NCBI GenBank assembly: GCA_948466255.1
Contig: CAOJZV010000004.1
Span: 5,541 to 69,540, forward strand
DNA length: 64,000 nucleotides
Reading direction: 5' to 3'
Source of the DNA: an uncultured Bacillota bacterium
GTDB taxonomy: Bacteria > Bacillota_I > Bacilli_A > RF39 > UBA660
Shown here piece after piece: positions 1-64,000 of this stretch. A program made the translations under genes and the position numbers. The notes below the pieces were generated by a model. The model searched no databases and had not been told where the DNA came from. It saw only the letters and a list, made by a program, of their open reading frames with translations. Numbering within the stretch: position 1 is the first letter of the stretch; every line of letters starts with the position of its first letter.

Positions 1-2
1 TA

Positions 3-410
3 GGTATTGATGTTAATCCTGAAATTATTAAGACTTTTGGTTTTAATTCTATGCGTGATATTAATAAGTTTGAAAATATAGAAACAACGGTGGTAGACGG
101 GGTAAATATTATTGATGATTCTTTAGGATATATGATTTTAGAAAAGGTTGATTCGATTGATTGCGATACTCATACTTTATTTATTGGTAGATTAGTAGAA
201 GCTGATATGTTTGAGGACGGTGAGCCTATTAGTTATGGTTATTATCAGGAACATAAGGAAGATTTATTGAAGGTTACAACTGAAAAAGGTAAGACTGCCT
301 GGGTTTGCACGATTTGTGGTTATATTTATTATGGTGATGAAGTTCCTGAAGGATATGTTTGTCCTATATGCGGGGTAGGAAGAAATTTATTTAAGAAACA
401 AGGTGAATAG
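3..410 (+). CDS. Flavin reductase-like domain fused to C-terminal rubredoxin-like domain (5'-truncated by window edge)
   Basis: Frame is open from base 3 into the 51..410 ORF; '[12 protein letters not shown]' flavin-reductase motif; C-terminal WVCTICGY...CPICG rubredoxin motif. Confidence 0.8.
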
Positions 411-412
411 TT

Positions 413-1309
413 ATGGATACTATATTTATTAATTCAAAAGATGGATATAAATTAGAACTTCATGTATTTGAAATAGAGAATTCTAAAGCAGTTATTCAAG
501 TTATTCATGGCATGGAAGAACATCAAGAACGTTATGAATTTTTTATAAAATTTTTGAATAAAAATGGTTTTTCAGTAGTTAGTTCAGATATGCGTGGACA
601 TGGAAAAAGTGCAGAGGATCTTGGACATTTTAAGGATAAAAATGGTTATATGGAGCTTATAGAAGACCAAAAGGCTGTAACCGATTATATTAAAAAACGT
701 TTTTCTAATATTCCTATTTATATATTTGCTCATTCTATGGGAACAATTATAACTAGAGTTTTATTGCAAGAAAATTCAAAAGACTATGAAAAGGTTGTTT
801 TATCTGGTTATCCAAATTTTCAAATAGGTGCTTATTTTGGAATTATTGTTTCTAATATTATTAAGTTTTTTCATGGCCCAAAATATAAATCAAAATTACT
901 AAGTTCTTTAAGTATTGGTTCTTTTAATAAAAATATTAAAAATCCAAAAACTGATAGTGATTGGATTAGTTATAATGAAGATAATATAAATTCATACATG
1001 AATGATTCTTATTGTGGAATTGGTTTTACTTGCGCTGCATTTAATGATTTATTTCATTTAGTTATAAGAATGCATAAACCTAAGCTTTATTACAATATAA
1101 ATGAGAATCTATCTTTGCTTATGATACGTGGTGTTGATGATCCTTGTGTTGGCGGTGATAAAGGTTCTTTAGATTCTCGTAATATTTTGCTTAAAGCAGG
1201 ATTTGATAAAATGATTTTTATTGATTATATAAACATGAGACATGAAATATTAAATGAAAAAGACAATCAAAAAGTTTATAATGATGTTTTAAATTTTTAT
1301 GATAATTAG
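413..1309 (+). CDS. Alpha/beta hydrolase (lysophospholipase/monoglyceride lipase-like)
   Basis: HGMEEH, DMRGHG, nucleophile AHSMG, C-terminal RHEILNE motifs. Confidence 0.88.
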   Translation: MDTIFINSKDGYKLELHVFEIENSKAVIQVIHGMEEHQERYEFFIKFLNKNGFSVVSSDMRGHGKSAEDLGHFKDKNGYMELIEDQKAVTDYIKKRFSNIPIYIFAHSMGTIITRVLLQENSKDYEKVVLSGYPNFQIGAYFGIIVSNIIKFFHGPKYKSKLLSSLSIGSFNKNIKNPKTDSDWISYNEDNINSYMNDSYCGIGFTCAAFNDLFHLVIRMHKPKLYYNINENLSLLMIRGVDDPCVGGDKGSLDSRNILLKAGFDKMIFIDYINMRHEILNEKDNQKVYNDVLNFYDN

Positions 1310-1325
1310 TTAGGAATCAGTTTTA

Positions 1326-1685
1326 ATGAATGGAATTATAAATAATAAACTTAATAGTTTGGCGAAGTCTAATTTTAGAAGCAAATTCCATTTGAAGGAA
1401 ACAGATAAGGAGTATGTTAATAAAAAGGGGATAGAGGTTATAAAAAGTCATGCTTATGATTTTATTAGTAAGAGACTTGCTCCTAGTTATATTCTTAATG
1501 ATGGAAAACAAACACCAATGAAGGGGCATCCTGTTTTTATCGCTCAGCACGCAACTGGAACTTGCTGTAGAGGATGTTTATACAAGTGGCATCATATTCC
1601 TAAGGGTACTTTATTAAATGAAAAACAAATTGATTATGTGGTGAATATTATAATGGCATGGATTGCTAGAGAAATGGGCAATTAA
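1326..1685 (+). CDS. DUF4186-family protein
   Basis: FRSKFHL...NDGKQTPMKGHPVFIAQHATGTCCRGCLYKWHHIPKG is the characteristic family sequence. Confidence 0.8.
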   Translation: MNGIINNKLNSLAKSNFRSKFHLKETDKEYVNKKGIEVIKSHAYDFISKRLAPSYILNDGKQTPMKGHPVFIAQHATGTCCRGCLYKWHHIPKGTLLNEKQIDYVVNIIMAWIAREMGN

Positions 1686-1901
1686 TGCCTTTTTGTTTTG
1701 CTTTAAATTATTTTATAAATTTTATTGCTTATCAAACTTTTGTTTGGTATAATGTTTTTGATATTAGGGCCCAACCTCGCTTAGTACGGGGAAATGTGAG
1801 TTTATTAATTTTTGATTTTAGGTATAGGGCAAATCTATAAAGGAAGGAGGAATTTTATATTTTTTTCAATAATTAGTAATGTTAGGAAGGGGGAATAATT
1901 T

Positions 1902-2762
1902 ATGAAGGAAAACAAACTAGAAACAATTACTAACTTATTTGAAGGTAGTGAAATAAGAAGTGTATGGGACGGGGAAAAAGAAGATTATTATTTTTCAGTA
2001 GTTGATGTTATAAGGGTTTTAACAGATAGCAATGATCCTATGGCTTATTGGCGAAAACTAAAACAACGATTAAAAGCTGAAGGAAGTCAAACTGTGACAA
2101 ATTGTCACGGTTTAAAAATGAAAGCTAAGGATGGAAAAAGGAGATTTACTGATACTTTAGATACTGAAGGAATTTTACGTTTAACCCAATCAGTTCCAAG
2201 CCCGAAAGCTGAACCTTTTAAAATGTGGTTAGCTACATTAGGTAAAGAAAGAATTGATGAAGTTTTTGATCCATCTATTGGTATTGATAAAATGATTAAT
2301 TTTTATTTAAGTAAAGGATACACTTTGGAATGGATTGAACAGCGAATAAAAGCTATAATTAATAGAAAAAAATTAACTAGTACCTGGAAAGAAAATGGAA
2401 TTAGTGATGGCGTGCAGTTTGGAATTCTAACTAATGAAATTTATAAGAGTTGGTCTGGTATGAAAGCATCTGAATATAAACAACACAAGAGTATTAGAAA
2501 AGAAAGCTTGCGAGATAATATGACTGATATTGAAGTCGCTTTAACTGATTTGGGTGAAATTGCGACTAGAGAACTTGTTCGTGAACATAAACCTAAGGGA
2601 TTAGAAGCTAATAAGGAGGTTGCTAGAATAGGTGGTCATGCGGCTAAAGTTGCTCGTGATGATCTTGAGAAAAATCTTGGCAGAACTATTATTAGTAAAG
2701 AAAATAGTTTAGGTTATAAGTATACCTACAAGGATAAACTTATTTCTGATAAAACTGATTAA
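1902..2762 (+). CDS. Bro-N domain protein (phage antirepressor-like)
   Basis: IRSVWD...YFSVVDVIRVLTDS...YWRKLKQRL; QSVPSPKAEPFKMWLA; C-terminal SLRDNMT; RBS GGAAGGGGG upstream. Confidence 0.85.
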   Translation: MKENKLETITNLFEGSEIRSVWDGEKEDYYFSVVDVIRVLTDSNDPMAYWRKLKQRLKAEGSQTVTNCHGLKMKAKDGKRRFTDTLDTEGILRLTQSVPSPKAEPFKMWLATLGKERIDEVFDPSIGIDKMINFYLSKGYTLEWIEQRIKAIINRKKLTSTWKENGISDGVQFGILTNEIYKSWSGMKASEYKQHKSIRKESLRDNMTDIEVALTDLGEIATRELVREHKPKGLEANKEVARIGGHAAKVARDDLEKNLGRTIISKENSLGYKYTYKDKLISDKTD

Positions 2763-2784
2763 AGAAGGTAAATGCCTTCTTTTT
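2762..2784 (+). terminator. Intrinsic terminator
   Basis: AGAAGGT-aaat-GCCTTCT stem followed by T tract directly after the Bro-N stop. Confidence 0.7.
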
Positions 2785-2826
2785 CCCATTTTTTAACTTT
2801 CTACTCACATAATTGTACGTTAATTT

Positions 2827-3042
2827 GTGAGTATATTATTAGTAGTTAGGGAAGGTGATACCGTAGCTACATATGGTATGAAAGATCATTATTTTGGGCA
2901 TAATTTAGATAAAGGTATTTATTCTACGACATATGAAAATAGTCAAATAACAGGTGTTGATATGAACAAAGAAGATTTGGAAGCTGAAAATCTTGTTATT
3001 TATCCGTTAGTAATAGGGCAACAAATTAATTTTCAAAATTAA
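2827..3042 (+). CDS. Short hypothetical ORF or gene remnant
   Basis: Open frame with an internal RBS-like GGGAAGGTGA near 2848; no recognisable family. Confidence 0.3.
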   Translation: MSILLVVREGDTVATYGMKDHYFGHNLDKGIYSTTYENSQITGVDMNKEDLEAENLVIYPLVIGQQINFQN

Positions 3043-3282
3043 TTTTTCACATAGATTAAATTTTCTTATTTCCAAGCAAATCATATTCTGGTTTGCTTTT
3101 TCTAAAAAATAATATATTTTATATAAATAATTTAATGAAAGGAAGATGTTAGATGGATGTTATATTAGAGACGGTAATAATAATAAGTAAAATTATTTTT
3201 GGCTTGTATTTGGATTTAAAAAAATACCAGTATTTAGTGGTAAATAAAATAATGGATTTAGCCATTATTTTTTGGTGTTACT

Positions 3283-3299
3283 TTAAGAAAATATTAAGA
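3283..3299 (+). promoter_or_regulatory. OmpR-family tandem binding repeat (TTAAGA-N5-TTAAGA) upstream of response regulator
   Basis: Direct repeat with 11-bp period just upstream of a TGGTATAAT extended -10; similar repeats recur at 5122-5149. Confidence 0.5.
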
Positions 3300-3352
3300 A
3301 TTATATATTTTTGGTGTGGTATAATATTTATATATTATGAAAGGAAATTTGT

Positions 3353-4036
3353 ATGAATATTTTAGTTGTTGATGATGAAAAAGAAATTGCTGATTTAATT
3401 GAAGTATATCTTAAAAATGAAAATTACAATGTTTATAAATATTATGATAGTGAAATGGTTTTAAGTGATATTGATGCGCTTAATGTTGATTTAGCCATTT
3501 TAGATGTAATGATGCCTGGAATTGATGGTTTTGATTTGTGCAAGAAAATTAGAGATAATTATAATTTTCCGATTATTTTTGTAACTGCGAAAGTAGAAGA
3601 TATTGATAAGATAAGTGGCCTTACTATTGGTGCGGATGATTATATAACTAAACCTTTTCAGCCACTTGAACTTATGGCCCGTGTGAAAGCACAGCTTAGA
3701 AGGTATAAAAGGTATAATCAAGTATTAGATGAAAATATTATTGATTTTAGAAATATTTTAATTAATAATGATACTCATGAATTTTATTTTAATGCAAAGA
3801 AAGTAGAACTTACGCCTATAGAGTTTTCTATCATGTGGCATTTGTGTAAAAATAGGGGAAATGTAATTAAAACGGATGATCTTTTTATGGAAGTATGGGG
3901 CGAGAAGTATTTTGAGAAAGACAATAATACAATTATGGTTCATATAAGACATTTAAGAGAAAAAATGAATGATTGTGGCAGAAATCCAAAGTATATAAAA
4001 ACTATATGGGGAGTGGGGTATAAAATTGAAAAATAA
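3353..4036 (+). CDS. OmpR-family response regulator, VanR-like
   Basis: ILVVDDE, LAILDVMMP, GADDYITKPF, winged-helix NTIMVHIRHLREK and TIWGVGYK. Confidence 0.92.
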   Translation: MNILVVDDEKEIADLIEVYLKNENYNVYKYYDSEMVLSDIDALNVDLAILDVMMPGIDGFDLCKKIRDNYNFPIIFVTAKVEDIDKISGLTIGADDYITKPFQPLELMARVKAQLRRYKRYNQVLDENIIDFRNILINNDTHEFYFNAKKVELTPIEFSIMWHLCKNRGNVIKTDDLFMEVWGEKYFEKDNNTIMVHIRHLREKMNDCGRNPKYIKTIWGVGYKIEK

Positions 4037-5129
4037 TAAATTTGTAAGAAATGCGCTTTTTAAATTCGCACTTCAAGAGATTATTAGTTTAGCTATTATT
4101 GTATTTGTTTTGGGAATTGTCTTTGCAATTGTCCAAATGTCTGATTTTAACTGGTTATATAATGATTCACCTAATTTATATTTTTGGTTTACTGAAGTTT
4201 TTAGTATGATATATAATGGTTTTGGATTTTTTATAATTGTTTTAATTTTTTGGATTTTGGTGACTTTTGTTTTAGTTTATAGATTACTTAAAGAAGTATC
4301 TTCTTATATTGACGTGGTGACAGATGCTTCAGGTTTATTATTTGATAAGGATACTGAGTATATTAAGTTACCATCTGAATTATCTTTGGCTGAGGAAAAT
4401 TTAAATCATTTGAAAAGGGAATATGAAAAAAGCGAGCGTCTTTCTAAAGAAAATGAGCAGAAGAAAGATGACTTGATTGTTTATTTGGCTCATGATATTA
4501 AAACGCCTCTTACTTCTATGATTGGTTATTTATCTTTGCTTGAGGAAATAGATGATATGCCTAAAAAGCAAAGACAAAAATATATAAATATTGCTTTGGA
4601 AAAATCTTATAAACTTGAAGATTTGATTAATGAACTTTTTGATATTACAAGATTTAATTCAGAAAAAATTGTCTTAATGAAAGAAGAAGTTAATCTTGGT
4701 ATGATGATTGAACAAATTGCCGATGATTTTTATCCGATTTTAAAGGAATATGATAGAGAAATTAAGATAACTTCCGATTCTAAGGTTATATTAAATGCTG
4801 ATTCTAATCAATTAGCTAGAGTATTTAGTAATATTATTAAAAATGCTTGTTTTTATAGTACTGATAGGGATATTTTGATTGATATTAGTAAGTCTGATGA
4901 TATGGCTAATATAGTGATTAGTAATAAGGGTAAGAAAATTTCTTCAGAAAAACTTAAGCTTTTATTTGAAAAATTTTACCGTGCTGATTCTTCTAGAACT
5001 AGTAAAACAGGTGGTAGCGGTCTTGGTCTTGCGATTGCAAAAGAGATTACTGATTTACACGGCGGAACTATTAAAGCTGAAAGTGATGATGAGTATACAA
5101 GGTTTATTGTTAGTTTACCTATTAAGTAA
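4026..5129 (+). CDS. Sensor histidine kinase, VanS-like
   Basis: Two N-terminal TMs; H-box YLAHDIKTPLTS; N-box FSNIIKNA; FEKFYR; G2 GSGLGLAIAK. Confidence 0.92.
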   Translation: MKNNKFVRNALFKFALQEIISLAIIVFVLGIVFAIVQMSDFNWLYNDSPNLYFWFTEVFSMIYNGFGFFIIVLIFWILVTFVLVYRLLKEVSSYIDVVTDASGLLFDKDTEYIKLPSELSLAEENLNHLKREYEKSERLSKENEQKKDDLIVYLAHDIKTPLTSMIGYLSLLEEIDDMPKKQRQKYINIALEKSYKLEDLINELFDITRFNSEKIVLMKEEVNLGMMIEQIADDFYPILKEYDREIKITSDSKVILNADSNQLARVFSNIIKNACFYSTDRDILIDISKSDDMANIVISNKGKKISSEKLKLLFEKFYRADSSRTSKTGGSGLGLAIAKEITDLHGGTIKAESDDEYTRFIVSLPIK

Positions 5130-5232
5130 TTCTTAAGATTTTTATAAGGTTAAAGTTAAAAATAATCATTTTATGATTGATACAATTTAATTGTGTTAAT
5201 GAGATGATTATTTTTTTATGGGAGGATGACTT

Positions 5233-6078
5233 ATGACAAAGGGGAAAAGAAGACCTAAAAAGGGCTTAAAGTTTTTAGTTTTAATTTTACTTATTTTATG
5301 GGGGTTATATTTATTATTGTTTGATAGATTTTCTATTAATGATTTTAAAGTTATGGATAAATTATCTTATGATGATGTTTCCAGTTTAAAAAATAATAAA
5401 GGATCTATTAAAAGTAGACTTAAGAAACTTAGTAAAGAAGATGATAGAATTAGTGATATTATTAAAGATTATAATAGTTACCCTGAGGCTTTACTGGATA
5501 TGTTATCTAGAGATATTGATTTGTTAGATTTTGTTTTGAATTATCATGATAAAAGCGGGAAAGTATTTAGTGAAACTATTGATGTAAGAAGGGGTGAAAT
5601 TCCTTTGTTACTTCAGTGGGATGAAAGATGGGGTTATGCTTCTTATGGCGAGAATATGATTGCGATTAGTGGATGCGCACCAACTTCTTTGGCGATGGTT
5701 ATTTCAGGTTTAACTGGTGATACTTCTATTACGCCTTATAAGGTAGCTAAGTATGCGGAAGATAATGGTTTTTATGTTGATGGAACTGGAACTAGTTGGA
5801 GCTTGATGACGAGTGGTAGTGAATTTTTTGGGATTGATGCTAAACAAATTTCTTTATCAAAAGATAATGTATTTAGTGAACTTGAAAATGGTCATCCAAT
5901 TATTGCAAGCATGCGTGAAGGAGATTTTACAACGGCTGGTCATTTTATTGTTTTAACTGGCGTTTCTAATGGGAAAATTAAAGTAAATGATCCTAATAGT
6001 AAGAAGCGTAGTAGTCTTTTATGGGATTATGATAGGCTAGAAAGTCAGATTAAAAATTTATGGTCATTTAGTGTTTAA
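5233..6078 (+). CDS. Membrane-anchored C39-like peptidase
   Basis: N-terminal TM; LLQWDERWG, GCAPTSLAMV (catalytic Cys), GHFIVL (His), VNDPNS (Asp). Confidence 0.85.
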   Translation: MTKGKRRPKKGLKFLVLILLILWGLYLLLFDRFSINDFKVMDKLSYDDVSSLKNNKGSIKSRLKKLSKEDDRISDIIKDYNSYPEALLDMLSRDIDLLDFVLNYHDKSGKVFSETIDVRRGEIPLLLQWDERWGYASYGENMIAISGCAPTSLAMVISGLTGDTSITPYKVAKYAEDNGFYVDGTGTSWSLMTSGSEFFGIDAKQISLSKDNVFSELENGHPIIASMREGDFTTAGHFIVLTGVSNGKIKVNDPNSKKRSSLLWDYDRLESQIKNLWSFSV

Positions 6079-6718
6079 GGAGTATGAATATATGGAAAGA
6101 TTTATTATGATTAAGTATGAGGTTTTAACTTGCTTTGTACCGTTTGTTATTTTATTATTTATTTTGAATTACTTTTATAAGAAAAAATATAATTGTGGGA
6201 TTATGAGAAGAAAAGCTTTTTTGCTTATTTTGTTTGCTTTATATATAACAGGTGTATTTTATTTTACAGGCTCAGGTACTATTTGGGATGGATTATTTAA
6301 AAATTTTGATATTAGATATGAATATATTAATTTTATACCTTTTTCTAATAATATTGATACTATTGGATATTTACTGAATATAGTTTTACTTATTCCTTTT
6401 GGCTTTTTAGTTCCACTTATTTGGAAAAAATTAAATAGGCCTTCAGTTGTTATTGTATTTGGATTTTTATTTTCTTTGCTTGTTGAATTAAGCCAGCTTT
6501 TAAATAATCGTAGTACTGATATTGATGATTTGATTTTGAATACTTTAGGAGCACTTATAGGTTTTGTTATTTTTAGATTATGTGATAAAGTGTTTAAGTT
6601 TGATGATGGTGGAAGTTATTACAAATATGAAATGGTTATTATTGTTTTAGTTATGTTTATAGGCAAGTTTTTACTGTTTAATGAATATTTTTTAGCTTCA
6701 TTATTGTATGGTTTTTAA
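6071..6718 (+). CDS. VanZ-family membrane protein
   Basis: INFIPF, LNIVLLIPFGFLVP, ELSQL, DIDDLILNTLGA motifs. Confidence 0.88.
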   Translation: MFKEYEYMERFIMIKYEVLTCFVPFVILLFILNYFYKKKYNCGIMRRKAFLLILFALYITGVFYFTGSGTIWDGLFKNFDIRYEYINFIPFSNNIDTIGYLLNIVLLIPFGFLVPLIWKKLNRPSVVIVFGFLFSLLVELSQLLNNRSTDIDDLILNTLGALIGFVIFRLCDKVFKFDDGGSYYKYEMVIIVLVMFIGKFLLFNEYFLASLLYGF

Positions 6719-6888
6719 AATAAATCTTATATGGATTTATTTTTTTTATGAGAAAATGAAAGTTTTTTCATTTTGGACAAGGAATTAGGTATAGAAAAAA
6801 CGTATATTATAAGTGAAGGGGCGAATAGGAATGGGGGAACTATGGGGAAAATAAATGTTAAAAAAGCAGGAATAGGAGATGAACGAAT

Positions 6889-7722
6889 ATGGATAAATTA
6901 GAAATTAGTCATAATAGATTTGAAAGTATAAAACACGTAGATGAATTTGAAAACGAATATTGGCATGCAAGAGAACTTATTCATGCATTAGAATATAAAA
7001 AGTGGTAAAAATTTATTAATGTAATAGATAACGCAAAAACCGCATGTGAAAAAAGTGGGAGTTTAATTGATAACCATTTTACCCAAGTGGGTAAAATGGT
7101 CGATATTGGGTCCAACACTTCAAGAAAAATAAAAGACTATAAGTTGTCAAGATATGCTTGTTACTTAATTGTTCAAAATGCAGATCCAAGAAAAAAAGAA
7201 GTTGCACTCGGGCAAACATACTTTGCTATTCAAACGAGAAAACAAGAGATTAGTGAAAAAGAATATAACTTATTAACGGAAGATGAAAAGAGATTTTATC
7301 AAAGAAGTTTAACTAAAAAAGGTAACTACTCATTAAATAAAGCTGCTAAAAATGTTGGAGTTAAAAACTTTGATAAATTTCATAACTATGGTTATAAAGG
7401 ACTATATAATGGAGAAACTGCGGATGATATTGCAAAAAGAAAAAAATTACGATATAGAGAAGATATTTTAGACAATATGGGTAGCGATGAATTAATTGCT
7501 AATCTCTTTAGAATATCTCAAACAGAACAAAAGTTAAGAAATGATAACATTAAGGGTGAGTCTAACGCTAATAAAGTACATTATAATATGGGCAGAGATA
7601 TTAGAAAATTTATAGAAAAACAAGGTGGAACGATGCCAGAAAATTTACCAACGCCTGAAAAAAGTTTAAAACAAATAGAAAAAGAAAATAAAACAAAAGC
7701 AACAAGTATAGATATTAAATAA
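6889..7722 (+). pseudogene. dinD: DinD-like DNA-damage-inducible protein, interrupted by an in-frame TAA at 7006-7008
   Basis: ATG 6889 after AGGAG RBS gives MDKLEISHNRFESIKHVDEFENEYWHARELIHALEYKKW*KFINVID..., continuing in frame into the 7087..7722 ORF; highly similar to the intact paralog at 24377. Confidence 0.8.
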
Positions 7723-7730
7723 AAAATGTA

Positions 7731-8168
7731 CTAATGTACATTTTTCCAAATTTCTCTAATTTCTTTAGGCATTTCTTTAAGGGTGATATTTTTCATCCTT
7801 TTTTCATTGCCATCTTTTTCAGCCTGTGTATAATACCAGCATTTATAATTAATCATATTAAGGGCTTTTTGAAGTTCTTTAATTTTTGCCTCAATATTTT
7901 CTTTTTGTTTTAAAAACATATTTTTTCTTTTAGTGATTGTTTTGTTGCCTTCTGAAACCCAAGACATAAACTCTTTGATGTCTTTTATCTGCATTCCTGA
8001 TTTTTTTAAACACTCAATAACTCTTATAGCCTCTAAATTACTTTCATTGAATTTTCTAATCCCAGATTTATCTTTTTCTAAATTAATAAGTAGTCCTTCT
8101 TTGTCATAATACCTTAAAGTTGATATAGGAATATTAAACATTTCAGATACTTCACCAATGCTATACAT
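7731..8168 (-). CDS. MerR-family transcriptional regulator (AdhR-like)
   Basis: MYSIGEVSE...STLRYYDKEGLL; IECLKKSGMQIKDIK; GGAGG RBS on the minus strand. Confidence 0.92.
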   Translation of the reverse strand: MYSIGEVSEMFNIPISTLRYYDKEGLLINLEKDKSGIRKFNESNLEAIRVIECLKKSGMQIKDIKEFMSWVSEGNKTITKRKNMFLKQKENIEAKIKELQKALNMINYKCWYYTQAEKDGNEKRMKNITLKEMPKEIREIWKNVH

Positions 8169-8197
8169 ATTATTACCTCCATTTTTAAAATTTAGTA

Positions 8198-8228
8198 TTG
8201 ACCTAAAGTCAGGTTTAGGTGTTACAAT
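8198..8228 (+). promoter_or_regulatory. MerR-type promoter/operator for flavodoxin gene
   Basis: TTGACC-19 bp-TACAAT with dyad ACCTAAA-N6-TTTAGGT (8201-8220) in the elongated spacer, the hallmark of MerR-activated promoters. Confidence 0.8.
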
Positions 8229-8290
8229 TATACTAACATATTAAAATTAAGTATGTCAAGGAGGAAGAAAGTAGAAAGGAAAATGAATTT

Positions 8291-8932
8291 ATGGATAAAA
8301 AAATAATAGGAATTATAATATTAGTTATAGTAATATGCGCGGTTATTGCTGCAATGTTTATTTTAAATAAAAATAATGATAAAACTACTAACGAAAATAC
8401 TACTAGTGAAAATACAGAAAATGAAAGTAATGATAATATTAAAGTAGGTGATGGTAAAACATTAGTTGTATATTATTCTGCTCAAAGTCATACTAAAGAT
8501 GTTGCTTTAAAAATTGCGGATAACTTAGGTGCAGATACTTTTGAAATTGTTCCAAAAGATAAATATAATGAGGCAGATTTAGACTGGACTGATGATAATT
8601 CTAGAGTATCAAAAGAACATGATGATGAGTCTTTAAGAAATGTTAAACTTACAAATACAAAAGTAGATAATTGGGATAATTATGATACAATTTTAATTGG
8701 TTATCCTATTTGGTGGGGTGTGGCTGCTTGGCCAACTAATACTTTTGTAAAAGATAATAATTTTGATGGTAAAACCGTTATTCCATTTTGTACTTCTGCA
8801 TCATCTGGATTAGGTGAGAGTGGAGATTTACTTGCTAAAGAAGCAGATACAGGAAACTGGTTAGAAGGTCATCGTTTTAGTTCTAATGCGTCAGAATCCG
8901 ATATTAAATCTTTTACTGATAGTTTAAAATAG
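8291..8932 (+). CDS. Membrane-anchored flavodoxin
   Basis: N-terminal TM; LVVYYSAQSHT, IGYPIWWG, IPFCTSASSGLG. Confidence 0.88.
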   Translation: MDKKIIGIIILVIVICAVIAAMFILNKNNDKTTNENTTSENTENESNDNIKVGDGKTLVVYYSAQSHTKDVALKIADNLGADTFEIVPKDKYNEADLDWTDDNSRVSKEHDDESLRNVKLTNTKVDNWDNYDTILIGYPIWWGVAAWPTNTFVKDNNFDGKTVIPFCTSASSGLGESGDLLAKEADTGNWLEGHRFSSNASESDIKSFTDSLK

Positions 8933-9008
8933 TTAAGGTAAATCATTTTTGATTTACTTTTTTATATGGTATAATTGATTATATAAAATTAGAAATGAAG
9001 TGTTAAAA

Positions 9009-10073
9009 ATGAATAAGAAAGTATTGTTTTTAATAATTTTATTATCAATATCAGCAATCGTTTTTGTTTATAATGATGATTTTTTATATTCAAAAACAAT
9101 TATGAAAATCACTAATATTGAAACTATTGAAACTGATGTTTCTTCTAATCCACTGGGGTTAGAAGAAGAACATTATACAAAGGAAATTAGCGGTATTATT
9201 ACTAACGGTACACATAAAGGAGAAAAATTAACTTTAGATTATGAAGAAACTTTTTCTTCAGTTGTTACTGATAAATATAGAGTAGGCGATAAAGTTTTTG
9301 TAGTTTCTAATGAAATCGATGATTTAAAAAGAGATTTTTATTTGGTTATATTAGCCTCAGTTTTTGTTTTATTTATGTTTTTAGTGGGACAGTACCGAGG
9401 TTTACTTGCTATATTAAGTGTTATATTTAATTCTTTAGTATTTTATTTTGGATTGATATTGTATCAAAATCATATGAATTTAACGCTTATTTGTATAGTC
9501 GAATCTATAATTTTTATGTTTTCATCTTTGTTTATTGCGAATGGAATAAACAAAAAGTCGATGGTGGCAATTTTATCAACTTTTGTATCGATGACTGTAT
9601 TATTTATTTTAACTTTTGTATTAATTAAGTGTATAGACTATTCAGGGATTAATTTTAATGAAATTAGTTTTATTACAGTTCCTTATGCTGATGTTATTTT
9701 ACCTGGTTTATTTATAGGGGCTTTGGGGGCGGTAATGGATGTGGCTATTACAATTGCTTCTTCTATTGGTGAACTTATTGAAAAGGATTCTAAAATAAGT
9801 GCTAAAGCGCTTAATAAATCTGGTAAAGAAATTGGTAAAGATATCATGAGTACCATGATTAATGTTTTGTTTTTTACTTATTTATGTAGTGGACTACCAG
9901 TTTTTGTTTTGGCTATAAGAAATGGATTTTCTATTTTTAATTATATTTCAACTAATTTTTCATTAGAATTAACAAGATTTTTAGTGGGCAGTATTGGGAT
10001 TGTTATGACAATACCTATATCAATATTTATTGCAATTAAAATTCTCAAAAAGGGAAGTGAAATAAGTGAATAA
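9009..10073 (+). CDS. YibE/F-family membrane protein
   Basis: IGALGAVMDVAITIASS, GKEIGKDIMSTMINVLFFTY, GSIGIVMTIP. Confidence 0.88.
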   Translation: MNKKVLFLIILLSISAIVFVYNDDFLYSKTIMKITNIETIETDVSSNPLGLEEEHYTKEISGIITNGTHKGEKLTLDYEETFSSVVTDKYRVGDKVFVVSNEIDDLKRDFYLVILASVFVLFMFLVGQYRGLLAILSVIFNSLVFYFGLILYQNHMNLTLICIVESIIFMFSSLFIANGINKKSMVAILSTFVSMTVLFILTFVLIKCIDYSGINFNEISFITVPYADVILPGLFIGALGAVMDVAITIASSIGELIEKDSKISAKALNKSGKEIGKDIMSTMINVLFFTYLCSGLPVFVLAIRNGFSIFNYISTNFSLELTRFLVGSIGIVMTIPISIFIAIKILKKGSEISE

Positions 10074-10842
10074 AATTTTGTTATTAATATTGTTAATGTT
10101 AATGTTTTACATTGATAAAAAGAGGGGATTTAAATTATTTTTATCTATATGTTTGAACTTTATAATATTAATGATTATGTTTTATTTTATTGCGATTGGA
10201 ATTAATCCGATTGTTGTATCTTTAATTGGATGTTTTATTATTAGTTATATTATTTTGTATTTTGTTAATGAAAGAAATGTTAAAACAGAATCTTCAATGA
10301 AATCTATAATAATCGTTTTAGTTATTTTGGCTGTTATAATATTTGGAATGACAATTTTTTCTAGAATAGCTGGATTTGGGTATGAATCATTTGAAGAAAT
10401 AAATATGTTTTCTTATGATGTTAATATTGATTTTACGAATATTGCGATTGCGATAATATTAATAGGTTTGATAGGAGCAACCGTTGATTCTTCTATTGCA
10501 ATTTCATCGGCTTTATTTGAGGTTTATGAAAATAATAAAAAATTAAGTAAAAAAGAATTATTTAATTCAGGAATAAATATTGGTAAAGATATATTATGTA
10601 CAACTGCTAATACTTTATTGTTTGCTTTTTTAGGAGAGTTTATGACATTGTTAATATGGTTTGAATCTCTTCATTATTCTTTAGGTGAAATTATTAATGC
10701 GAAAACATTTTGTGCAGAAATGATAAGAATTTTATTTAGTGGGATGGGCTGCGTTTTAGTAATTCCAATAACTGCATATATTACAGTTCAGACAATTTTT
10801 AAATTAAAGAAAAATCCTTATTTAATGCATAAGGAATTATAG
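10066..10842 (+). CDS. YibE/F-family membrane protein (second)
   Basis: IGATVDSSIAISS, SGINIGKDILCTTANTLLFAF; overlaps upstream paralog. Confidence 0.88.
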   Translation: MNKILLLILLMLMFYIDKKRGFKLFLSICLNFIILMIMFYFIAIGINPIVVSLIGCFIISYIILYFVNERNVKTESSMKSIIIVLVILAVIIFGMTIFSRIAGFGYESFEEINMFSYDVNIDFTNIAIAIILIGLIGATVDSSIAISSALFEVYENNKKLSKKELFNSGINIGKDILCTTANTLLFAFLGEFMTLLIWFESLHYSLGEIINAKTFCAEMIRILFSGMGCVLVIPITAYITVQTIFKLKKNPYLMHKEL

Positions 10843-10928
10843 TGAAAAAATATTTTAAATGGTTAATATTTAAAGGTGTTAACCGTTTATTTTATGATAT
10901 ACTATTATTAGATTTGGAGGCATGGGAT

Positions 10929-11528
10929 ATGAGTAAAATATCTAATGTAATATTAATGCTTGATTATTTAAATACAGGTAATAAATATACAGCACATGAA
11001 CTATCACAAAAATTAGGTGTTACTGAACGAATGGTAAAATATTATAAAAAAGAATTAGAAAATGCAGGAATATTTATTGATACATTTATGGGACCTAATG
11101 GTGGATATTTTTTACTTAAAAATAGTAATTTTTATAATCAGTTTAACAAGTATGATTTACAACTGTTAGAAAGTATTTATTCAAAGTTAGAAAACACAAA
11201 TTTTAGAAATCTTGATAAGTTTAATGTTTTAATAGAAAAAATAAAAAAGGTTTATGAAATTGAAGAAGAAAAAAGTAAATATATTGATGAAATAGATGAG
11301 TCTGATAAAGATGAACTTATTTTTTTGATTGAAAAATATATAAGTGACAATTCTAGACTTAAAATAGTTTATGAGGATATTAGCGGAGAAAGAAAAGAAC
11401 GATGGATACATCCATTACATATTTTTAAATATGGTGATAAAGTTTTTGTTACAGCTTTTTGCGAACTTAGAAATGATATAAGACATTTTGAAATAGAAAG
11501 AATAAAATTAATAAAAGAAAAACAATAA
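10929..11528 (+). CDS. HTH + WYL domain transcriptional regulator
   Basis: Likely start ATG 10929, 8 nt after GGAGG; N-terminal HTH (TAHELSQKLGVTERMVKYY...GPNGGYFL); C-terminal WYL (IVYED...ERWIHPL...AFCELRNDIRHFEIERI); no WCX extension. Confidence 0.85.
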   Translation: MSKISNVILMLDYLNTGNKYTAHELSQKLGVTERMVKYYKKELENAGIFIDTFMGPNGGYFLLKNSNFYNQFNKYDLQLLESIYSKLENTNFRNLDKFNVLIEKIKKVYEIEEEKSKYIDEIDESDKDELIFLIEKYISDNSRLKIVYEDISGERKERWIHPLHIFKYGDKVFVTAFCELRNDIRHFEIERIKLIKEKQ

Positions 11529-11579
11529 GTACAAAATATTTCCCTTTTTAGTGTTATAATACAGACAAGGGGGGATATT

Positions 11580-12084
11580 ATGTATAAAGAAAAAAAGATA
11601 TTTTTAGATTTCGATGGTGTTATTTTAGACTCCGAGCAAAGAATTGTTGACCTAAAAGATAAAAATCCAACATTGGACTGGGAAGAATTTTTTGCTAATA
11701 TTGATTGGAAATGTTTGTATGAAACTTCTAGCGAAATAAATGAATCCTTAAAAGTAATAAAAGAATTACAAAGACAAAAGACACAACTATATATTTTGAG
11801 TAAGGTTCATACTCTATTAGAGGGGCAAACTAAGATTGATTTTTTTGAGAAAACATGGAATTGAAATTCCAATTCTTCTAACTCCACCACATATAAAGAA
11901 AAGTATGGTTTATTTACCAAATGATGGTTCTATATTAGTAGATGATAGTTATAAAAATATAGTTGACTGGAATCAAAATGGTGGCCATGGAATTTTATTT
12001 TTAAATGATGATATATTAGAAGATGAAGAAATGGAATTAATGAAAATAACTAAGGTTAAAAGTTTAAAATTTTTATTGAAATAA
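11580..12084 (+). CDS. HAD-superfamily 5'(3')-deoxyribonucleotidase (NT5C)-like protein, split by a +1 frameshift in a T7 run (11840-11846)
   Basis: Motif I FLDFDGVILD and motif II YILS in 11580..11864; motif III/IV (KK...ILVDDSYKNIVDW..GGHGI) in the +1 frame 11836..12084; removing one T joins them as KIDFLRKHG. Confidence 0.75.
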
Positions 12085-12098
12085 AGGTTGTGATATAA

Positions 12099-14432
12099 AT
12101 GACAAAAATTATTGAAGAACAATTAATAAATAATTATAAAACTGCATTAAAACAAAAATATAATGCAGTATGTTTTGATATAGATGGAACTCTAACAGAA
12201 GAAAATTCAAAACATATTGATTATCGAGTAATTAAATTTATTGCTGATTTATTAAGACAAAAAGTTCCTATTGTATTTATTACTGGTAGAGGTGAAACTG
12301 GATTAAATGACATGGTAAATGAAATTGTTCCAGTATTAAAAAATGAATATGGTATTACTGACAAAGAGTTATCAAGAATGTATGCTTTATTAAATGATGG
12401 GGCAAGATTATTTAGAACAACTAAAGATAGTAATAAAATTTTTAATAATAGAGTATATCTATCTTCAGTAGAAACTTTAGATTCTTTAGAAAAGTTTAAT
12501 ACAGAAATCATTTCATATTTTGAGAAAACAAAACTTAGTGAGTATTGTAATATTACTTATTCTTACGATAATACTGATGGTAGGATTGTTAATATGCGTT
12601 TTAATTTAAATAGTGAAAATGAAAAAACAAATAAAAAGATTTATGAAATTATTAATGAATTAGTGTCTAAGGCTTCACCTTCTATTACTATAACTAGAGG
12701 ATTGTATGAAGGAAAAACTAAAATTCAAATAGGGACTACAAAAAAAGATTTAGCTATAGAAACTGCGGAGAGATTGATAGGTGTTCCTAAAAATTCTATG
12801 TTAAGAATTGGTGATTGTGGAGATATAAATGGTAATGATTTTGAAATGTTGGATTGTGCGCAAGGTTTTAGCGTAAGAGAAACTAGCGATAAAAAAGATT
12901 GTTGTTTTCCAATTATTGATGATAATTATAATGTTTTAACGGGTGTAGAAGCAACTATATTATTATTAAAAAAAGCTAAAATTCTTCCTACTATTTGTTT
13001 GGAAAGCGCTAATGAAAAAGAGTATCGAAAAGGGTATGCGTTAGTTGAAAAAATGATTAATATTGGTAGACAACGACAATTAGAAAAATATAATGAAATT
13101 TTTAACGATGTTTTTAGTGAATACGGCGGGGTGGAAAATATATTTGATTCTGCTTCAGGAAGTATTAAAATACCTATGTATGAATGGGAACTAATTGATG
13201 ATGAAAATCCCTTGAAAAATTTTTGGAATATTACTAAAAATGGTAATTTATCTTATTCGTTAAGAGATGATAATAATTTTTTGTTAAGAGGTTCTTCTAC
13301 TTATTATTATTTTTTAGCAAATAGAATTAATACTTATGATGATATAACAGGGAAAGAAAAAGATTTTACTAGCTTAGAAAATGTATTAGACTGGCTGAGT
13401 AACTATAAAAAATTCTTAATAGATGCTATGTGTGCAACTAATCAAATTAATGATTTAAATGATATCTCTAACAAAAAAATGATACTAGGAATTTTAGATA
13501 ATATAAGAAATATTTTACTTATAAATATGAATGAAACTTTATGTAACAATTATGGCGAAAATAGCGTTATATTAAATCTGGAAAAATTACCTGGAGATAA
13601 CGAAATAAAAAAGATGTATGATACATTGGTAAAAGTTCATATTTCTATGATGGAAAGTTGTTTAAATCAAAAATATACTTTTAATATTCATGAGTTAAAT
13701 GAAATTTTTGATCAAACAATTAATTTAATAGAATCTAAAGAAGGTATGCTGTTATCTAATGGTTCTAAAGAAAAAGATTATTCTAAAGATTTTAGAACTT
13801 ATAGAGAAATTGATAATTTTGCCGAAAATTTTATTACTGTTTCATTAGTTAATGATAAAAATGGTGATGAAATATTTGGAATGTGCGGTTTGAGTTATGG
13901 TGGAATAGAATTACCAATTATTTATAAAGCGCTTAACAAAACAGCTACTGATATTCTATTGTTAAAATTTTCAAAAGGAATAAATGGATATGCAACGAAA
14001 CATTCTGTTGAGGTTAGAAACTTTGATGTTTCAGATTATGGCGGTGTTACATTATTTGGATTTAATCCAAATAAAAAATATATTATAGCTGATGATAATT
14101 TATTAACTGCAAAAACAATGCAATTAGCATTTAATACTTTTTATGATTTAGGAATAAAAGCGCAAGGAGCATTAGTAGTAAGATATCCAAGCATTAATAG
14201 AGTAGGACAAATGTTTATGAAAAATCATGGCGCAGTAGATTTTAATTATTTCTTTGATTATATTCAAGGATTATGTTTCCCAAGTCCATATAGTTTTAGA
14301 GATGAACATGATGGCAACGAATATTTAGATTCATTAGGGATTTTTGATGTTAATCGAAGAAAGATAATAGAATGTTTGTATAAAAATCATGATTATAGTG
14401 AGCCAACTGAAGTTTCAAGGTTAAAAAGATGA
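12099..14432 (+). CDS. Fusion protein: N-terminal HAD (type IIB-like) phosphatase, helical middle region, C-terminal phosphoribosyltransferase-like domain
   Basis: CFDIDGTL, FITGRG, K in TTKK, IGDCGDINGNDFEML (HAD motifs I-IV); C-terminal GLSYGGIELP and YIIADDNLLTAKTM (PRPP-binding loop-like). Confidence 0.72.
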   Translation: MTKIIEEQLINNYKTALKQKYNAVCFDIDGTLTEENSKHIDYRVIKFIADLLRQKVPIVFITGRGETGLNDMVNEIVPVLKNEYGITDKELSRMYALLNDGARLFRTTKDSNKIFNNRVYLSSVETLDSLEKFNTEIISYFEKTKLSEYCNITYSYDNTDGRIVNMRFNLNSENEKTNKKIYEIINELVSKASPSITITRGLYEGKTKIQIGTTKKDLAIETAERLIGVPKNSMLRIGDCGDINGNDFEMLDCAQGFSVRETSDKKDCCFPIIDDNYNVLTGVEATILLLKKAKILPTICLESANEKEYRKGYALVEKMINIGRQRQLEKYNEIFNDVFSEYGGVENIFDSASGSIKIPMYEWELIDDENPLKNFWNITKNGNLSYSLRDDNNFLLRGSSTYYYFLANRINTYDDITGKEKDFTSLENVLDWLSNYKKFLIDAMCATNQINDLNDISNKKMILGILDNIRNILLINMNETLCNNYGENSVILNLEKLPGDNEIKKMYDTLVKVHISMMESCLNQKYTFNIHELNEIFDQTINLIESKEGMLLSNGSKEKDYSKDFRTYREIDNFAENFITVSLVNDKNGDEIFGMCGLSYGGIELPIIYKALNKTATDILLLKFSKGINGYATKHSVEVRNFDVSDYGGVTLFGFNPNKKYIIADDNLLTAKTMQLAFNTFYDLGIKAQGALVVRYPSINRVGQMFMKNHGAVDFNYFFDYIQGLCFPSPYSFRDEHDGNEYLDSLGIFDVNRRKIIECLYKNHDYSEPTEVSRLKR

Positions 14433-14450
14433 CAGTGAGGAGTTAATTAT

Positions 14451-16394
14451 ATGAAGGTAATAAGTATTGGAGATTTAGTGTTGGACTATGTTTATAAGGA
14501 TAGTAAGTTATTAGGTGTAAATGGTGGAATGTCTTCACATAATATAATTGCTAATTTGGCCAGCATGGGTATAAATACTTCTGTTATTGGTGTGTGCGGC
14601 GATGACAGTGCTGGTGAAATTTCTATAAAGAGTTTAAATGATTTAAAGGTTGATACTACTAATATCCATAAACTAGATAATATAAATACTAGATGTTTTC
14701 ATATTAACATGACAGCAAATGGATTTACTTCTAAAAAACGATGCCCTATTTGTAATAAAAAACATTGGTATGATGAAAGTAAAATTGTTATTAATGATGT
14801 ATTAAAAAATATATCAAAAGAAGATATATTAGTATTAGATAATTTAAATAATATTAATAGTGAAATAATTAAAATGATAGAAAATAAAGTTATGCTTGAC
14901 TTAGGTCAATATTATGATTTGGAAAAATATTCTAAAAATGATATAAAAGACATTTTTAAAAGGCAATTTGAAATAGTTAATTTAAATGAAAGAGTAGAAA
15001 AGTATATATTAAAATTATTTGATATCGAAAATATTTCTAAAATAATTAATTCTAAATTAATTGTAATAACAAGAGGGAATAAAGGTGCAGATTTTATTAT
15101 TAACAACAAAAAAATACATAAAAAATTAAATGAAGTATCTAAAGAAGTTGACCCTAATGGGGCCGGTGATGCTTTCTTTTCAGTATTTATTTATGAATAT
15201 TTACAAAATAATCAAATACTTAATGAAGATTATATTGATAATGCATTTAATAATGCTACGAAATTAACACAAAATGTAGTAAAACAAATTGGCGCTAGAG
15301 GACATTTACATAAATTATATAAAGTAAAACAAGATGATAATCTTTGTACATGTGAAAATTTTATTTTACATGAAAGAAAACTTCCTAAAAGATATACTAT
15401 CAATGTTAATAATTTAGAAACTAGAATATTAAATGCTGTAAATAGCGATGCAAAAAACAAATTAAGTAAAATCTCATTTGAAAAATTAAATAATTGTATA
15501 TTTATAGGTACTGGTGGATCATTTGCGGCTGCAAATTTTGCTTCTAAAGTAGTAAACGATTTATATGGTGTGAATACTTTTGCTGATTTACCTAGAAACA
15601 TTAAATATAAAAATAATTCTAAGGTAGATAAGTGTTTTATGTTTTCATATTCGGGAACTACTAATGATTTATTAGTAGGTACAGAAAATATTGATAATAG
15701 TAAAAAAATAGTGATTACGAAAGGTGAAATATCTAAAGTATGTAAAAAAACAAATATTGATAAAGATAATATTATCTCATATCGTACACCTTCAAATAAG
15801 GGGAAAGAAAGAGGCTTTATATCATTTGAAGGTGTTATGGCACCAGCTAGTTTATTTTTAAATTTATATTTTGAAAAATTAAAACGAAACGATATAAATG
15901 AATTTATTATAGATTCTATATCTTATTGGAAATATTATTTTGATAGTTTATTCAAAGAAGATAAGAGGAATTTAAAAAGTATTTTTAGAAGAGGAAATAT
16001 AATAAATATATTCCATGGAGATTTTACTTCTTCTGCGGCTATAGACTTAGAAAGCACATTTATAGAATCTGGGGTGTTTAATGTATTACTTCATGAAAAG
16101 AAAAATTTTTCTCATGGAAGATTTATAAATTATGAACATTTAAGTGGTAAAATGAATATTTACTTAAAAACAAAAAATGTATCATTATATGAAGAAAAGT
16201 TATTAAAATATTTATCTCAAGATAAAAATATTATTATTGAAAGTAGATATGATGGATTACTTGCAGAATATGATTTATTAATTGCAGTACAGTATTTTAT
16301 TTATCATATTTCAAAATTATTAAATATAGATATATCAAAACCTAATTATAGTGAAGATGCTATGAAAATCTATTTTTATAAAGGTGATTTATAA
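14451..16394 (+). CDS. Fusion protein: PfkB/ribokinase-family kinase plus tandem SIS (GlmS/FrlB-like) domains
   Basis: ISIGDLVLD, NGG..HNIIANLASMG, GVCGDD..G, ITRGNKGA, VDPNGAGDAF (PfkB); FIGTGGSFAAA, FSYSGTT, NFSHGR (SIS). Confidence 0.8.
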   Translation: MKVISIGDLVLDYVYKDSKLLGVNGGMSSHNIIANLASMGINTSVIGVCGDDSAGEISIKSLNDLKVDTTNIHKLDNINTRCFHINMTANGFTSKKRCPICNKKHWYDESKIVINDVLKNISKEDILVLDNLNNINSEIIKMIENKVMLDLGQYYDLEKYSKNDIKDIFKRQFEIVNLNERVEKYILKLFDIENISKIINSKLIVITRGNKGADFIINNKKIHKKLNEVSKEVDPNGAGDAFFSVFIYEYLQNNQILNEDYIDNAFNNATKLTQNVVKQIGARGHLHKLYKVKQDDNLCTCENFILHERKLPKRYTINVNNLETRILNAVNSDAKNKLSKISFEKLNNCIFIGTGGSFAAANFASKVVNDLYGVNTFADLPRNIKYKNNSKVDKCFMFSYSGTTNDLLVGTENIDNSKKIVITKGEISKVCKKTNIDKDNIISYRTPSNKGKERGFISFEGVMAPASLFLNLYFEKLKRNDINEFIIDSISYWKYYFDSLFKEDKRNLKSIFRRGNIINIFHGDFTSSAAIDLESTFIESGVFNVLLHEKKNFSHGRFINYEHLSGKMNIYLKTKNVSLYEEKLLKYLSQDKNIIIESRYDGLLAEYDLLIAVQYFIYHISKLLNIDISKPNYSEDAMKIYFYKGDL

Positions 16395-16428
16395 AAATAG
16401 ATATATTGTTGTATTTTTATATTTAAAT

Positions 16429-16469
16429 AAAAAACAAGCCCGATTAAATAATTATCTTGCTTGTTTTTT
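16429..16469 (+). terminator. Probable terminator closing the WYL-associated operon
   Basis: AAAAAACAAGC...GCTTGTTTTTT inverted repeat. Confidence 0.6.
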
Positions 16470-16540
16470 ACTTGAAATAATTGAGTGAAAGTGGTATAGT
16501 AACGCTTGTAGTTTGCTGTAATTTTGAAAGGAAAATAATT

Positions 16541-18535
16541 ATGAACAATTTACAAATATTAAAAACGGTTAAACAAGGAATAGTCGATAGAGAAGGCAGC
16601 TTAGAATTAACTGGATATCCACATATAGATAAACCTTGGCTTAAATATTATGATGAAGATTTTTTACAAAGACCATTACCACAAGCAAGCATATATGATT
16701 ATATGAAAGAAAGCTCTGAGCCATATCAGGAATATCCTGCAATAAGTTATTATGGTAATGAAATAACTTATGGACAGCTTTATGATAACATTGATAGTGC
16801 ATCTAAAGTACTTACATCTTTAGGCGCTAGCGAAAATGATAGAATCTTGTATTTAATGCCAAATATTCCAGAAACTGCTTATTTATTTTATGGTGGTTCT
16901 AGAATAGGCGCAGTATCTGATTATGTTGATCCGAGACCAGATAGTTTAGATCTAAAGGTAAGTGCGAATAATATTTTAGAAATTTTCAAAACTGAAAAAG
17001 TAAAATATATTGTCGCATTAGATCAATGCTATTTAGGATTATTAAAACCAATTGAAAACGAACTTAAAGAATTAGGATTAGAAAACATAGTAATTGTTTC
17101 AGCGCAAGATTCTATGACGATTTCATCAAAATTAAAATATGCAAGTGAAAATATTAAATTTAATGGAATGGCAAATTTTATTCAAAAAAATAAACACATG
17201 AAACTTATACAAAAGGGTGTGAAAGAAGCAATACTAACTTCACCGATAGAAATACTAAATTATTCGGATTTACTATCAGATAATATTTATACAACTATTA
17301 ATCAAACAACTATTAATCCAGATGATTTAGTAGTAATAACTCATACATCTGGGACTAGCGGAAGACCAAAACCAATTCCATTAACTCACAATAACTTAAA
17401 CGCATTTGTACATCAAACATATGGTGCTAAAATGCCGTTTAAACCAGGTGATAGAGTTCTTCATATACTTCCTTATTTTGCTGCTTTTGGATTATCAAAC
17501 GTGCTTCATACTGGATTATGCAGAGCCACTAATTTAATAGAAATACCAGAATTAGAATTAAATCATTTTGGAAAACTTGTAGTATCAAACAAAGCCAATA
17601 TTGTACTTGGACCAGGTAGTTGGTATTTATCGTTTTTAAAAGACCAATTTTTACAAAATAAAGATTTATCGTTTATAAAATATATAACTTATGGCGGGGA
17701 TTTAATGGCTTCAAAAGATGAAGAAGAAATAAATAATTTTTTAAGTGAACACGGTGCGAAATGTGTACTTTCAAAAGGTCATGGAATGAGTGAAGTCTCT
17801 GGTTGTTCATCAAATGCAACAGCCGATTTTAATGATTTAGGAACAATGGGAATTCCACTACCTCATACTACATATGGAGTAGTAGATCCTAAAACTAAAG
17901 AAACATTAAAATTTGAAGAAGATAAGGATTATATTGAAGGGGAATTAATAATTTCTTCAGAATGTATGACCAAAGGAATATTAGATGGTAAAACAATTGT
18001 AGAACATAAAGTATATGATGGTAGAGAGTTTATTTTAACTGGCGATATAGCTAGAATGAATAAAGATGGAAAACTAAGATTTATATCAAGATTAGGGAGA
18101 AATTTTGTTAGATTTGATGGTTGTAATATAAAACCAACTAAAATAGAAGAAGTTATTGAAGCATGTCCAGCAGTTAGATATTGTATTGTTTCTCCGTATT
18201 ATGATGAAGAAAAATTTGGTAATTTAATTAAAGTTAATATAATACTAGAAGATGGTGTCATTCTAGATGAAAATGAAAAAATAACCTTTGTAGAAGAACT
18301 TCTAGAAAAATATTTTAAAACTTCTTCATTACCTTCAAGATATATTCCAAGTAAAGTATCATTTATTGATGAATTACCATTAACAAAAAACGGTAAAATT
18401 GATTATAAATCATTATCAAATCAAGAATTAACTGGTGATGAAATTAATATAAAAATAGATGAAACAAATATTGAGATAGGTAATATTGAAGTAACTGGTC
18501 CTATCAAAGTAAAAACTTTAAAAGGAATAAAATAA
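16541..18535 (+). CDS. AMP-binding adenylate-forming enzyme (acyl-CoA synthetase-like)
   Basis: VITHTSGTSGRPKP P-loop, GHGMSE, TGDIARM, LPLTKNGKIDY; own promoter TTGAAA-17-TATAGT (16472-16500); likely ATG 16541. Confidence 0.88.
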   Translation: MNNLQILKTVKQGIVDREGSLELTGYPHIDKPWLKYYDEDFLQRPLPQASIYDYMKESSEPYQEYPAISYYGNEITYGQLYDNIDSASKVLTSLGASENDRILYLMPNIPETAYLFYGGSRIGAVSDYVDPRPDSLDLKVSANNILEIFKTEKVKYIVALDQCYLGLLKPIENELKELGLENIVIVSAQDSMTISSKLKYASENIKFNGMANFIQKNKHMKLIQKGVKEAILTSPIEILNYSDLLSDNIYTTINQTTINPDDLVVITHTSGTSGRPKPIPLTHNNLNAFVHQTYGAKMPFKPGDRVLHILPYFAAFGLSNVLHTGLCRATNLIEIPELELNHFGKLVVSNKANIVLGPGSWYLSFLKDQFLQNKDLSFIKYITYGGDLMASKDEEEINNFLSEHGAKCVLSKGHGMSEVSGCSSNATADFNDLGTMGIPLPHTTYGVVDPKTKETLKFEEDKDYIEGELIISSECMTKGILDGKTIVEHKVYDGREFILTGDIARMNKDGKLRFISRLGRNFVRFDGCNIKPTKIEEVIEACPAVRYCIVSPYYDEEKFGNLIKVNIILEDGVILDENEKITFVEELLEKYFKTSSLPSRYIPSKVSFIDELPLTKNGKIDYKSLSNQELTGDEINIKIDETNIEIGNIEVTGPIKVKTLKGIK

Positions 18536-18583
18536 ATATATTAAATTTGTGCTATAATCATTATAGCAGGAAGGGGCACAAAT

Positions 18584-20353
18584 ATGGCTAGTACACAAAT
18601 AATAGTAAATATATATTCATTTATCATTTTATTAATTTTATCATTAGTATTTTTTAGTAAACAAAGAATGCGCCATGTAGAAGATAATACATATGCTAAA
18701 ATATTATTAACGACAATTGGAACTTTATTGGTAGGTATAATTTTAGGAGCCTTAGTTTCACAAAATATCAATGATATTTTAACAATCGTGTTGAATAAAG
18801 TATATCTTATAGGTTTAACAGTTATAATAACTTTATTTTCATTTTATACATATAATGTTTTTAAAAAAGGACAGAATTTAGAAACAGTTAGATCATTTTA
18901 TATTGTTCTTTATGTATTGAATTTTATAATAATTTTACTTGCTCCTTTAAATATAGAAATTAATGAAAATGGCGCAATACCAACTGGACTTGCGCTTTAT
19001 TATACTTTCTCATATTTAACAATTATGTATATTGTAATGTTAATATTTTTAGTTATAGATAGAAAGAATTTAAAAAATCCAAAATATATTCCAATTATTT
19101 TAATAATAATTAGTTTTATTGTATTTGCTGGTGTATTTGCATTAGCCCCAACACTAAATTATCTTTTAAATCCGTTAATAGTTTCAATAATTTTAATAAT
19201 GTATTTTACCATTGAAAATCCTGATATGAAAATGATGGAAGAACTTTATAAAAATAAAAGGATTATTGAAAATAATGCCGAAAGTACATCTAACTTTTTA
19301 TTTAAATTATCACAGGACATGAAATCATCTGTTAATGAAATAACTTTGATTTCTTCAAAAAAATCTGATAATGATTTAATGAAAATTAATCTTTTAGGAA
19401 GAAATTTGAAACATATTATAGATGATAGTCTTGATGTTAGTTCCATGGATTCTAGTCCTTTGAAAATTTATAATTCCAAATATAATCCGAAAAATTTATT
19501 TGATGAAGTAAAAGCTGCTACAGAAAATAAATTAAATGGAAATGTAAAATTAGAATATAAATTATGTTCTAACATACCAGATTATGTTTGTGGTGATTCA
19601 ATAAAACTAAAGCAAGTATTAACTTCAGTTTTAGATAATAGTATTAAATATACAAAAGACGGCTATATTTCTTTTGAGATAAATACTATTATTAAATATG
19701 ATACGTGCAGATTTAATATTGATATTTCAGATAGTGGTAAGAGATTTAGCCTGGAAAAGGTAAATGAAATTTTAAGTTTTGATTTAACAAATGAAGAATC
19801 TAACTTTGATAAAAATGTTTTAAATTTGATTAAAGTTAGATCTATAGTTAATAAACTTGGTGGCTCTTTTATGATTAGAAGTGAAGAAAAAAAGGGTACT
19901 ACTATAAATATTGTTTTAGATCAAAATATTTATGAAACTAATTTAAAAAATAAAGAAGTTAATCACGCATTAGCCCTTTATGAAAGTGCTTTAAATAAAG
20001 GTAATAATATAATGGTAGTAGATGATGATGTCAAAGAATTATCTTATATAAAAAATTATTTAGAAAATAGTGGAATGTGTGTAAGTAGTTCTTTATATGG
20101 AAAAGATGTTACTAAAAAAATAGAAGAAAATTATAAATTTGATTTAATAATATTAGATGATGAAACCAATACTGGTAGTGCTTTAAATATATTAGAGGAA
20201 CTAAAGAAAATAGATAAGTTTAACATTCCCGTAATTGTTATGATAAATGATAATAAAGAATCTATTAAAAAACAATATTTAAAAGATGGTTTTACAGATA
20301 TAATTAAAAAATCTGATTTAAAAAAGGAATTAGATAGAATTTTAAATAAGTAA
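18584..20353 (+). CDS. Degenerate membrane hybrid sensor kinase (multi-TM + HisKA/HATPase-like + receiver)
   Basis: ~7 TMs; H-box reads FLFKLSQDMKSS (His absent); N-box QVLTSVLDNSIKYT; receiver IMVVDDD...FDLIILDD. Confidence 0.75.
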   Translation: MASTQIIVNIYSFIILLILSLVFFSKQRMRHVEDNTYAKILLTTIGTLLVGIILGALVSQNINDILTIVLNKVYLIGLTVIITLFSFYTYNVFKKGQNLETVRSFYIVLYVLNFIIILLAPLNIEINENGAIPTGLALYYTFSYLTIMYIVMLIFLVIDRKNLKNPKYIPIILIIISFIVFAGVFALAPTLNYLLNPLIVSIILIMYFTIENPDMKMMEELYKNKRIIENNAESTSNFLFKLSQDMKSSVNEITLISSKKSDNDLMKINLLGRNLKHIIDDSLDVSSMDSSPLKIYNSKYNPKNLFDEVKAATENKLNGNVKLEYKLCSNIPDYVCGDSIKLKQVLTSVLDNSIKYTKDGYISFEINTIIKYDTCRFNIDISDSGKRFSLEKVNEILSFDLTNEESNFDKNVLNLIKVRSIVNKLGGSFMIRSEEKKGTTINIVLDQNIYETNLKNKEVNHALALYESALNKGNNIMVVDDDVKELSYIKNYLENSGMCVSSSLYGKDVTKKIEENYKFDLIILDDETNTGSALNILEELKKIDKFNIPVIVMINDNKESIKKQYLKDGFTDIIKKSDLKKELDRILNK

Positions 20354-20392
20354 ATCTTTAAGGTTTACTTTTTTTAATTTATATAATATAAT

Positions 20393-20422
20393 TATAACAT
20401 ATGTTATATAACGATAGTTATG
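20393..20422 (+). promoter_or_regulatory. Putative TetR operator(s)
   Basis: Perfect 16-bp palindrome TATAACATATGTTATA (20393-20408) overlapped by a related TATAACGATAGTTATG copy just before the tetR RBS. Confidence 0.65.
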
Positions 20423-20436
20423 ATAGGAGGAAAGAT

Positions 20437-20997
20437 ATGCCACCGATAAGGAAAGTACAAAGAGAAGATATTGTTAATATATCTTTAGAAATACTAAAAA
20501 ATGAAAGTATGGAAAGTTTAAATGCAAGAAGAATTGCTAAAGAACTTAATTGTTCAGTTCAACCAATATTTTATAATTTTGAAAATATGGATGATTTGAA
20601 AACGGCCGTTTTTAATAAAATATATAGTATATATCTTGAGTATATGAATAAAGGTTCTAAAGAGGAAAATGCATATAAAGGTATGGGACTTGCATATATT
20701 AGGTTTGCTAAAGATTATCCAAATTATTTTAAAACAATATTTATGAATAAAACTGACCTTACGCCAGATGTATTTATTGATAATGATGATATGGGTAATA
20801 ATATTATAAAGTATGGAATGGAATTTACTGGTTTTGATTATGAAACGCAGAAAGATTTTCATTTAAAGGTTTGGATTTTTACACATGGTCTTGCTACTTT
20901 AGTGGCTACTAAAACAGTAAAAATTAGTGATGAAGAAGTAGAAAAATTACTAGAAGAAACAGTAATGGAAATGGTTACTGGAATAAAGAGAGGATAG
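20437..20997 (+). CDS. TetR/AcrR-family regulator (WHG-type C-terminus)
   Basis: ATG 20437 after AGGAGG; LNARRIAKELNCSVQPIFYNFENMDDL HTH; WIFTHGLATL. Confidence 0.9.
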   Translation: MPPIRKVQREDIVNISLEILKNESMESLNARRIAKELNCSVQPIFYNFENMDDLKTAVFNKIYSIYLEYMNKGSKEENAYKGMGLAYIRFAKDYPNYFKTIFMNKTDLTPDVFIDNDDMGNNIIKYGMEFTGFDYETQKDFHLKVWIFTHGLATLVATKTVKISDEEVEKLLEETVMEMVTGIKRG

Positions 20998-21000
20998 AAT

Positions 21001-21939
21001 ATGAAAAATGTAATTGAAGTGAAAGATTTAACAAAAGAATATAAAAAATTAAAGGCAGTAGATGATTTATCTTTTGAAGTTAAAGAAGGGGAGATTTTAG
21101 GTTTACTTGGTCCTAATGGAAGTGGTAAATCAACAACAATAAATTGTATCTTGTCGCTACTTAATTTTCAGAAAGGCTCTATTAAAATATTTGGTAAGGA
21201 AATGAAACCTGATTCTTATGATTTGAAAAGACAAATTGGTGTCATCTTTCAAGAGGTGGCTGTCTTTGAAGAATTAACTGTATATGATAATGTTGATTAT
21301 TTTTGTGGTTTATATATAAATGATAAAAAACTTAGAGAAAAATATGTTAATGAGGCTTTGGAGTTGGCCGGACTTTTAGATTATAAAAAGTTTTATCCTA
21401 AACAATTATCTGGCGGATTACTTAGAAGATTAAATATTGCCTGTGGTATTGCTCACAAACCAAAATTAATATTTTTAGATGAGCCAACAGTAGCCGTTGA
21501 TCCACAAAGTAGAAATAATATTTTAGAAGGTATTAAAAAATTAAGAGATAATGGTGCTACTATAGTTTATACAACGCATTATATGGAAGAAGTAGAAATT
21601 CTTTGTGATAGAATTATCATTTTGGATAAGGGTAAAATTCTGGCTAGTGGGACAGCATCTGATTTAAAGGAATTATCTGAAATAGATGAGAAGATTACTG
21701 TAGAGATTAGTGAAATTGATGAGAGTATTTTAAATGAAATTAATAATTTAGAAAATGTAGATGACTTTACTTTTGAAATGAATGTACTTACTGTTAAATA
21801 TAAAAAGGGCAAAAACAATTTAGGAGAGCTTATAAACTTTTTAAAGAAAAACAATGTAACTTATAATAAAATCTTTTCGGAAAGACCTACTTTGAATGAT
21901 GTATTTTTAAGTTTAACTGGTAAGGAACTTAGAGATTAA
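21001..21939 (+). CDS. ABC exporter ATP-binding protein (LnrL/YfiL-like)
   Basis: GPNGSGKST, LSGG, FLDEPTVAVDPQSRN, YTTHYMEE. Confidence 0.93.
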   Translation: MKNVIEVKDLTKEYKKLKAVDDLSFEVKEGEILGLLGPNGSGKSTTINCILSLLNFQKGSIKIFGKEMKPDSYDLKRQIGVIFQEVAVFEELTVYDNVDYFCGLYINDKKLREKYVNEALELAGLLDYKKFYPKQLSGGLLRRLNIACGIAHKPKLIFLDEPTVAVDPQSRNNILEGIKKLRDNGATIVYTTHYMEEVEILCDRIIILDKGKILASGTASDLKELSEIDEKITVEISEIDESILNEINNLENVDDFTFEMNVLTVKYKKGKNNLGELINFLKKNNVTYNKIFSERPTLNDVFLSLTGKELRD

Positions 21940-23111
21940 TGTTTTGGCACAATTTTAAGTATTCTTTAAAAGTTTTATTTAAGAGTAAGGTTTTAATTTT
22001 TTGGACGTTTGCCTTTCCAATTTTAATGGGAATTTTCTTTAACTTGGCTTTTTCTGATATTGAAAATAGTGAGAAGTTAGATGTTATAGATATTGCAGTT
22101 GTTAAAAGTGATGAGTTTGATAAAAATATTATTTTTAAGGAAGCCTTCAAAAATTTAAGTGATGGTGATGATAAACTTTTTGATATTGATTATACTAATT
22201 TAGATAAGGCTAAACAGTTACTTGAAGATGATAAGATTACTGGTTATTTAGTATTTAATGATGATATTAATATTGTAGTTTCTTCTAGTGGTATTAATGA
22301 GACTATTTTAAAATATGTGGTTAATGAAATTAGTAGTAATGCTGAGATGATTAATACTCTTGCTGCAAATGATATTAATAATGAGATAAAGAAGGGTAAT
22401 TATAATATTAATTATGAAGAAATTTATGCTGGTGCTTATAAACTTGTAAGTAAAGATACGGCTAAACTTCATAATATTTCTAATAAGAATTTAAGTTATA
22501 CAATGATTGAATATTACACTTTAATCGCAATGGCTTGTTTGTATGGTGGTATCTTATCTATGTATATTATTAATTATAAACTTGCTAATATGAATAGTGT
22601 TGGTAAGAGAACGGCTATTTCGCCAGTTCATAGAGGACAGATGCTTGTTAGTAGTTTGCTTGCTAGTTATGTAGTTCAGTTAATCGGCCTTGCTATTTTG
22701 TTTGTATTTACAATTTCCGTATTAAATGTTGATTATGGTGATAATCTGCCGATGATTATTTTGCTGGCTCTTGCTGGCTCACTTGCGGGTCTTTCACTTG
22801 GTGTAATAGTGGCTACTTTAATTAAGGCTAATGAAAATGCAAAGACTGGTATTTTGATTGCTATTACTATGCTTGGTTGTTTCTTATCTGGAATGATGGG
22901 TATTACGATGAAGTATATTGTTGATACAAATGTACCTTTAGTTAATATGATTAATCCTGCTAGTATGATTACTGATGGTTTTTATGCTTTATATTATTAC
23001 AGTACTTTAGATAGATTTATTTTTGATATTGTTAGTTTACTTGTGTTTTCTATTTTGCTTATTTTTATTTCATATTTTGGTTTAAGGAGGCAGAAGTATG
23101 ACAGTATTTAA
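21939..23111 (+). CDS. ABC-2 type exporter permease
   Basis: N-terminal TM, large extracellular loop, five C-terminal TMs; operonic with the ATPase. Confidence 0.88.
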   Translation: MFWHNFKYSLKVLFKSKVLIFWTFAFPILMGIFFNLAFSDIENSEKLDVIDIAVVKSDEFDKNIIFKEAFKNLSDGDDKLFDIDYTNLDKAKQLLEDDKITGYLVFNDDINIVVSSSGINETILKYVVNEISSNAEMINTLAANDINNEIKKGNYNINYEEIYAGAYKLVSKDTAKLHNISNKNLSYTMIEYYTLIAMACLYGGILSMYIINYKLANMNSVGKRTAISPVHRGQMLVSSLLASYVVQLIGLAILFVFTISVLNVDYGDNLPMIILLALAGSLAGLSLGVIVATLIKANENAKTGILIAITMLGCFLSGMMGITMKYIVDTNVPLVNMINPASMITDGFYALYYYSTLDRFIFDIVSLLVFSILLIFISYFGLRRQKYDSI

Positions 23112-24246
23112 ATCATTTTGGAAAGTCCTTTTAAAGTATAAAGGAACGATTATTTTATATTCAATGATCTTAATTATCTTTGGGGCGATTAATATGTCTA
23201 CTTCTGATAGTAGTGTTAATTTTGAAGATAGTAAGCCTGATGTTTTGATTATTAATGATGATAAAGGAAATAAAGTTTCTGATAATTTAGTTAAGTATAT
23301 TGCTGATAATAGTAATGTTATTAACGGCCTTAAGGGTGAAGATGAAATTAATGATGCTTTATTTTATAGGAATGTAAATTATGTTATTTATATTCCTAAG
23401 GATTATGGAAAAGATATTATGGATGGCAAAAATCCTGAGATTGATATTAAGTCTACTGGTGATTATCAAGCAAGTTTAGCAGAAATGATGCTTAAGAGAT
23501 ATATTCAGGTTCAAAATATTTATAAGGCAAGTGTAAGTAATGAGGATGAGTTTATTAAACTTATTAATAATAATCTTTCTAAGGATGCAAGTATTGAAAT
23601 TACTTCTAAATTAGATACTAATAAACTTTCTAATGTTTCTACATATTTTTCATTTGCTAGTTATAGTATTATGGCGGTAATAATTTTTATTATTTGTTTA
23701 GTATTATCTAGTTTTAAGGAAAAGACTGTTAATAAAAGAACAATTATTAGTAGTATGAATTATAAAAAATATAATAGGAATCTTTTATTTGCTAGTTTTG
23801 GTTATTCATTTATTTTGTGGGTATTTTTTATTGTTCTTGGAATTATTATGCTTGGTGATATTATGTTTACAAGTAGGGGACTTGTTTATATGCTTAATTC
23901 GTTTGTATTTACTATTTGTTGTTTAACGATTGCTTTATTTATAAGTACTCTTGTTACTAATAAAAACGCTGTTAATGGAATTGTTAATGTGGTAGCACTT
24001 GGATCTTCTTTCCTTTGCGGGGCTTTTGTGCCTGCCGAGTGGCTTCCTAATTCTGTTTTAACTTTCGCACATATACTTCCTACTTATTGGTATATTAATT
24101 CTAATGATTTACTTAAGACAATAGAGGTTATAGATTTTAGTAGTCTGCAGCCAATATTTATTAATATGTTAGTAGTTTTAGGCTTTTCTATATTATTTAT
24201 TATTTTAAATAATATTATTTCTAAGTATAAACAAAAAGTTTCATAA
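23098..24246 (+). CDS. ABC-2 type exporter permease (second subunit)
   Basis: Same topology; SFLCGAFVP...LPTYW motif. Confidence 0.88.
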   Translation: MTVFKSFWKVLLKYKGTIILYSMILIIFGAINMSTSDSSVNFEDSKPDVLIINDDKGNKVSDNLVKYIADNSNVINGLKGEDEINDALFYRNVNYVIYIPKDYGKDIMDGKNPEIDIKSTGDYQASLAEMMLKRYIQVQNIYKASVSNEDEFIKLINNNLSKDASIEITSKLDTNKLSNVSTYFSFASYSIMAVIIFIICLVLSSFKEKTVNKRTIISSMNYKKYNRNLLFASFGYSFILWVFFIVLGIIMLGDIMFTSRGLVYMLNSFVFTICCLTIALFISTLVTNKNAVNGIVNVVALGSSFLCGAFVPAEWLPNSVLTFAHILPTYWYINSNDLLKTIEVIDFSSLQPIFINMLVVLGFSILFIILNNIISKYKQKVS

Positions 24247-24307
24247 GCAAATCTGAAAATGGTTTGCTTTTTTGATGGGAAAATTTTTGAAAATTAACAA
24301 AAAGTTA

Positions 24308-24337
24308 TTGACAGCACTAACGAACATTTGTTACAAT
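24308..24337 (+). promoter_or_regulatory. Promoter with overlapping LexA (Cheo/SOS) box
   Basis: TTGACA (24308) -18- TACAAT (24332); CGAACATTTGTTAC at 24321-24334 is one mismatch from GAAC-N4-GTTC; lies upstream of dinD. Confidence 0.7.
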
Positions 24338-24376
24338 TAAAATGTAGTAAACATAATAAGTAAAGGGGGAATTAAT

Positions 24377-25207
24377 ATGTCAGAACTACAAACTTATAAC
24401 GAAAGAACTTTTGAAGATATTAAACATATCGATGAATATGGTAACGAGTATTGGGAAGCAAGAGAACTGCAAGTGGTGTTAGAATATAAAGAATGGAGAA
24501 ATTTCAAAAAGGTAATGGATAAAGCGATGATTGCTTGTAATGCTAGTAAAAACAATATGTTAGACCATTTTGTTGAGTTCAACAAAATCGTTGAAGCTGG
24601 GGCAACAACTAAAAAAGTTTTAGATTATAAACTATCTAGATATGCTTGTTATTTAATTGTTCAAAATGGTAATCCAAAAAAAGAAGTAATAGCGTTAGGT
24701 CAAACTTATTTTGCTATTCAAACTAGGAAACAGGAACTCACTGAAAAAGAATACTATTTACTAACAGAAGATGAGAAAAGATTTTACCAAAGAAATTTAA
24801 CTAAGAAAGGAAATTATTCATTAAATAAAGCAGCTAAAAATGCTGGTGTTAAAAATTTTGATAAATTTCATAATGCTGGATATAAAGGTTTATATAATGG
24901 CGAAACTGCAAACGATATTGCTAGAAGAAAAGGTTTAAGATATAGGGAGGATATTTTAGATAATATGGGTAGTGAAGAATTAGCCGCTAATTTATTTCGC
25001 ATTACACAAACTGAATCAAAGTTAAAAAGAGATAATATTAAAGGAGAAAACAAGGCAAATCAAACTCACTATAATATTGGTAAAAACATTAGAGATGTAA
25101 TTGCTAAAAATGGTGGAACTATGCCTGAAGAATTACCAACGCCTGATAAAAGCTTGAAAGAATTAGAAAAAGAAAGTAAAAATAAACTTATGTTTAAGGA
25201 TGAATAA
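24377..25207 (+). CDS. dinD: DNA damage-inducible protein D-like
   Basis: FEDIKH..EYWEAREL, LSRYACYLIVQNG.P.KEVIALGQTYFAIQTRKQE, ILDNMGSEELAANLFRITQT, GGTMPEELPTP. Confidence 0.9.
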   Translation: MSELQTYNERTFEDIKHIDEYGNEYWEARELQVVLEYKEWRNFKKVMDKAMIACNASKNNMLDHFVEFNKIVEAGATTKKVLDYKLSRYACYLIVQNGNPKKEVIALGQTYFAIQTRKQELTEKEYYLLTEDEKRFYQRNLTKKGNYSLNKAAKNAGVKNFDKFHNAGYKGLYNGETANDIARRKGLRYREDILDNMGSEELAANLFRITQTESKLKRDNIKGENKANQTHYNIGKNIRDVIAKNGGTMPEELPTPDKSLKELEKESKNKLMFKDE

Positions 25208-25266
25208 TTATTATTTATTTTAATTAAAAAACATATAATATTGTATGATAGTGTAATTTTTTAAAA

Positions 25267-25295
25267 TTGACGTTATAGTAAAAATATGCTATAAT
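25267..25295 (+). promoter_or_regulatory. Sigma-A promoter of OLE RNA
   Basis: TTGACG-17-TATAAT with TG extension; start site predicted ~25302. Confidence 0.8.
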
Positions 25296-25303
25296 TCAAA
25301 GAG

Positions 25304-25883
25304 TTAATGGCACATTATTCTAGTCAATTAATTTACTATGAAGACGGGATTAAACCACCGTTAAAGAGCATATCTGTGAAGCCTTTGGTGATTGCTTTAT
25401 ACGCCCAGTTTAGGGTGGTTGCTGGAGGATAGGATATTGGGCGCTCGTAATGGCATACGACAAACGACCCAATATTCGTGGAGACCTTTGCTTGTGGTAA
25501 GCCTATACGCGTATTTAGCTGATGGACTTATTACGACATTGGATTTGAACCTACTTTGTGGCGAAAGTTATGGGTAGTGTAGCTTGTCTTGCGTGAAAGT
25601 ATTGGGATAAATGAACTGATTTAATTCTATGGCCAAAGAGTTAAATACTGCGTTTTGAAATTGCTTTTGCAAAAAAGAACTAATAGTAAATATTGGTGAG
25701 GAAATCTTCTAGAATGTTTCAATATAGGATTGCAGTGGATACTAAGTGGTAATCAAGTCATGCAATTGGCGACAATGCATTATTTTCTTTAAAGGGGAAC
25801 CGCATACTTGGTAACGAGAATGTAGAAAATAGGGAAATCCTACTTGACCTAAGATTCAAAGTTTACTATATTGATGCCATTAA
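25304..25883 (+). ncRNA. ole: OLE (ornate, large, extremophilic) RNA
   Basis: ~580-nt GC-enriched noncoding region closed by a 9-bp helix (TTAATGGCA 25304-25312 / TGCCATTAA 25875-25883); carries OLE-like conserved blocks in the expected order (TATTCTAGTCA, ACGCCCAGTT, GTAGTGTAGC, GAGGAAA..CTAGA, ACTAAGTGGTAATC, TTAAAGGG.AACCGC, GACCTAAG); lies directly upstream of oapA. Confidence 0.9.
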
Positions 25884-25901
25884 TTTTTTTTGGAGGGATT
25901 T

Positions 25902-26483
25902 ATGGGCTTTAGAGCAGAACTTAAAAATTTAAAAGTTCAAGATAAAAGAAAAGCAAAAGAAAAATCTGATAAAAAATGGATTACAACAATACTTATTATA
26001 ACTTTTACAGTATCTATATGTATGTCATTTATATCAGAAATGACAATACCAAAAGCTAACATATTTATAGGTATAATAATAACGCTTATATTTATTTTTA
26101 TTGGTGTTATATTTGACATAATAGGGGTTAGTGTGACAGCTGCAGATGAAAAAATATTTCATTCAATGAATTCACGAAAGGTAAAAGGTGCAAAGATAGC
26201 TGTTAAGTTTAAGAAAAATGCTGATAAAGTATCAAATTTTTGCTGCGATGTTATCGGTGATGTTTGCGGAGTAGTTTCAGGTACTGCGGCTGCATCAATT
26301 TCATTAATATTATCTAGTAATTTAAATACTAATGTATTTGTTACAACATTAATAGTAACAGGAATAATTGCTTCACTTACGATTGGTGGTAAAGCGATTG
26401 GTAAAAGTTATGCCATAAATAAAAGTGATGTTATACTATTTGAATTTTCAAAAATAGTTTCTTGTTTTTATAAAGAAAAGTAG
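25902..26483 (+). CDS. oapA: OLE-associated protein A (DUF21/CNNM-type 4-TM protein)
   Basis: GVIFDIIGVSVTAADE..FHSM.SRKVKGA, NADKVSNFCCDVIGDVCGVVSG, ASLTIGGKAIGK; ATG 25902 after GGAGGG; directly follows OLE RNA. Confidence 0.9.
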   Translation: MGFRAELKNLKVQDKRKAKEKSDKKWITTILIITFTVSICMSFISEMTIPKANIFIGIIITLIFIFIGVIFDIIGVSVTAADEKIFHSMNSRKVKGAKIAVKFKKNADKVSNFCCDVIGDVCGVVSGTAAASISLILSSNLNTNVFVTTLIVTGIIASLTIGGKAIGKSYAINKSDVILFEFSKIVSCFYKEK

Positions 26484-26609
26484 CCTATTCAAAAGCAAAT
26501 CTTTAATGATTTGTTTTTTGTGTTATAATGATAATAAAATGCACTTAAAAGTTGGTAGAATTTATTTGTCTTTTTTAATAAACTTAATAATGGAAAGGAG
26601 AAGTGTCTA

Positions 26610-27467
26610 ATGAAATTTGGAGACAATTTAAAACAAATAAGAAGAAGTAAAAAAATATCTCAGGAAAAGCTTGCTGAAATATTAGGAGTATCTAGACAAT
26701 CAATATCTAAATGGGAAACTGGTGAAAACTTTCCTAGTATGCAAAATATTATATGTTTGTGTGATATTTTTAAATGTAAAATTAATGATTTAGTTCATGA
26801 GGATTTTGTTGATATAGATTCATTAGACGAAGAAATTAAAATGAGTGTTGTTAAGTTTAAAAAAGAAAAACAAAAAAAGATGAAAATTATTAGTAAATTT
26901 ATTTATGTACTTTCAAAGATTGGCGAAATTATGACTGAGGTTGGTATGGCTATATTAGTAGTTCTTGCAATTTCACTTCCATTTGTATTTAAAGATGTTA
27001 GCATTGATGGTTTTGAGTTAAAAGCGAATGATATTGTAATTGGTGATGTAACTAAAGCAGATGTATCAGTAGTAACTGATTATTTAAATAATCATACCAA
27101 TACTGAAATAATTATCCATGCAGAAATAATTTTAATTAGTTTGATTGTATCATTATTTTTACTTAGAATGATTATGAATTATTTATACAAACTATTTAAA
27201 AACATTAATGAATGTGATACACCATTTACGATGGACAATGTCACATATATTAGAAAAATATCATTATATGTATTACTTTATATTATTGTTCCATATATTT
27301 TGGGTGTATTAACACAATTAATTATGGGTATTAATTTGAATGCCGAACTAGAACTTACAAGTATTGTTTTAGGACTAATTATTTTTAGTATATCTTATAT
27401 TTTTGAATATGGGTATCAGATACAATTAGATTCTAAGGGAAAGATTTATGGTGATGAAAGTGAATAA
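26610..27467 (+). CDS. XRE-family HTH fused to a membrane domain (DUF2975-like)
   Basis: SQEKLAEILGVSRQSISKWETG HTH; C-terminal TPFT...IFEYG..IQ. Confidence 0.8.
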   Translation: MKFGDNLKQIRRSKKISQEKLAEILGVSRQSISKWETGENFPSMQNIICLCDIFKCKINDLVHEDFVDIDSLDEEIKMSVVKFKKEKQKKMKIISKFIYVLSKIGEIMTEVGMAILVVLAISLPFVFKDVSIDGFELKANDIVIGDVTKADVSVVTDYLNNHTNTEIIIHAEIILISLIVSLFLLRMIMNYLYKLFKNINECDTPFTMDNVTYIRKISLYVLLYIIVPYILGVLTQLIMGINLNAELELTSIVLGLIIFSISYIFEYGYQIQLDSKGKIYGDESE

Positions 27468-27714
27468 AACTGAATTTATAAAAGAGTTACAAAAACAGTT
27501 AAATTATGATGAAGAAAAATGCATAATTATCAATGATATACTTGAAAATACTTTCTTAATAGGAAAGAAAAATAAAGAAATAATGATAAATGAGTTTGTA
27601 ACTAAATTGAATGTGACAGAAATAGAAGCAAATAAAATTTATGAAACAGCTATGAATATATTATCTAAAGGAATAAAAGAAAAATTAAAACATCCTTTTA
27701 GAAGTAGAGATTAA
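27448..27714 (+). CDS. Hypothetical protein
   Basis: 88-aa ORF overlapping the upstream stop and followed by a terminator. Confidence 0.6.
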   Translation: MVMKVNKTEFIKELQKQLNYDEEKCIIINDILENTFLIGKKNKEIMINEFVTKLNVTEIEANKIYETAMNILSKGIKEKLKHPFRSRD

Positions 27715-27716
27715 TT

Positions 27717-27756
27717 ATAAAGTAGATTATAAAATCTGCTTTTTTCATGGTATAAT
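27717..27756 (+). repeat. 40-bp terminator+promoter direct repeat, copy 1
   Basis: ATAAAGTAGATTATAAAATCTGCTTTTTTCATGGTATAAT, identical to 29813-29852. Confidence 0.9.
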
Positions 27757-27792
27757 TGGAATAGATAATAGTAATGAGTGGAGGAACATAAA

Positions 27793-28116
27793 ATGAAAAA
27801 AGATTGGAAGGAAATAATAATATTTTTAATACAATTGTTTATGTTTTATATTTTCCCGTTATTCGCAGGGCAGGCAGATGCAATGGGAATGGTATTTTTA
27901 ATTTTAGTAGTAACTTTTATCTTATCTATTGTTATTGCTAGCGTTTCAAAAGAAAAATGGAAATATTTTTATCCAATAATTGTATCAATCTTATTTATAC
28001 CGTCAGTATTTATTTATTATAATGATTCAGCTTTAATTCACACAGTGTGGTATTTTGTAGATTCTGCTGCCGGCTTATTAATAGGAACAATTATTTATAA
28101 AATAACTAATAAATAA
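27793..28116 (+). CDS. Small 4-TM membrane protein
   Basis: Hydrophobic ORF; ATG 27793 after GGAGG. Confidence 0.7.
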   Translation: MKKDWKEIIIFLIQLFMFYIFPLFAGQADAMGMVFLILVVTFILSIVIASVSKEKWKYFYPIIVSILFIPSVFIYYNDSALIHTVWYFVDSAAGLLIGTIIYKITNK

Positions 28117-28134
28117 TAATTTGAAGGTGATGTT

Positions 28135-29010
28135 ATGGCGAAAAATAAAATATTAGAAATTAAAAATTTAACTAAATATTATGGCAAGGTTTTAGGGGTA
28201 AAAGATTTATCTCTTACTCTTTATGAAGGTGAAGTATTTGGCTTTATTGGACCTAATGGGGCAGGAAAATCAACCACAATAAGATCAATTATGAATCTTA
28301 TTAACAAAACTGGAGGTTGTGTTTTACTAAATGGTGAAGAATTAGATAAAGATAATATTTCATTAAAAGAATTAATAGGTTATTTACCAAGTGAAATTCA
28401 TTTATATGAAGATTTAAATGTTAAAGAAATGCTTGATTATCACGAAAAGTTTTATAAAAAAGACTGCCATAAAAGAAGAAAAGAATTAGTAAAGAAACTA
28501 AAATTAAATGAATCAAAAAAAATAGAAGAATTATCTTTAGGTAATTTAAAAAAATTAGGAATAGTTCTAGCCTTTATGCATGAACCTAAATTACTTATAT
28601 TAGATGAGCCAACAAGCGGATTAGATCCTATTATGCAGCAAACTTTCTACGATTTACTAGAAGAAGAAAAAGAAAAGGGAACAACAATATTTTATTCAAC
28701 ACATATATTAAGTGAAATTTCAAAAGTTTGTGACCGCGTTGGAATAATAAAAGAAGGTAAATTAATAAATGTCGAAACAATGGAAGAAATGCAAAAGAAA
28801 AATTTAACTTTTGTTACAGTAAAATCTAATGAAAATGAAAAAATTATAAATGATTTAAAACTAGATATTAAAGAATCTAATGATATAATCAGATTTAAAA
28901 ACGAATTATCTTCCGATAAGCTTATAAAATCACTTTCAAAATATAAAATAGATAAAATATTAATAGAAGAAGCTACGTTAGAAGATATATTTATGCACTA
29001 TTATAGATAG
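28135..29010 (+). CDS. ABC transporter ATP-binding protein
   Basis: GPNGAGKST, LSLGN, ILDEPTSGLDP, STHILSE. Confidence 0.92.
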   Translation: MAKNKILEIKNLTKYYGKVLGVKDLSLTLYEGEVFGFIGPNGAGKSTTIRSIMNLINKTGGCVLLNGEELDKDNISLKELIGYLPSEIHLYEDLNVKEMLDYHEKFYKKDCHKRRKELVKKLKLNESKKIEELSLGNLKKLGIVLAFMHEPKLLILDEPTSGLDPIMQQTFYDLLEEEKEKGTTIFYSTHILSEISKVCDRVGIIKEGKLINVETMEEMQKKNLTFVTVKSNENEKIINDLKLDIKESNDIIRFKNELSSDKLIKSLSKYKIDKILIEEATLEDIFMHYYR

Positions 29011-29019
29011 GAGAAAAGT

Positions 29020-29811
29020 ATGTTTAAAAGAGAAATGAAGTTAAATTTTAAAAGTTTTTTAATATGGTTACTTTTATTAATTGGAATTTTTACAGTAGCC
29101 TTTTTGATATATCCTTCTATTATTAATAGTGATAATATTAAAATGATGGACGAAATGATGGAAATGTTTCCAAAAGAAGTATTAGCCGCATTTAATATGG
29201 ATATTTCTTCTATTAATAGTGTTTTTGGATGGTTAAAGTCAGAAGGATTTGTATTTGTATTATTACTAACAGGATGTTATGCAGGCATTCTTGGTTCTAA
29301 TATTTTGTTAAAAGAAGAAAGTGATAAAACTATTGAATATTTAAATAGTTTACCTATTAAACGAAATACTATTGTCCTAACTAAAGTTTTAGCAGGATTA
29401 TTATATATAGTTTTAATGGTTGTTATTCTTGGCATATTTAATTATATAGGGTTATTATTAAGTGGGGATTTTGACAAAAAAATGTATATTTTACTTAGTA
29501 TTACACCATTATTTTCTTCGGTAGTAATATATTTTGGTTGTATGTTTTTATCAACATTTACGCATAAAACTAAAAAGATGTTAGGTATTAGTTTAGGTAT
29601 TGTTTTAATTAGCTATGTACTTCAAATATTATCTTCGCTTGCAGAAACAACTGAATTTTTAAAATATTTTTCAGTGTTTACACTTGCTGATATTAGAAAT
29701 GTAATAACTGATGTGGCTATTAATCCAGTAATGATGTTACTTAGTGTAGGCCTATCAATTTTATTCTTAATATTAACTTTAATTCATTATAATAAAAAAG
29801 AGTTAGTATAA
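29020..29811 (+). CDS. ABC-2 type permease
   Basis: KEESDKTIEYLNSLPIKR motif; 6 TMs; ends YNKKEL. Confidence 0.88.
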   Translation: MFKREMKLNFKSFLIWLLLLIGIFTVAFLIYPSIINSDNIKMMDEMMEMFPKEVLAAFNMDISSINSVFGWLKSEGFVFVLLLTGCYAGILGSNILLKEESDKTIEYLNSLPIKRNTIVLTKVLAGLLYIVLMVVILGIFNYIGLLLSGDFDKKMYILLSITPLFSSVVIYFGCMFLSTFTHKTKKMLGISLGIVLISYVLQILSSLAETTEFLKYFSVFTLADIRNVITDVAINPVMMLLSVGLSILFLILTLIHYNKKELV

Positions 29812-29812
29812 C

Positions 29813-29852
29813 ATAAAGTAGATTATAAAATCTGCTTTTTTCATGGTATAAT
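29813..29852 (+). repeat. 40-bp terminator+promoter direct repeat, copy 2
   Basis: Identical to 27717-27756; similarity continues ~18 bp further. Confidence 0.9.
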
Positions 29853-29890
29853 AGGGATAAATAATAGTAAATTGCAAGGGAGATGAATTT

Positions 29891-30273
29891 ATGAATTTAA
29901 AAAGACTGACATTGGAAGAATATCAAAAAAAATAACTAAATCATATTTGGAAGAATGCTTGGAAAATGGGACTGCTGAATATTATGTTGTTAATTATAAT
30001 GGAGAAGAGCATCAATTTTTCTTTTATAAGCATAATTGTGTAGCCGATATTTGCGTTGAAGAAAAGTCTTCAAATAGTTTGTTTGATTATGCAGAAGCAA
30101 TGAATGAAGTTTTCTCTTTTTTAAAGAAAAAAGGTTTTAAGACAATCAGAATAACTTTGTCAAATGACTTCTTTGTTGAAAGAAATGACTTAGCTAGAGA
30201 ATACGGTTTCAAAGAAGTTGGAAGAGAAAAAATTGCAGAAAGAAACTTTATTCATTATGAAAGGAAATTGTAA
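29891..30273 (+). pseudogene. GNAT-like protein frameshifted in an A8 run (29925-29932)
   Basis: ATG 29891 after GGGAG RBS stops at 29933; adding one A joins it to the 29947..30273 ORF (YQKKITKSYLEEC); C-terminus has GNAT-like 'KGFKTIRIT...YGFKEVG'. Confidence 0.55.
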
Positions 30274-30303
30274 AATTGCAATTTATAAAGGAGATTAAGT
30301 AAT

Positions 30304-30546
30304 ATGCATAAGGAAACGTTATTATCCAATATAGATAAACTCCACACTACTGAATTAGGTGTTTTAAGAATAAAGAAGAACTTAAAACTAGATACTGATG
30401 ATGTAGTAGGATACCTTAAAAATAAAATATTAGATAAAAATTGTTATATATATAAACAAGGCAAGAATTGGTACTGCGAAATAGATAATATAAAAATAAC
30501 TATCAATTCATATAGTTATACAATTATAACCGCACATTTTATTTAA
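30304..30546 (+). CDS. DUF3781-family protein
   Basis: LHTTELGVLRIKKNL...GKNWY...ITINSYSYTIITAH. Confidence 0.8.
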   Translation: MHKETLLSNIDKLHTTELGVLRIKKNLKLDTDDVVGYLKNKILDKNCYIYKQGKNWYCEIDNIKITINSYSYTIITAHFI

Positions 30547-30565
30547 TATGAAAAGGAGAATTAAT

Positions 30566-31204
30566 ATGGCTTTTGATTATAAAAAAGAATATAAGGAATT
30601 TTATATGCCTAAAAACAAACCTAGTATTGTAACAGTTCCTAAAATGAATTATATTGCTGTAAGAGGAAAAGGTAATCCAAACGATGAAGATAGTGAATAT
30701 AAAAAGTCAATTGGATTATTATATGCAATTGCATTTACAATTAAAATGTCATATAAAGGAAACTATAATATAGATGGGTATTTCCAGTATGTTGTTCCAC
30801 CTTTAGAAGGGTTTTGGTGGCAAGATAATACTGAGGGCATTGATTATAACAGAAAAGATGACATGCAGTTTATTTCTATTATCAGACTTCCAGATTTTGT
30901 CACTAAAAAAGATTTTGATTGGGCGATAGAAGAAGCAACTAAAAAGAAAAACACTGATTTTTCTAAAGTGGAATTTTTAACTTACGACGAAGGACTATGC
31001 GTACAATGCATGCATATTGGTTCTTATGATGATGAGCCAGCTACTATTAATTTAATGCATAAATTTATGGAAGAAAACGGATATGAACTTGATATAACAA
31101 ATACTAGATTTCATCATGAGATTTATTTAAGTGATCCAAGAAGATGTGATGTAAGCAAATTAAAAACAGTTGTTAGACATCCAATTAAAAAGATTAATGG
31201 ATAG
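30566..31204 (+). CDS. GyrI-like small-molecule-binding domain protein
   Basis: DYKKEYKEFY.P, YVVPPLEGFWW, CVQCMHIGSYDDE, HHEIYLSDPRR. Confidence 0.88.
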   Translation: MAFDYKKEYKEFYMPKNKPSIVTVPKMNYIAVRGKGNPNDEDSEYKKSIGLLYAIAFTIKMSYKGNYNIDGYFQYVVPPLEGFWWQDNTEGIDYNRKDDMQFISIIRLPDFVTKKDFDWAIEEATKKKNTDFSKVEFLTYDEGLCVQCMHIGSYDDEPATINLMHKFMEENGYELDITNTRFHHEIYLSDPRRCDVSKLKTVVRHPIKKING

Positions 31205-31214
31205 TGATAGTTAT

Positions 31215-31463
31215 ATGAAAACAGATTTAAGGAAAATACCTGGTGTTGGCGAAAGAACAAGAGAGTCTTTAATTAATATTGGTATCAGATGTGTTGAAGA
31301 TTTAAAGGGTAAAGATCCTTTAGAGCTTTATGAAATGGACTGTAAAGAAAAAGGTTTTAAAGAAGATAGATGCCAATTATATTTATTTAGAATGGCTGTA
31401 TATTATGCTGAAAATGAAGTACATGATAAAGAAAAATTAAAATGGTGGTATTGGAAAGATTAA
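31215..31463 (+). CDS. Helix-hairpin-helix protein (Cdd1-like)
   Basis: LRKIPGVG..., LKGKDPLELY, DRCQLYLFRMAVYYA, KWWYWKD. Confidence 0.8.
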   Translation: MKTDLRKIPGVGERTRESLINIGIRCVEDLKGKDPLELYEMDCKEKGFKEDRCQLYLFRMAVYYAENEVHDKEKLKWWYWKD

Positions 31464-31551
31464 ATATGTACACATTTTTAAATAAATATGATAATATATT
31501 ATATGGTTTATGGTAGCTTCCCATTAATATAGTTCCGTTAGGAGGTTTATT

Positions 31552-31797
31552 ATGAATAATGAACATTGTCCTTGTTGTCCAAACAATTGTCATAAAGATA
31601 ATTTAAAATGTGGACGTGGGCACGATTATTTTAGTAGTGATAATAGTGATTCTAAATTAAATAATTTGGAAGATGAAGTTATTGCTGACTTAAGAAGATG
31701 TGGACATATGCTACATCATCATGGTGAGTTACAAATTGACAATATTTCAGAAGAAGAATTAAAAACACTACATGAATTATTATCAAAAATTTTATAA
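31552..31797 (+). CDS. Small Cys/His-rich hypothetical protein
   Basis: AGGAGG RBS; CPCCPNNC...CGRG and CGHMLHHH. Confidence 0.7.
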   Translation: MNNEHCPCCPNNCHKDNLKCGRGHDYFSSDNSDSKLNNLEDEVIADLRRCGHMLHHHGELQIDNISEEELKTLHELLSKIL

Positions 31798-31838
31798 TAA
31801 TTTTAATTAAAGGCTAGCTACTTATAGCTGGCTTTTTG

Positions 31839-31854
31839 CTTACAAAAGTGTAAG
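31839..31854 (+). promoter_or_regulatory. BceR/GraR-like inverted repeat upstream of VanZ-RDD gene
   Basis: CTTACA-N4-TGTAAG perfect dyad ~20 bp upstream of a TATAAT. Confidence 0.5.
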
Positions 31855-31902
31855 GTTATAATTCAAAATTTTGTTGTATAATAAATTTGGAAGGTGGTTA
31901 GT

Positions 31903-33018
31903 ATGAATTACATGTCAAGTATTAATGCAGCGGTGCTTATTTTTCCTTTTATTGCACTATTAATTACAATGCCTTTTATATTAAGTCAGTATCACAAATA
32001 TGGTTCGGTTTCATTTTTTAAATCAGTAATAATTTATTTATTTGTATTTTATTTGTTATGTGCTTATTTTTTAGTTATTTTGCCACTTCCTAAAATAAGT
32101 GAGGTAGCTATGATGACAAGCCCAAGAACACAATTAATTCCGTTTGATTTTGTAATAGATTTTATTAAAAATTCTTCTTTCGATATTACGAATATTCATA
32201 CTTATTTGAAGGCTTTAAAGGAATCATATTTTTATGTACCAATATTTAATATTTTACTGACATTACCTTTTGGAATGTTTTTAAGATATTATTTTAAATG
32301 TGATTTAACAAAAGTTATTGTTTATACTTTTTTACTTAGTTTATTTTTTGAATTAACACAGCTTAGCGGATTATATTTTATTTATCCAAGAGGTTATAGA
32401 TTATTTGATGTTGATGATTTAATTTTAAATACTTTAGGTGGAGTTGTAGGCTATTTAATGTGCAAACCTTTTATGAAAATACTTCCTAAAATAGATGAAG
32501 TTAATGAAGATGCGATGGAAAAGGGAATGAAAATTTCAGGGTTTAGAAGAATAAACGCACTTTTCCTTGATTTATTTATATTTTTAATAATAGAGATTTT
32601 AGTAATTATAACTTTTGGGGATCATATTTATTTAAATCTAGGTGTGGCATTTATGTATTATTTTGTAATTCCACTATTTTTAGGCACAAGCACACCAGCT
32701 AAGAAATTTTTAAATATTGCAGTTTTAGATTATAATAATAAAAAGAATATTCCAAGATTATTTTTAAGAAAATTTTTGATAATTTTTATTTATTTTGTTA
32801 TTCCAATTATTATATTTGAAACCTTAACATTAATTCAAAACGATTATGTTAGGGAATTTGGTGGATTAATAATTTTACTTGGTTTATTTTTATTCTATTT
32901 TATTTCAGTTATAAAATATTTGTTTACAGGCAAAGAAATGTTGTATGAAAAATTAAGTAAAACTAGACTAGTAAGTACAATTAAGCCTAACTCAAGTGAT
33001 GTTTCGTGTACAAATTAG
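31903..33018 (+). CDS. VanZ + RDD domain membrane protein
   Basis: VILPLP, QLIPF, FELTQLSGL.FIYPR.YRLFDVDDLILNTLGG; C-terminal RRINALFLD (RDD). Confidence 0.88.
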   Translation: MNYMSSINAAVLIFPFIALLITMPFILSQYHKYGSVSFFKSVIIYLFVFYLLCAYFLVILPLPKISEVAMMTSPRTQLIPFDFVIDFIKNSSFDITNIHTYLKALKESYFYVPIFNILLTLPFGMFLRYYFKCDLTKVIVYTFLLSLFFELTQLSGLYFIYPRGYRLFDVDDLILNTLGGVVGYLMCKPFMKILPKIDEVNEDAMEKGMKISGFRRINALFLDLFIFLIIEILVIITFGDHIYLNLGVAFMYYFVIPLFLGTSTPAKKFLNIAVLDYNNKKNIPRLFLRKFLIIFIYFVIPIIIFETLTLIQNDYVREFGGLIILLGLFLFYFISVIKYLFTGKEMLYEKLSKTRLVSTIKPNSSDVSCTN

Positions 33019-33056
33019 CTTTGACATTATATAGTTGTAGTGAAAGGAGAAATTTT

Positions 33057-33764
33057 ATGAATCAAGAAAAAATAGGAAAGTTTATTGCTTTAAGACGTAA
33101 AGAAATGAATTTAACACAAGCTGATTTGGCTGAAAGGTTAGGAGTTACTGATAGATCTATTTCAAACTGGGAAAATGGTAAATGCATGCCTGATTATTCT
33201 TTATTAATTCCTTTAAGCAAAGAGCTTGATGTTTCAGTTAATGATTTAATTAGTGGTGAAATACTTGATAAAAATAATTACGAAAAAAAATGTGATGAAA
33301 ATATTATTAATGTAATAGGGGAGCAAGAAAGAAGACTAAATAAAAGAAATATGATTATTGGTTTTGTTATTTTTGTTATTGGATTTTTAATTATGCTGTC
33401 TGCAATAATGATATTTCCTTCAGAAAGTAGTTGGAGTTCTATATATTCTATATTTGGAGCTATTGTTACAACTATAGGTTTCACACTTATTTTTAGGAAA
33501 CTTAATTTTAGATATAGAATAGCTTTTTTATTCATTTTAATTGCTTTTCTATTTTTGATAGATTTTGTGAATGTCAAATTAAATAGTAAGGCTCCAATGT
33601 TTTCGATGTATACAACAACTATAGATGATACAATTTTATATGATACACCTTTTTATGATGTTTATAGATGCAGGAAAAATAGTAAAGATGAATATTATGT
33701 AATTGTTTCTAATCATGAGTATGATGAAAAGTATATTATGAATTTTTGTAAGACAAATCATTAG
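33057..33764 (+). CDS. XRE-family HTH regulator with membrane domain
   Basis: MNQEKIGKFIA..RK...TQADLAERLGVTDRSISNWENG; 3 TMs; ATG 33057 after AAAGGAG. Confidence 0.85.
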   Translation: MNQEKIGKFIALRRKEMNLTQADLAERLGVTDRSISNWENGKCMPDYSLLIPLSKELDVSVNDLISGEILDKNNYEKKCDENIINVIGEQERRLNKRNMIIGFVIFVIGFLIMLSAIMIFPSESSWSSIYSIFGAIVTTIGFTLIFRKLNFRYRIAFLFILIAFLFLIDFVNVKLNSKAPMFSMYTTTIDDTILYDTPFYDVYRCRKNSKDEYYVIVSNHEYDEKYIMNFCKTNH

Positions 33765-33804
33765 GTTTGTCTTTTTAACTTTTTTCTAGTAAAATTATAG
33801 TAGG

Positions 33805-34794
33805 GTGAAGAATATGTTGGATGAAATAAAAAAATTACCTAAGGTAGAATTACATTTACATTTAGATGGTTCTGTTTCTAAAGAGCTGGCAAGTAAATTA
33901 TCAGGTTTATCAGAAGATGAAGTATTATCTAAAATGGCCGCACCTTCAAAATGTGAAAATCTAAGTGAATATTTAACTAGATTTGATTTACCTATTAGTT
34001 TAATGCAGACTAAAGAAAATCTTTATTTAATCGCAAAAGATTTAGTGGATAGACTTGAAAAAGAATCTATTATTTATGCGGAAATTCGTTTCGCACCAAT
34101 GTTTCATACAAAAGAAGGACTTTCTTACTCTGAAATTATAGAATCGGTGTTAGAGGGTTTAAAAACAAATTCTAATGTTAATACTAATTTAATTTTGTGT
34201 ATGATGAGAGGAATGAGCATAGAAGATAATTTGAAAACATTAGACTGTGCTTATGAATATTTAAATAAAGGAGTGTGCGGGGTTGATTTAGCAGGCTCTG
34301 AAGATAAATATCCATTAGAATTATATACAGAACTTTTTAAAGCTGCGAAAAAGAGAAATATTCCTTTTACTATTCACGCAGGGGAAAATGGTCCAGCTAG
34401 TGAGATTAAAAAAGCAATAGAACTGGGCGCAAAAAGAATTGGCCATGGAACATCGGCTATAGGTAGTGAAGAAGTACTTGATTTAATTAGAAAAAATGAA
34501 ATTTTATTAGAAATTTGTCCGACTAGTAATGTTCAGACAAATGCGGTTAGTACATATGATAAACATCCGATATATGAATTTTATAAAAAAAGAATACTAT
34601 TTAATATTAATACAGATAATACTACAGTATCTAATATTACTCTTAATGATGAGTATTTGAAATTATATAATACTTTTAATTTTGAAACCCATGATTATAT
34701 AAAAATGAATGAAGATGCGGTAAAACATTCCTTTGCTAGTGATAATTTAAAAGAAAAATTGTTAGATGTTTTAAAAGAGTATAATAATTTGTAA
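33805..34794 (+). CDS. add: Adenosine deaminase
   Basis: LPKVELHLHLDGS, YAEIRFAP, TIHAGE, RIGHG, EICPTSN, NTDN. Confidence 0.93.
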   Translation: MKNMLDEIKKLPKVELHLHLDGSVSKELASKLSGLSEDEVLSKMAAPSKCENLSEYLTRFDLPISLMQTKENLYLIAKDLVDRLEKESIIYAEIRFAPMFHTKEGLSYSEIIESVLEGLKTNSNVNTNLILCMMRGMSIEDNLKTLDCAYEYLNKGVCGVDLAGSEDKYPLELYTELFKAAKKRNIPFTIHAGENGPASEIKKAIELGAKRIGHGTSAIGSEEVLDLIRKNEILLEICPTSNVQTNAVSTYDKHPIYEFYKKRILFNINTDNTTVSNITLNDEYLKLYNTFNFETHDYIKMNEDAVKHSFASDNLKEKLLDVLKEYNNL

Positions 34795-34870
34795 ACTAAG
34801 GTTTTTACAGTAATAGTTTTCTTGACAATGAGCCTTGATAATATATATAATCATAATAGAGGTGAAATAG

Positions 34871-35272
34871 ATGAATAGAAAAGGATTTACATTAGTTGAA
34901 GTGCTGGCAGTGGTTGTGATTCTTGGGATAATTGGAGTTATAACGGTCCCTTTTATTATGAATATTATTAACAAATCTAAAAGAGACACTTTTGTAGATT
35001 CTTCTAGGTTTTTAGTTAAGGCAGCTAGTCAATATCGTAGCAATGCAATAATGAATCATACAGATAGGACTTTAAATATTAATTTTGCAAAGGATAAATG
35101 TCCTTTAGAGGTTTCTGGACAATTACCTGATTCAGGAAATTTGAAAATGGATGAAAATGGGAATGTTGAGCTTAGAATTTGGAGTGATAAAGCGGGAATA
35201 TGCGTGGGAAAGAATCTTAATTCTAGTGAAGTAAAAATTATAGATATAGATAAAAATGGTTGTCATTTATAA
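34871..35272 (+). CDS. Type IV pilin-like protein (class III signal peptide)
   Basis: MNRKG/FTLVEVLAVVVILGII. Confidence 0.85.
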   Translation: MNRKGFTLVEVLAVVVILGIIGVITVPFIMNIINKSKRDTFVDSSRFLVKAASQYRSNAIMNHTDRTLNINFAKDKCPLEVSGQLPDSGNLKMDENGNVELRIWSDKAGICVGKNLNSSEVKIIDIDKNGCHL

Positions 35273-35299
35273 AATGATATTTTGAAAGTGAGATAGAAA

Positions 35300-36028
35300 A
35301 TGAATAATAATTTAAAGATACCTAATCATGTAGCTATTATTGTTGATGGAAATGGTAGATGGGCTATTGAAAAAGGTTTAAATCGTAGTAAGGGTCATGA
35401 AGCCGGATTTATAAATCTGCAAAAACTAACAGTTTATATGTATTCTAAAGGTGTGAAATATATAAGTGCATATTTATTTTCGACTGAAAATTTTAAACGT
35501 AGTGAAAAAGAAGTAAATTTTTTAATGAATTTGTTAACGGGCAAATTAAAAGAAATTTTAGATTTTTGTCATCATGAAAAAATTCATGCGTTCTTTTCTG
35601 GCAGAAAAGATAAACTTAGTAATAAAGTAATAGAAGCTATGAATAAAATAGAACAAGAAACTAATAAATATAAAGATAGATATTTTAATATTTGTTTTAA
35701 CTATGGTGGCCATGCAGAAATAGTTGATGCAACTAAAAAAATAGTTCAGGATGTAGAAAATGGTAAATTAGATATTGATTTATTAGATGAAAATATTTAT
35801 TCAAAATATTTATATCGTGATTTACCACCTGTAGATTTAATGATTAGAACGAGTGGGGAAAAAAGAATAAGTAACTTTCTATTATGGCAATGTTCATATG
35901 CTGAATTTTATTTTGTAGATACTTATTTTCCAGATTTTAAAGAAAAAGAATTTGATCTTGCTTTAGAAGATTATACAAAAAGAGATCGTAGATTTGGAGG
36001 AATCGATTATGACAAAAAGAGTAATTAG
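35300..36028 (+). CDS. uppS: Undecaprenyl/polyprenyl diphosphate synthase
   Basis: HVAIIVDGNGRWA, FSTENFKR, NYGG, IRTSGEKRISNFLLWQ, RRFGG. Confidence 0.95.
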   Translation: MNNNLKIPNHVAIIVDGNGRWAIEKGLNRSKGHEAGFINLQKLTVYMYSKGVKYISAYLFSTENFKRSEKEVNFLMNLLTGKLKEILDFCHHEKIHAFFSGRKDKLSNKVIEAMNKIEQETNKYKDRYFNICFNYGGHAEIVDATKKIVQDVENGKLDIDLLDENIYSKYLYRDLPPVDLMIRTSGEKRISNFLLWQCSYAEFYFVDTYFPDFKEKEFDLALEDYTKRDRRFGGIDYDKKSN

Positions 36029-36809
36029 TGCGATAGTGGCATTATTAATTTTAGTGCCAATTATATTAAAAGGTGGATGGATTTTTAATTTTGCAGCTTA
36101 TATCATTTCTTTACTTTGTTTAAAAGAATTTATAGATGCTAAAAGTAAGAAAAAACCAGTACCATTTATTATGGGACTTATGGCTTATATATTTATATCA
36201 CTAATAATTTTGGTGGATGTAACTTCATCATCAACTTTATTTAGTTTAGACTTTCGTGTTATAGCTGCACTTTTTATTGCTTTTTTACTACCTGTAGTTT
36301 TATATCACGATCAAAAGAAATATAGTATTACTGATGCATTTTATATGTTAGGTGGAGTATTATTTTTAGGTATATCTATGGCGTTATTAATTATGCTTAG
36401 ATATATCGATTTAAAAATATTTGTTTTCTTATTTACAATAACTATTACGACTGATATTTTTGCTTATTTAACAGGAATGCTTATTGGTAAACATAAATTA
36501 CTTCCGGAAATTTCCCCTAAGAAAACATGGGAAGGTTTAATAGGTGGAACTATAATGGGCGTATTTGTAAGTAGTATGTTTTATTTAACTTGTATTGATC
36601 CAAATATTTCTATTTTAGTTTTACTTGCTAGCTGTACGTTCCTATCACTACTTGGACAATTTGGTGATTTGGTTTTCTCAGCTATGAAACGCTATTTTGG
36701 AATTAAGGATTTTTCTGGTATTATGCCTGGACATGGTGGGGTGCTAGATAGATTAGATAGTATTATATTTGTTGTACTTGGATTTATATTTTTTATAAAT
36801 ATTTTATAG
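36009..36809 (+). CDS. cdsA: Phosphatidate cytidylyltransferase
   Basis: ISPKKTWEG, GDLVFSAMKR..GIKD.SGIMPGHGGVLDRLDS. Confidence 0.95.
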   Translation: MTKRVISAIVALLILVPIILKGGWIFNFAAYIISLLCLKEFIDAKSKKKPVPFIMGLMAYIFISLIILVDVTSSSTLFSLDFRVIAALFIAFLLPVVLYHDQKKYSITDAFYMLGGVLFLGISMALLIMLRYIDLKIFVFLFTITITTDIFAYLTGMLIGKHKLLPEISPKKTWEGLIGGTIMGVFVSSMFYLTCIDPNISILVLLASCTFLSLLGQFGDLVFSAMKRYFGIKDFSGIMPGHGGVLDRLDSIIFVVLGFIFFINIL

Positions 36810-36818
36810 GAGGCTGAA

Positions 36819-37856
36819 ATGACATTATTATATTTTATTATCATACTAGGTGTAATTATATTTATTCATGAACTTGGACATTTTATATTTGCTAAAAAGT
36901 CAGGAATATATGTTTATGAATTTTCGCTTGGTATGGGACCTAGAATTTTCAAATTCAATCGTAAAAATGATGAAACGGATTACTGTTTAAGATTATTCCC
37001 AATTGGTGGATTTGTCCAAATGGCTGGTGAAGAAATCAATGATGATGAATATGTACCAAAGGATAAGAAATTTTCTAGCAAAACTTTCTGGCAAAAATTT
37101 ATGACAGTTATTGCGGGGATTATGATGAATTTCCTTTTGGCTATCATTTTATTATTTATCGTTGGACTGATTAATGGAGCACCGCAAAATAAGGCAATAG
37201 TTGGAACTATTGATCCTAATTATCCTGCATATACATCAGGACTTCAAGATGGAGATAAAATTTTAAAAGTAAATGGTAGAAATGCGAATACTACTGATAA
37301 ATTAACTTTACAGCTTCAAGTTTTCCAAGGTGAGAATATCGATATGGAAGTTGAAAGAAATGGGGCGGTTAAAACTATAAAACTTACTCCAAAAGAAGAC
37401 GAAGTAGATGGGCAAAAAACATATCGTTATGGTTTCCAAATAGAAGATGAAGTTGAGTATGGCTTTTTCCCAGCTTTAAAATATGCATTTACAAAAACAT
37501 TTAGTTTAATTCATCAAATGATATTTATAATTTGGTATTTAATTACTGGACAATTAGAACTGGGTTCATTAGCTGGTCCTGTTGGTATTTATAGTGTGGT
37601 TGGAAGCGCTGCTTCAAGTGGTTTAGTTTCACTTTTATATTTGACTGCTTATATTAGTATCAACGTTGGATTTATTAATTTACTTCCAATTCCAGCATTT
37701 GATGGAGGAAGATTATTATTCTTAATCATTGAGAAAATTAAGGGTAGTCCAGTAGATCCTAAGTTAGAAAATACAATTCATACAATTGGATTCTTCTTAC
37801 TCATGGCATTAATGATTTTGATTACATATAATGATGTAATAAGACTTATAAAATAG
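36819..37856 (+). CDS. rseP: RIP metalloprotease RseP
   Basis: HELGH, FSLGMGP, PDZ domain, NLLPIPAFDGG. Confidence 0.95.
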   Translation: MTLLYFIIILGVIIFIHELGHFIFAKKSGIYVYEFSLGMGPRIFKFNRKNDETDYCLRLFPIGGFVQMAGEEINDDEYVPKDKKFSSKTFWQKFMTVIAGIMMNFLLAIILLFIVGLINGAPQNKAIVGTIDPNYPAYTSGLQDGDKILKVNGRNANTTDKLTLQLQVFQGENIDMEVERNGAVKTIKLTPKEDEVDGQKTYRYGFQIEDEVEYGFFPALKYAFTKTFSLIHQMIFIIWYLITGQLELGSLAGPVGIYSVVGSAASSGLVSLLYLTAYISINVGFINLLPIPAFDGGRLLFLIIEKIKGSPVDPKLENTIHTIGFFLLMALMILITYNDVIRLIK

Positions 37857-37920
37857 GAGTATCGAACTCCTTTTTTTATTGGAAATTATATGTTATAATT
37901 AGGTAAATGGAGGTTTAATA

Positions 37921-38181
37921 ATGAAAAGAGATTTTAGTTATGATGAGATAGATTCATTAGTAAATGCTTTTAGTGAAGAAGAATTTAGTATGCTTAAAGA
38001 AGCCATCAATGAAAGAAATTTGGAAGAGTACGGTGTAGGTATAGGCGAAATCGATCTTGATAATAGAGTTGTTGATACTAGTAAAAATAGAAATCTAGAG
38101 GAAAAGTCTACTACTAGTTTCATGCCAAGTGCACCAAAAATATTTTATATAAGATCTAATGGTAGAATTGGGAAACGTTAA
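37921..38181 (+). CDS. Hypothetical protein
   Basis: GGAGG RBS and TGTTATAAT promoter; no family recognised. Confidence 0.6.
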   Translation: MKRDFSYDEIDSLVNAFSEEEFSMLKEAINERNLEEYGVGIGEIDLDNRVVDTSKNRNLEEKSTTSFMPSAPKIFYIRSNGRIGKR

Positions 38182-38252
38182 TAAAAAAATTTTATAGAAA
38201 TATAATATTTATATCAATTTTCCTTTTTAGGGTATAATATGTTATTCAATTT

Positions 38253-38285
38253 GGTAAATTTGCTTAAGGCGAATTTACCTTTTTT
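38253..38285 (+). terminator. Intrinsic terminator
   Basis: GGTAAATTTGC(T)-taa-GGCGAATTTACC followed by TTTTTT. Confidence 0.75.
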
Positions 38286-38430
38286 GTATTGGAAAAATAT
38301 GCGAAAATACCAAATTTGTTATTTGACTATTATAATGCAATAGTTTAAATTATTTTCTCGTGGAAATATTGTAACCGCTATCGGTGCTTGCCTTTCAGTT
38401 CAGGGGGTTCTCTGAAGGGAGGCGATGTTT

Positions 38431-38511
38431 ATGAGTAAGAAAGATTTTTTAATCGTAGTATTACTGATAATCATTATTTTGTTAATTAGTCTTCTTTGGA
38501 AGTTTATTTAA
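38431..38511 (+). CDS. 26-aa single-TM peptide, candidate type I toxin (MSKKDFLIVVLLIIIILLISLLWKFI)
   Basis: GGGAGG SD 8 nt upstream; charged N-terminus plus hydrophobic helix; structured leader; below the ORF-track size cutoff. Confidence 0.7.
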   Translation: MSKKDFLIVVLLIIIILLISLLWKFI

Positions 38512-38595
38512 TAAAAAAAGGCACCTAAGTCTTAGACTTAAGTGCTTACAAAAAAACAATTTGGCAAGCATTGATATGTTACAATGTTTCCCATT
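38512..38595 (-). ncRNA. Candidate antisense antitoxin RNA (~85 nt)
   Basis: Minus-strand promoter TTGTAT (38630-38625) -17- TGnTATAAA (38607-38602); 11-bp terminator hairpin 38521-38545 followed by a U tract on the minus strand. Confidence 0.6.
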
Positions 38596-38689
38596 ACTTA
38601 ATTTATAACATATTTACACAAAAAATACAATATGTTTTATAAATCTTTTAATAAACATGGTATAATGAAATAGTAAAGGAATGGTGGAA

Positions 38690-39589
38690 ATGCTTAAGGT
38701 AGATAACATAACAAAATACTATGGTGATTTTCCTGCAGTTAATGGTTTATCATTTGAAGTTAAACCAGGAGAAATTTTTGGCCTTTTAGGTGTTAACGGT
38801 GCAGGGAAAACAACGACATTTAGAATGATAATTGGACTTTTAGATCCAACCAGTGGAGAAGTTACTTTAGATGGTAAAAAAATAGATTATAGTGTTACTG
38901 ATACAATTGGTTTTTTAACTGAAGAACGTAGTTTACTTACCAAAATGACAGTTAGAGAGCAATGTCATTATTATGGTGTTTTAAAAGGAATGACTGAAAA
39001 AGAAGTAGATGAAAGACTTGATTATTTACTTGATAAATTTGGTATTAGTGGTTATAAAGATAAAAAAATAAAAGAACTTTCTAAAGGTAATCAACAAAAA
39101 ATTCAGTTTATAACTGCTTTACTTAATAATCCAAGACTACTTATATTGGATGAACCTTTTTCTGGCTTAGACCCATTTAATGTTGAATTATTTAAAAATG
39201 AAATTAAAGAAATGGCTGAAAAGGGAAGTATGATTATTTTTTCATCTCATCGTATGGAACATGTTGAACTATTTTGTAAAAAAATTGTTGTTTTAAAAGA
39301 TGGAAAAGATGTTTTAAGTGGTGATTTAAAGGATATTAAAAAAGAATATCGTAAGAAAAATATTTTAGTTAAAGCTGATATTGATGTAGACAAAATAAAA
39401 AGTATCGATGGTGTTCTTGATATTATTGTTAAACCTGATGAATATGAAATTAAAATTGCTGACGAAAGTATTGAAGAAAAAGTATTTAAAGAAGTTAGCA
39501 AGTGTAAAAACGTTACTAAGTTTGCGGTTGAAGAACCATCTTTAAATGAAATATTTATTGATAAGGTAGGTGAAAATTATGAAAACTAA
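38690..39589 (+). CDS. ABC transporter ATP-binding protein (YhaQ/NatA-like)
   Basis: GVNGAGKTT, LSKGNQQKIQF, LDEPFSGLDP, SSHRMEHVE, EPSLNEIF. Confidence 0.92.
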   Translation: MLKVDNITKYYGDFPAVNGLSFEVKPGEIFGLLGVNGAGKTTTFRMIIGLLDPTSGEVTLDGKKIDYSVTDTIGFLTEERSLLTKMTVREQCHYYGVLKGMTEKEVDERLDYLLDKFGISGYKDKKIKELSKGNQQKIQFITALLNNPRLLILDEPFSGLDPFNVELFKNEIKEMAEKGSMIIFSSHRMEHVELFCKKIVVLKDGKDVLSGDLKDIKKEYRKKNILVKADIDVDKIKSIDGVLDIIVKPDEYEIKIADESIEEKVFKEVSKCKNVTKFAVEEPSLNEIFIDKVGENYEN

Positions 39590-40907
39590 ACTTTGGTATT
39601 TAGTTAAAGTAAGCCTAGGCCGTAAGATAAAAACTAAATGGTTTGTGGTTGCGAATATACTTTTATTAATTTTAATTGCTGGACTTATTAATATTGATAG
39701 TGTTATTAAGATGTTTGGTGGCGATTTTAACGAAAAACAAGTTGTGTATGTTATAGATAAATCTAATAAAAGTTATGATATTTTGAAATCGCAAAATGAC
39801 AATTATTCTTCTTTATTTAATAGTGAAGATGAGTCTAACTTTGAAATTAAAAAAACTAATAAAGATCCTAAAAAGTTATTAGCTGAAAAAGATAATAAAG
39901 ATGCATGGGTTTTAGTATTTGAAAATAGTGATGAAAATGTTTTAAATGTTAAATTAATTTCAGATGGTTTTATTAATACAACTGATTATGCCCAAATTAG
40001 TACGCTGGTTAATAATACTAAAAGTACGGTAGCTTTATCAGAAACTAATATAGATCCTAATGAACTTGCGAAAATAAGTGCGCCAGTTAAAATCGAAAGG
40101 GAAGTATTAGATGAAAACAAAAAAAGTGAAGATGAAAATATGCAGATGATTATCTCAACTGTTTTCCCAATTTTCATTTTACCTTTCTTTGCTTTAACGA
40201 TATTTTTAGTTCAAATGATTGGGGCAGAAGTAAATGATGAAAAGACTACTAGGGGTATGGAAATAATTATTTCTAATGTATCTCCTAAAGTTCATTTACT
40301 TTCTAAAGTGATTTCAAGCAATTTATTTGTAATTATTCAGGGTATTTTATTAGTCTTGTTTGCATTTATTGGAGTTGGACTTAGAGTGGCTTTAGGAACT
40401 TTTGATGCTTCAAAAGCCCTTAGTATTGGTAATTTAGATATTGGTTCAACTTTATCTAATTTCTTGACTAGTGAAATAGCCAGTCAATTAGTTTATATAA
40501 TTCCTTTAACTTTATTAATGATGGTTTTAACTTTTATTGCCTATTCATTATTAGCTGGAGTTTTAGCTTCTATGACTACTAACATTGAAGATTTTCAACA
40601 ATTACAAACGCCAATTATGATTATTTCATTATTAGGTTATTATTTAGCAATGATGGCTGGAGTATTTGAAGGTTCATTATTTATTAAGATATTTGCTTTT
40701 ATTCCATTTATTTCGGCTATACTTGCTCCTTGTTTACTCGTTTTAGGGCAGTTTAGTTTATTTGAATTTGTAATTGCGATTATATTAGTTATATTTATAA
40801 TCTTCTTACTTGTTAAGTATGGATTTAGAATTTATAAACAAGGTATTTTAAATTATTCTTCTAAAGGCTTATGGAAGAAAATGTTTAAGGCTTTAAAAAG
40901 TAAGTAG
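39579..40907 (+). CDS. ABC transporter permease (YhaP/NatB-like)
   Basis: EVNDEKTTRGMEIIISNVSP...LLSKV; IYKQGILNY. Confidence 0.88.
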   Translation: MKTKLWYLVKVSLGRKIKTKWFVVANILLLILIAGLINIDSVIKMFGGDFNEKQVVYVIDKSNKSYDILKSQNDNYSSLFNSEDESNFEIKKTNKDPKKLLAEKDNKDAWVLVFENSDENVLNVKLISDGFINTTDYAQISTLVNNTKSTVALSETNIDPNELAKISAPVKIEREVLDENKKSEDENMQMIISTVFPIFILPFFALTIFLVQMIGAEVNDEKTTRGMEIIISNVSPKVHLLSKVISSNLFVIIQGILLVLFAFIGVGLRVALGTFDASKALSIGNLDIGSTLSNFLTSEIASQLVYIIPLTLLMMVLTFIAYSLLAGVLASMTTNIEDFQQLQTPIMIISLLGYYLAMMAGVFEGSLFIKIFAFIPFISAILAPCLLVLGQFSLFEFVIAIILVIFIIFLLVKYGFRIYKQGILNYSSKGLWKKMFKALKSK

Positions 40908-40923
40908 TAATACTTACTTTTAT

Positions 40924-41009
40924 GCGAGGGTGGCGGAATGGTAGACGCGCTACTTTGAGGGGGTAGTGGAGGAAACTCTGTGAGGGTTCAAATCCCTTTC
41001 CTCGCACCA
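40924..41009 (+). tRNA. tRNA-Leu(GAG)
   Basis: Cloverleaf with long variable arm; anticodon stem CTACT/GGTAG, loop TTGAGGG; GGTTCAAATC T-arm; encoded CCA. Confidence 0.95.
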
Positions 41010-41053
41010 TTTATTTTGTGATAAACTATTATGTGTATGAAAGAAGGTAAAAA

Positions 41054-41422
41054 ATGAAAATTTGTAAGTGTAATATTTGCGGAAATGTGATTGAAGTATT
41101 AGATGATAATGGTGGGCAGTTAGTGTGCTGCGGTGAAGAAATGGAGCTTATGGTTCCTGAAGCTAGTGATGGTGCTAGGGAAAAGCATGTACCAGTTATT
41201 ACTAAAGATGGTGATGAAATTATAGTTTCAGTTGGTAGTGTAAAACATCCAATGGATGATGATCATTATATTAATTGGATTGCTCTTGAAAACGATGGTA
41301 TAGTTACACGTGTTAATTTAAATCCAAGTGATGAGCCAGAAGCTAGATTTCCTTATGTAAAAGGAAGTATTGTTTATGCTTACTGTGATAAACATGGTTT
41401 ATGGAAAGCTATAGTAGAATAA
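41054..41422 (+). CDS. dfx: Desulfoferrodoxin (superoxide reductase)
   Basis: CNICGN, VCCGEEM, EKHVP, HPM...HYI.WI, YCDKHGLW. Confidence 0.93.
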   Translation: MKICKCNICGNVIEVLDDNGGQLVCCGEEMELMVPEASDGAREKHVPVITKDGDEIIVSVGSVKHPMDDDHYINWIALENDGIVTRVNLNPSDEPEARFPYVKGSIVYAYCDKHGLWKAIVE

Positions 41423-41434
41423 GCTTTCTTTTAT

Positions 41435-41510
41435 GCCGAAATAGCTCAGTCGGTAGAGCAACCGTCTCGTAATCGGTAGGTCGCAGGTTCGATTCCTGTT
41501 TTCGGCACCA
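41435..41510 (+). tRNA. tRNA-Thr(CGT)
   Basis: 76-nt cloverleaf GCCGAAA...TTTCGGC-ACCA; anticodon loop CTCGTAA. Confidence 0.93.
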
Positions 41511-41602
41511 TTTAAAAACAACTCGAATTTATTTTCGAGTTTTTATATAAAATCATTTGTTAAATAAACGAAATATAGTGTATAATTATAAGAGGTGATA
41601 AT

Positions 41603-43432
41603 ATGGCAGTAATTAAAGTAATGGATGAAATACTTTCAAATAAAATAGCCGCTGGAGAAGTTGTTGAAAGATGTGCTTCTGTGGTTAAGGAACTAGTAGA
41701 AAATAGTATTGATGCAGGTGCTACTGAAATAAAAGTTGAACTTCAGGATGCAGGTACTAAAGAAATAAAAGTTATTGATAACGGAAAAGGTATGGATGAA
41801 GATGATGCAGTTTTATCTTTTTCTAGACATGCGACTAGTAAAATAACTGATGAGGAAGATTTATTTAGACTTACAACTTTAGGTTTTAGAGGGGAAGCTC
41901 TTGCGTCTATTGCTTCTGTTTCTAAGGTGGATTTGAAAACTAGTACTGGTGAACTTGGAACTCATGTTATTATAAATGGCGGAAAAATTGAAACTGTAGA
42001 GAAGGGTGACGCTAGAAAAGGAACTATTATTATAGTTAGTGAACTATTTTATAATACGCCTGCTCGTCTTAAACATATGAAAAGTTTATATACAGAACTT
42101 GCTAGTATAACTGATTATATGAATAAACTATCTTTATCAAGACCGGATATTAGATTTTCTTTATCTAATAATGATAATTTAATTTTACAGACTGATGGTA
42201 GTGATAATACATTAAAAACCATTAAAAATATTTATGGTAGTGATGTAGCTAGAAAGATGCTTGAAATAAACGGGGAGAATGCGGACTATGAAATTCATGG
42301 TTATATTTCTTCACCAGAAGTTCATAGATCTAGCCGTAATAATATGATTACTTTGGTTAACGGAAGAATTGTTAGGAATTTAGATATTAATCGAACTATT
42401 AATGATAGTTATCATTCTTATAAACCTGATAATAGATATCCAATAACTGTTATTCATATTACAGTTGATCCTAGTGTAATAGATGTTAATATTCATCCAA
42501 CTAAAATGGATATTAAATTTAGTAAAATGGATACATTATTAGAACTTATAAAAGAAAGTATTTTTAAGGTTATAAGTACTAAAAATTTAATTCCTGAAGT
42601 TGTTATTAGGGATCCTAAACCTAAATATGAAGAAATGACTTTAAATTTAACTAGAGACGAAAGTGATATTAAAGAACCTAGTGTTAAAGAAGAGTTGAAT
42701 TTAGAACCTAAAGAATTAATTGTAAATAATTTTTATTTTGATGATGATAAAGAAGAAACTGTAACTTATGAAGTAGATACAACTGGCGATGTGGTTATGG
42801 AAAATGTAGAATCTTATAATCAATATGATGAGGACTCAATGCCAGAAATGTATCCTGTCGGTTTAGTACATGGAACTTATATTATTTGTCAAAATGAAAG
42901 AGGCATGTATATTATCGACCAGCACGCCGCTAAAGAAAGATGTAATTATGAATTATTTAAAAAACAAATGGGAAATCCTAATGTAGCTTCAACACCTATG
43001 TTATTTCCAGTGACTATTGAACTTTCTAATACTGAATTTATGATTTTAAAAGAGAATATGCATATTTTAAGAGATTTAAAATTTAACATTGAAGAATTTG
43101 GGATTAATTCAGTTATTATTAAAGAACATCCAGCTTGGCTTAATGGTGATATTGAAGATACAATTAGAAAAATAATTGAAATTGTAATTGCAACTGAAAA
43201 GAATTTTGATATTGAAAAATTCAATGAAAAAGTGGCAACTATGATGAGCTGTAAACAAGCCATTAAAGCTAACATGAATATTACGATGGAGGAAATGGAA
43301 GCTTTAGTTAGCGATTTAAGAAAATGTAAAAACCCATATAACTGTCCTCATGGAAGACCAACAACTATTTTCTATTCAAATTATGATATGGAAAAGTTGT
43401 TTAAACGTAGTGGATTTGATACAATTAAGTAA
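41603..43432 (+). CDS. mutL: DNA mismatch repair endonuclease MutL
   Basis: IAAGEVVER, KELVENSIDAGA, GFRGEALASI, DQHAAKER, CPHGRPT. Confidence 0.97.
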   Translation: MAVIKVMDEILSNKIAAGEVVERCASVVKELVENSIDAGATEIKVELQDAGTKEIKVIDNGKGMDEDDAVLSFSRHATSKITDEEDLFRLTTLGFRGEALASIASVSKVDLKTSTGELGTHVIINGGKIETVEKGDARKGTIIIVSELFYNTPARLKHMKSLYTELASITDYMNKLSLSRPDIRFSLSNNDNLILQTDGSDNTLKTIKNIYGSDVARKMLEINGENADYEIHGYISSPEVHRSSRNNMITLVNGRIVRNLDINRTINDSYHSYKPDNRYPITVIHITVDPSVIDVNIHPTKMDIKFSKMDTLLELIKESIFKVISTKNLIPEVVIRDPKPKYEEMTLNLTRDESDIKEPSVKEELNLEPKELIVNNFYFDDDKEETVTYEVDTTGDVVMENVESYNQYDEDSMPEMYPVGLVHGTYIICQNERGMYIIDQHAAKERCNYELFKKQMGNPNVASTPMLFPVTIELSNTEFMILKENMHILRDLKFNIEEFGINSVIIKEHPAWLNGDIEDTIRKIIEIVIATEKNFDIEKFNEKVATMMSCKQAIKANMNITMEEMEALVSDLRKCKNPYNCPHGRPTTIFYSNYDMEKLFKRSGFDTIK

Positions 43433-43446
43433 AGGAGGTCTTGTTT

Positions 43447-43995
43447 ATGCCTATTTGTAATAAAATAACTAAAGAGCAAATTCATGAAATAAATGAGCGT
43501 TTACAGAAACAAGAGAAAGAGTTTTATAAAAGAGATGATGCAAAAAAATACCCTGATAGGGATAATTGGGAAGTTTTAGAAGACGGAATGAAAAAGATTG
43601 AAAACTCACCAACGAAACATTTACTGTTCGCACATGCAGATTATTCTGATGATGAATCAAAAGAAACATTAGAAAACAGAGAGTCTGGATTATCTGATTA
43701 TGAAATAAGTGATGAAACGAGAAATGCCATTAATGAGGATATAATGAAAAAGTTTGGTATGAGCTTAGATGAATTTACTAAATTAGATAGTGACAAACAA
43801 ACTGAATTAATAGAAAAGTATCATGGTAAGAAAATGGGAGTAGATAATTCTTTATATATAGGTGGAGGAGTATGTAAGACTTTAGTAACTTCAGAAGAAC
43901 TAGATGAAAGATTACAAGAAATGGATAAAGCTATATTAGAAGAAAATGAAATATTAGAAGATAAATCTAAAGTAAAAACATTTAAGAAAAAATAA
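43447..43995 (+). CDS. Acidic hypothetical protein
   Basis: AAGGAGG RBS; long ORF followed by a terminator. Confidence 0.65.
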   Translation: MPICNKITKEQIHEINERLQKQEKEFYKRDDAKKYPDRDNWEVLEDGMKKIENSPTKHLLFAHADYSDDESKETLENRESGLSDYEISDETRNAINEDIMKKFGMSLDEFTKLDSDKQTELIEKYHGKKMGVDNSLYIGGGVCKTLVTSEELDERLQEMDKAILEENEILEDKSKVKTFKKK

Positions 43996-44073
43996 AAAAA
44001 GTCATAGAAAATACCTATGGCTTTTCTAGTACTTTAATGAAATATATGTTATAATTTATAAAGGTGATAAAAT

Positions 44074-45189
44074 ATGACATATTTAGACTATAGTGCGACT
44101 ACACCAGTTAGTGATGATGTATTAGATAGTTTTGTAAAAGCTTCTAAGTATATAGGTAATCCTAATTCACTTCACAAACTTGGAGTAGAAAGCAAAAAAT
44201 TAATAGATGCGAGTACTAATCAAATAAGTAAAATATTAGGTGTAAAACCTGAAGAAATTATTTATACATCAGGGGCTTCGGAATCTAACAATTTAGCTTT
44301 AAAAGGAATAGAAGTATATAAAAATAGAGGTAATCATATTATAACAACTGAACTTGAACATTCTTCTATTTATGGACCACTTAATTATATGGCTAATAAT
44401 GGTTTTGAAATAGATTTTGTTCCTTTAAAAAATGGTATTGTGGATATGGATGCTTTAAAAGAAATGATTACTGATAAAACTATTTTAGTTAGTATTAGTG
44501 CGGTCAATAGTGAGACTGGTATTAGACAGCCAATAGAGGAAATAGGAATGCTTTTAAAAGAATATCCTAAAGTCATATTCCATAGTGATATGACACAAGC
44601 TATTGGTAAAATAAATATTAGTTTAGAAAATGTTGATATGGCTAGTTTTTCAGCTCATAAGTTTTTCGGAATAAAAGGTATTGGAGTTTTAGTTAAAAAA
44701 GAAAATATTAGACTTGAACCAATTATTCATGGTGGAAAAAGTACAACTATTTATCGTAGTGGGACGCCAGCTTCAGCTTTAATTGTCAGTATGGCAAAAG
44801 CTTTAAGATTAGCTACTGAAAGTTTAGATGAAGATATTAAAAAAGTTAAAAAATTGAATGAAAAATTAAAAAAAGAATTAGAAAAATATGAAAATGTTTA
44901 TATTAATAGTACAGATGATTCTATTCCTCATGTACTTAATATAAGTGTATTAGGTGTTAAACCAGAAACAATGCTTCATGCTTTAGAAGAAGATGATATA
45001 TATATTTCTACGCAAAGTGCTTGCTCAACTGGAAACACTTCAAAAGCAGTTATGGCCGTAACTCATGATACTGATAGAGCTTCATCAAGTATTAGAGTAA
45101 GTATATCTTCAAAAACTACTGATGAAGATATAGATAACTTTTTAAAAAGTTTTGATAAAAATTATAATAGATTGGTTGTGAAAAAATGA
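44074..45189 (+). CDS. Cysteine desulfurase (IscS/NifS class I)
   Basis: YLDYSATTP, GNPNSLH, SAHKF.G.KG.G, STQSACS. Confidence 0.92.
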   Translation: MTYLDYSATTPVSDDVLDSFVKASKYIGNPNSLHKLGVESKKLIDASTNQISKILGVKPEEIIYTSGASESNNLALKGIEVYKNRGNHIITTELEHSSIYGPLNYMANNGFEIDFVPLKNGIVDMDALKEMITDKTILVSISAVNSETGIRQPIEEIGMLLKEYPKVIFHSDMTQAIGKINISLENVDMASFSAHKFFGIKGIGVLVKKENIRLEPIIHGGKSTTIYRSGTPASALIVSMAKALRLATESLDEDIKKVKKLNEKLKKELEKYENVYINSTDDSIPHVLNISVLGVKPETMLHALEEDDIYISTQSACSTGNTSKAVMAVTHDTDRASSSIRVSISSKTTDEDIDNFLKSFDKNYNRLVVKK

Positions 45190-45665
45190 GAAGAGATAAA
45201 ACTAATTATTATTTAGATATTGCAGAAACTATTTTGGAGAGAGGAACTTGTCTTCGTAGAAATTATGGTGCAGTTATTGTTAAAAATGATGAAATAATTT
45301 CTACTGGTTTTACAGGTGCGCCTCGTGGAAGAAAAAACTGCTGCGATTTAAAAAAATGTATGAGAGAAGAATTAAAAATTCCAAGTGGACAAAGATATGA
45401 ACTTTGTAGAAGTGTTCATGCTGAGCAAAATGCGATTATATCGGCTTCAAGAAAAGATTTAATTGATAGTGATTTATATTTAGTAGGTAGAGAAGTTAAA
45501 TCTAATGATTATGTTAAAAATGCATCTCCTTGTGAACTTTGCAAAAGATTTATTATAAATGCCGGTATTAAAAGAGTTATTATTAGAGATGATAAAGATA
45601 ATTACCGTATTGTAAATGTAAATGAATATGTTACAAATGATGATACTGTAGGTGAATTAGTGTGA
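45186..45665 (+). CDS. dCMP deaminase-family protein
   Basis: TCLRR..GAVIVK, SVHAEQNAII, SPCELCKRFIINAGI. Confidence 0.88.
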   Translation: MRRDKTNYYLDIAETILERGTCLRRNYGAVIVKNDEIISTGFTGAPRGRKNCCDLKKCMREELKIPSGQRYELCRSVHAEQNAIISASRKDLIDSDLYLVGREVKSNDYVKNASPCELCKRFIINAGIKRVIIRDDKDNYRIVNVNEYVTNDDTVGELV

Positions 45666-45922
45666 AAATTATTAAGATTAATGCAATTTGGTGTAGCGGA
45701 TGTTTATCTATGAAAAAGATTTGGAAGGAAATCGAAGAAGAATATCCTAATTTAGATATTATTAATTTAGATTATGATATGGATGAAGATGAGGTTATGA
45801 AATATAATCCTGGTGAAGTGCTTCCTGTAGTTATTTTAAAAAATAATGAAAAAGAAATTAGATTAATTGGTGAGAAAACAAAAGAAGAAATTATAGAAAG
45901 TATAAAACAAATAAATGAATAA
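45662..45922 (+). CDS. Thioredoxin-like protein
   Basis: WCSGC active site and cis-Pro (VLPV). Confidence 0.8.
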   Translation: MKIIKINAIWCSGCLSMKKIWKEIEEEYPNLDIINLDYDMDEDEVMKYNPGEVLPVVILKNNEKEIRLIGEKTKEEIIESIKQINE

Positions 45923-47087
45923 AAAGATTTTATTTATTATAACCATCTTAGCTTTTTTATTAATTCCATTTAAAGCTGAGGCAAAAGAACTTACTATTAA
46001 TTTATTTTACGGAAAAGAATGTCCACACTGTGAAGCTGAACAAAAATATTTAGATACTTTAAAAAAACAATATGGTGATAATATTGAAATTAAAAAATTT
46101 GAAGTATGGCATGATAGTGATAATAATGATTTACTTACAAAGGTTAGAATAGCTTTAGATAATGAAGATACTGGTGTTCCATATACTGTAATTGGAACTT
46201 ATGGATTTACTGGGTATAGTGAAGATATTGCTGATAAAATTAGGAATTCGGTTAAAGATAATATTAAAGAGCCAATTCCAGATATAATTGATGATGTCAA
46301 AAAAGGAAAAGAAATATCGGAAATTAAAAAAATAGAAAGTAGTGATGTAACTGTTCCTATTTTAGGAAAGGTGGATGCGAAAACTGTTTCTTTACCTTTA
46401 CTTGCGGTTGTAATTGGTCTTGCTGATGGATTTAATCCTTGTGCGATGTGGGTTTTACTATTTTTAATTAGTATGCTTCTTGGAATGAAAAATCGTAAAC
46501 GTATGTGGATGCTTGGAGTAACTTTCATTTTAACCTCAGCAATTATGTATACTTTGTTTATGGTGGCGTGGCTTCATATCGCAGCTTCGGCAATGCAACA
46601 AGTTTTACTTAGAACTTTAATTGCTTTAGTTGCTATTGTTGCAGGTGCTTATAATTTAAATAAATATTTTAAAGAGCCTGATGGATGCAGCGTTACTAAC
46701 AAAAAACAAAGAAAACAAATTTTTGAAAAAATAAAAAAATTCACAAAAGAAAAAAGTTTAATTTTAGCTTTAATTGGCGTTATTACTTTGGCAATTACTG
46801 TTAATTTAGTTGAGCTTGCATGTTCAGCTGGTCTTCCGTTATTATTTACTAGTGTACTTGCTATGAATGATTTAAACGCATTTGAATATGGTTTATATAT
46901 TTTCATTTATATATTCTTCTTCTTAATTGATGATATAATTATATTTTTAATTGCAATGAAGACGATGGAAGTTAAGGGTATTTCAACTAAATATGGTAAA
47001 TATTCTTCATTAATTGGTGGAATATTAATGTTATTAATTGGGGCATTATTAATATTAAAACCTGAATGGATTATGTTTAATTTTTAA
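45915..47087 (+). CDS. Glutaredoxin/thioredoxin domain fused to CcdA/DsbD-like membrane domain
   Basis: Signal peptide; CPHC, GVP; DGFNPCAMW and ELACSAGLP membrane cysteines. Confidence 0.85.
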   Translation: MNKKILFIITILAFLLIPFKAEAKELTINLFYGKECPHCEAEQKYLDTLKKQYGDNIEIKKFEVWHDSDNNDLLTKVRIALDNEDTGVPYTVIGTYGFTGYSEDIADKIRNSVKDNIKEPIPDIIDDVKKGKEISEIKKIESSDVTVPILGKVDAKTVSLPLLAVVIGLADGFNPCAMWVLLFLISMLLGMKNRKRMWMLGVTFILTSAIMYTLFMVAWLHIAASAMQQVLLRTLIALVAIVAGAYNLNKYFKEPDGCSVTNKKQRKQIFEKIKKFTKEKSLILALIGVITLAITVNLVELACSAGLPLLFTSVLAMNDLNAFEYGLYIFIYIFFFLIDDIIIFLIAMKTMEVKGISTKYGKYSSLIGGILMLLIGALLILKPEWIMFNF

Positions 47088-47155
47088 AAAAATGTAATTT
47101 TTTCTTATAAATCTTGTTTTACTGCGCACTCTAATATTGGAAAGGTGGTAAAAAA

Positions 47156-47710
47156 ATGGATGAAAAGAATAATACAATGACCATTATAATTGTCGTTATT
47201 GTCTTACTTATTGCTGGTTTAATTGCTTATTTTGTTTTCAATAATATGCAAGGTAATGATACTAATGTAAATGAACCAACAACTAATGAAAATGAAAATA
47301 ATAATTTAGATGATACTAGCGATGAAACAAGAGATGTAGCTGGCGCTTATACTGGTACATATAATAAGAATACTAATGTATTAGAAGATGCAGCAGATGC
47401 TGTTACTGACAATGATAGTGATAGAGTTGTTGTTGAATTAGTTCTTGATGAAGATGGAAAAGCCACTTTCGTAAAATCAGGCGATACTGACGAAACCATT
47501 AAGGGAACTTATACAACAACTAATGATCAAGTAACTTTAACTGCTGACAAAGATGAAAATAATGATAATACAGCTGATAATAAAACTGGTAATACTTATA
47601 CATTTGATATAAATGCTGATGGTTCATTATCTTATAAAGAAGATTCTACATCTACTGATACTGTTACTTTAAACAAAACTGATAAAAGTAATTTAAAACA
47701 TATTAAATAG
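47156..47710 (+). CDS. Membrane-anchored extracellular beta-rich protein
   Basis: N-terminal TM, Asn/Asp-rich linker, GAYTG...DGKA...GTYTT...YTFDINADG. Confidence 0.65.
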   Translation: MDEKNNTMTIIIVVIVLLIAGLIAYFVFNNMQGNDTNVNEPTTNENENNNLDDTSDETRDVAGAYTGTYNKNTNVLEDAADAVTDNDSDRVVVELVLDEDGKATFVKSGDTDETIKGTYTTTNDQVTLTADKDENNDNTADNKTGNTYTFDINADGSLSYKEDSTSTDTVTLNKTDKSNLKHIK

Positions 47711-47828
47711 TATAGCTGTGCTATACTTTTTTTGTAAATTTTTATGTAAAGGAAATTATTTTTCAAGGAAATTACTTTTTTTTATTTTTTTTTGTGCTAA
47801 AATGGGTATAGGATAGGAGAGTTTTTAT

Positions 47829-48416
47829 ATGGAAAAGAAAAGCAAGGGGAAAATAATTGCTATTGTCATTTTAGTATTACTCGTTTTAGGACTTGGTGGG
47901 TATATTATTTATGATAAATTTGTAAAAGAAGATGAAACAGTTGAATTAAAAAGACAAGTTAAATCATTAAATAAGGAAATTGATAAATTGAAAACAAATA
48001 ATAATACAAAGGATTCTAATGATAAAATAAATTCTATCGTTGGTGAATACAGTGGTATTAAAGAATATAACGATAGTCCATCAATAAGAGTAAAAATCGA
48101 TTTTATGGAAGATGGAACTTATTATGAAGAAATAGCATCAACCATGGCAATTATTAAATATGGAACATATACTGTTGATAATAATAAAATAACATTAAAT
48201 GAAGTATTTACACATGATAATGAAGTTGCTAACGGAAAAAGAACTAATAACAAATATACTTATGAAATAAATAATGATGGAACAATTAACGCAACAATTG
48301 ATGAACAAAAAATTATTTTAACAAAAACCACCAAAACAAATGAGGTTAAAAATGAATTTATGAATTGGTTAATGCAGGATTCAGAGGAGTATACTAAATC
48401 ATTTCAGGTTGAGTAG
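47829..48416 (+). CDS. Membrane-anchored extracellular beta-rich protein (paralog-like of upstream gene)
   Basis: N-terminal TM, coiled coil, GEYSG...EDGTY...GTYTV...YTYEINNDG. Confidence 0.65.
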   Translation: MEKKSKGKIIAIVILVLLVLGLGGYIIYDKFVKEDETVELKRQVKSLNKEIDKLKTNNNTKDSNDKINSIVGEYSGIKEYNDSPSIRVKIDFMEDGTYYEEIASTMAIIKYGTYTVDNNKITLNEVFTHDNEVANGKRTNNKYTYEINNDGTINATIDEQKIILTKTTKTNEVKNEFMNWLMQDSEEYTKSFQVE

Positions 48417-48480
48417 TTAAAAAGCTATTAAAAAATAGCTTTTTTTTCTTATTTAAGGTATAATTAAAAAAGGTGATAAA

Positions 48481-49788
48481 ATGTTTGAAAATTTAGGAGA
48501 TAGATTACAAAATGCTTTAAATAAAATTAAAGGTTATGGTAAAATTACTGAAGATAATATTAGTGAAGTAACAAGAGAAATTAGACTGGCTTTATTAGAA
48601 GCGGATGTTAACTATAAGGTTGTTAAAGAGTTTGTTAATAATGTAAAAGAAAAAGCTTTAGGTGAAGAGGTTAGTAAATCTTTAAAACCTGGTGAAGTTT
48701 TTGTTAAAATTGTTAAAGATGAACTTGTAGAATTACTTGGAAAAGAAGATGAACCTTTAATTGTTATTAAACCAATGACTATTTTAATGATGGCTGGACT
48801 TCAAGGTAGTGGTAAAACAACTACTGTCGGGAAGCTTGCATTACACATGCGTAAAAAATTAGGTTTAAAGCCTTTAATGGTTGCTTGTGATGTTTATAGA
48901 CCTGCAGCTATTGATCAATTAAAACAATTAGGTAAAGAACTTAATATTGAAGTTTATAGTGAGGGTAAAGGGAATCCAGTAGAAATTGCAAAAAATGCGG
49001 TAGAATATGCCAAAGAAAATGGATTTAATTATGTTTTAATTGATACAGCTGGAAGGCTTCATATTGATGAAGAATTAATGAATGAACTTAAAAATATAAG
49101 TAGTGCAGTTGAACCTAATGAAATTTTATTAGTTGTCGATAGTATGACTGGTCAGGATGCGGTTAATGTTATTGAAGGATTTAATGAAGCTTTAGATGTT
49201 ACTGGTGCGGTGTTAACTAAATTAGATGGTGATACTAAAGGTGGAGCGGCTTTATCTATTAGACATTTAACTAATATTCCAATTAAGTTTATTGGTGTTA
49301 GTGAAAAGATGGACGGTTTAGAAAAATTTTCACCTTCAAGAATGGCAAGCCGTATTCTTGATATGGGTGATTTGATGGGTATGGCTGAAAAAGCTGAAGC
49401 TTTACTTGATGATGAAGAGGCTATTAAAACTGCTGAAAAGATGAGCAAGGGTAAATTTGATTTAGAAGATTTTTTAGTTCAGTTAAATCAAATTAAAAAA
49501 TTAGGACCTCTTGAAAATTTACTTAAAATGATTCCAGGTGCTAAAAAGATGGGACTTAATAATGTTAATATTGATCCAAAACAAATGGCACATATTGAAG
49601 CGATTATTCTTTCAATGACACCAAAAGAAAGAAGAAATCCTGATATATTAAAAGCTAGTCGTAAAAGAAGAATTGCGGCAGGTAGTGGTAGAACTGTAGA
49701 AGAAGTAAACAGACTTTTAAAACAATTTGAACAAATGAAAGATATGATGAAAAGAATGAAAAATGGTAATATGAAACTTCCTTTTTAA
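48481..49788 (+). CDS. ffh: Signal recognition particle protein Ffh
   Basis: GLQGSGKTT, DTAGR, TKLDGDTKGGAALS, M-domain SMTPKER..P...SRKRRIAAGSG. Confidence 0.97.
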   Translation: MFENLGDRLQNALNKIKGYGKITEDNISEVTREIRLALLEADVNYKVVKEFVNNVKEKALGEEVSKSLKPGEVFVKIVKDELVELLGKEDEPLIVIKPMTILMMAGLQGSGKTTTVGKLALHMRKKLGLKPLMVACDVYRPAAIDQLKQLGKELNIEVYSEGKGNPVEIAKNAVEYAKENGFNYVLIDTAGRLHIDEELMNELKNISSAVEPNEILLVVDSMTGQDAVNVIEGFNEALDVTGAVLTKLDGDTKGGAALSIRHLTNIPIKFIGVSEKMDGLEKFSPSRMASRILDMGDLMGMAEKAEALLDDEEAIKTAEKMSKGKFDLEDFLVQLNQIKKLGPLENLLKMIPGAKKMGLNNVNIDPKQMAHIEAIILSMTPKERRNPDILKASRKRRIAAGSGRTVEEVNRLLKQFEQMKDMMKRMKNGNMKLPF

Positions 49789-49896
49789 GGATTAAAAAAA
49801 TTATTTATTTGTGTTAAAAATTAAATTAATTCATGACATATAACATATTCACAAAAATAATTTCCTCATATGATATGTTAGATAGGGGGAAACGTA

Positions 49897-50187
49897 ATGT
49901 TTAGAAAAAATTGTTGTATGTTTGGTGGCAGAAATCAAATGCCTATGCATGATATGGGATGCTGTGAAAGAGAACCAGAATGCCCAGTTGTTGAGCCAGT
50001 TATTAACAAATGCGTAGAAAGAGAATTTTGTCATGAAGTAAAACATGTATGTCCTATTCATACACATGTTGTAAACCGTCATATATATAACCACACTTAC
50101 ACACCACAATATACTTGTTCTGAAGAAAATCAAGTAGTAAATAATGACCCTGGTTGTTGTGCTGGTTTTGCAAATAACGGTTTTTAA
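49897..50187 (+). CDS. cotD: CotD-family spore coat protein
   Basis: PVVEPV..C.....HEVKHVCPIHTHVVN.H.Y.H.Y.PQYT pattern; CATATGAT (sigE/sigK-like -10) at 49867. Confidence 0.7.
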   Translation: MFRKNCCMFGGRNQMPMHDMGCCEREPECPVVEPVINKCVEREFCHEVKHVCPIHTHVVNRHIYNHTYTPQYTCSEENQVVNNDPGCCAGFANNGF

Positions 50188-50364
50188 TAGTGAAAAAGAT
50201 TACTGATTAAATTAGTAATCTTTTATTTTGGAAAGTTATGGAAAATATTATAAAAAATAGTGTAAACAGTGGTGTAAACTAAGGCGGAAATAGCTTTATA
50301 AATCTATACACAAAAATAGCTGTTTGATATAATATTTATATAGGCCATAAGAGAGGTGATAGTT

Positions 50365-51639
50365 ATGAAAAAGACATTATTAGTATTACTTACATTAGTA
50401 ATATCTTTTAGCTTTGTTTCTAGCGCCAATGCGGCAATATATACTGATGCTAGTGTTGGAACTTATGAACAAGAACTATCAAAATTCCCTTGTGATTATC
50501 AAAATAAAATAAAACAATTACATAATACTTATCCAAATGCTGTTTTTGTAGCTCAAAATATATTCTTTGATTGGGATAAAAAAAAGGAAGTTCCGGTTAA
50601 TTGGAATGATATGGTACAAGCGGAGGATAAATTAGTTAATGGTGTAGCTAGAAGTTCTATTTATTATACTGCGCCTGCTAGTTATAGAACGTCTGCTTGT
50701 GATCAAACTTCTGGTGGGAAGTGCGTATGGTATAGAGCTTCAGTTGAAGGAATTAAATATTATTTAAATCCATATAATTTTTTAGATACTACACATGTAT
50801 TTATGTTTGAATCTCAACTTTATAATCCTAATCAAACAGTAGATGGACTTGAAAAATTACTTGCAGGAACATTTATGAGTAATAAAAATTGTCCTGGTTC
50901 AAACAAAACTTATGCTCAGGTTATTATAGAAGCAGCCCAAAAATATAGTCTTAGTGCTTATATGCTTGCTTCACGTATAAAGCAGGAACAAGGTTCTGCT
51001 GGAACAAGTGGATTAATTTCAGGGAATTATTCTGGTTATGTTGGATATTATAATTACTTTAATATAAAAGCTAGTGGTTCTACTGATGCTGAAGTTATTA
51101 AAAATGGTTTAGAGTATGCAAAAAGTCAAGGATGGACAAGCCCTTATTTAGCGATAACAGGTGGGGCTAGTTTCTTACGTTCTAAATATATTGGAGCAAA
51201 TGACCAATTTGGCGTAAAAGGTCAAATGACAGATTATCTTCAAAAATGGGATCCGTACGGTCCACAATATGGTGGACAACAATATATGCAAAATATTATG
51301 GCTCCATATTCTGAATCAGCTAGTACATATAAAGCTTATTCTTCAATAAGTGGTTATAATAATTTAAAATATGTATTCTATATTCCAATATTTACAGGTG
51401 CCCCTAATACAACTAATACTAGTTGCAATGCTGGTACTTCAATAAAAAAAGGCGATGTAAATGGCGATGGAAAAGTATCTTCAGCTGATTATTTGATGAT
51501 AAGAGATTATATTATGGGAAGCTATAATATAGCAGATAATTATAAATTAGCAGCAGATGTAACTGGTGATGGAAAAGTTACAAGTGCAGATTATTTAAAA
51601 ATTAGAGATTATATTATGGGAGTTATAAGTTCTTTATAA
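50365..51639 (+). CDS. Secreted glucosaminidase-like peptidoglycan hydrolase with C-terminal dockerin
   Basis: Signal peptide; YYLNPYNFL, LASRIKQEQG, YYNYFNIKA, QYMQNIMAP.SE; duplicated GDVNGDGKVSSADYL / ADVTGDGKVTSADYL. Confidence 0.85.
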   Translation: MKKTLLVLLTLVISFSFVSSANAAIYTDASVGTYEQELSKFPCDYQNKIKQLHNTYPNAVFVAQNIFFDWDKKKEVPVNWNDMVQAEDKLVNGVARSSIYYTAPASYRTSACDQTSGGKCVWYRASVEGIKYYLNPYNFLDTTHVFMFESQLYNPNQTVDGLEKLLAGTFMSNKNCPGSNKTYAQVIIEAAQKYSLSAYMLASRIKQEQGSAGTSGLISGNYSGYVGYYNYFNIKASGSTDAEVIKNGLEYAKSQGWTSPYLAITGGASFLRSKYIGANDQFGVKGQMTDYLQKWDPYGPQYGGQQYMQNIMAPYSESASTYKAYSSISGYNNLKYVFYIPIFTGAPNTTNTSCNAGTSIKKGDVNGDGKVSSADYLMIRDYIMGSYNIADNYKLAADVTGDGKVTSADYLKIRDYIMGVISSL

Positions 51640-51673
51640 CACAAATATATTTATATATGATAAGGTGATAGTA

Positions 51674-53026
51674 ATGAAAAAAAAGATAATTATATTGTTT
51701 ACATTTGTATTCTTTTCTTTCTTTTTTGTAGAATATAATGTTGAAGCTGCTTCTTGGAGTATTTCTCCACGTAGTGGTAGTATTAAAAATGGTGGTAGCG
51801 TAAGCATTAATATATCTGGTAATGTTGCTGGAAGATTTAATGTATCTACTTCTGGTAGTTGTCGCGCCAACACTAACAAGGTTTTTAAGGAAACTATTTC
51901 ATCTAATGCATCATTTTCGGTAACTGCTACTGGTAGTGGTTCTTGTTCTGTTAATGTTAGTGCAGCAGATGTAACTGATCCAAGTTATAATTCGGTTGGT
52001 GGAAGTAGTAGTGCGAATTTTACAATTACATCTTCATCAAGTAGTTCTTCAAACAAAAATTCTTCTAGTTCTAAAAATACTTCAAGTAAAACTACAAATA
52101 ATAAAGATGATTCTAAATCATCTGATAATAATTTAAAATCTTTATCGGTAGAAAGTGTTGAGCTTTCTTTTAACAAAGATACAACAACTTATAATTTATC
52201 AGTAGGTAATGATGTTAAAAAAATAAAAATAAACGCAGAAGCAAATAATTCAAAAGCTACTGTTACTGGAACGGGAGAAAAAGATGTTAAAGAAGGTGAC
52301 AATAAATTTGATGTTGTTGTTACCGCTGAAAATGGTGATACAAAAACATATACAATTAATGTAAATGTTGATTCAAAGCCAATTACAGTTACAGTAGGTG
52401 GAAAAAAATATACTTTGGTTAAGAAAAAAGATGAACTTCCTGAACTTAATATTGAACATGAAGATTTAACTTTAAACTTTGATGACCAGGAGGTTGCTGC
52501 TTATAGAATAGATAAAATTAATTTTGTATTAGTTGGACTTAGAGATGAAAAGGGTAATATCAAATTATATAAATATGACACATATAAAGATAAGGAAAAA
52601 CCAGACAAATATACTTTGTTTATGCAATTTTCACTTCCACAAATGTTTGTTTCATATTTAGAATTTCCTAAAAATCTAATTCCTGATGGTTTTAAAAAGT
52701 ATAAAGAGGAAATTAATGGTGAAAAGGTAGATGTTTATAAATTATCTAAGGATTCAGATTACTGTTTATTCTATGGAATAAATATGGAAACTGGTGAAAA
52801 AAATATCTATAAATATGATAGTAAAGAAAAAACTTTCCAAATTTATGATAGGGAAGAATTAGAATCTTTAGAAAAACAAATGGAAGAACTTAAATATATT
52901 ATTGCTGGATTAATTGGTTTAAGTGCATTACTTTTAATTATAATTGTAATTATATGTGCAACTAGAAAAAGAAAATTTAAGAAAATGATTCAAAAATATG
53001 AAAATAAAAAAATGGCTCAACTTTAA
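51674..53026 (+). CDS. Surface protein: N-terminal beta domain (cohesin-like?), Ser-rich linker, cadherin-like beta-sandwich, C-terminal TM anchor
   Basis: Signal peptide; SSDNNLKSLSV...FNKDTTTY...VTAENGDTKTYTINV; C-terminal TM plus basic tail. Confidence 0.75.
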   Translation: MKKKIIILFTFVFFSFFFVEYNVEAASWSISPRSGSIKNGGSVSINISGNVAGRFNVSTSGSCRANTNKVFKETISSNASFSVTATGSGSCSVNVSAADVTDPSYNSVGGSSSANFTITSSSSSSSNKNSSSSKNTSSKTTNNKDDSKSSDNNLKSLSVESVELSFNKDTTTYNLSVGNDVKKIKINAEANNSKATVTGTGEKDVKEGDNKFDVVVTAENGDTKTYTINVNVDSKPITVTVGGKKYTLVKKKDELPELNIEHEDLTLNFDDQEVAAYRIDKINFVLVGLRDEKGNIKLYKYDTYKDKEKPDKYTLFMQFSLPQMFVSYLEFPKNLIPDGFKKYKEEINGEKVDVYKLSKDSDYCLFYGINMETGEKNIYKYDSKEKTFQIYDREELESLEKQMEELKYIIAGLIGLSALLLIIIVIICATRKRKFKKMIQKYENKKMAQL

Positions 53027-53096
53027 TCTGAGTCTTTTTTTATTTGTAAACTTGAGGTATAATATATATGGAAATCAGAAGGAAAGTTGGTAAGTG

Positions 53097-53327
53097 ATGG
53101 AAAAGATTATTAAGAATGCTGTCCGCTGTAAAAGCTGTAATGAAATTATAGAATCTAAAAGTGTTCATGATTTGGTTACATGTAAGTGTGGTCGCTGTTC
53201 TGTTGATGGCGGAAGGCAATACATTAGAAGAATTTTTACTACTTCTATTGATGAAGATTATGAAGAATTAAGTGAATTTGAAAAAATCGACAACAGTAAA
53301 AAAGATTTAATAAAATTAAATAAGTAG
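53097..53327 (+). CDS. Small zinc-ribbon hypothetical protein
   Basis: NAVRCKSCNEIIES...HD.VTCKCG.CSVDGG..Y.RR. Confidence 0.7.
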   Translation: MEKIIKNAVRCKSCNEIIESKSVHDLVTCKCGRCSVDGGRQYIRRIFTTSIDEDYEELSEFEKIDNSKKDLIKLNK

Positions 53328-53356
53328 TCTAAAAAACTAGCTAAGTTAAACTTAAG

Positions 53357-53728
53357 CTAGTTTATTATTTGATGATAAACATCTTCGACATTTACTAATT
53401 CTAATTGGTCTTTACCACTATATGCTGGTTTTAAATGTAAGTGAAAATGTTTTACTTCTTGTGGCAAACCATTATTTTGAATTAGTGTTAATCCTTCGGA
53501 ACCTAATTTTTCTTTAAATAAATTATCCATTTTTCTTGCTATTTCTAAAATATGCATTAATGTTTCATTATCGATATCAAAAAGGTCAGTATAATGTTTT
53601 TTAGGAACAATTAAGGCATGTCCATTGGCAAGTGGGTTAACATCTAAAAATACTTTTACTACATCGTCTTCATATATTGTATATGAAGGAATATCACCAT
53701 TTACTATTTTACAAAATATACAATTCAT
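53357..53728 (-). CDS. hit: HIT-family nucleotide hydrolase
   Basis: CIFCKI, GHALIVPKKH, HFHLH triad. Confidence 0.92.
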   Translation of the reverse strand: MNCIFCKIVNGDIPSYTIYEDDVVKVFLDVNPLANGHALIVPKKHYTDLFDIDNETLMHILEIARKMDNLFKEKLGSEGLTLIQNNGLPQEVKHFHLHLKPAYSGKDQLELVNVEDVYHQIIN

Positions 53729-53890
53729 TTTTATCACCCATATTTATTATACCATAAAAAAAGAGTTTAAACTCTTTTACGTGAATATCTGCGGAATATT
53801 CTAACATATTATGGAAAAATTTTGTCTTTTTTATACAACTAGGTATAAAAAAATATGGAAAAGTGATAAAATACTAGGTAGGTGATATAT

Positions 53891-54655
53891 ATGAAAAGCT
53901 TAAAAATTAAGGATTTAACGGCTACAGTTAATAATAAAACAATATTAAAAGATTTTAATTTAGAAATTAAACCTGGAGAAATTCACGCAATTATGGGACC
54001 TAATGGAACTGGAAAATCTACTTTAACAAAAGTTATTATGGGTGATCCTAATTATAAAATTGTTAAAGGTGAAATTTATTTTGATGATATTAGAGTAAAT
54101 GATTTACCAGTTGATGAAAGAGCTAGATTAGGTATTTTTCTTGGTATGCAAATGCCAATGGAAATTGAAGGTGTAAGTAATGCAGATTTTTTAAGAACTG
54201 CTTTAAGAAGTAAAGATGAGAACTTTAAATTATATAGTTTTATTAAAGAACTTGATAAAAAAGTAGAAGATTTAAAAATGAATAAAGATATGATTCATAG
54301 AGGTATCAATGAAGGTTTTTCTGGTGGGGAAAGAAAGAAAAATGAAATTCTTCAAATGCATATTTTAAAACCAAAAGTTGTTATGCTTGATGAAATTGAT
54401 TCTGGTTTAGATGTTGATAGTTTAAAAATTGTTGGAAATAGTGTGATGGATTATTATAATGAAGAGAAACCCGCTATTTTATTAGTTACGCATTACCAAA
54501 GATTACTTGACTACATTAAATCTGATTATGTTCATATTATGTCCGGTGGAAAGATTGTTAAAAGTGGTGATGCTTCTTTAGTTAAAGAAATAGAAGAAAA
54601 GGGTTATGAAAACTTTTCTGAATCTAGTACTAGTGTTATAAAGGAAAATGAATAA
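53891..54655 (+). CDS. sufC: Fe-S cluster assembly ATPase SufC
   Basis: HAIMGPNGTGKST, NEGFSGGERKKNEILQ, LDEIDSGLDVD, THYQRLL. Confidence 0.95.
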   Translation: MKSLKIKDLTATVNNKTILKDFNLEIKPGEIHAIMGPNGTGKSTLTKVIMGDPNYKIVKGEIYFDDIRVNDLPVDERARLGIFLGMQMPMEIEGVSNADFLRTALRSKDENFKLYSFIKELDKKVEDLKMNKDMIHRGINEGFSGGERKKNEILQMHILKPKVVMLDEIDSGLDVDSLKIVGNSVMDYYNEEKPAILLVTHYQRLLDYIKSDYVHIMSGGKIVKSGDASLVKEIEEKGYENFSESSTSVIKENE

Positions 54656-55442
54656 TATGAATAAACTAGTAATAGTGGATGATGAAATCATAGAAAATAA
54701 ATTAGATGATTCTATTAAGGTTTCTTTTAAAAAAGATGATTTCGTTTCAGAAGTAAAAATAGACATTTATAATAATGCAGATTTATTTATTGAATACACT
54801 AGTAATAATGAAACAAAATTAAATATTGATTTAAGAGTTTCTAAAAATGTAAAATGTAATTTATATGAATTAAAAAAAGGTAAAAAATATAAATTGGGTT
54901 ACAAATACGAAATAGATGAAAACAGTATTGTAAATATTTATAAAATAAATGATGTTCATAAAATAAAAGAACATTTAATATTTAATTTAAATGGTGAAAA
55001 TGCGAAAGTAAATTATTTATTAAAAACTATTTCAAATTCTAAAGAAAAATATGATTTAATGGTTTATCACAATAATAGTAATACTTTTAGTAATATTATT
55101 AATAATGGAGTTAATATTTTAGATGGTGAACTTTCTTTTATAGTTTCAGGATTTGTACCTAATGGAATTACCAACTGCATAGTTGATCAAAAAAATAGAA
55201 TTATCAACTTAACTAATAATTCTTGTATGATTAAACCTAATTTATTTATTGATGAAAATGATGTTATTGCCAATCACAGCGCACATATAGGCAAATGTAA
55301 TGATGAAGAAATGTTTTATTTAATGAGTAGAGGAATTAAAGCTAAAGAAGCTGAAAATTTAATCATTAAAGGATTTTTATTAAATGGTTTAAAATGGGGA
55401 CATGATGAAATGGAAAATATAATTAATAAATATTGGAGGTGA
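54648..55442 (+). CDS. sufD: SufD-like Fe-S assembly protein (short)
   Basis: PNLFIDENDVIANHSAHIG...MFYLMSRGI...AENLIIKGFL. Confidence 0.85.
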   Translation: MNNMNKLVIVDDEIIENKLDDSIKVSFKKDDFVSEVKIDIYNNADLFIEYTSNNETKLNIDLRVSKNVKCNLYELKKGKKYKLGYKYEIDENSIVNIYKINDVHKIKEHLIFNLNGENAKVNYLLKTISNSKEKYDLMVYHNNSNTFSNIINNGVNILDGELSFIVSGFVPNGITNCIVDQKNRIINLTNNSCMIKPNLFIDENDVIANHSAHIGKCNDEEMFYLMSRGIKAKEAENLIIKGFLLNGLKWGHDEMENIINKYWR

Positions 55443-55446
55443 AAAT

Positions 55447-56640
55447 ATGAATAGTGAAGATTTTGACATGATTCAAAGTGGCATTATTTACTTTGATAAT
55501 GGGGCAACTACTTTAAAGCCTAGAGTGTTAGGTGAAGCTATAAGTGATTATTATAATCATTACAGTTCTAACGCTCATAGAGGTGATTATGAAATAAGTA
55601 TCAAAGCAAGCAGTGAATATGAAAACACTAGAGATATTGTAGCAGAATTAATTAATTCTAAAAGTTCTAAACAAATTTCATTTACTAGTGGGACTACTGA
55701 TTCTATAAATAAAATTGTGTTTGGTTTTTTTAGACATTATTTAAAAAAAGGTGATGAAGTTTTACTTACTAAAAGTGAGCATGCTTCTAATGTTTTGCCT
55801 TGGTTTGAACTTGCTGATGAAATAGGAATTAAGGTTAAATATATTGAACTTGATTCTAATCATAAAGTTACTATGGAAAATGTTAAAAAAGCGATTACCG
55901 CAAATACTAAAGTTATTTCACTTGCCCATGTTAGTAATGTTGTAGGTGATGTAAGACCTATTAAAGAAATAACAGAGTATGCTCACAGTAAAGGAATATT
56001 AGTTTTATGTGATGGAGCTCAAAGTGTTCCACATATGAAAATAGATGTTCAGGATTTAGGTGTTGATTTCTTAACTTTTTCGGCGCATAAAATGTGTGGA
56101 CCTACTGGAGTAGGGGTAATTTATGTTAAAGAAGATCATTTAGATAATATTAAACCAATTATTTTTGGTGGGGGAATGAATGCGGAATTTGATAATACTG
56201 GAACTAGAATATATAAAAGTATGCCAGATTTATTAGAAGCAGGGACACCTAATATTGCTGGTGTTATTGGCTTTGGTTATGTTATTAAATATTTAAATAA
56301 AATTGGTCTTGATAAAATTCATAATCATGAATTGGACCTAAGAGAATATTTGATAAGTAAATTAAAAGAAAATCCAAATATTGAAATATATAATGAAAAT
56401 AGTGAAAGCGGAATTGTTACTATTAATTATAAAGATATTTTCCCACAAGATTTATCTATTTATTTAGATAAGCATCATATTTGTACGAGAGCAGGAAGTC
56501 ACTGTGCAAAAATATTAAAGGATGAACTTAAAATTAAAAATACATGCAGAATCAGTTTATATTTTTATAATACTAAAGAGGAAATTGATAAGTTAGTAGA
56601 TGCTTTAAATAATCCAAATATTAAAATGGAAATTATATAA
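55447..56640 (+). CDS. sufS: Cysteine desulfurase SufS (class II)
   Basis: YFDNGATT.KP, NAHRG, EHASN..PW, DGAQSVPH, SAHKMCGPTG, RAGSHCA. Confidence 0.92.
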   Translation: MNSEDFDMIQSGIIYFDNGATTLKPRVLGEAISDYYNHYSSNAHRGDYEISIKASSEYENTRDIVAELINSKSSKQISFTSGTTDSINKIVFGFFRHYLKKGDEVLLTKSEHASNVLPWFELADEIGIKVKYIELDSNHKVTMENVKKAITANTKVISLAHVSNVVGDVRPIKEITEYAHSKGILVLCDGAQSVPHMKIDVQDLGVDFLTFSAHKMCGPTGVGVIYVKEDHLDNIKPIIFGGGMNAEFDNTGTRIYKSMPDLLEAGTPNIAGVIGFGYVIKYLNKIGLDKIHNHELDLREYLISKLKENPNIEIYNENSESGIVTINYKDIFPQDLSIYLDKHHICTRAGSHCAKILKDELKIKNTCRISLYFYNTKEEIDKLVDALNNPNIKMEII

Positions 56641-56779
56641 TTATTTATCACTTCAATACGAAGTGATTTTTATTATGTCATGAATAGTTATATAAATAAA
56701 AATAAGGGCAAATGGCAAATTTTTACTTTAAAAAAATTTTAAAATGCGGTATAATTAGTAATAGTTAGATGGTGGTAAG

Positions 56780-59305
56780 ATGGAAAGAAAAGATGTAGAC
56801 TTAAATAAAGTAACTCCGATGATGAGACAATATTTAGAAATAAAAAATGCCAATGAAGATTTAATAATCTTTTTTAGACTTGGCGATTTTTATGAAATGT
56901 TTTTTGATGATGCAATTTTACTTTCTCGCGAACTTGAACTTACTTTAACTGGTAAATCATGTGGTTTGGATGAAAGAGTTCCAATGTGCGGGATACCTCA
57001 TCATGCAGCTAGTGGTTATATTGATAGATTAATTGAAAAAGGTTATAAAGTGGCAATTTGTGAACAAATAGAAGATCCTAAATTAGCTAAAGGAATTGTT
57101 AAAAGGGATATTGTTCAAATTATTAGTTCAGGAACAGTTATGAATGGTGAAACTTTAAAATCTGATGATTTTAATTTTATTGCGAATATAGTAGATTTTA
57201 AACATGCTTATGGTGTTAGTTATGCTGACGCATCTACTGGCGAAATATATGTTTTACTAGTACCTCATAATCCATCTAAAGTTGTTTCAGAAGTTATTAA
57301 TTTAGGCGCTAAAGAGGTTGTTATTACAGAAAAAGTAGATAAAGTTATTTATTCAATGCTTAAAAATCAATTTCATCTTCCAGTTACGATAACTGATAAT
57401 ACTAGCGATGATTATAAAAAAACTTATGAACATTTAACTGATCAAAGACATGTAGAAACAGTTAAACATTTAGTAACTTATATTGCGGGAAATCAAAAAC
57501 GTAGTTTAGACCATTTACAACCTGCCATGGTTAGAGAAAACAAAAGTTATTTAAAAATGGATGTTCATACTAAAAGAAATCTTGAACTTGTAGAAACTTT
57601 AAGACTTAAACAAAGAAATTATTCTTTAATTTGGCTTTTAGATAAAACTAAAACAGCTATGGGAGCAAGACTTCTTAAAAACTTTATTTTAAATCCATTA
57701 ATCGATAAAAAAACCATTGAAAGACGTTATGACTGTGTGGATACTTTACTTAAGGAATTTATTTTAAAAAGTGATTTAGAAGAATGCTTAAATGAGGTTT
57801 ATGACTTAGAAAGATTAAGTGGTAAAGTAGCTTTTGGTAATGCGAATGCTAGAGATATGTTACAACTTAAAAATTCAATTAAAGTTTTACCTAGTATTAA
57901 AGAAATTTTAGAAAAAATTAATTTTCATAAATCTTTAGAAACAGTAGATGGTTTATATGATTTACTTGAAAAGAGTATTTATGAAAACCCACCTATGGGA
58001 GTTAAAGAAGGGTATTTAATTAAGGAAGGTTATAGTTCTGAGCTTGATGAACTTAAAGAACTTCGTAAAGGTGGAAAAGATTTTGTTGCTCGTTTTGAAA
58101 TGGAAGAAAGAGAAAAAACTGGCATTAAAAATTTAAAGGTTGGCTATAATAGAGTATTTGGTTATTATATTGAAGTTAGTAAAGGTAATTTGGATTTAGT
58201 TAAAGATGAATATGGCTACCAAAGAAAACAAACTTTAGCTAACTGTGAAAGATATATAAGTCCAGTTTTAAAAGAAAAAGAAGCTTTAATTTTAAATGCT
58301 GAAGAAAAAATAATTGAACTTGAATATAGTCTATTTAATGAAATTCGTGATGAAGTTAAAAAATATATTCCTAAACTTCAAGAAATTGCGAAAGTAATTA
58401 GTGAAGCCGATGTTATGCAGTCATTTGCGACTGTAAGTGAAGAGAATAATTATGTTAGACCTACACTTACTGAAAGTGAACTTTATATCAAAGATTCAAG
58501 ACATCCAGTAGTTGAAAAAGTAATCGATGGGGAGTTTGTATCTAACGATATTTTAATGGACAAAAATACTAATATTTTACTTATTACTGGACCTAATATG
58601 GCTGGTAAATCTACTTATATGAGACAAATGGCTATCATTGCGATTATGGCTCAAATTGGTTGTTTTGTTCCAGCTAGTGAAGCTAAAATTCCAGTATTTG
58701 ATTCAATATTTACAAGAATAGGAGCTTCTGATGATTTAGTTAGTGGTGAATCAACGTTTATGGTTGAAATGATGGAAGCTAATAATGCGATTAGTAATGC
58801 GACTGATAAGAGTTTAATTTTATTTGATGAACTTGGTAGAGGAACGGCTACTTTTGATGGTATGGCTTTAGCTCAATCAATTATTGAATATATTCACAGT
58901 AATATTAAAGGCAAGACTTTCTTTTCAACGCATTATCATGAACTTACTGATTTAGAAGATACTTTAAGTGGACTTAAAAATATTCATGTAAGTGCTTATG
59001 AGGAAGATGGAAAAATTACTTTCCTTCATAAAATCAAAGAAGGTAGTGTTGATAAGAGTTATGGTATCCATGTTGCTAAACTAGCTAATTTACCTGATAG
59101 TCTTATTAAAAGAGCGTCTGATATTTTGAAAGTTTATGAAGGTAATGAAGCCAAAAGAGATGTTAAAATTCAAGAAGCTTTACCAATAGATGATTTAATT
59201 CCTAAAACGTCTAAAGTAGAAGAAGAACTTGAAAAAATAGATCCTTTAGAAGTAACTCCACTTGAAGCTTTAAATATTTTATATAAACTTAAAAATATTA
59301 AATAG
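56780..59305 (+). CDS. mutS: DNA mismatch repair protein MutS
   Basis: TPMMRQY, FFRLGDFYEMF, TGPNMAGKSTYMRQ, DELGRGTAT.DG, FSTHYHEL. Confidence 0.97.
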   Translation: MERKDVDLNKVTPMMRQYLEIKNANEDLIIFFRLGDFYEMFFDDAILLSRELELTLTGKSCGLDERVPMCGIPHHAASGYIDRLIEKGYKVAICEQIEDPKLAKGIVKRDIVQIISSGTVMNGETLKSDDFNFIANIVDFKHAYGVSYADASTGEIYVLLVPHNPSKVVSEVINLGAKEVVITEKVDKVIYSMLKNQFHLPVTITDNTSDDYKKTYEHLTDQRHVETVKHLVTYIAGNQKRSLDHLQPAMVRENKSYLKMDVHTKRNLELVETLRLKQRNYSLIWLLDKTKTAMGARLLKNFILNPLIDKKTIERRYDCVDTLLKEFILKSDLEECLNEVYDLERLSGKVAFGNANARDMLQLKNSIKVLPSIKEILEKINFHKSLETVDGLYDLLEKSIYENPPMGVKEGYLIKEGYSSELDELKELRKGGKDFVARFEMEEREKTGIKNLKVGYNRVFGYYIEVSKGNLDLVKDEYGYQRKQTLANCERYISPVLKEKEALILNAEEKIIELEYSLFNEIRDEVKKYIPKLQEIAKVISEADVMQSFATVSEENNYVRPTLTESELYIKDSRHPVVEKVIDGEFVSNDILMDKNTNILLITGPNMAGKSTYMRQMAIIAIMAQIGCFVPASEAKIPVFDSIFTRIGASDDLVSGESTFMVEMMEANNAISNATDKSLILFDELGRGTATFDGMALAQSIIEYIHSNIKGKTFFSTHYHELTDLEDTLSGLKNIHVSAYEEDGKITFLHKIKEGSVDKSYGIHVAKLANLPDSLIKRASDILKVYEGNEAKRDVKIQEALPIDDLIPKTSKVEEELEKIDPLEVTPLEALNILYKLKNIK

Positions 59306-59388
59306 AAAATTTATAGTTTAAAGGCTCAAAATCATTGTAACTTGAGTCTTTTTTTGTTATAATTAAATATGATAGGTGGCGGGTAAAT

Positions 59389-59739
59389 ATGAATAAGAAG
59401 GGACAAGCACTTGTAGAGTTTATTTTGATATTGCCAGTTATCTTAATGGTGTTTATGGCTTTAATTGATGTTGGCAGTATTTTTATTCAAAAAATTGATT
59501 TAAATAATTCTATGAATACAGTTAGTGAAATGTATCAAAATGGTGATAAAAAAGAACTTATGGCTTATGTGGCTAAAGAAGAATTAAAATACGATGAATT
59601 TGTATCTGGTGATATGGCTACATTAACGCTTAAAAAAAATATTGATGTTTCAGCACCAATACTTAGTAATGTTCTTGGTAAAAGATATCAGATAGAAACT
59701 TCTAAAGTAATTTATGCGGGTGAAAAAGATGAACAATAA
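59389..59739 (+). CDS. TadE-like pseudopilin
   Basis: KKG/QALVEFILILPV. Confidence 0.82.
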   Translation: MNKKGQALVEFILILPVILMVFMALIDVGSIFIQKIDLNNSMNTVSEMYQNGDKKELMAYVAKEELKYDEFVSGDMATLTLKKNIDVSAPILSNVLGKRYQIETSKVIYAGEKDEQ

Positions 59740-60100
59740 GGGGCAAGCTTTAGTTGTATTTGTTTTGGTTTTACCACTCATAATACTTATTATTGCTGGT
59801 GTTATGGAAATGGGGAAATTATCACTTACTAAAAATGAATATGAAAATAGTATAATTGATACAATTAATTATGGTTTAGATAATTTAGATAAAGAAAATG
59901 TTAAAGAGAAAATGACGGCATTACTTGATAAAAATATTAGTGGAACGAAAAATGTAGAAATTTCTGATGGAGTTATTAAAGTTCATGTTACTAGTAATTT
60001 AGATGGGATGTTTTCTAAATTGTTTAAAAGTCAGTATGATATTAATTTAACATATAAGGGTTATATTTCAGAAGGAAAGAAAAAGATAGTAAAAGATTAA
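59729..60100 (+). CDS. TadE/TadG-like pseudopilin
   Basis: NKG/QALVVFVLVLPL; translationally coupled. Confidence 0.75.
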   Translation: MNNKGQALVVFVLVLPLIILIIAGVMEMGKLSLTKNEYENSIIDTINYGLDNLDKENVKEKMTALLDKNISGTKNVEISDGVIKVHVTSNLDGMFSKLFKSQYDINLTYKGYISEGKKKIVKD

Positions 60101-60111
60101 GGAGGCACACT

Positions 60112-60855
60112 ATGGCATTAAATAACGCAAAAGTAATTACAGTTACTTCTGTAAAGGGAGGAACTGGTAAATCAACAACTGTTTTAAATTTAGCTGGTAT
60201 TTTATCTGAAATTGGTAAAAAAACAATTATTGTTGACTTAGATTTATATTCCGGTGTAATTGGTGCTAGCCTTAATTTAACTGATGGTAGTGACATTTAT
60301 ACTTTATGTGAGGATTTTGTAAATAATAGATTTGACCATTTTGAAAATTATGTTAGTAAGTATAATGATTATATTGATGTTTTAGCGGCACCAATAGATC
60401 CTAGAAGTAGTACTAAAGTAAAAGCTAAATATGTTAATATTATTTTATCTAGACTTAAATTACAATATGATGTTATTTTGATTGATACAAATCATGTTAT
60501 GGAACAAAATAATTTAGTTGCTTTAGATTTTAGCGATGAAATATTGTATGTGATTACTAATGATTTAATGGATTTAAAAAACATGAAAACAATGATTTCG
60601 ATTTATAAAGATATGAATAAAGATAATTATAAAATTATTTTAAATGAAGCAAGACTTAATAATACTAAGTATAATAATTCAGAAGTTAGTACTATCATAG
60701 GTAAAAGTGTTGATTATATAATTCCGAAGAATTTTTATAATCATAAAATTGAAGATTTTATTTATGATGGAAAAATAATGACTTTAGATAAAGGTATTTC
60801 TAAAAACAAAAATACTAATGTATTTAGAAAAATAATTAAAGATGTATTAGAATAG
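60112..60855 (+). CDS. CpaE/TadZ-like MinD-family ATPase (no receiver domain)
   Basis: SVKGGTGKST deviant Walker A, IVDLDL, YDVILIDT; in tad operon. Confidence 0.85.
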   Translation: MALNNAKVITVTSVKGGTGKSTTVLNLAGILSEIGKKTIIVDLDLYSGVIGASLNLTDGSDIYTLCEDFVNNRFDHFENYVSKYNDYIDVLAAPIDPRSSTKVKAKYVNIILSRLKLQYDVILIDTNHVMEQNNLVALDFSDEILYVITNDLMDLKNMKTMISIYKDMNKDNYKIILNEARLNNTKYNNSEVSTIIGKSVDYIIPKNFYNHKIEDFIYDGKIMTLDKGISKNKNTNVFRKIIKDVLE

Positions 60856-60865
60856 GAGGGGCATA

Positions 60866-62191
60866 ATGAATAAAAAGTTTACCGATGAATTTGATATAGA
60901 TATCGAAGAGGCTACTGTTACAACTGAAATGAATGATTACGATGCCTTTCCTGATAAGGTTTTACTTGAAAAACTTCGTAATGAAATTATTCAAAGCTTA
61001 ATTGATAATAATATTCAAAGTCATGAGTCTATGGATGATTTTATTAAAGTTCAAATTGATAAAATTATTGAAGGTTATGATTTAAGTAGTAGTGAAAGAA
61101 ACTATATTTATAATTTGATTGATAATGAAGTTAATGGATATGGACCTTTGACTGAGCTTTTAAAAGATAAAAATATAACTGAAATAATGGTTAATGGTAA
61201 AGATGAAATATATATTGAATTAGATGGTCATATAAGACGTGATAATACAACTAGTTTTGTTAATGATGAGCATATTGTTAGAGTAGTTCAAAAATTAGTT
61301 CAACCTTTAGGTAGAACTATTGATATTGCTCATCCAATGGTTGATGCCCGTTTAGATGATGGATCTCGTTTGAATGCGGTTTTACCACCACTTTCATTAA
61401 ATGGTCCTGTTCTTACTATCCGTAAGTTTAAAAGGGAACTTGCTAATATTGATGACTTTTTAAGAACTGGTACTTTAACACCTTATATGGCGAGATTTTT
61501 AGAAGCTTGTGTTCATGCGAAACTTAATATTTTAATTGTTGGAGGTACTGGTGCTGGTAAAACAACTTTATTGAATGTATTATCCGCATTTTGTTATCCA
61601 GATGAACGTATTATTACAATTGAGGATGCTGCAGAACTTAGACTTAAACAGGACCATGTAATTTCTCTCGAAACAAGGACAAACAATTATGAGGGTACAG
61701 GTATGGTTACTGTTCGTGATTTAGTTATCAACAGTTTACGTATGAGACCGGATAGAATTATTGTTGGTGAAGTTCGTGGTAAAGAAGCTTTTGATATGCT
61801 TCAAGCTATGAATACTGGTCATGACGGAAGTATGACTACAATGCATGCGAATAGTCCGGTGGATGCTTTAAATAGGCTTGAAACAATGGTTCTTATGAAT
61901 GGAGTAGAAATTCCAGTTGCAGCCATTCGTGAATATATTGAAAATGCCATAGATATTATTGTTCAAGTACGTAGATTTAGTGATGGACGAAGAAGAGTCA
62001 CTAGTATTACTGAGGTTACTGGAAGTAGAGATGGTGAAATAATCCAAAGAGAAATCTTTAAATTTAAACAAAATGGGGTATTACCTAATGGCGAAGTTAT
62101 TGGGGAATTCTTAATGCATAATTATGTTCCTAAAGTTTATGAAAAAATTAAAGCTAGAGGAATTAGTGAAATAGACGATATATTTAATTAG
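60866..62191 (+). CDS. cpaF: Tad pilus assembly ATPase CpaF/TadA
   Basis: [52 protein letters not shown]. Confidence 0.95.
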
Positions 62192-62199
62192 GAGGAAAT

Positions 62200-63696
62200 A
62201 TGTTAGAAGGTGGATTGTTTAACATTGATAGTATGGTTAAACCGGCAAATAAAGATATTGTTGTCGTTTTTTCACCATCTTCTAATACTGCTAATTATAC
62301 TTATACTATTTATAAAGATAATAAAGTTTTTAATACTATTAATGTTAATGGAAATGTACCAAGTACAATTACTTTAGATGATAGTGGTAGTTATCAAATA
62401 TCTGTTGTTAGTCATGATTCTTTGGGTAAGAGTATCACTAGTAATAGTGGTATATATAATATTGATAAAGAGCCACCTGTTCTTACAATTCCAAAGGAAA
62501 GTATAACAATAAATAAGGGTGAAAATTTTGATGCCCATGAAGGTGTAAAGGCGACTGATAATCACGATGGGGATTTAACTACATCTATTAAAATTAATGA
62601 TTTTGATTTATCTGAAGAGGGGTCACATGACATTATATATACTGTTAGTGATGAAGCTGGAAATGTTACTAGTAAAACAGTAACTGTAAATGTGGATAGT
62701 GTTAATCATAATTTATTTATTTTACAAATTGCGATTATTATATTTTTGTTTTTACTTTTAATACCGATTTTTAAAATGCGTAAAACTTTTAAAATTGATA
62801 AGCGTCTTGATCCTTTTGTCATTGAATCTACTAAAGGTGAAAATATATCAATATTTGATCGTATATATATGTTTTATAATAGAATTAATGGTATGATTTT
62901 AAAAGTATTTGACAAGTCTGAATTTGCTAAAAAATATGCAAATAGATTAGATAAATATTCTAATATAAGTGTACTTCATAATTCAGGCTCTCAAATATTT
63001 GCTGGTAAAATATTTGTCGCAATTTTATTTGTAATTGTTGCAATAATTGCAACAACAATTCAATTTAAATTAATTTCAATTTATGAAATTGTTATTCCAT
63101 TTTTAGTAGGATTTTTCGTTTTTGATATTTTATATTTTGTAAAATATAAAGCCTATAGAGTAAAAATGGAAAATGATTTATTATCAGCAATTATTGTTAT
63201 GAATAATGCTTTTAAATCAGGAAGAAGTATTACACAAGCGATTGATATTGCTGGTGAAGAAATTTCTGGTGAAATTGGTAAAGAATTTAAGAAAATGGGG
63301 CTTGAACTTTCTTATGGCCTTGGTATAGATGTTGTTTTTAAAAGGTTTGCTGAAAGGGTGAATTTAGAAGAAGTTAATTATTTAACAGCTTCACTTACAA
63401 TTTTAAGCAAAACAGGAGGTAATATTACTAAGGTCTTTGATGCGATTGAAAAGACTATGTTTAATAAGAAGAAATTAAGATTAGAGCTTAAGTCTTTAAC
63501 TGGTAGCAGTAAGATAATTGTTTATGTATTATTTGCTGTTCCGTTTATATTTGTGTTATTTATAACTTTTATAAATCCATCATATTTTATGCCATTTGTG
63601 ACAACTAAACTTGGTATTATGTTACTAGTGGGTATGATTATCTATTACATAATATTTATAATTTGTGTAAGAAAAATCATGAAGGTGGTGATATAA
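62200..63696 (+). CDS. tadB: TadB (T2SS-F domain) with N-terminal Ig-like/DUF5011-type repeats
   Basis: N-terminal IDKEPPVL...ATDNHDGDLT...YTVSDEAGN Ig-like; C-terminal NAFKSGRSI.QA...KTGGNI T2SSF domain. Confidence 0.8.
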   Translation: MLEGGLFNIDSMVKPANKDIVVVFSPSSNTANYTYTIYKDNKVFNTINVNGNVPSTITLDDSGSYQISVVSHDSLGKSITSNSGIYNIDKEPPVLTIPKESITINKGENFDAHEGVKATDNHDGDLTTSIKINDFDLSEEGSHDIIYTVSDEAGNVTSKTVTVNVDSVNHNLFILQIAIIIFLFLLLIPIFKMRKTFKIDKRLDPFVIESTKGENISIFDRIYMFYNRINGMILKVFDKSEFAKKYANRLDKYSNISVLHNSGSQIFAGKIFVAILFVIVAIIATTIQFKLISIYEIVIPFLVGFFVFDILYFVKYKAYRVKMENDLLSAIIVMNNAFKSGRSITQAIDIAGEEISGEIGKEFKKMGLELSYGLGIDVVFKRFAERVNLEEVNYLTASLTILSKTGGNITKVFDAIEKTMFNKKKLRLELKSLTGSSKIIVYVLFAVPFIFVLFITFINPSYFMPFVTTKLGIMLLVGMIIYYIIFIICVRKIMKVVI

Positions 63697-64000
63697 ATGG
63701 ATGATAAAAAGTTAATAAGGAAAATTTACCGTAAACAGGAAATAGAAGATATTTCTAATAAACTTACTAGTTTAGGGGATTATACAAAATTTACTGCTTT
63801 ATCATTTTGTAATACTAGACTCTTTACTACATTATTTATTTTTATTATAATTATATTTGTAAGTAATAAAGGATATTTATATGCGCCTTTTGTAGCAATT
63901 GGGTATTATTATTTATTTTATTACATATTTATTACTAGAAGGCTTAAACAAAGAATAGCTAGGTTAGATTATCAAGCACTTCAATTTTTTGAAATTCTAA
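63697..64000 (+). CDS. tadC: TadC-like membrane protein (3'-truncated)
   Basis: ATG immediately after the tadB stop; frame open to the window end (MDDKKLIRKIYR...LQFFEIL) with 2 TMs; call rests mainly on operon position. Confidence 0.65.
   Translation, partial: MDDKKLIRKIYRKQEIEDISNKLTSLGDYTKFTALSFCNTRLFTTLFIFIIIIFVSNKGYLYAPFVAIGYYYLFYYIFITRRLKQRIARLDYQALQFFEIL

What the first reader, a model, noticed from the sequence alone, without database searches (positions are those of the whole stretch)
25267..26483. Complete OLE RNA - oapA locus hidden under a spurious ORF
Seen: a consensus promoter, a ~580-nt GC-enriched RNA closed by a 9-bp 5'/3' helix, and oapA immediately downstream. Known: OLE RNAs are large, highly structured ncRNAs of Bacillota that form a membrane RNP with OapA and are linked to cold, alcohol and Mg2+ stress tolerance; their biochemical function is unresolved. 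Retention in an AT-rich, apparently reduced gut-type genome with a diverged sequence makes this an informative variant for defining the minimal core.
Basis: partly seen in the sequence, partly recalled or inferred. Interest (0 to 1): 0.75.

Follow-up and report, generated by a model that had tools for sequence, protein, structure and literature searches.

The report
OLE RNA gene with oapA partner
This stretch holds a complete copy of OLE RNA, a large folded bacterial RNA already known to science, together with the gene for its membrane partner OapA, and in this small gut bacterium the pair looks like a self-contained unit that was probably picked up from a related species.

Summary
Window 25291-25896 (+) matches Rfam OLE (RF01071) over the whole model at 367.3 bits. 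It sits behind an 11/12 sigma-70 promoter with an extended -10. A 9-bp 5'/3' helix closes the RNA (25304-12 with 25875-83), and oapA follows at 25902-26483.

The OapA call rests on four results. 47 of 49 ORFs downstream of classical OLE RNAs are homologous to it. The DxxxD motif is invariant. The Pfam CNNM match is sub-threshold. The top fold matches are CorB/CorC.

The fold is supported by covariation in 79 relatives: 135 of 179 pairs change on both sides.

It is a new member of a known kind, not a minimal variant. Only one small hairpin is missing. OLE in reduced gut clades that lack OapB/OapC is already published (PMC11332333). This scan has also found OLE on other DNA before.

New here:
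- Only 6 of 65 genomes of the genus carry OLE and OapA.
- The closest relatives lack both.
- The DNA specific to this genome is exactly promoter + OLE + oapA + terminator, in a hypervariable slot.
- Cassette and genome phylogenies disagree.

Lateral acquisition is therefore likely (about 0.6). OapC was not found; OapB could not be tested properly.

The parts
25267..25295 (+). sigma-70 promoter: -35 TTGACG 25267-72, 17-nt spacer with TG at 25287-88, -10 TATAAT 25290-95. The expected transcript start is about 25301-25303.
   Evidence: 11/12, TG before the -10. Conserved position and quality in relatives: 12/12 in 51 of 77; controls at most 9/12. The start site is inferred, not mapped.
25291..25896 (+). 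OLE RNA gene (Rfam span). The structured core runs 25304-25883 (580 nt).
   Evidence: RF01071, 367.3 bits, E 2.5e-104, model 1-616/616. It is the only copy in the assembly. Covariation in 79 relatives.
25304..25312 (+). P1 5' strand; pairs with 25875-25883 (P1 3' strand).
   Evidence: Perfect complementarity. In relatives, a sequence's own 5'/3' ends pair better than non-own ends in 46 of 67, mean -1.6 kcal/mol. The MAFFT register is poor here (50% paired).
25313..25323 (+). P2 5' strand (25313-16 and 25320-23); pairs with 25709-25716.
   Evidence: 100% of cells are paired in 78 sequences. One position covaries: UG 50, CG 20, UA 7 (helices 2-3).
25325..25339 (+). P3/P3.1 5' strand (25325-28, 25331-39); pairs with 25683-25695. 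This is the stem proposed in the literature to span the membrane.
   Evidence: 13 bp in the window. All 13 pairs show changes on both sides among relatives; 91-94% paired (helices 4-5). The membrane role comes from PMC12265935 section 4 and was not tested.
25343..25680 (+). Domain 1 (P4-P9), including P7 25485-25542, P8 25551-25577 and P9 25586-25680 with the palindromic loop UGGCCA. The P5.1 loop GCCCA and P6.1 loop AAUGGCAU are also kept.
   Evidence: Rfam structure mapped on the window; covariation per helix. The stem names were assigned by me from the descriptions in PMC12265935 section 4.
25760..25780 (+). P13 hairpin with one bulged A and a GCGA (GNRA) tetraloop. These are the features of the published OapB-binding site.
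   Evidence: The features are as described in PMC7936274 (passages read). Helix 22: 8 of 8 pairs with changes on both sides.
25884..25891 (+). Run of 8 T directly after the P1 3' strand and before the oapA ribosome-binding site.
   Evidence: A T run of 6 or more in the last 26 nt occurs in 19 of 79 aligned OLE sequences. Its role is unknown.
25902..26483 (+). oapA, 193 aa (RBS GGAGG 25892-96). DxxxD = D116-D120. Four long hydrophobic helices.
26491..26524 (+). Terminator-like hairpin (11-bp A/U-rich stem, 6-nt loop) with a U-rich 3' arm and tail.
   Evidence: -11.8 kcal/mol, z -3.35, 0 of 200 shuffles fold as well. The consensus scan missed it because it has fewer than 3 G-C pairs.
25214..26515 (+). 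DNA specific to this genome compared with its closest relatives: the whole promoter-OLE-oapA-terminator unit (about 1.3 kb).
   Evidence: Homology with G283 and G259 ends at 25191 and 25213. Homology with G285 resumes at 26516. No OLE remnant was found in those loci. There are no flanking repeats.
24377..25207 (+). Flank, not part of the unit: dinD (DNA damage-inducible protein D, Bro-N domain).
   Evidence: NF008573, 347.7 bits; Pfam Bro-N. It is not next to OLE in any of 79 related loci.
26610..27467 (+). Flank, not part of the unit: XRE-type HTH protein with a membrane C-terminal part.
   Evidence: An ortholog is present in G285 without OLE beside it.

Best explanation
This is a functional ole-oapA transcription unit.

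A near-consensus sigma-70 promoter starts the transcript 1-3 nt before helix P1. The first roughly 580 nt fold into the ornate OLE architecture. P1, P2 and P3 are long-range helices. Domain 1 comprises P4-P9, and the 3' domain holds P12-P14. The same transcript then carries oapA and ends at an A/U-rich terminator.

By analogy with the studied systems, OLE RNA dimerises through its conserved loops. It is held at the membrane by a dimer of the four-helix, CNNM-like protein OapA, and the particle helps the cell cope with stresses such as excess Mg2+, cold, alcohols or poor carbon sources.

In this lineage the particle most likely works with OapA as its only dedicated protein.

The unit was probably acquired laterally, as a 1.3-kb cassette, from another species of the same genus, into a hypervariable chromosomal slot. 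An older, shorter OLE type had been lost from this lineage beforehand.

Shown here: family membership of the RNA and the protein, the fold's covariation, the conserved promoter, the cassette boundaries, the patchy distribution, and the incongruence between cassette and genome trees.

Inferred: the transcript ends, RNA-protein binding, membrane location, the physiological role, the sufficiency of OapA alone, and the direction and fact of transfer.
For: RNA:
- RF01071 at 367.3 bits over the full model.
- 150 of 159 model pairs exist in the window and 138 of them are canonical.
- On 79 sequences (78 distinct), 88.6% of cells are paired, 135 of 179 pairs change on both sides, and the covariation score is 0.390 against at most 0.101 for slid partners. 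0 of 500 shuffles reach it.
- 180 of 199 columns conserved in classical OLE RNAs are kept.

Protein:
- 47 of 49 ORFs found downstream of classical OLE loci are homologous (E 1e-31 to 1e-52), and all carry D[VI][VI]GD.
- 20 of the 20 such loci tested are Rfam OLE at 385-541 bits.
- D116, G119 and D120 are invariant in 46 sequences.
- Pfam CNNM scores 17.9 bits, below its 28.4 cut-off.
- The AF2 model has pLDDT 83.2, and its top six Foldseek hits are all CorB/CorC CNNM transmembrane domains.

Linkage:
- 69 of 74 OapA loci in species genomes have OLE upstream. Three of the five misses are cut off by contig ends.
- Within the genus, OLE and OapA occur in the same 6 of 65 genomes.

Expression hints:
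- The consensus promoter is conserved.
- Exact-match contigs at 25331-25507, 25681-25762 and 25733-25817 occur in two RNA-seq runs of one study.

Partners:
- No L7Ae-family gene was found in this assembly, nor in 5 OLE-bearing relatives that are 92-100% complete.
- The KOW screen found only L24 and NusG there.

Transfer:
- The nearest relatives (MutS 94%, Ffh 97%) lack OLE and OapA.
- On the MutS tree the genome sits in a 12-row clade (SH-aLRT 97) whose other 11 rows lack OLE.
- G000-G290: MutS 77%, OapA 78%, OLE 88%. G290-G262: MutS 92%, OapA 76%, OLE 89%.
- The site of the other OLE type is an empty 114-nt spacer in this genome.
- The genome-specific DNA equals the transcription unit.
Against: Function:
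- No experiment or raw-read mapping shows a stable RNA, its ends, or its binding to OapA.
- The RNA-seq evidence consists of assembled contigs from one study. DNA carry-over cannot be excluded, and the contigs cannot show strand or ends.
- The P4 loop is less A-rich than in classical OLE RNAs. Three of the 19 conserved columns lost lie there.

Partners:
- This assembly is only 67.8% complete.
- The KOW screen for OapB had no positive control.
- P13 and the k-turn strand remain conserved. That could mean an undetected OapB- or OapC-like partner exists.

Transfer:
- The species tree rests on one protein, with SH-aLRT support only, and covers 32 of the 65 genus genomes.
- Absence calls come from MAGs that are 81-94% complete.
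- No integrase, repeats or other transfer signature flank the unit.
- OapA identity to G290 (78%) is no higher than housekeeping identity (77-81%), so no recent donor has been sampled.
- Gene loss is common in reduced genomes.
Confidence: 0.9

Rival explanations
1. The cassette is ancestral. It was inherited vertically in this lineage and lost many times in the rest of the genus; no lateral transfer took place.
For: OLE is found in 11 of 15 other genera of the family, so it is old in the group. The closest OapA and OLE relatives lie in the same genus. OapA identity to G290 (78%) is about the same as MutS (77%) and Ffh (81%) identity. No mobility genes or repeats flank the unit. Reduced genomes lose genes readily.
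Against: On the MutS tree this would need separate losses in each of the lineages that branch off between this genome and G290/G262. Eleven OLE-less rows lie inside its own 12-row clade alone. It would also need long coexistence with the second OLE type, which G258 and G296 carry at a different site that is empty here. The cassettes of G000, G290 and G262 are equidistant, although G290 and G262 are far closer to each other as genomes. The genomic context is shared with none of 79 related loci.
Confidence: 0.33
2. The RNA part is mainly a long structured 5' leader that controls oapA in cis, not a stable RNA that works in a particle.
For: One promoter serves both. No terminator hairpin separates the RNA from oapA, and the RBS lies 9 nt after P1.
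Against: The RNA belongs to a family whose members are abundant, stable RNAs bound by OapA in the studied species (PMC12265935 section 3, read). Co-transcription is the norm there too. In 5 of 69 related loci one or more ORFs of 103-787 aa lie between OLE and oapA, which does not fit a leader. The conservation of about 180 core positions and of the dimerisation loops exceeds what a leader needs.
Confidence: 0.04
3. The locus is a decaying, non-functional remnant.
For: It scores lower than the 20 classical OLE RNAs tested (367 against 385-541 bits). One small hairpin (model 424-435) is missing, and most relatives have lost the system.
Against: The reading frame of oapA is intact with all invariant residues. 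Compensatory changes keep the helices. The promoter is near-consensus. The missing hairpin is absent from nearly the whole clade in the alignment, so it is a lineage trait, not damage.
Confidence: 0.02
4. The stretch encodes small proteins (the 41-aa or 61-aa frames).
For: The frames exist under table 11.
Against: With the start codon kept, the frames stay open in 5 of 78 and 0 of 78 relatives, while the base pairs covary.
Confidence: 0.01

Closest known systems
OLE RNA with OapA of Halalkalibacterium (Bacillus) halodurans and Clostridium species (Rfam RF01071; PMC12265935, PMC9723947, PMC7936274)
   Same: The Rfam match covers the full model. The helices P1-P9 and P12-P14 are the same. The loops used for dimerisation (P5.1, P6.1, P9) are conserved. 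P13 has its bulge and GNRA loop. oapA lies directly downstream with DxxxD and a CNNM-like fold.
   Different: GC is 37% against 43-56% in 20 classical copies. Mean identity to them is 56%. The small hairpin at model positions 424-435 is absent. P9 is about 4 bp shorter, and P7 has a 14-nt insertion in its loop. The unit has its own consensus promoter and is not embedded in the usual gene cluster. No L7Ae-family (OapC) gene was found.
Variant OLE RNAs of reduced gut clades TANB77 ('variant 1') and RF39 ('variant 2') (Fernando and Breaker 2024, PMC11332333)
   Same: The host is an uncultured, small-genome gut organism. OapC was not found and OapB was not detected. The score of 367 bits falls in that paper's 310-390 band, although their model is not Rfam's.
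   Different: This copy keeps P7, P8 and the P13 tip, which the published variants shorten or lack. The 'variant 2'-like form (P7 and P8 absent, 514-518 nt, 208-229 bits) does exist in two other species of the same genus, at another chromosomal site. The clade name of this genome could not be established with the tools.
MpfA/CorB/CorC (CNNM-family Mg2+ transporters)
   Same: The transmembrane fold of OapA resembles their CNNM domain, as already published for H. halodurans OapA.
   Different: OapA lacks the CBS and CorC/HlyC domains, has a fourth helix and the DxxxD motif, and is paired with an RNA. A true CNNM protein occurs in only 1 of 65 genomes of the genus.

Membership tests
OLE RNA (Rfam RF01071) | Covariance-model score above the curated gathering score (50 bits), over the whole model | tested here: met
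   367.3 bits, E 2.5e-104, model 1-616/616, not truncated.
OLE RNA (Rfam RF01071) | About 600 nt with the many highly conserved nucleotides of the class | tested here: met
   The Rfam span is 606 nt and the core 580 nt. 180 of 199 columns that are at least 19/20 identical in classical OLE RNAs are kept. Three of the 19 lost columns lie in the motif used to fetch the classical set.
OLE RNA (Rfam RF01071) | Ornate secondary structure supported by covariation | tested here: met
   150 of 159 pairs are present. 135 of 179 pairs change on both sides, 88.6% of cells are paired, and both controls are far lower. The sequences are related, so the shuffle control overstates the support.
OLE RNA (Rfam RF01071) | oapA as the immediate downstream neighbour | tested here: met
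   oapA starts 19 nt after P1. The same arrangement is seen in relatives.
OLE RNA (Rfam RF01071) | Loops that form the RNA dimer (A-rich P4 loop, P5.1/P6.1 kissing loops, palindromic P9 loop; PMC12265935 section 4) | tested here: inconclusive
   The P5.1 loop GCCCA, the P6.1 loop AAUGGCAU and the P9 loop UGGCCA are present. The P4 loop reads UUAAACCA, where classical copies have a run of five A. Dimer formation was not tested.
OLE RNA (Rfam RF01071) | Stable abundant RNA, membrane-localised ribonucleoprotein | not testable with these tools
   The only evidence is exact-match contigs inside the RNA gene in two RNA-seq runs of one study.
OapA | Homology to the proteins encoded directly downstream of OLE RNAs in other lineages | tested here: met
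   47 of 49 downstream ORFs match, E 1e-31 to 1e-52, from loci with 32-60% GC. 20 of the 20 such loci tested are Rfam OLE.
OapA | Two strictly conserved aspartates (DxxxD) | tested here: met
   DVIGD at residues 116-120. D116, G119 and D120 are invariant in 46 sequences. The motif is named in PMC11332333 section 9.
OapA | Four transmembrane helices and basic cytoplasmic segments | tested here: met
   The AF2 model has helices at 24-48, 54-80, 107-141 and 145-173. Hydropathy segments were found. There are 10 K+R in residues 1-25 and 8 in residues 85-115. Topology is inferred.
OapA | Distant, sub-threshold likeness to the CNNM domain; fold like CorB | tested here: met
   PF01595 at 17.9 bits against a 28.4 cut-off. 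Foldseek ranks 1-6 are 7m1t, 7m1u, 7cff and 7cfg, with probability 0.90-1.00 and TM 0.47-0.57.
OapA | Binds OLE RNA and localises it to the membrane | not testable with these tools
   No test was made.
Three-protein OLE particle (OapA + OapB + OapC) | OapC = YbxF, an L7Ae-family k-turn binder | tested here: not met
   PF01248 gave no match at E<=1 in this assembly, which is 67.8% complete. It gave 0 of 5 over the cut-off in OLE-bearing relatives that are 92-100% complete. The control rang in B. subtilis.
Three-protein OLE particle (OapA + OapB + OapC) | OapB = YbzG, a small KOW-motif protein | tested here: inconclusive
   PF00467 finds only L24- and NusG-sized frames in this genome and in 5 relatives. 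No OapB sequence or profile was available, so the screen has no positive control.
'Variant 1 / variant 2' OLE RNAs (PMC11332333) | Shortened or missing P7, P8 (and P9); P13 tip often missing | tested here: not met
   P7 (25485-25542), P8 (25551-25577) and the P13 tip are present. Only P9 is about 4 bp shorter. The score band is ambiguous because the paper used another model.

The most novel reading that the evidence does not exclude
The ole-oapA pair behaves as a portable, self-promoted 1.3-kb cassette that moves between species.

This lineage lost its older, shorter OLE type; the site is now empty. It later regained a longer type laterally from a distant member of the genus, into a hypervariable island. 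The cassette is retained without OapB, OapC or an MpfA substitute.

If so, OLE RNA plus OapA is a sufficient functional unit. OLE would then not be only an ancient, vertically inherited relic. The nearly identical genomes with and without it would form a natural experiment on what the particle is for.
Probability: 0.55. Interest if true: 0.55.

Novelty: new member of a known kind. Interest (0 to 1): 0.35.

Why it matters
As an OLE RNA locus it adds one more member to a family with thousands of known representatives, and the host type has been described.

Two things may be of use to people who work on OLE RNA, whose biochemical function is still unknown.

First, species with 94-97% identical housekeeping proteins differ by presence or absence of a cleanly bounded ole-oapA unit. 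That makes comparative genomics of 'with' against 'without' sharper than the phylum-wide profiling done so far.

Second, the apparent portability of the unit, with its own consensus promoter and no OapC, supports the view that RNA plus OapA is the core machine. It also suggests a compact construct for heterologous tests.

In this genus, loss of OLE is not matched by gain of MpfA: a true CNNM protein occurs in 1 of 65 genomes. This tempers the published idea that MpfA replaces OLE.

Tried and rejected
OapB:
- No Pfam or NCBIfam model for OapB/YbzG turned up. A scan of an L24 protein at E<=10 listed no such family.
- A literature search gave no accession I could use.
- OLE-bearing metagenome contigs of 1.2-1.6 Mb could not be searched as handles (error).
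- OapB therefore remains untested apart from the KOW screen.

Weak hits:
- A weak second CNNM hit in the genome (C1, 12.9 bits) lies in spmA/spmB-like genes. No Rfam match at all was found in that locus at E<=1.
- The extra KOW hit in G170 is a second L24 next to L14.

PDB sequence search with OapA: only a chance pilin match, E 0.19.

Mobility: no convincing direct or inverted repeats flank the unit. All matches are A/T-rich and 70-90% alike.

Terminator scan: none found between 24300 and 27600 with the G+C-based rule. The A/U-rich hairpin was found by folding instead.

Sequencing runs:
- Parts of the laid stretch without cover in the RNA runs (oapA and the flanks) say nothing, because these are assembled contigs.
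- Several laid pieces come from relatives' OLE RNAs, with 2-7 differences in short overlaps.

P1 covariation on the MAFFT alignment failed because of register shifts (50% paired). It was replaced by the duplex test.

Clade name: the supplement of PMC11332333 held as text contains only figure legends. The clade name (RF39 or other) of this genome could not be checked. That it is RF39-like is my guess from the relatives' record titles and from the 'variant 2'-like OLE in the genus.

Earlier notes of this scan: three of the notes listed report OLE-oapA loci in other genomes. They gave no new lead.
Full report
OBSERVATION.

A scan of the whole window against Rfam gives one strong non-tRNA match: OLE (RF01071) at 25291-25896 on the + strand. 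It scores 367.3 bits (gathering score 50), E 2.5e-104, covers model positions 1-616 of 616 and is not truncated. It is the only OLE copy in the assembly, which has 1,054,624 bases in 32 contigs and is 67.8% complete with 0.45% contamination.

The RNA stands out in composition. GC is 0.42, 0.37 and 0.32 in successive 300-nt windows, against 0.21-0.31 around it.

Directly upstream lies TTGACG-17 nt-TATAAT (25267-25295), preceded by TG: 11 of 12 consensus positions. The consensus scan finds no more promoter-like sites in this A/T-rich region than in shuffles (23 against 22.9). I therefore tested conservation.
- In 77 distinct relatives, the 57 nt around the start of the RNA hold a 12/12 consensus promoter in 51, 11/12 in 18, 10/12 in 5 and fewer in 3.
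- In 76 control segments 300 nt further upstream the best score was 9/12.

25304-25312 is perfectly complementary to 25875-25883, which gives a 580-nt core.

oapA starts at ATG 25902, five bases after GGAGG, and ends at 26483. It is followed by an A/U-rich hairpin with a U-rich tail: -11.8 kcal/mol, z -3.35.

The two short frames inside the RNA (41 and 61 aa) are not conserved. With the start codon kept, they stay open in 5 of 78 and 0 of 78 relatives.

THE RNA.

I mapped the Rfam consensus structure onto the window sequence. 150 of its 159 pairs exist and 138 of those are canonical. I then added three long-range helices that the Rfam model leaves unpaired but the current literature describes:
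- P1: 25304-12 with 25875-83.
- P2: 25313-16 and 25320-23 with 25709-16.
- P3/P3.1: 25325-28 and 25331-39 with 25683-95.

Relatives came from two sources. A search of species genomes with the downstream protein gave 74 loci, of which 69 hold OLE upstream by nhmmer. Three of the five misses are cut off by contig ends; two (L073, L074) have none. Genome searches gave further loci.

On a MAFFT alignment of 79 full-length sequences (78 distinct, 72% mean column identity), the 179-pair structure gives:
- 88.6% of cells paired;
- 135 pairs with changes on both sides;
- a covariation score of 0.390.
Partners slid by 1-3 columns give 38-46% paired and scores of at most 0.101. 0 of 500 shuffles reach the observed values. 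The sequences are related, so the shuffle count is not a probability.

P1 is misaligned by MAFFT (50% paired). In a duplex test, each RNA's own 5' and 3' ends pair better than non-own ends in 46 of 67 cases, with a mean gain of 1.6 kcal/mol.

Compared with 20 classical OLE RNAs, the window copy keeps 180 of 199 columns that are at least 95% conserved. Mean identity is 56%, and GC is 37% against 43-56%. The classical set was fetched from metagenomes by a conserved motif, and 20 of the 20 tested are confirmed by Rfam at 385-541 bits. Three of the 19 lost columns lie in the fetching motif, so that part of the loss is a selection effect.

What is actually different:
- The small hairpin at model positions 424-435 is absent. 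In the alignment this holds for nearly the whole clade: by my reading, only L091 carries extra bases at that place.
- P9 is about 4 bp shorter.
- P7 has a 14-nt insertion in its loop.
- The P4 loop has three A where classical copies have five.

What is kept:
- P7 and P8.
- The P5.1, P6.1 and P9 loops that form the RNA dimer in the cryo-EM structures (PMC12265935, section 4 read).
- P13 with its single bulge and GNRA loop, the published OapB site (PMC7936274, passages read).

This is a nearly complete OLE RNA, not a minimal one.

THE PROTEIN.

Pfam gives only a sub-threshold CNNM match: 17.9 bits against a 28.4 cut-off. NCBIfam gives nothing. The literature describes exactly this behaviour for OapA (PMC11332333, section 9 read).

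For an independent test I took the ORFs downstream of classical OLE loci from metagenomes with 32-60% GC. 47 of 49 are homologous to the window protein (E 1e-31 to 1e-52) and every one carries D[VI][VI]GD. In an alignment of 46 sequences, D72, G75, D116, G119, D120, G127, G163, K164 and K168 are invariant. D116 and D120 are the DxxxD pair.

An AlphaFold2 model (pLDDT 83.2, pTM 0.72) has four long hydrophobic helices. Its six best Foldseek matches in the PDB are all CorB/CorC CNNM transmembrane domains. Among them is 7M1U, the entry reported as a top match for the H. halodurans protein.

The family is large: 6,227 proteins at E<=0.001.

PARTNERS.

An L7Ae-family gene (OapC = YbxF) was not found in this assembly. 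It was also absent from five OLE-bearing relatives that are 92-100% complete: 0 of 5 over the cut-off.

A KOW screen for OapB found only L24- and NusG-sized genes. An extra hit in one genome is a second L24. I had no OapB sequence or profile, so this screen has no positive control.

HOST AND DISTRIBUTION.

The stretch occurs in mouse and rat gut metagenomes; the 19 runs that hold it or a part of it come from 8 studies, and only four of those runs, from two of the studies, were laid. Relatives' records are titled Bacilli, Mollicutes, Tenericutes or Erysipelotrichaceae MAGs from guts and rumens.

- In the coded taxonomy, OLE occurs in 11 of 15 other genera of the family.
- It occurs in 0 of 135 genomes of other families of the class.
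- It occurs in 0 of 147 genomes of other families in a phylum-wide draw.
- Within the genus it is rare. OLE RNA and OapA are found in the same 6 of 65 genomes.

Four of the six (this one, G290, G262, G021) carry the long type: 367-388 bits, about 606 nt. Two (G258, G296) carry a short type without P7 and P8: 514-518 nt, 208-229 bits. The short type resembles the published 'variant 2'.

A true CNNM/MpfA protein occurs in only 1 of the 65 genomes. Loss of OLE is therefore not offset by MpfA here.

ORIGIN OF THE UNIT.

The immediate neighbours in the window are dinD upstream and an XRE-type membrane protein downstream. They flank OLE in none of 79 related loci. Relatives have other contexts, partly conserved among themselves.

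The closest genomes by Ffh (97%) and MutS (94%) lack OLE and OapA.

Alignment of the region shows where homology breaks:
- Homology with G283 and G259 stops at 25191 and 25213, just after dinD.
- Homology with G285 resumes at 26516, just after the terminator.
- No OLE remnant is present in those genomes.

The slot between a conserved ABC-2 transporter and the XRE gene holds different genes in each relative. The DNA specific to this genome is therefore exactly the transcription unit, in a hypervariable place. No repeats or mobility genes flank it.

A MutS tree was built from 37 rows: the 30 best-matching genus genomes, plus G290 and G021, plus five other genera as outgroup. The other 28 genus genomes with a MutS match were left out. 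On this tree:
- This genome sits in a 12-row clade (SH-aLRT 97) whose other 11 rows lack OLE.
- The next lineages outward carry the short type.
- G290+G262 are basal in the genus.
- The presence label needs at least 5 changes.

The short type's site, between two genes, is an empty 114-nt spacer in this genome.

Pairwise identities are incongruent:

| Pair | MutS | OapA | OLE |
|---|---|---|---|
| G000-G290 | 77% | 78% | 88% |
| G290-G262 | 92% | 76% | 89% |

Together these results favour loss of the short type followed by lateral gain of the long type, at about 0.6. The alternative is vertical descent with ten or more separate losses.

The case rests on one marker protein, on incomplete MAGs and on parsimony, so it is an inference. 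In the searchable library, only one paper raises horizontal transfer of OLE itself, and only for hits outside Bacillota: three papers hold both terms, and in PMC11332333 I read the passage (section 5), while for the other two I saw only titles and abstract starts, which are not about OLE. Subscription journals are not covered.

EXPRESSION.

Two RNA-seq runs of one study hold contigs identical to 25331-25507, 25681-25762 and 25733-25817. This is compatible with expression of the RNA but does not show it. Contigs carry no strand or end information, and DNA can be present in RNA libraries.

VERDICT.

The finding is correct and well placed. It is a new member of a known family, in a kind of host already described. 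The added value lies in the cassette-like boundaries, the conserved consensus promoter, the two OLE types at two sites within one genus, and the evidence for lateral exchange.

Noticed in passing
L230 1586-2099 (-), L231 969-1486 (+); own genome C11:28968-29081: Two species of the same genus (G258, G296) carry a short OLE RNA of 514-518 nt. It lacks P7 and P8 (208-229 bits) and has a 170-171-aa OapA that is only 44% identical to the window's. It sits at a different site, which in this genome is an empty 114-nt spacer.
   Followed up: partly
genus-wide; L232: Only 1 of 65 genomes of the genus (G002, 434-aa frame, 173 bits) has a true CNNM/MpfA protein. The 59 OLE-less genomes mostly have neither system, which departs from the published OLE/MpfA anticorrelation.
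   Followed up: partly
relatives L006-L091, 45 nt before each OLE: OLE genes of this clade are preceded by perfect or near-perfect sigma-70 consensus promoters (12/12 in 51 of 77), ending 0-3 nt before the Rfam model start in most. This suggests strong, autonomous transcription.
   Followed up: yes
window 7087-7722 and 24377-25207; dinD (Bro-N domain) is present twice in the window. One copy (211 aa) matches only positions 69-277 of the 288-position dinD model. Several further copies, 75-80% identical in DNA, are present in close relatives, as in a multi-copy family tied to variable regions.
   Followed up: no
window 21001-24246 to 26610: The slot between the ABC-2 transporter operon and the XRE membrane-protein gene holds different cargo in each close relative: a 338-aa protein that I take, by recall and without a family scan, to be RhuM-like plus a second XRE gene in G285, and dinD plus unrelated small ORFs in G283 and G259.
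   Followed up: partly
window 3353-6718: A VanR-family response regulator (361 bits, over its 350 cut-off), a VanS-like kinase (339.5 bits, under its 400 cut-off) and a VanZ-like protein (103 bits, under its 375 cut-off) lie together. No van ligase was noted among the ORFs scanned.
   Followed up: no
window 60112-62191: A MinD/ParA-like ATPase and a TadA-family secretion ATPase (328 bits, below that model's 373 cut-off) lie side by side, hinting at a Tad/Flp-type pilus locus in a small genome.
   Followed up: no
L060, L072, L075, L007, L031: In 5 of 69 related loci one or more ORFs (103-787 aa) lie between OLE and oapA, so the pair is not always contiguous.
   Followed up: no
window 25884-25891: A run of 8 T follows the P1 3' strand. 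A T run of 6 or more in the last 26 nt of the aligned span occurs in 19 of 79 OLE sequences. A long-range helix followed by a U tract might act as a partial terminator; this is speculative.
   Followed up: partly
own genome C1 (L005 995-3157): From the translations, by recall and without a family scan, these look like spmA/spmB (spore maturation) genes and a D-alanyl-D-alanine carboxypeptidase gene. They lie together, of interest because sporulation proteins correlate with OLE in the literature.
   Followed up: no
whole window: 67 of 69 non-overlapping ORFs of 80 aa or more lie on the + strand, a very strong strand bias.
   Followed up: no
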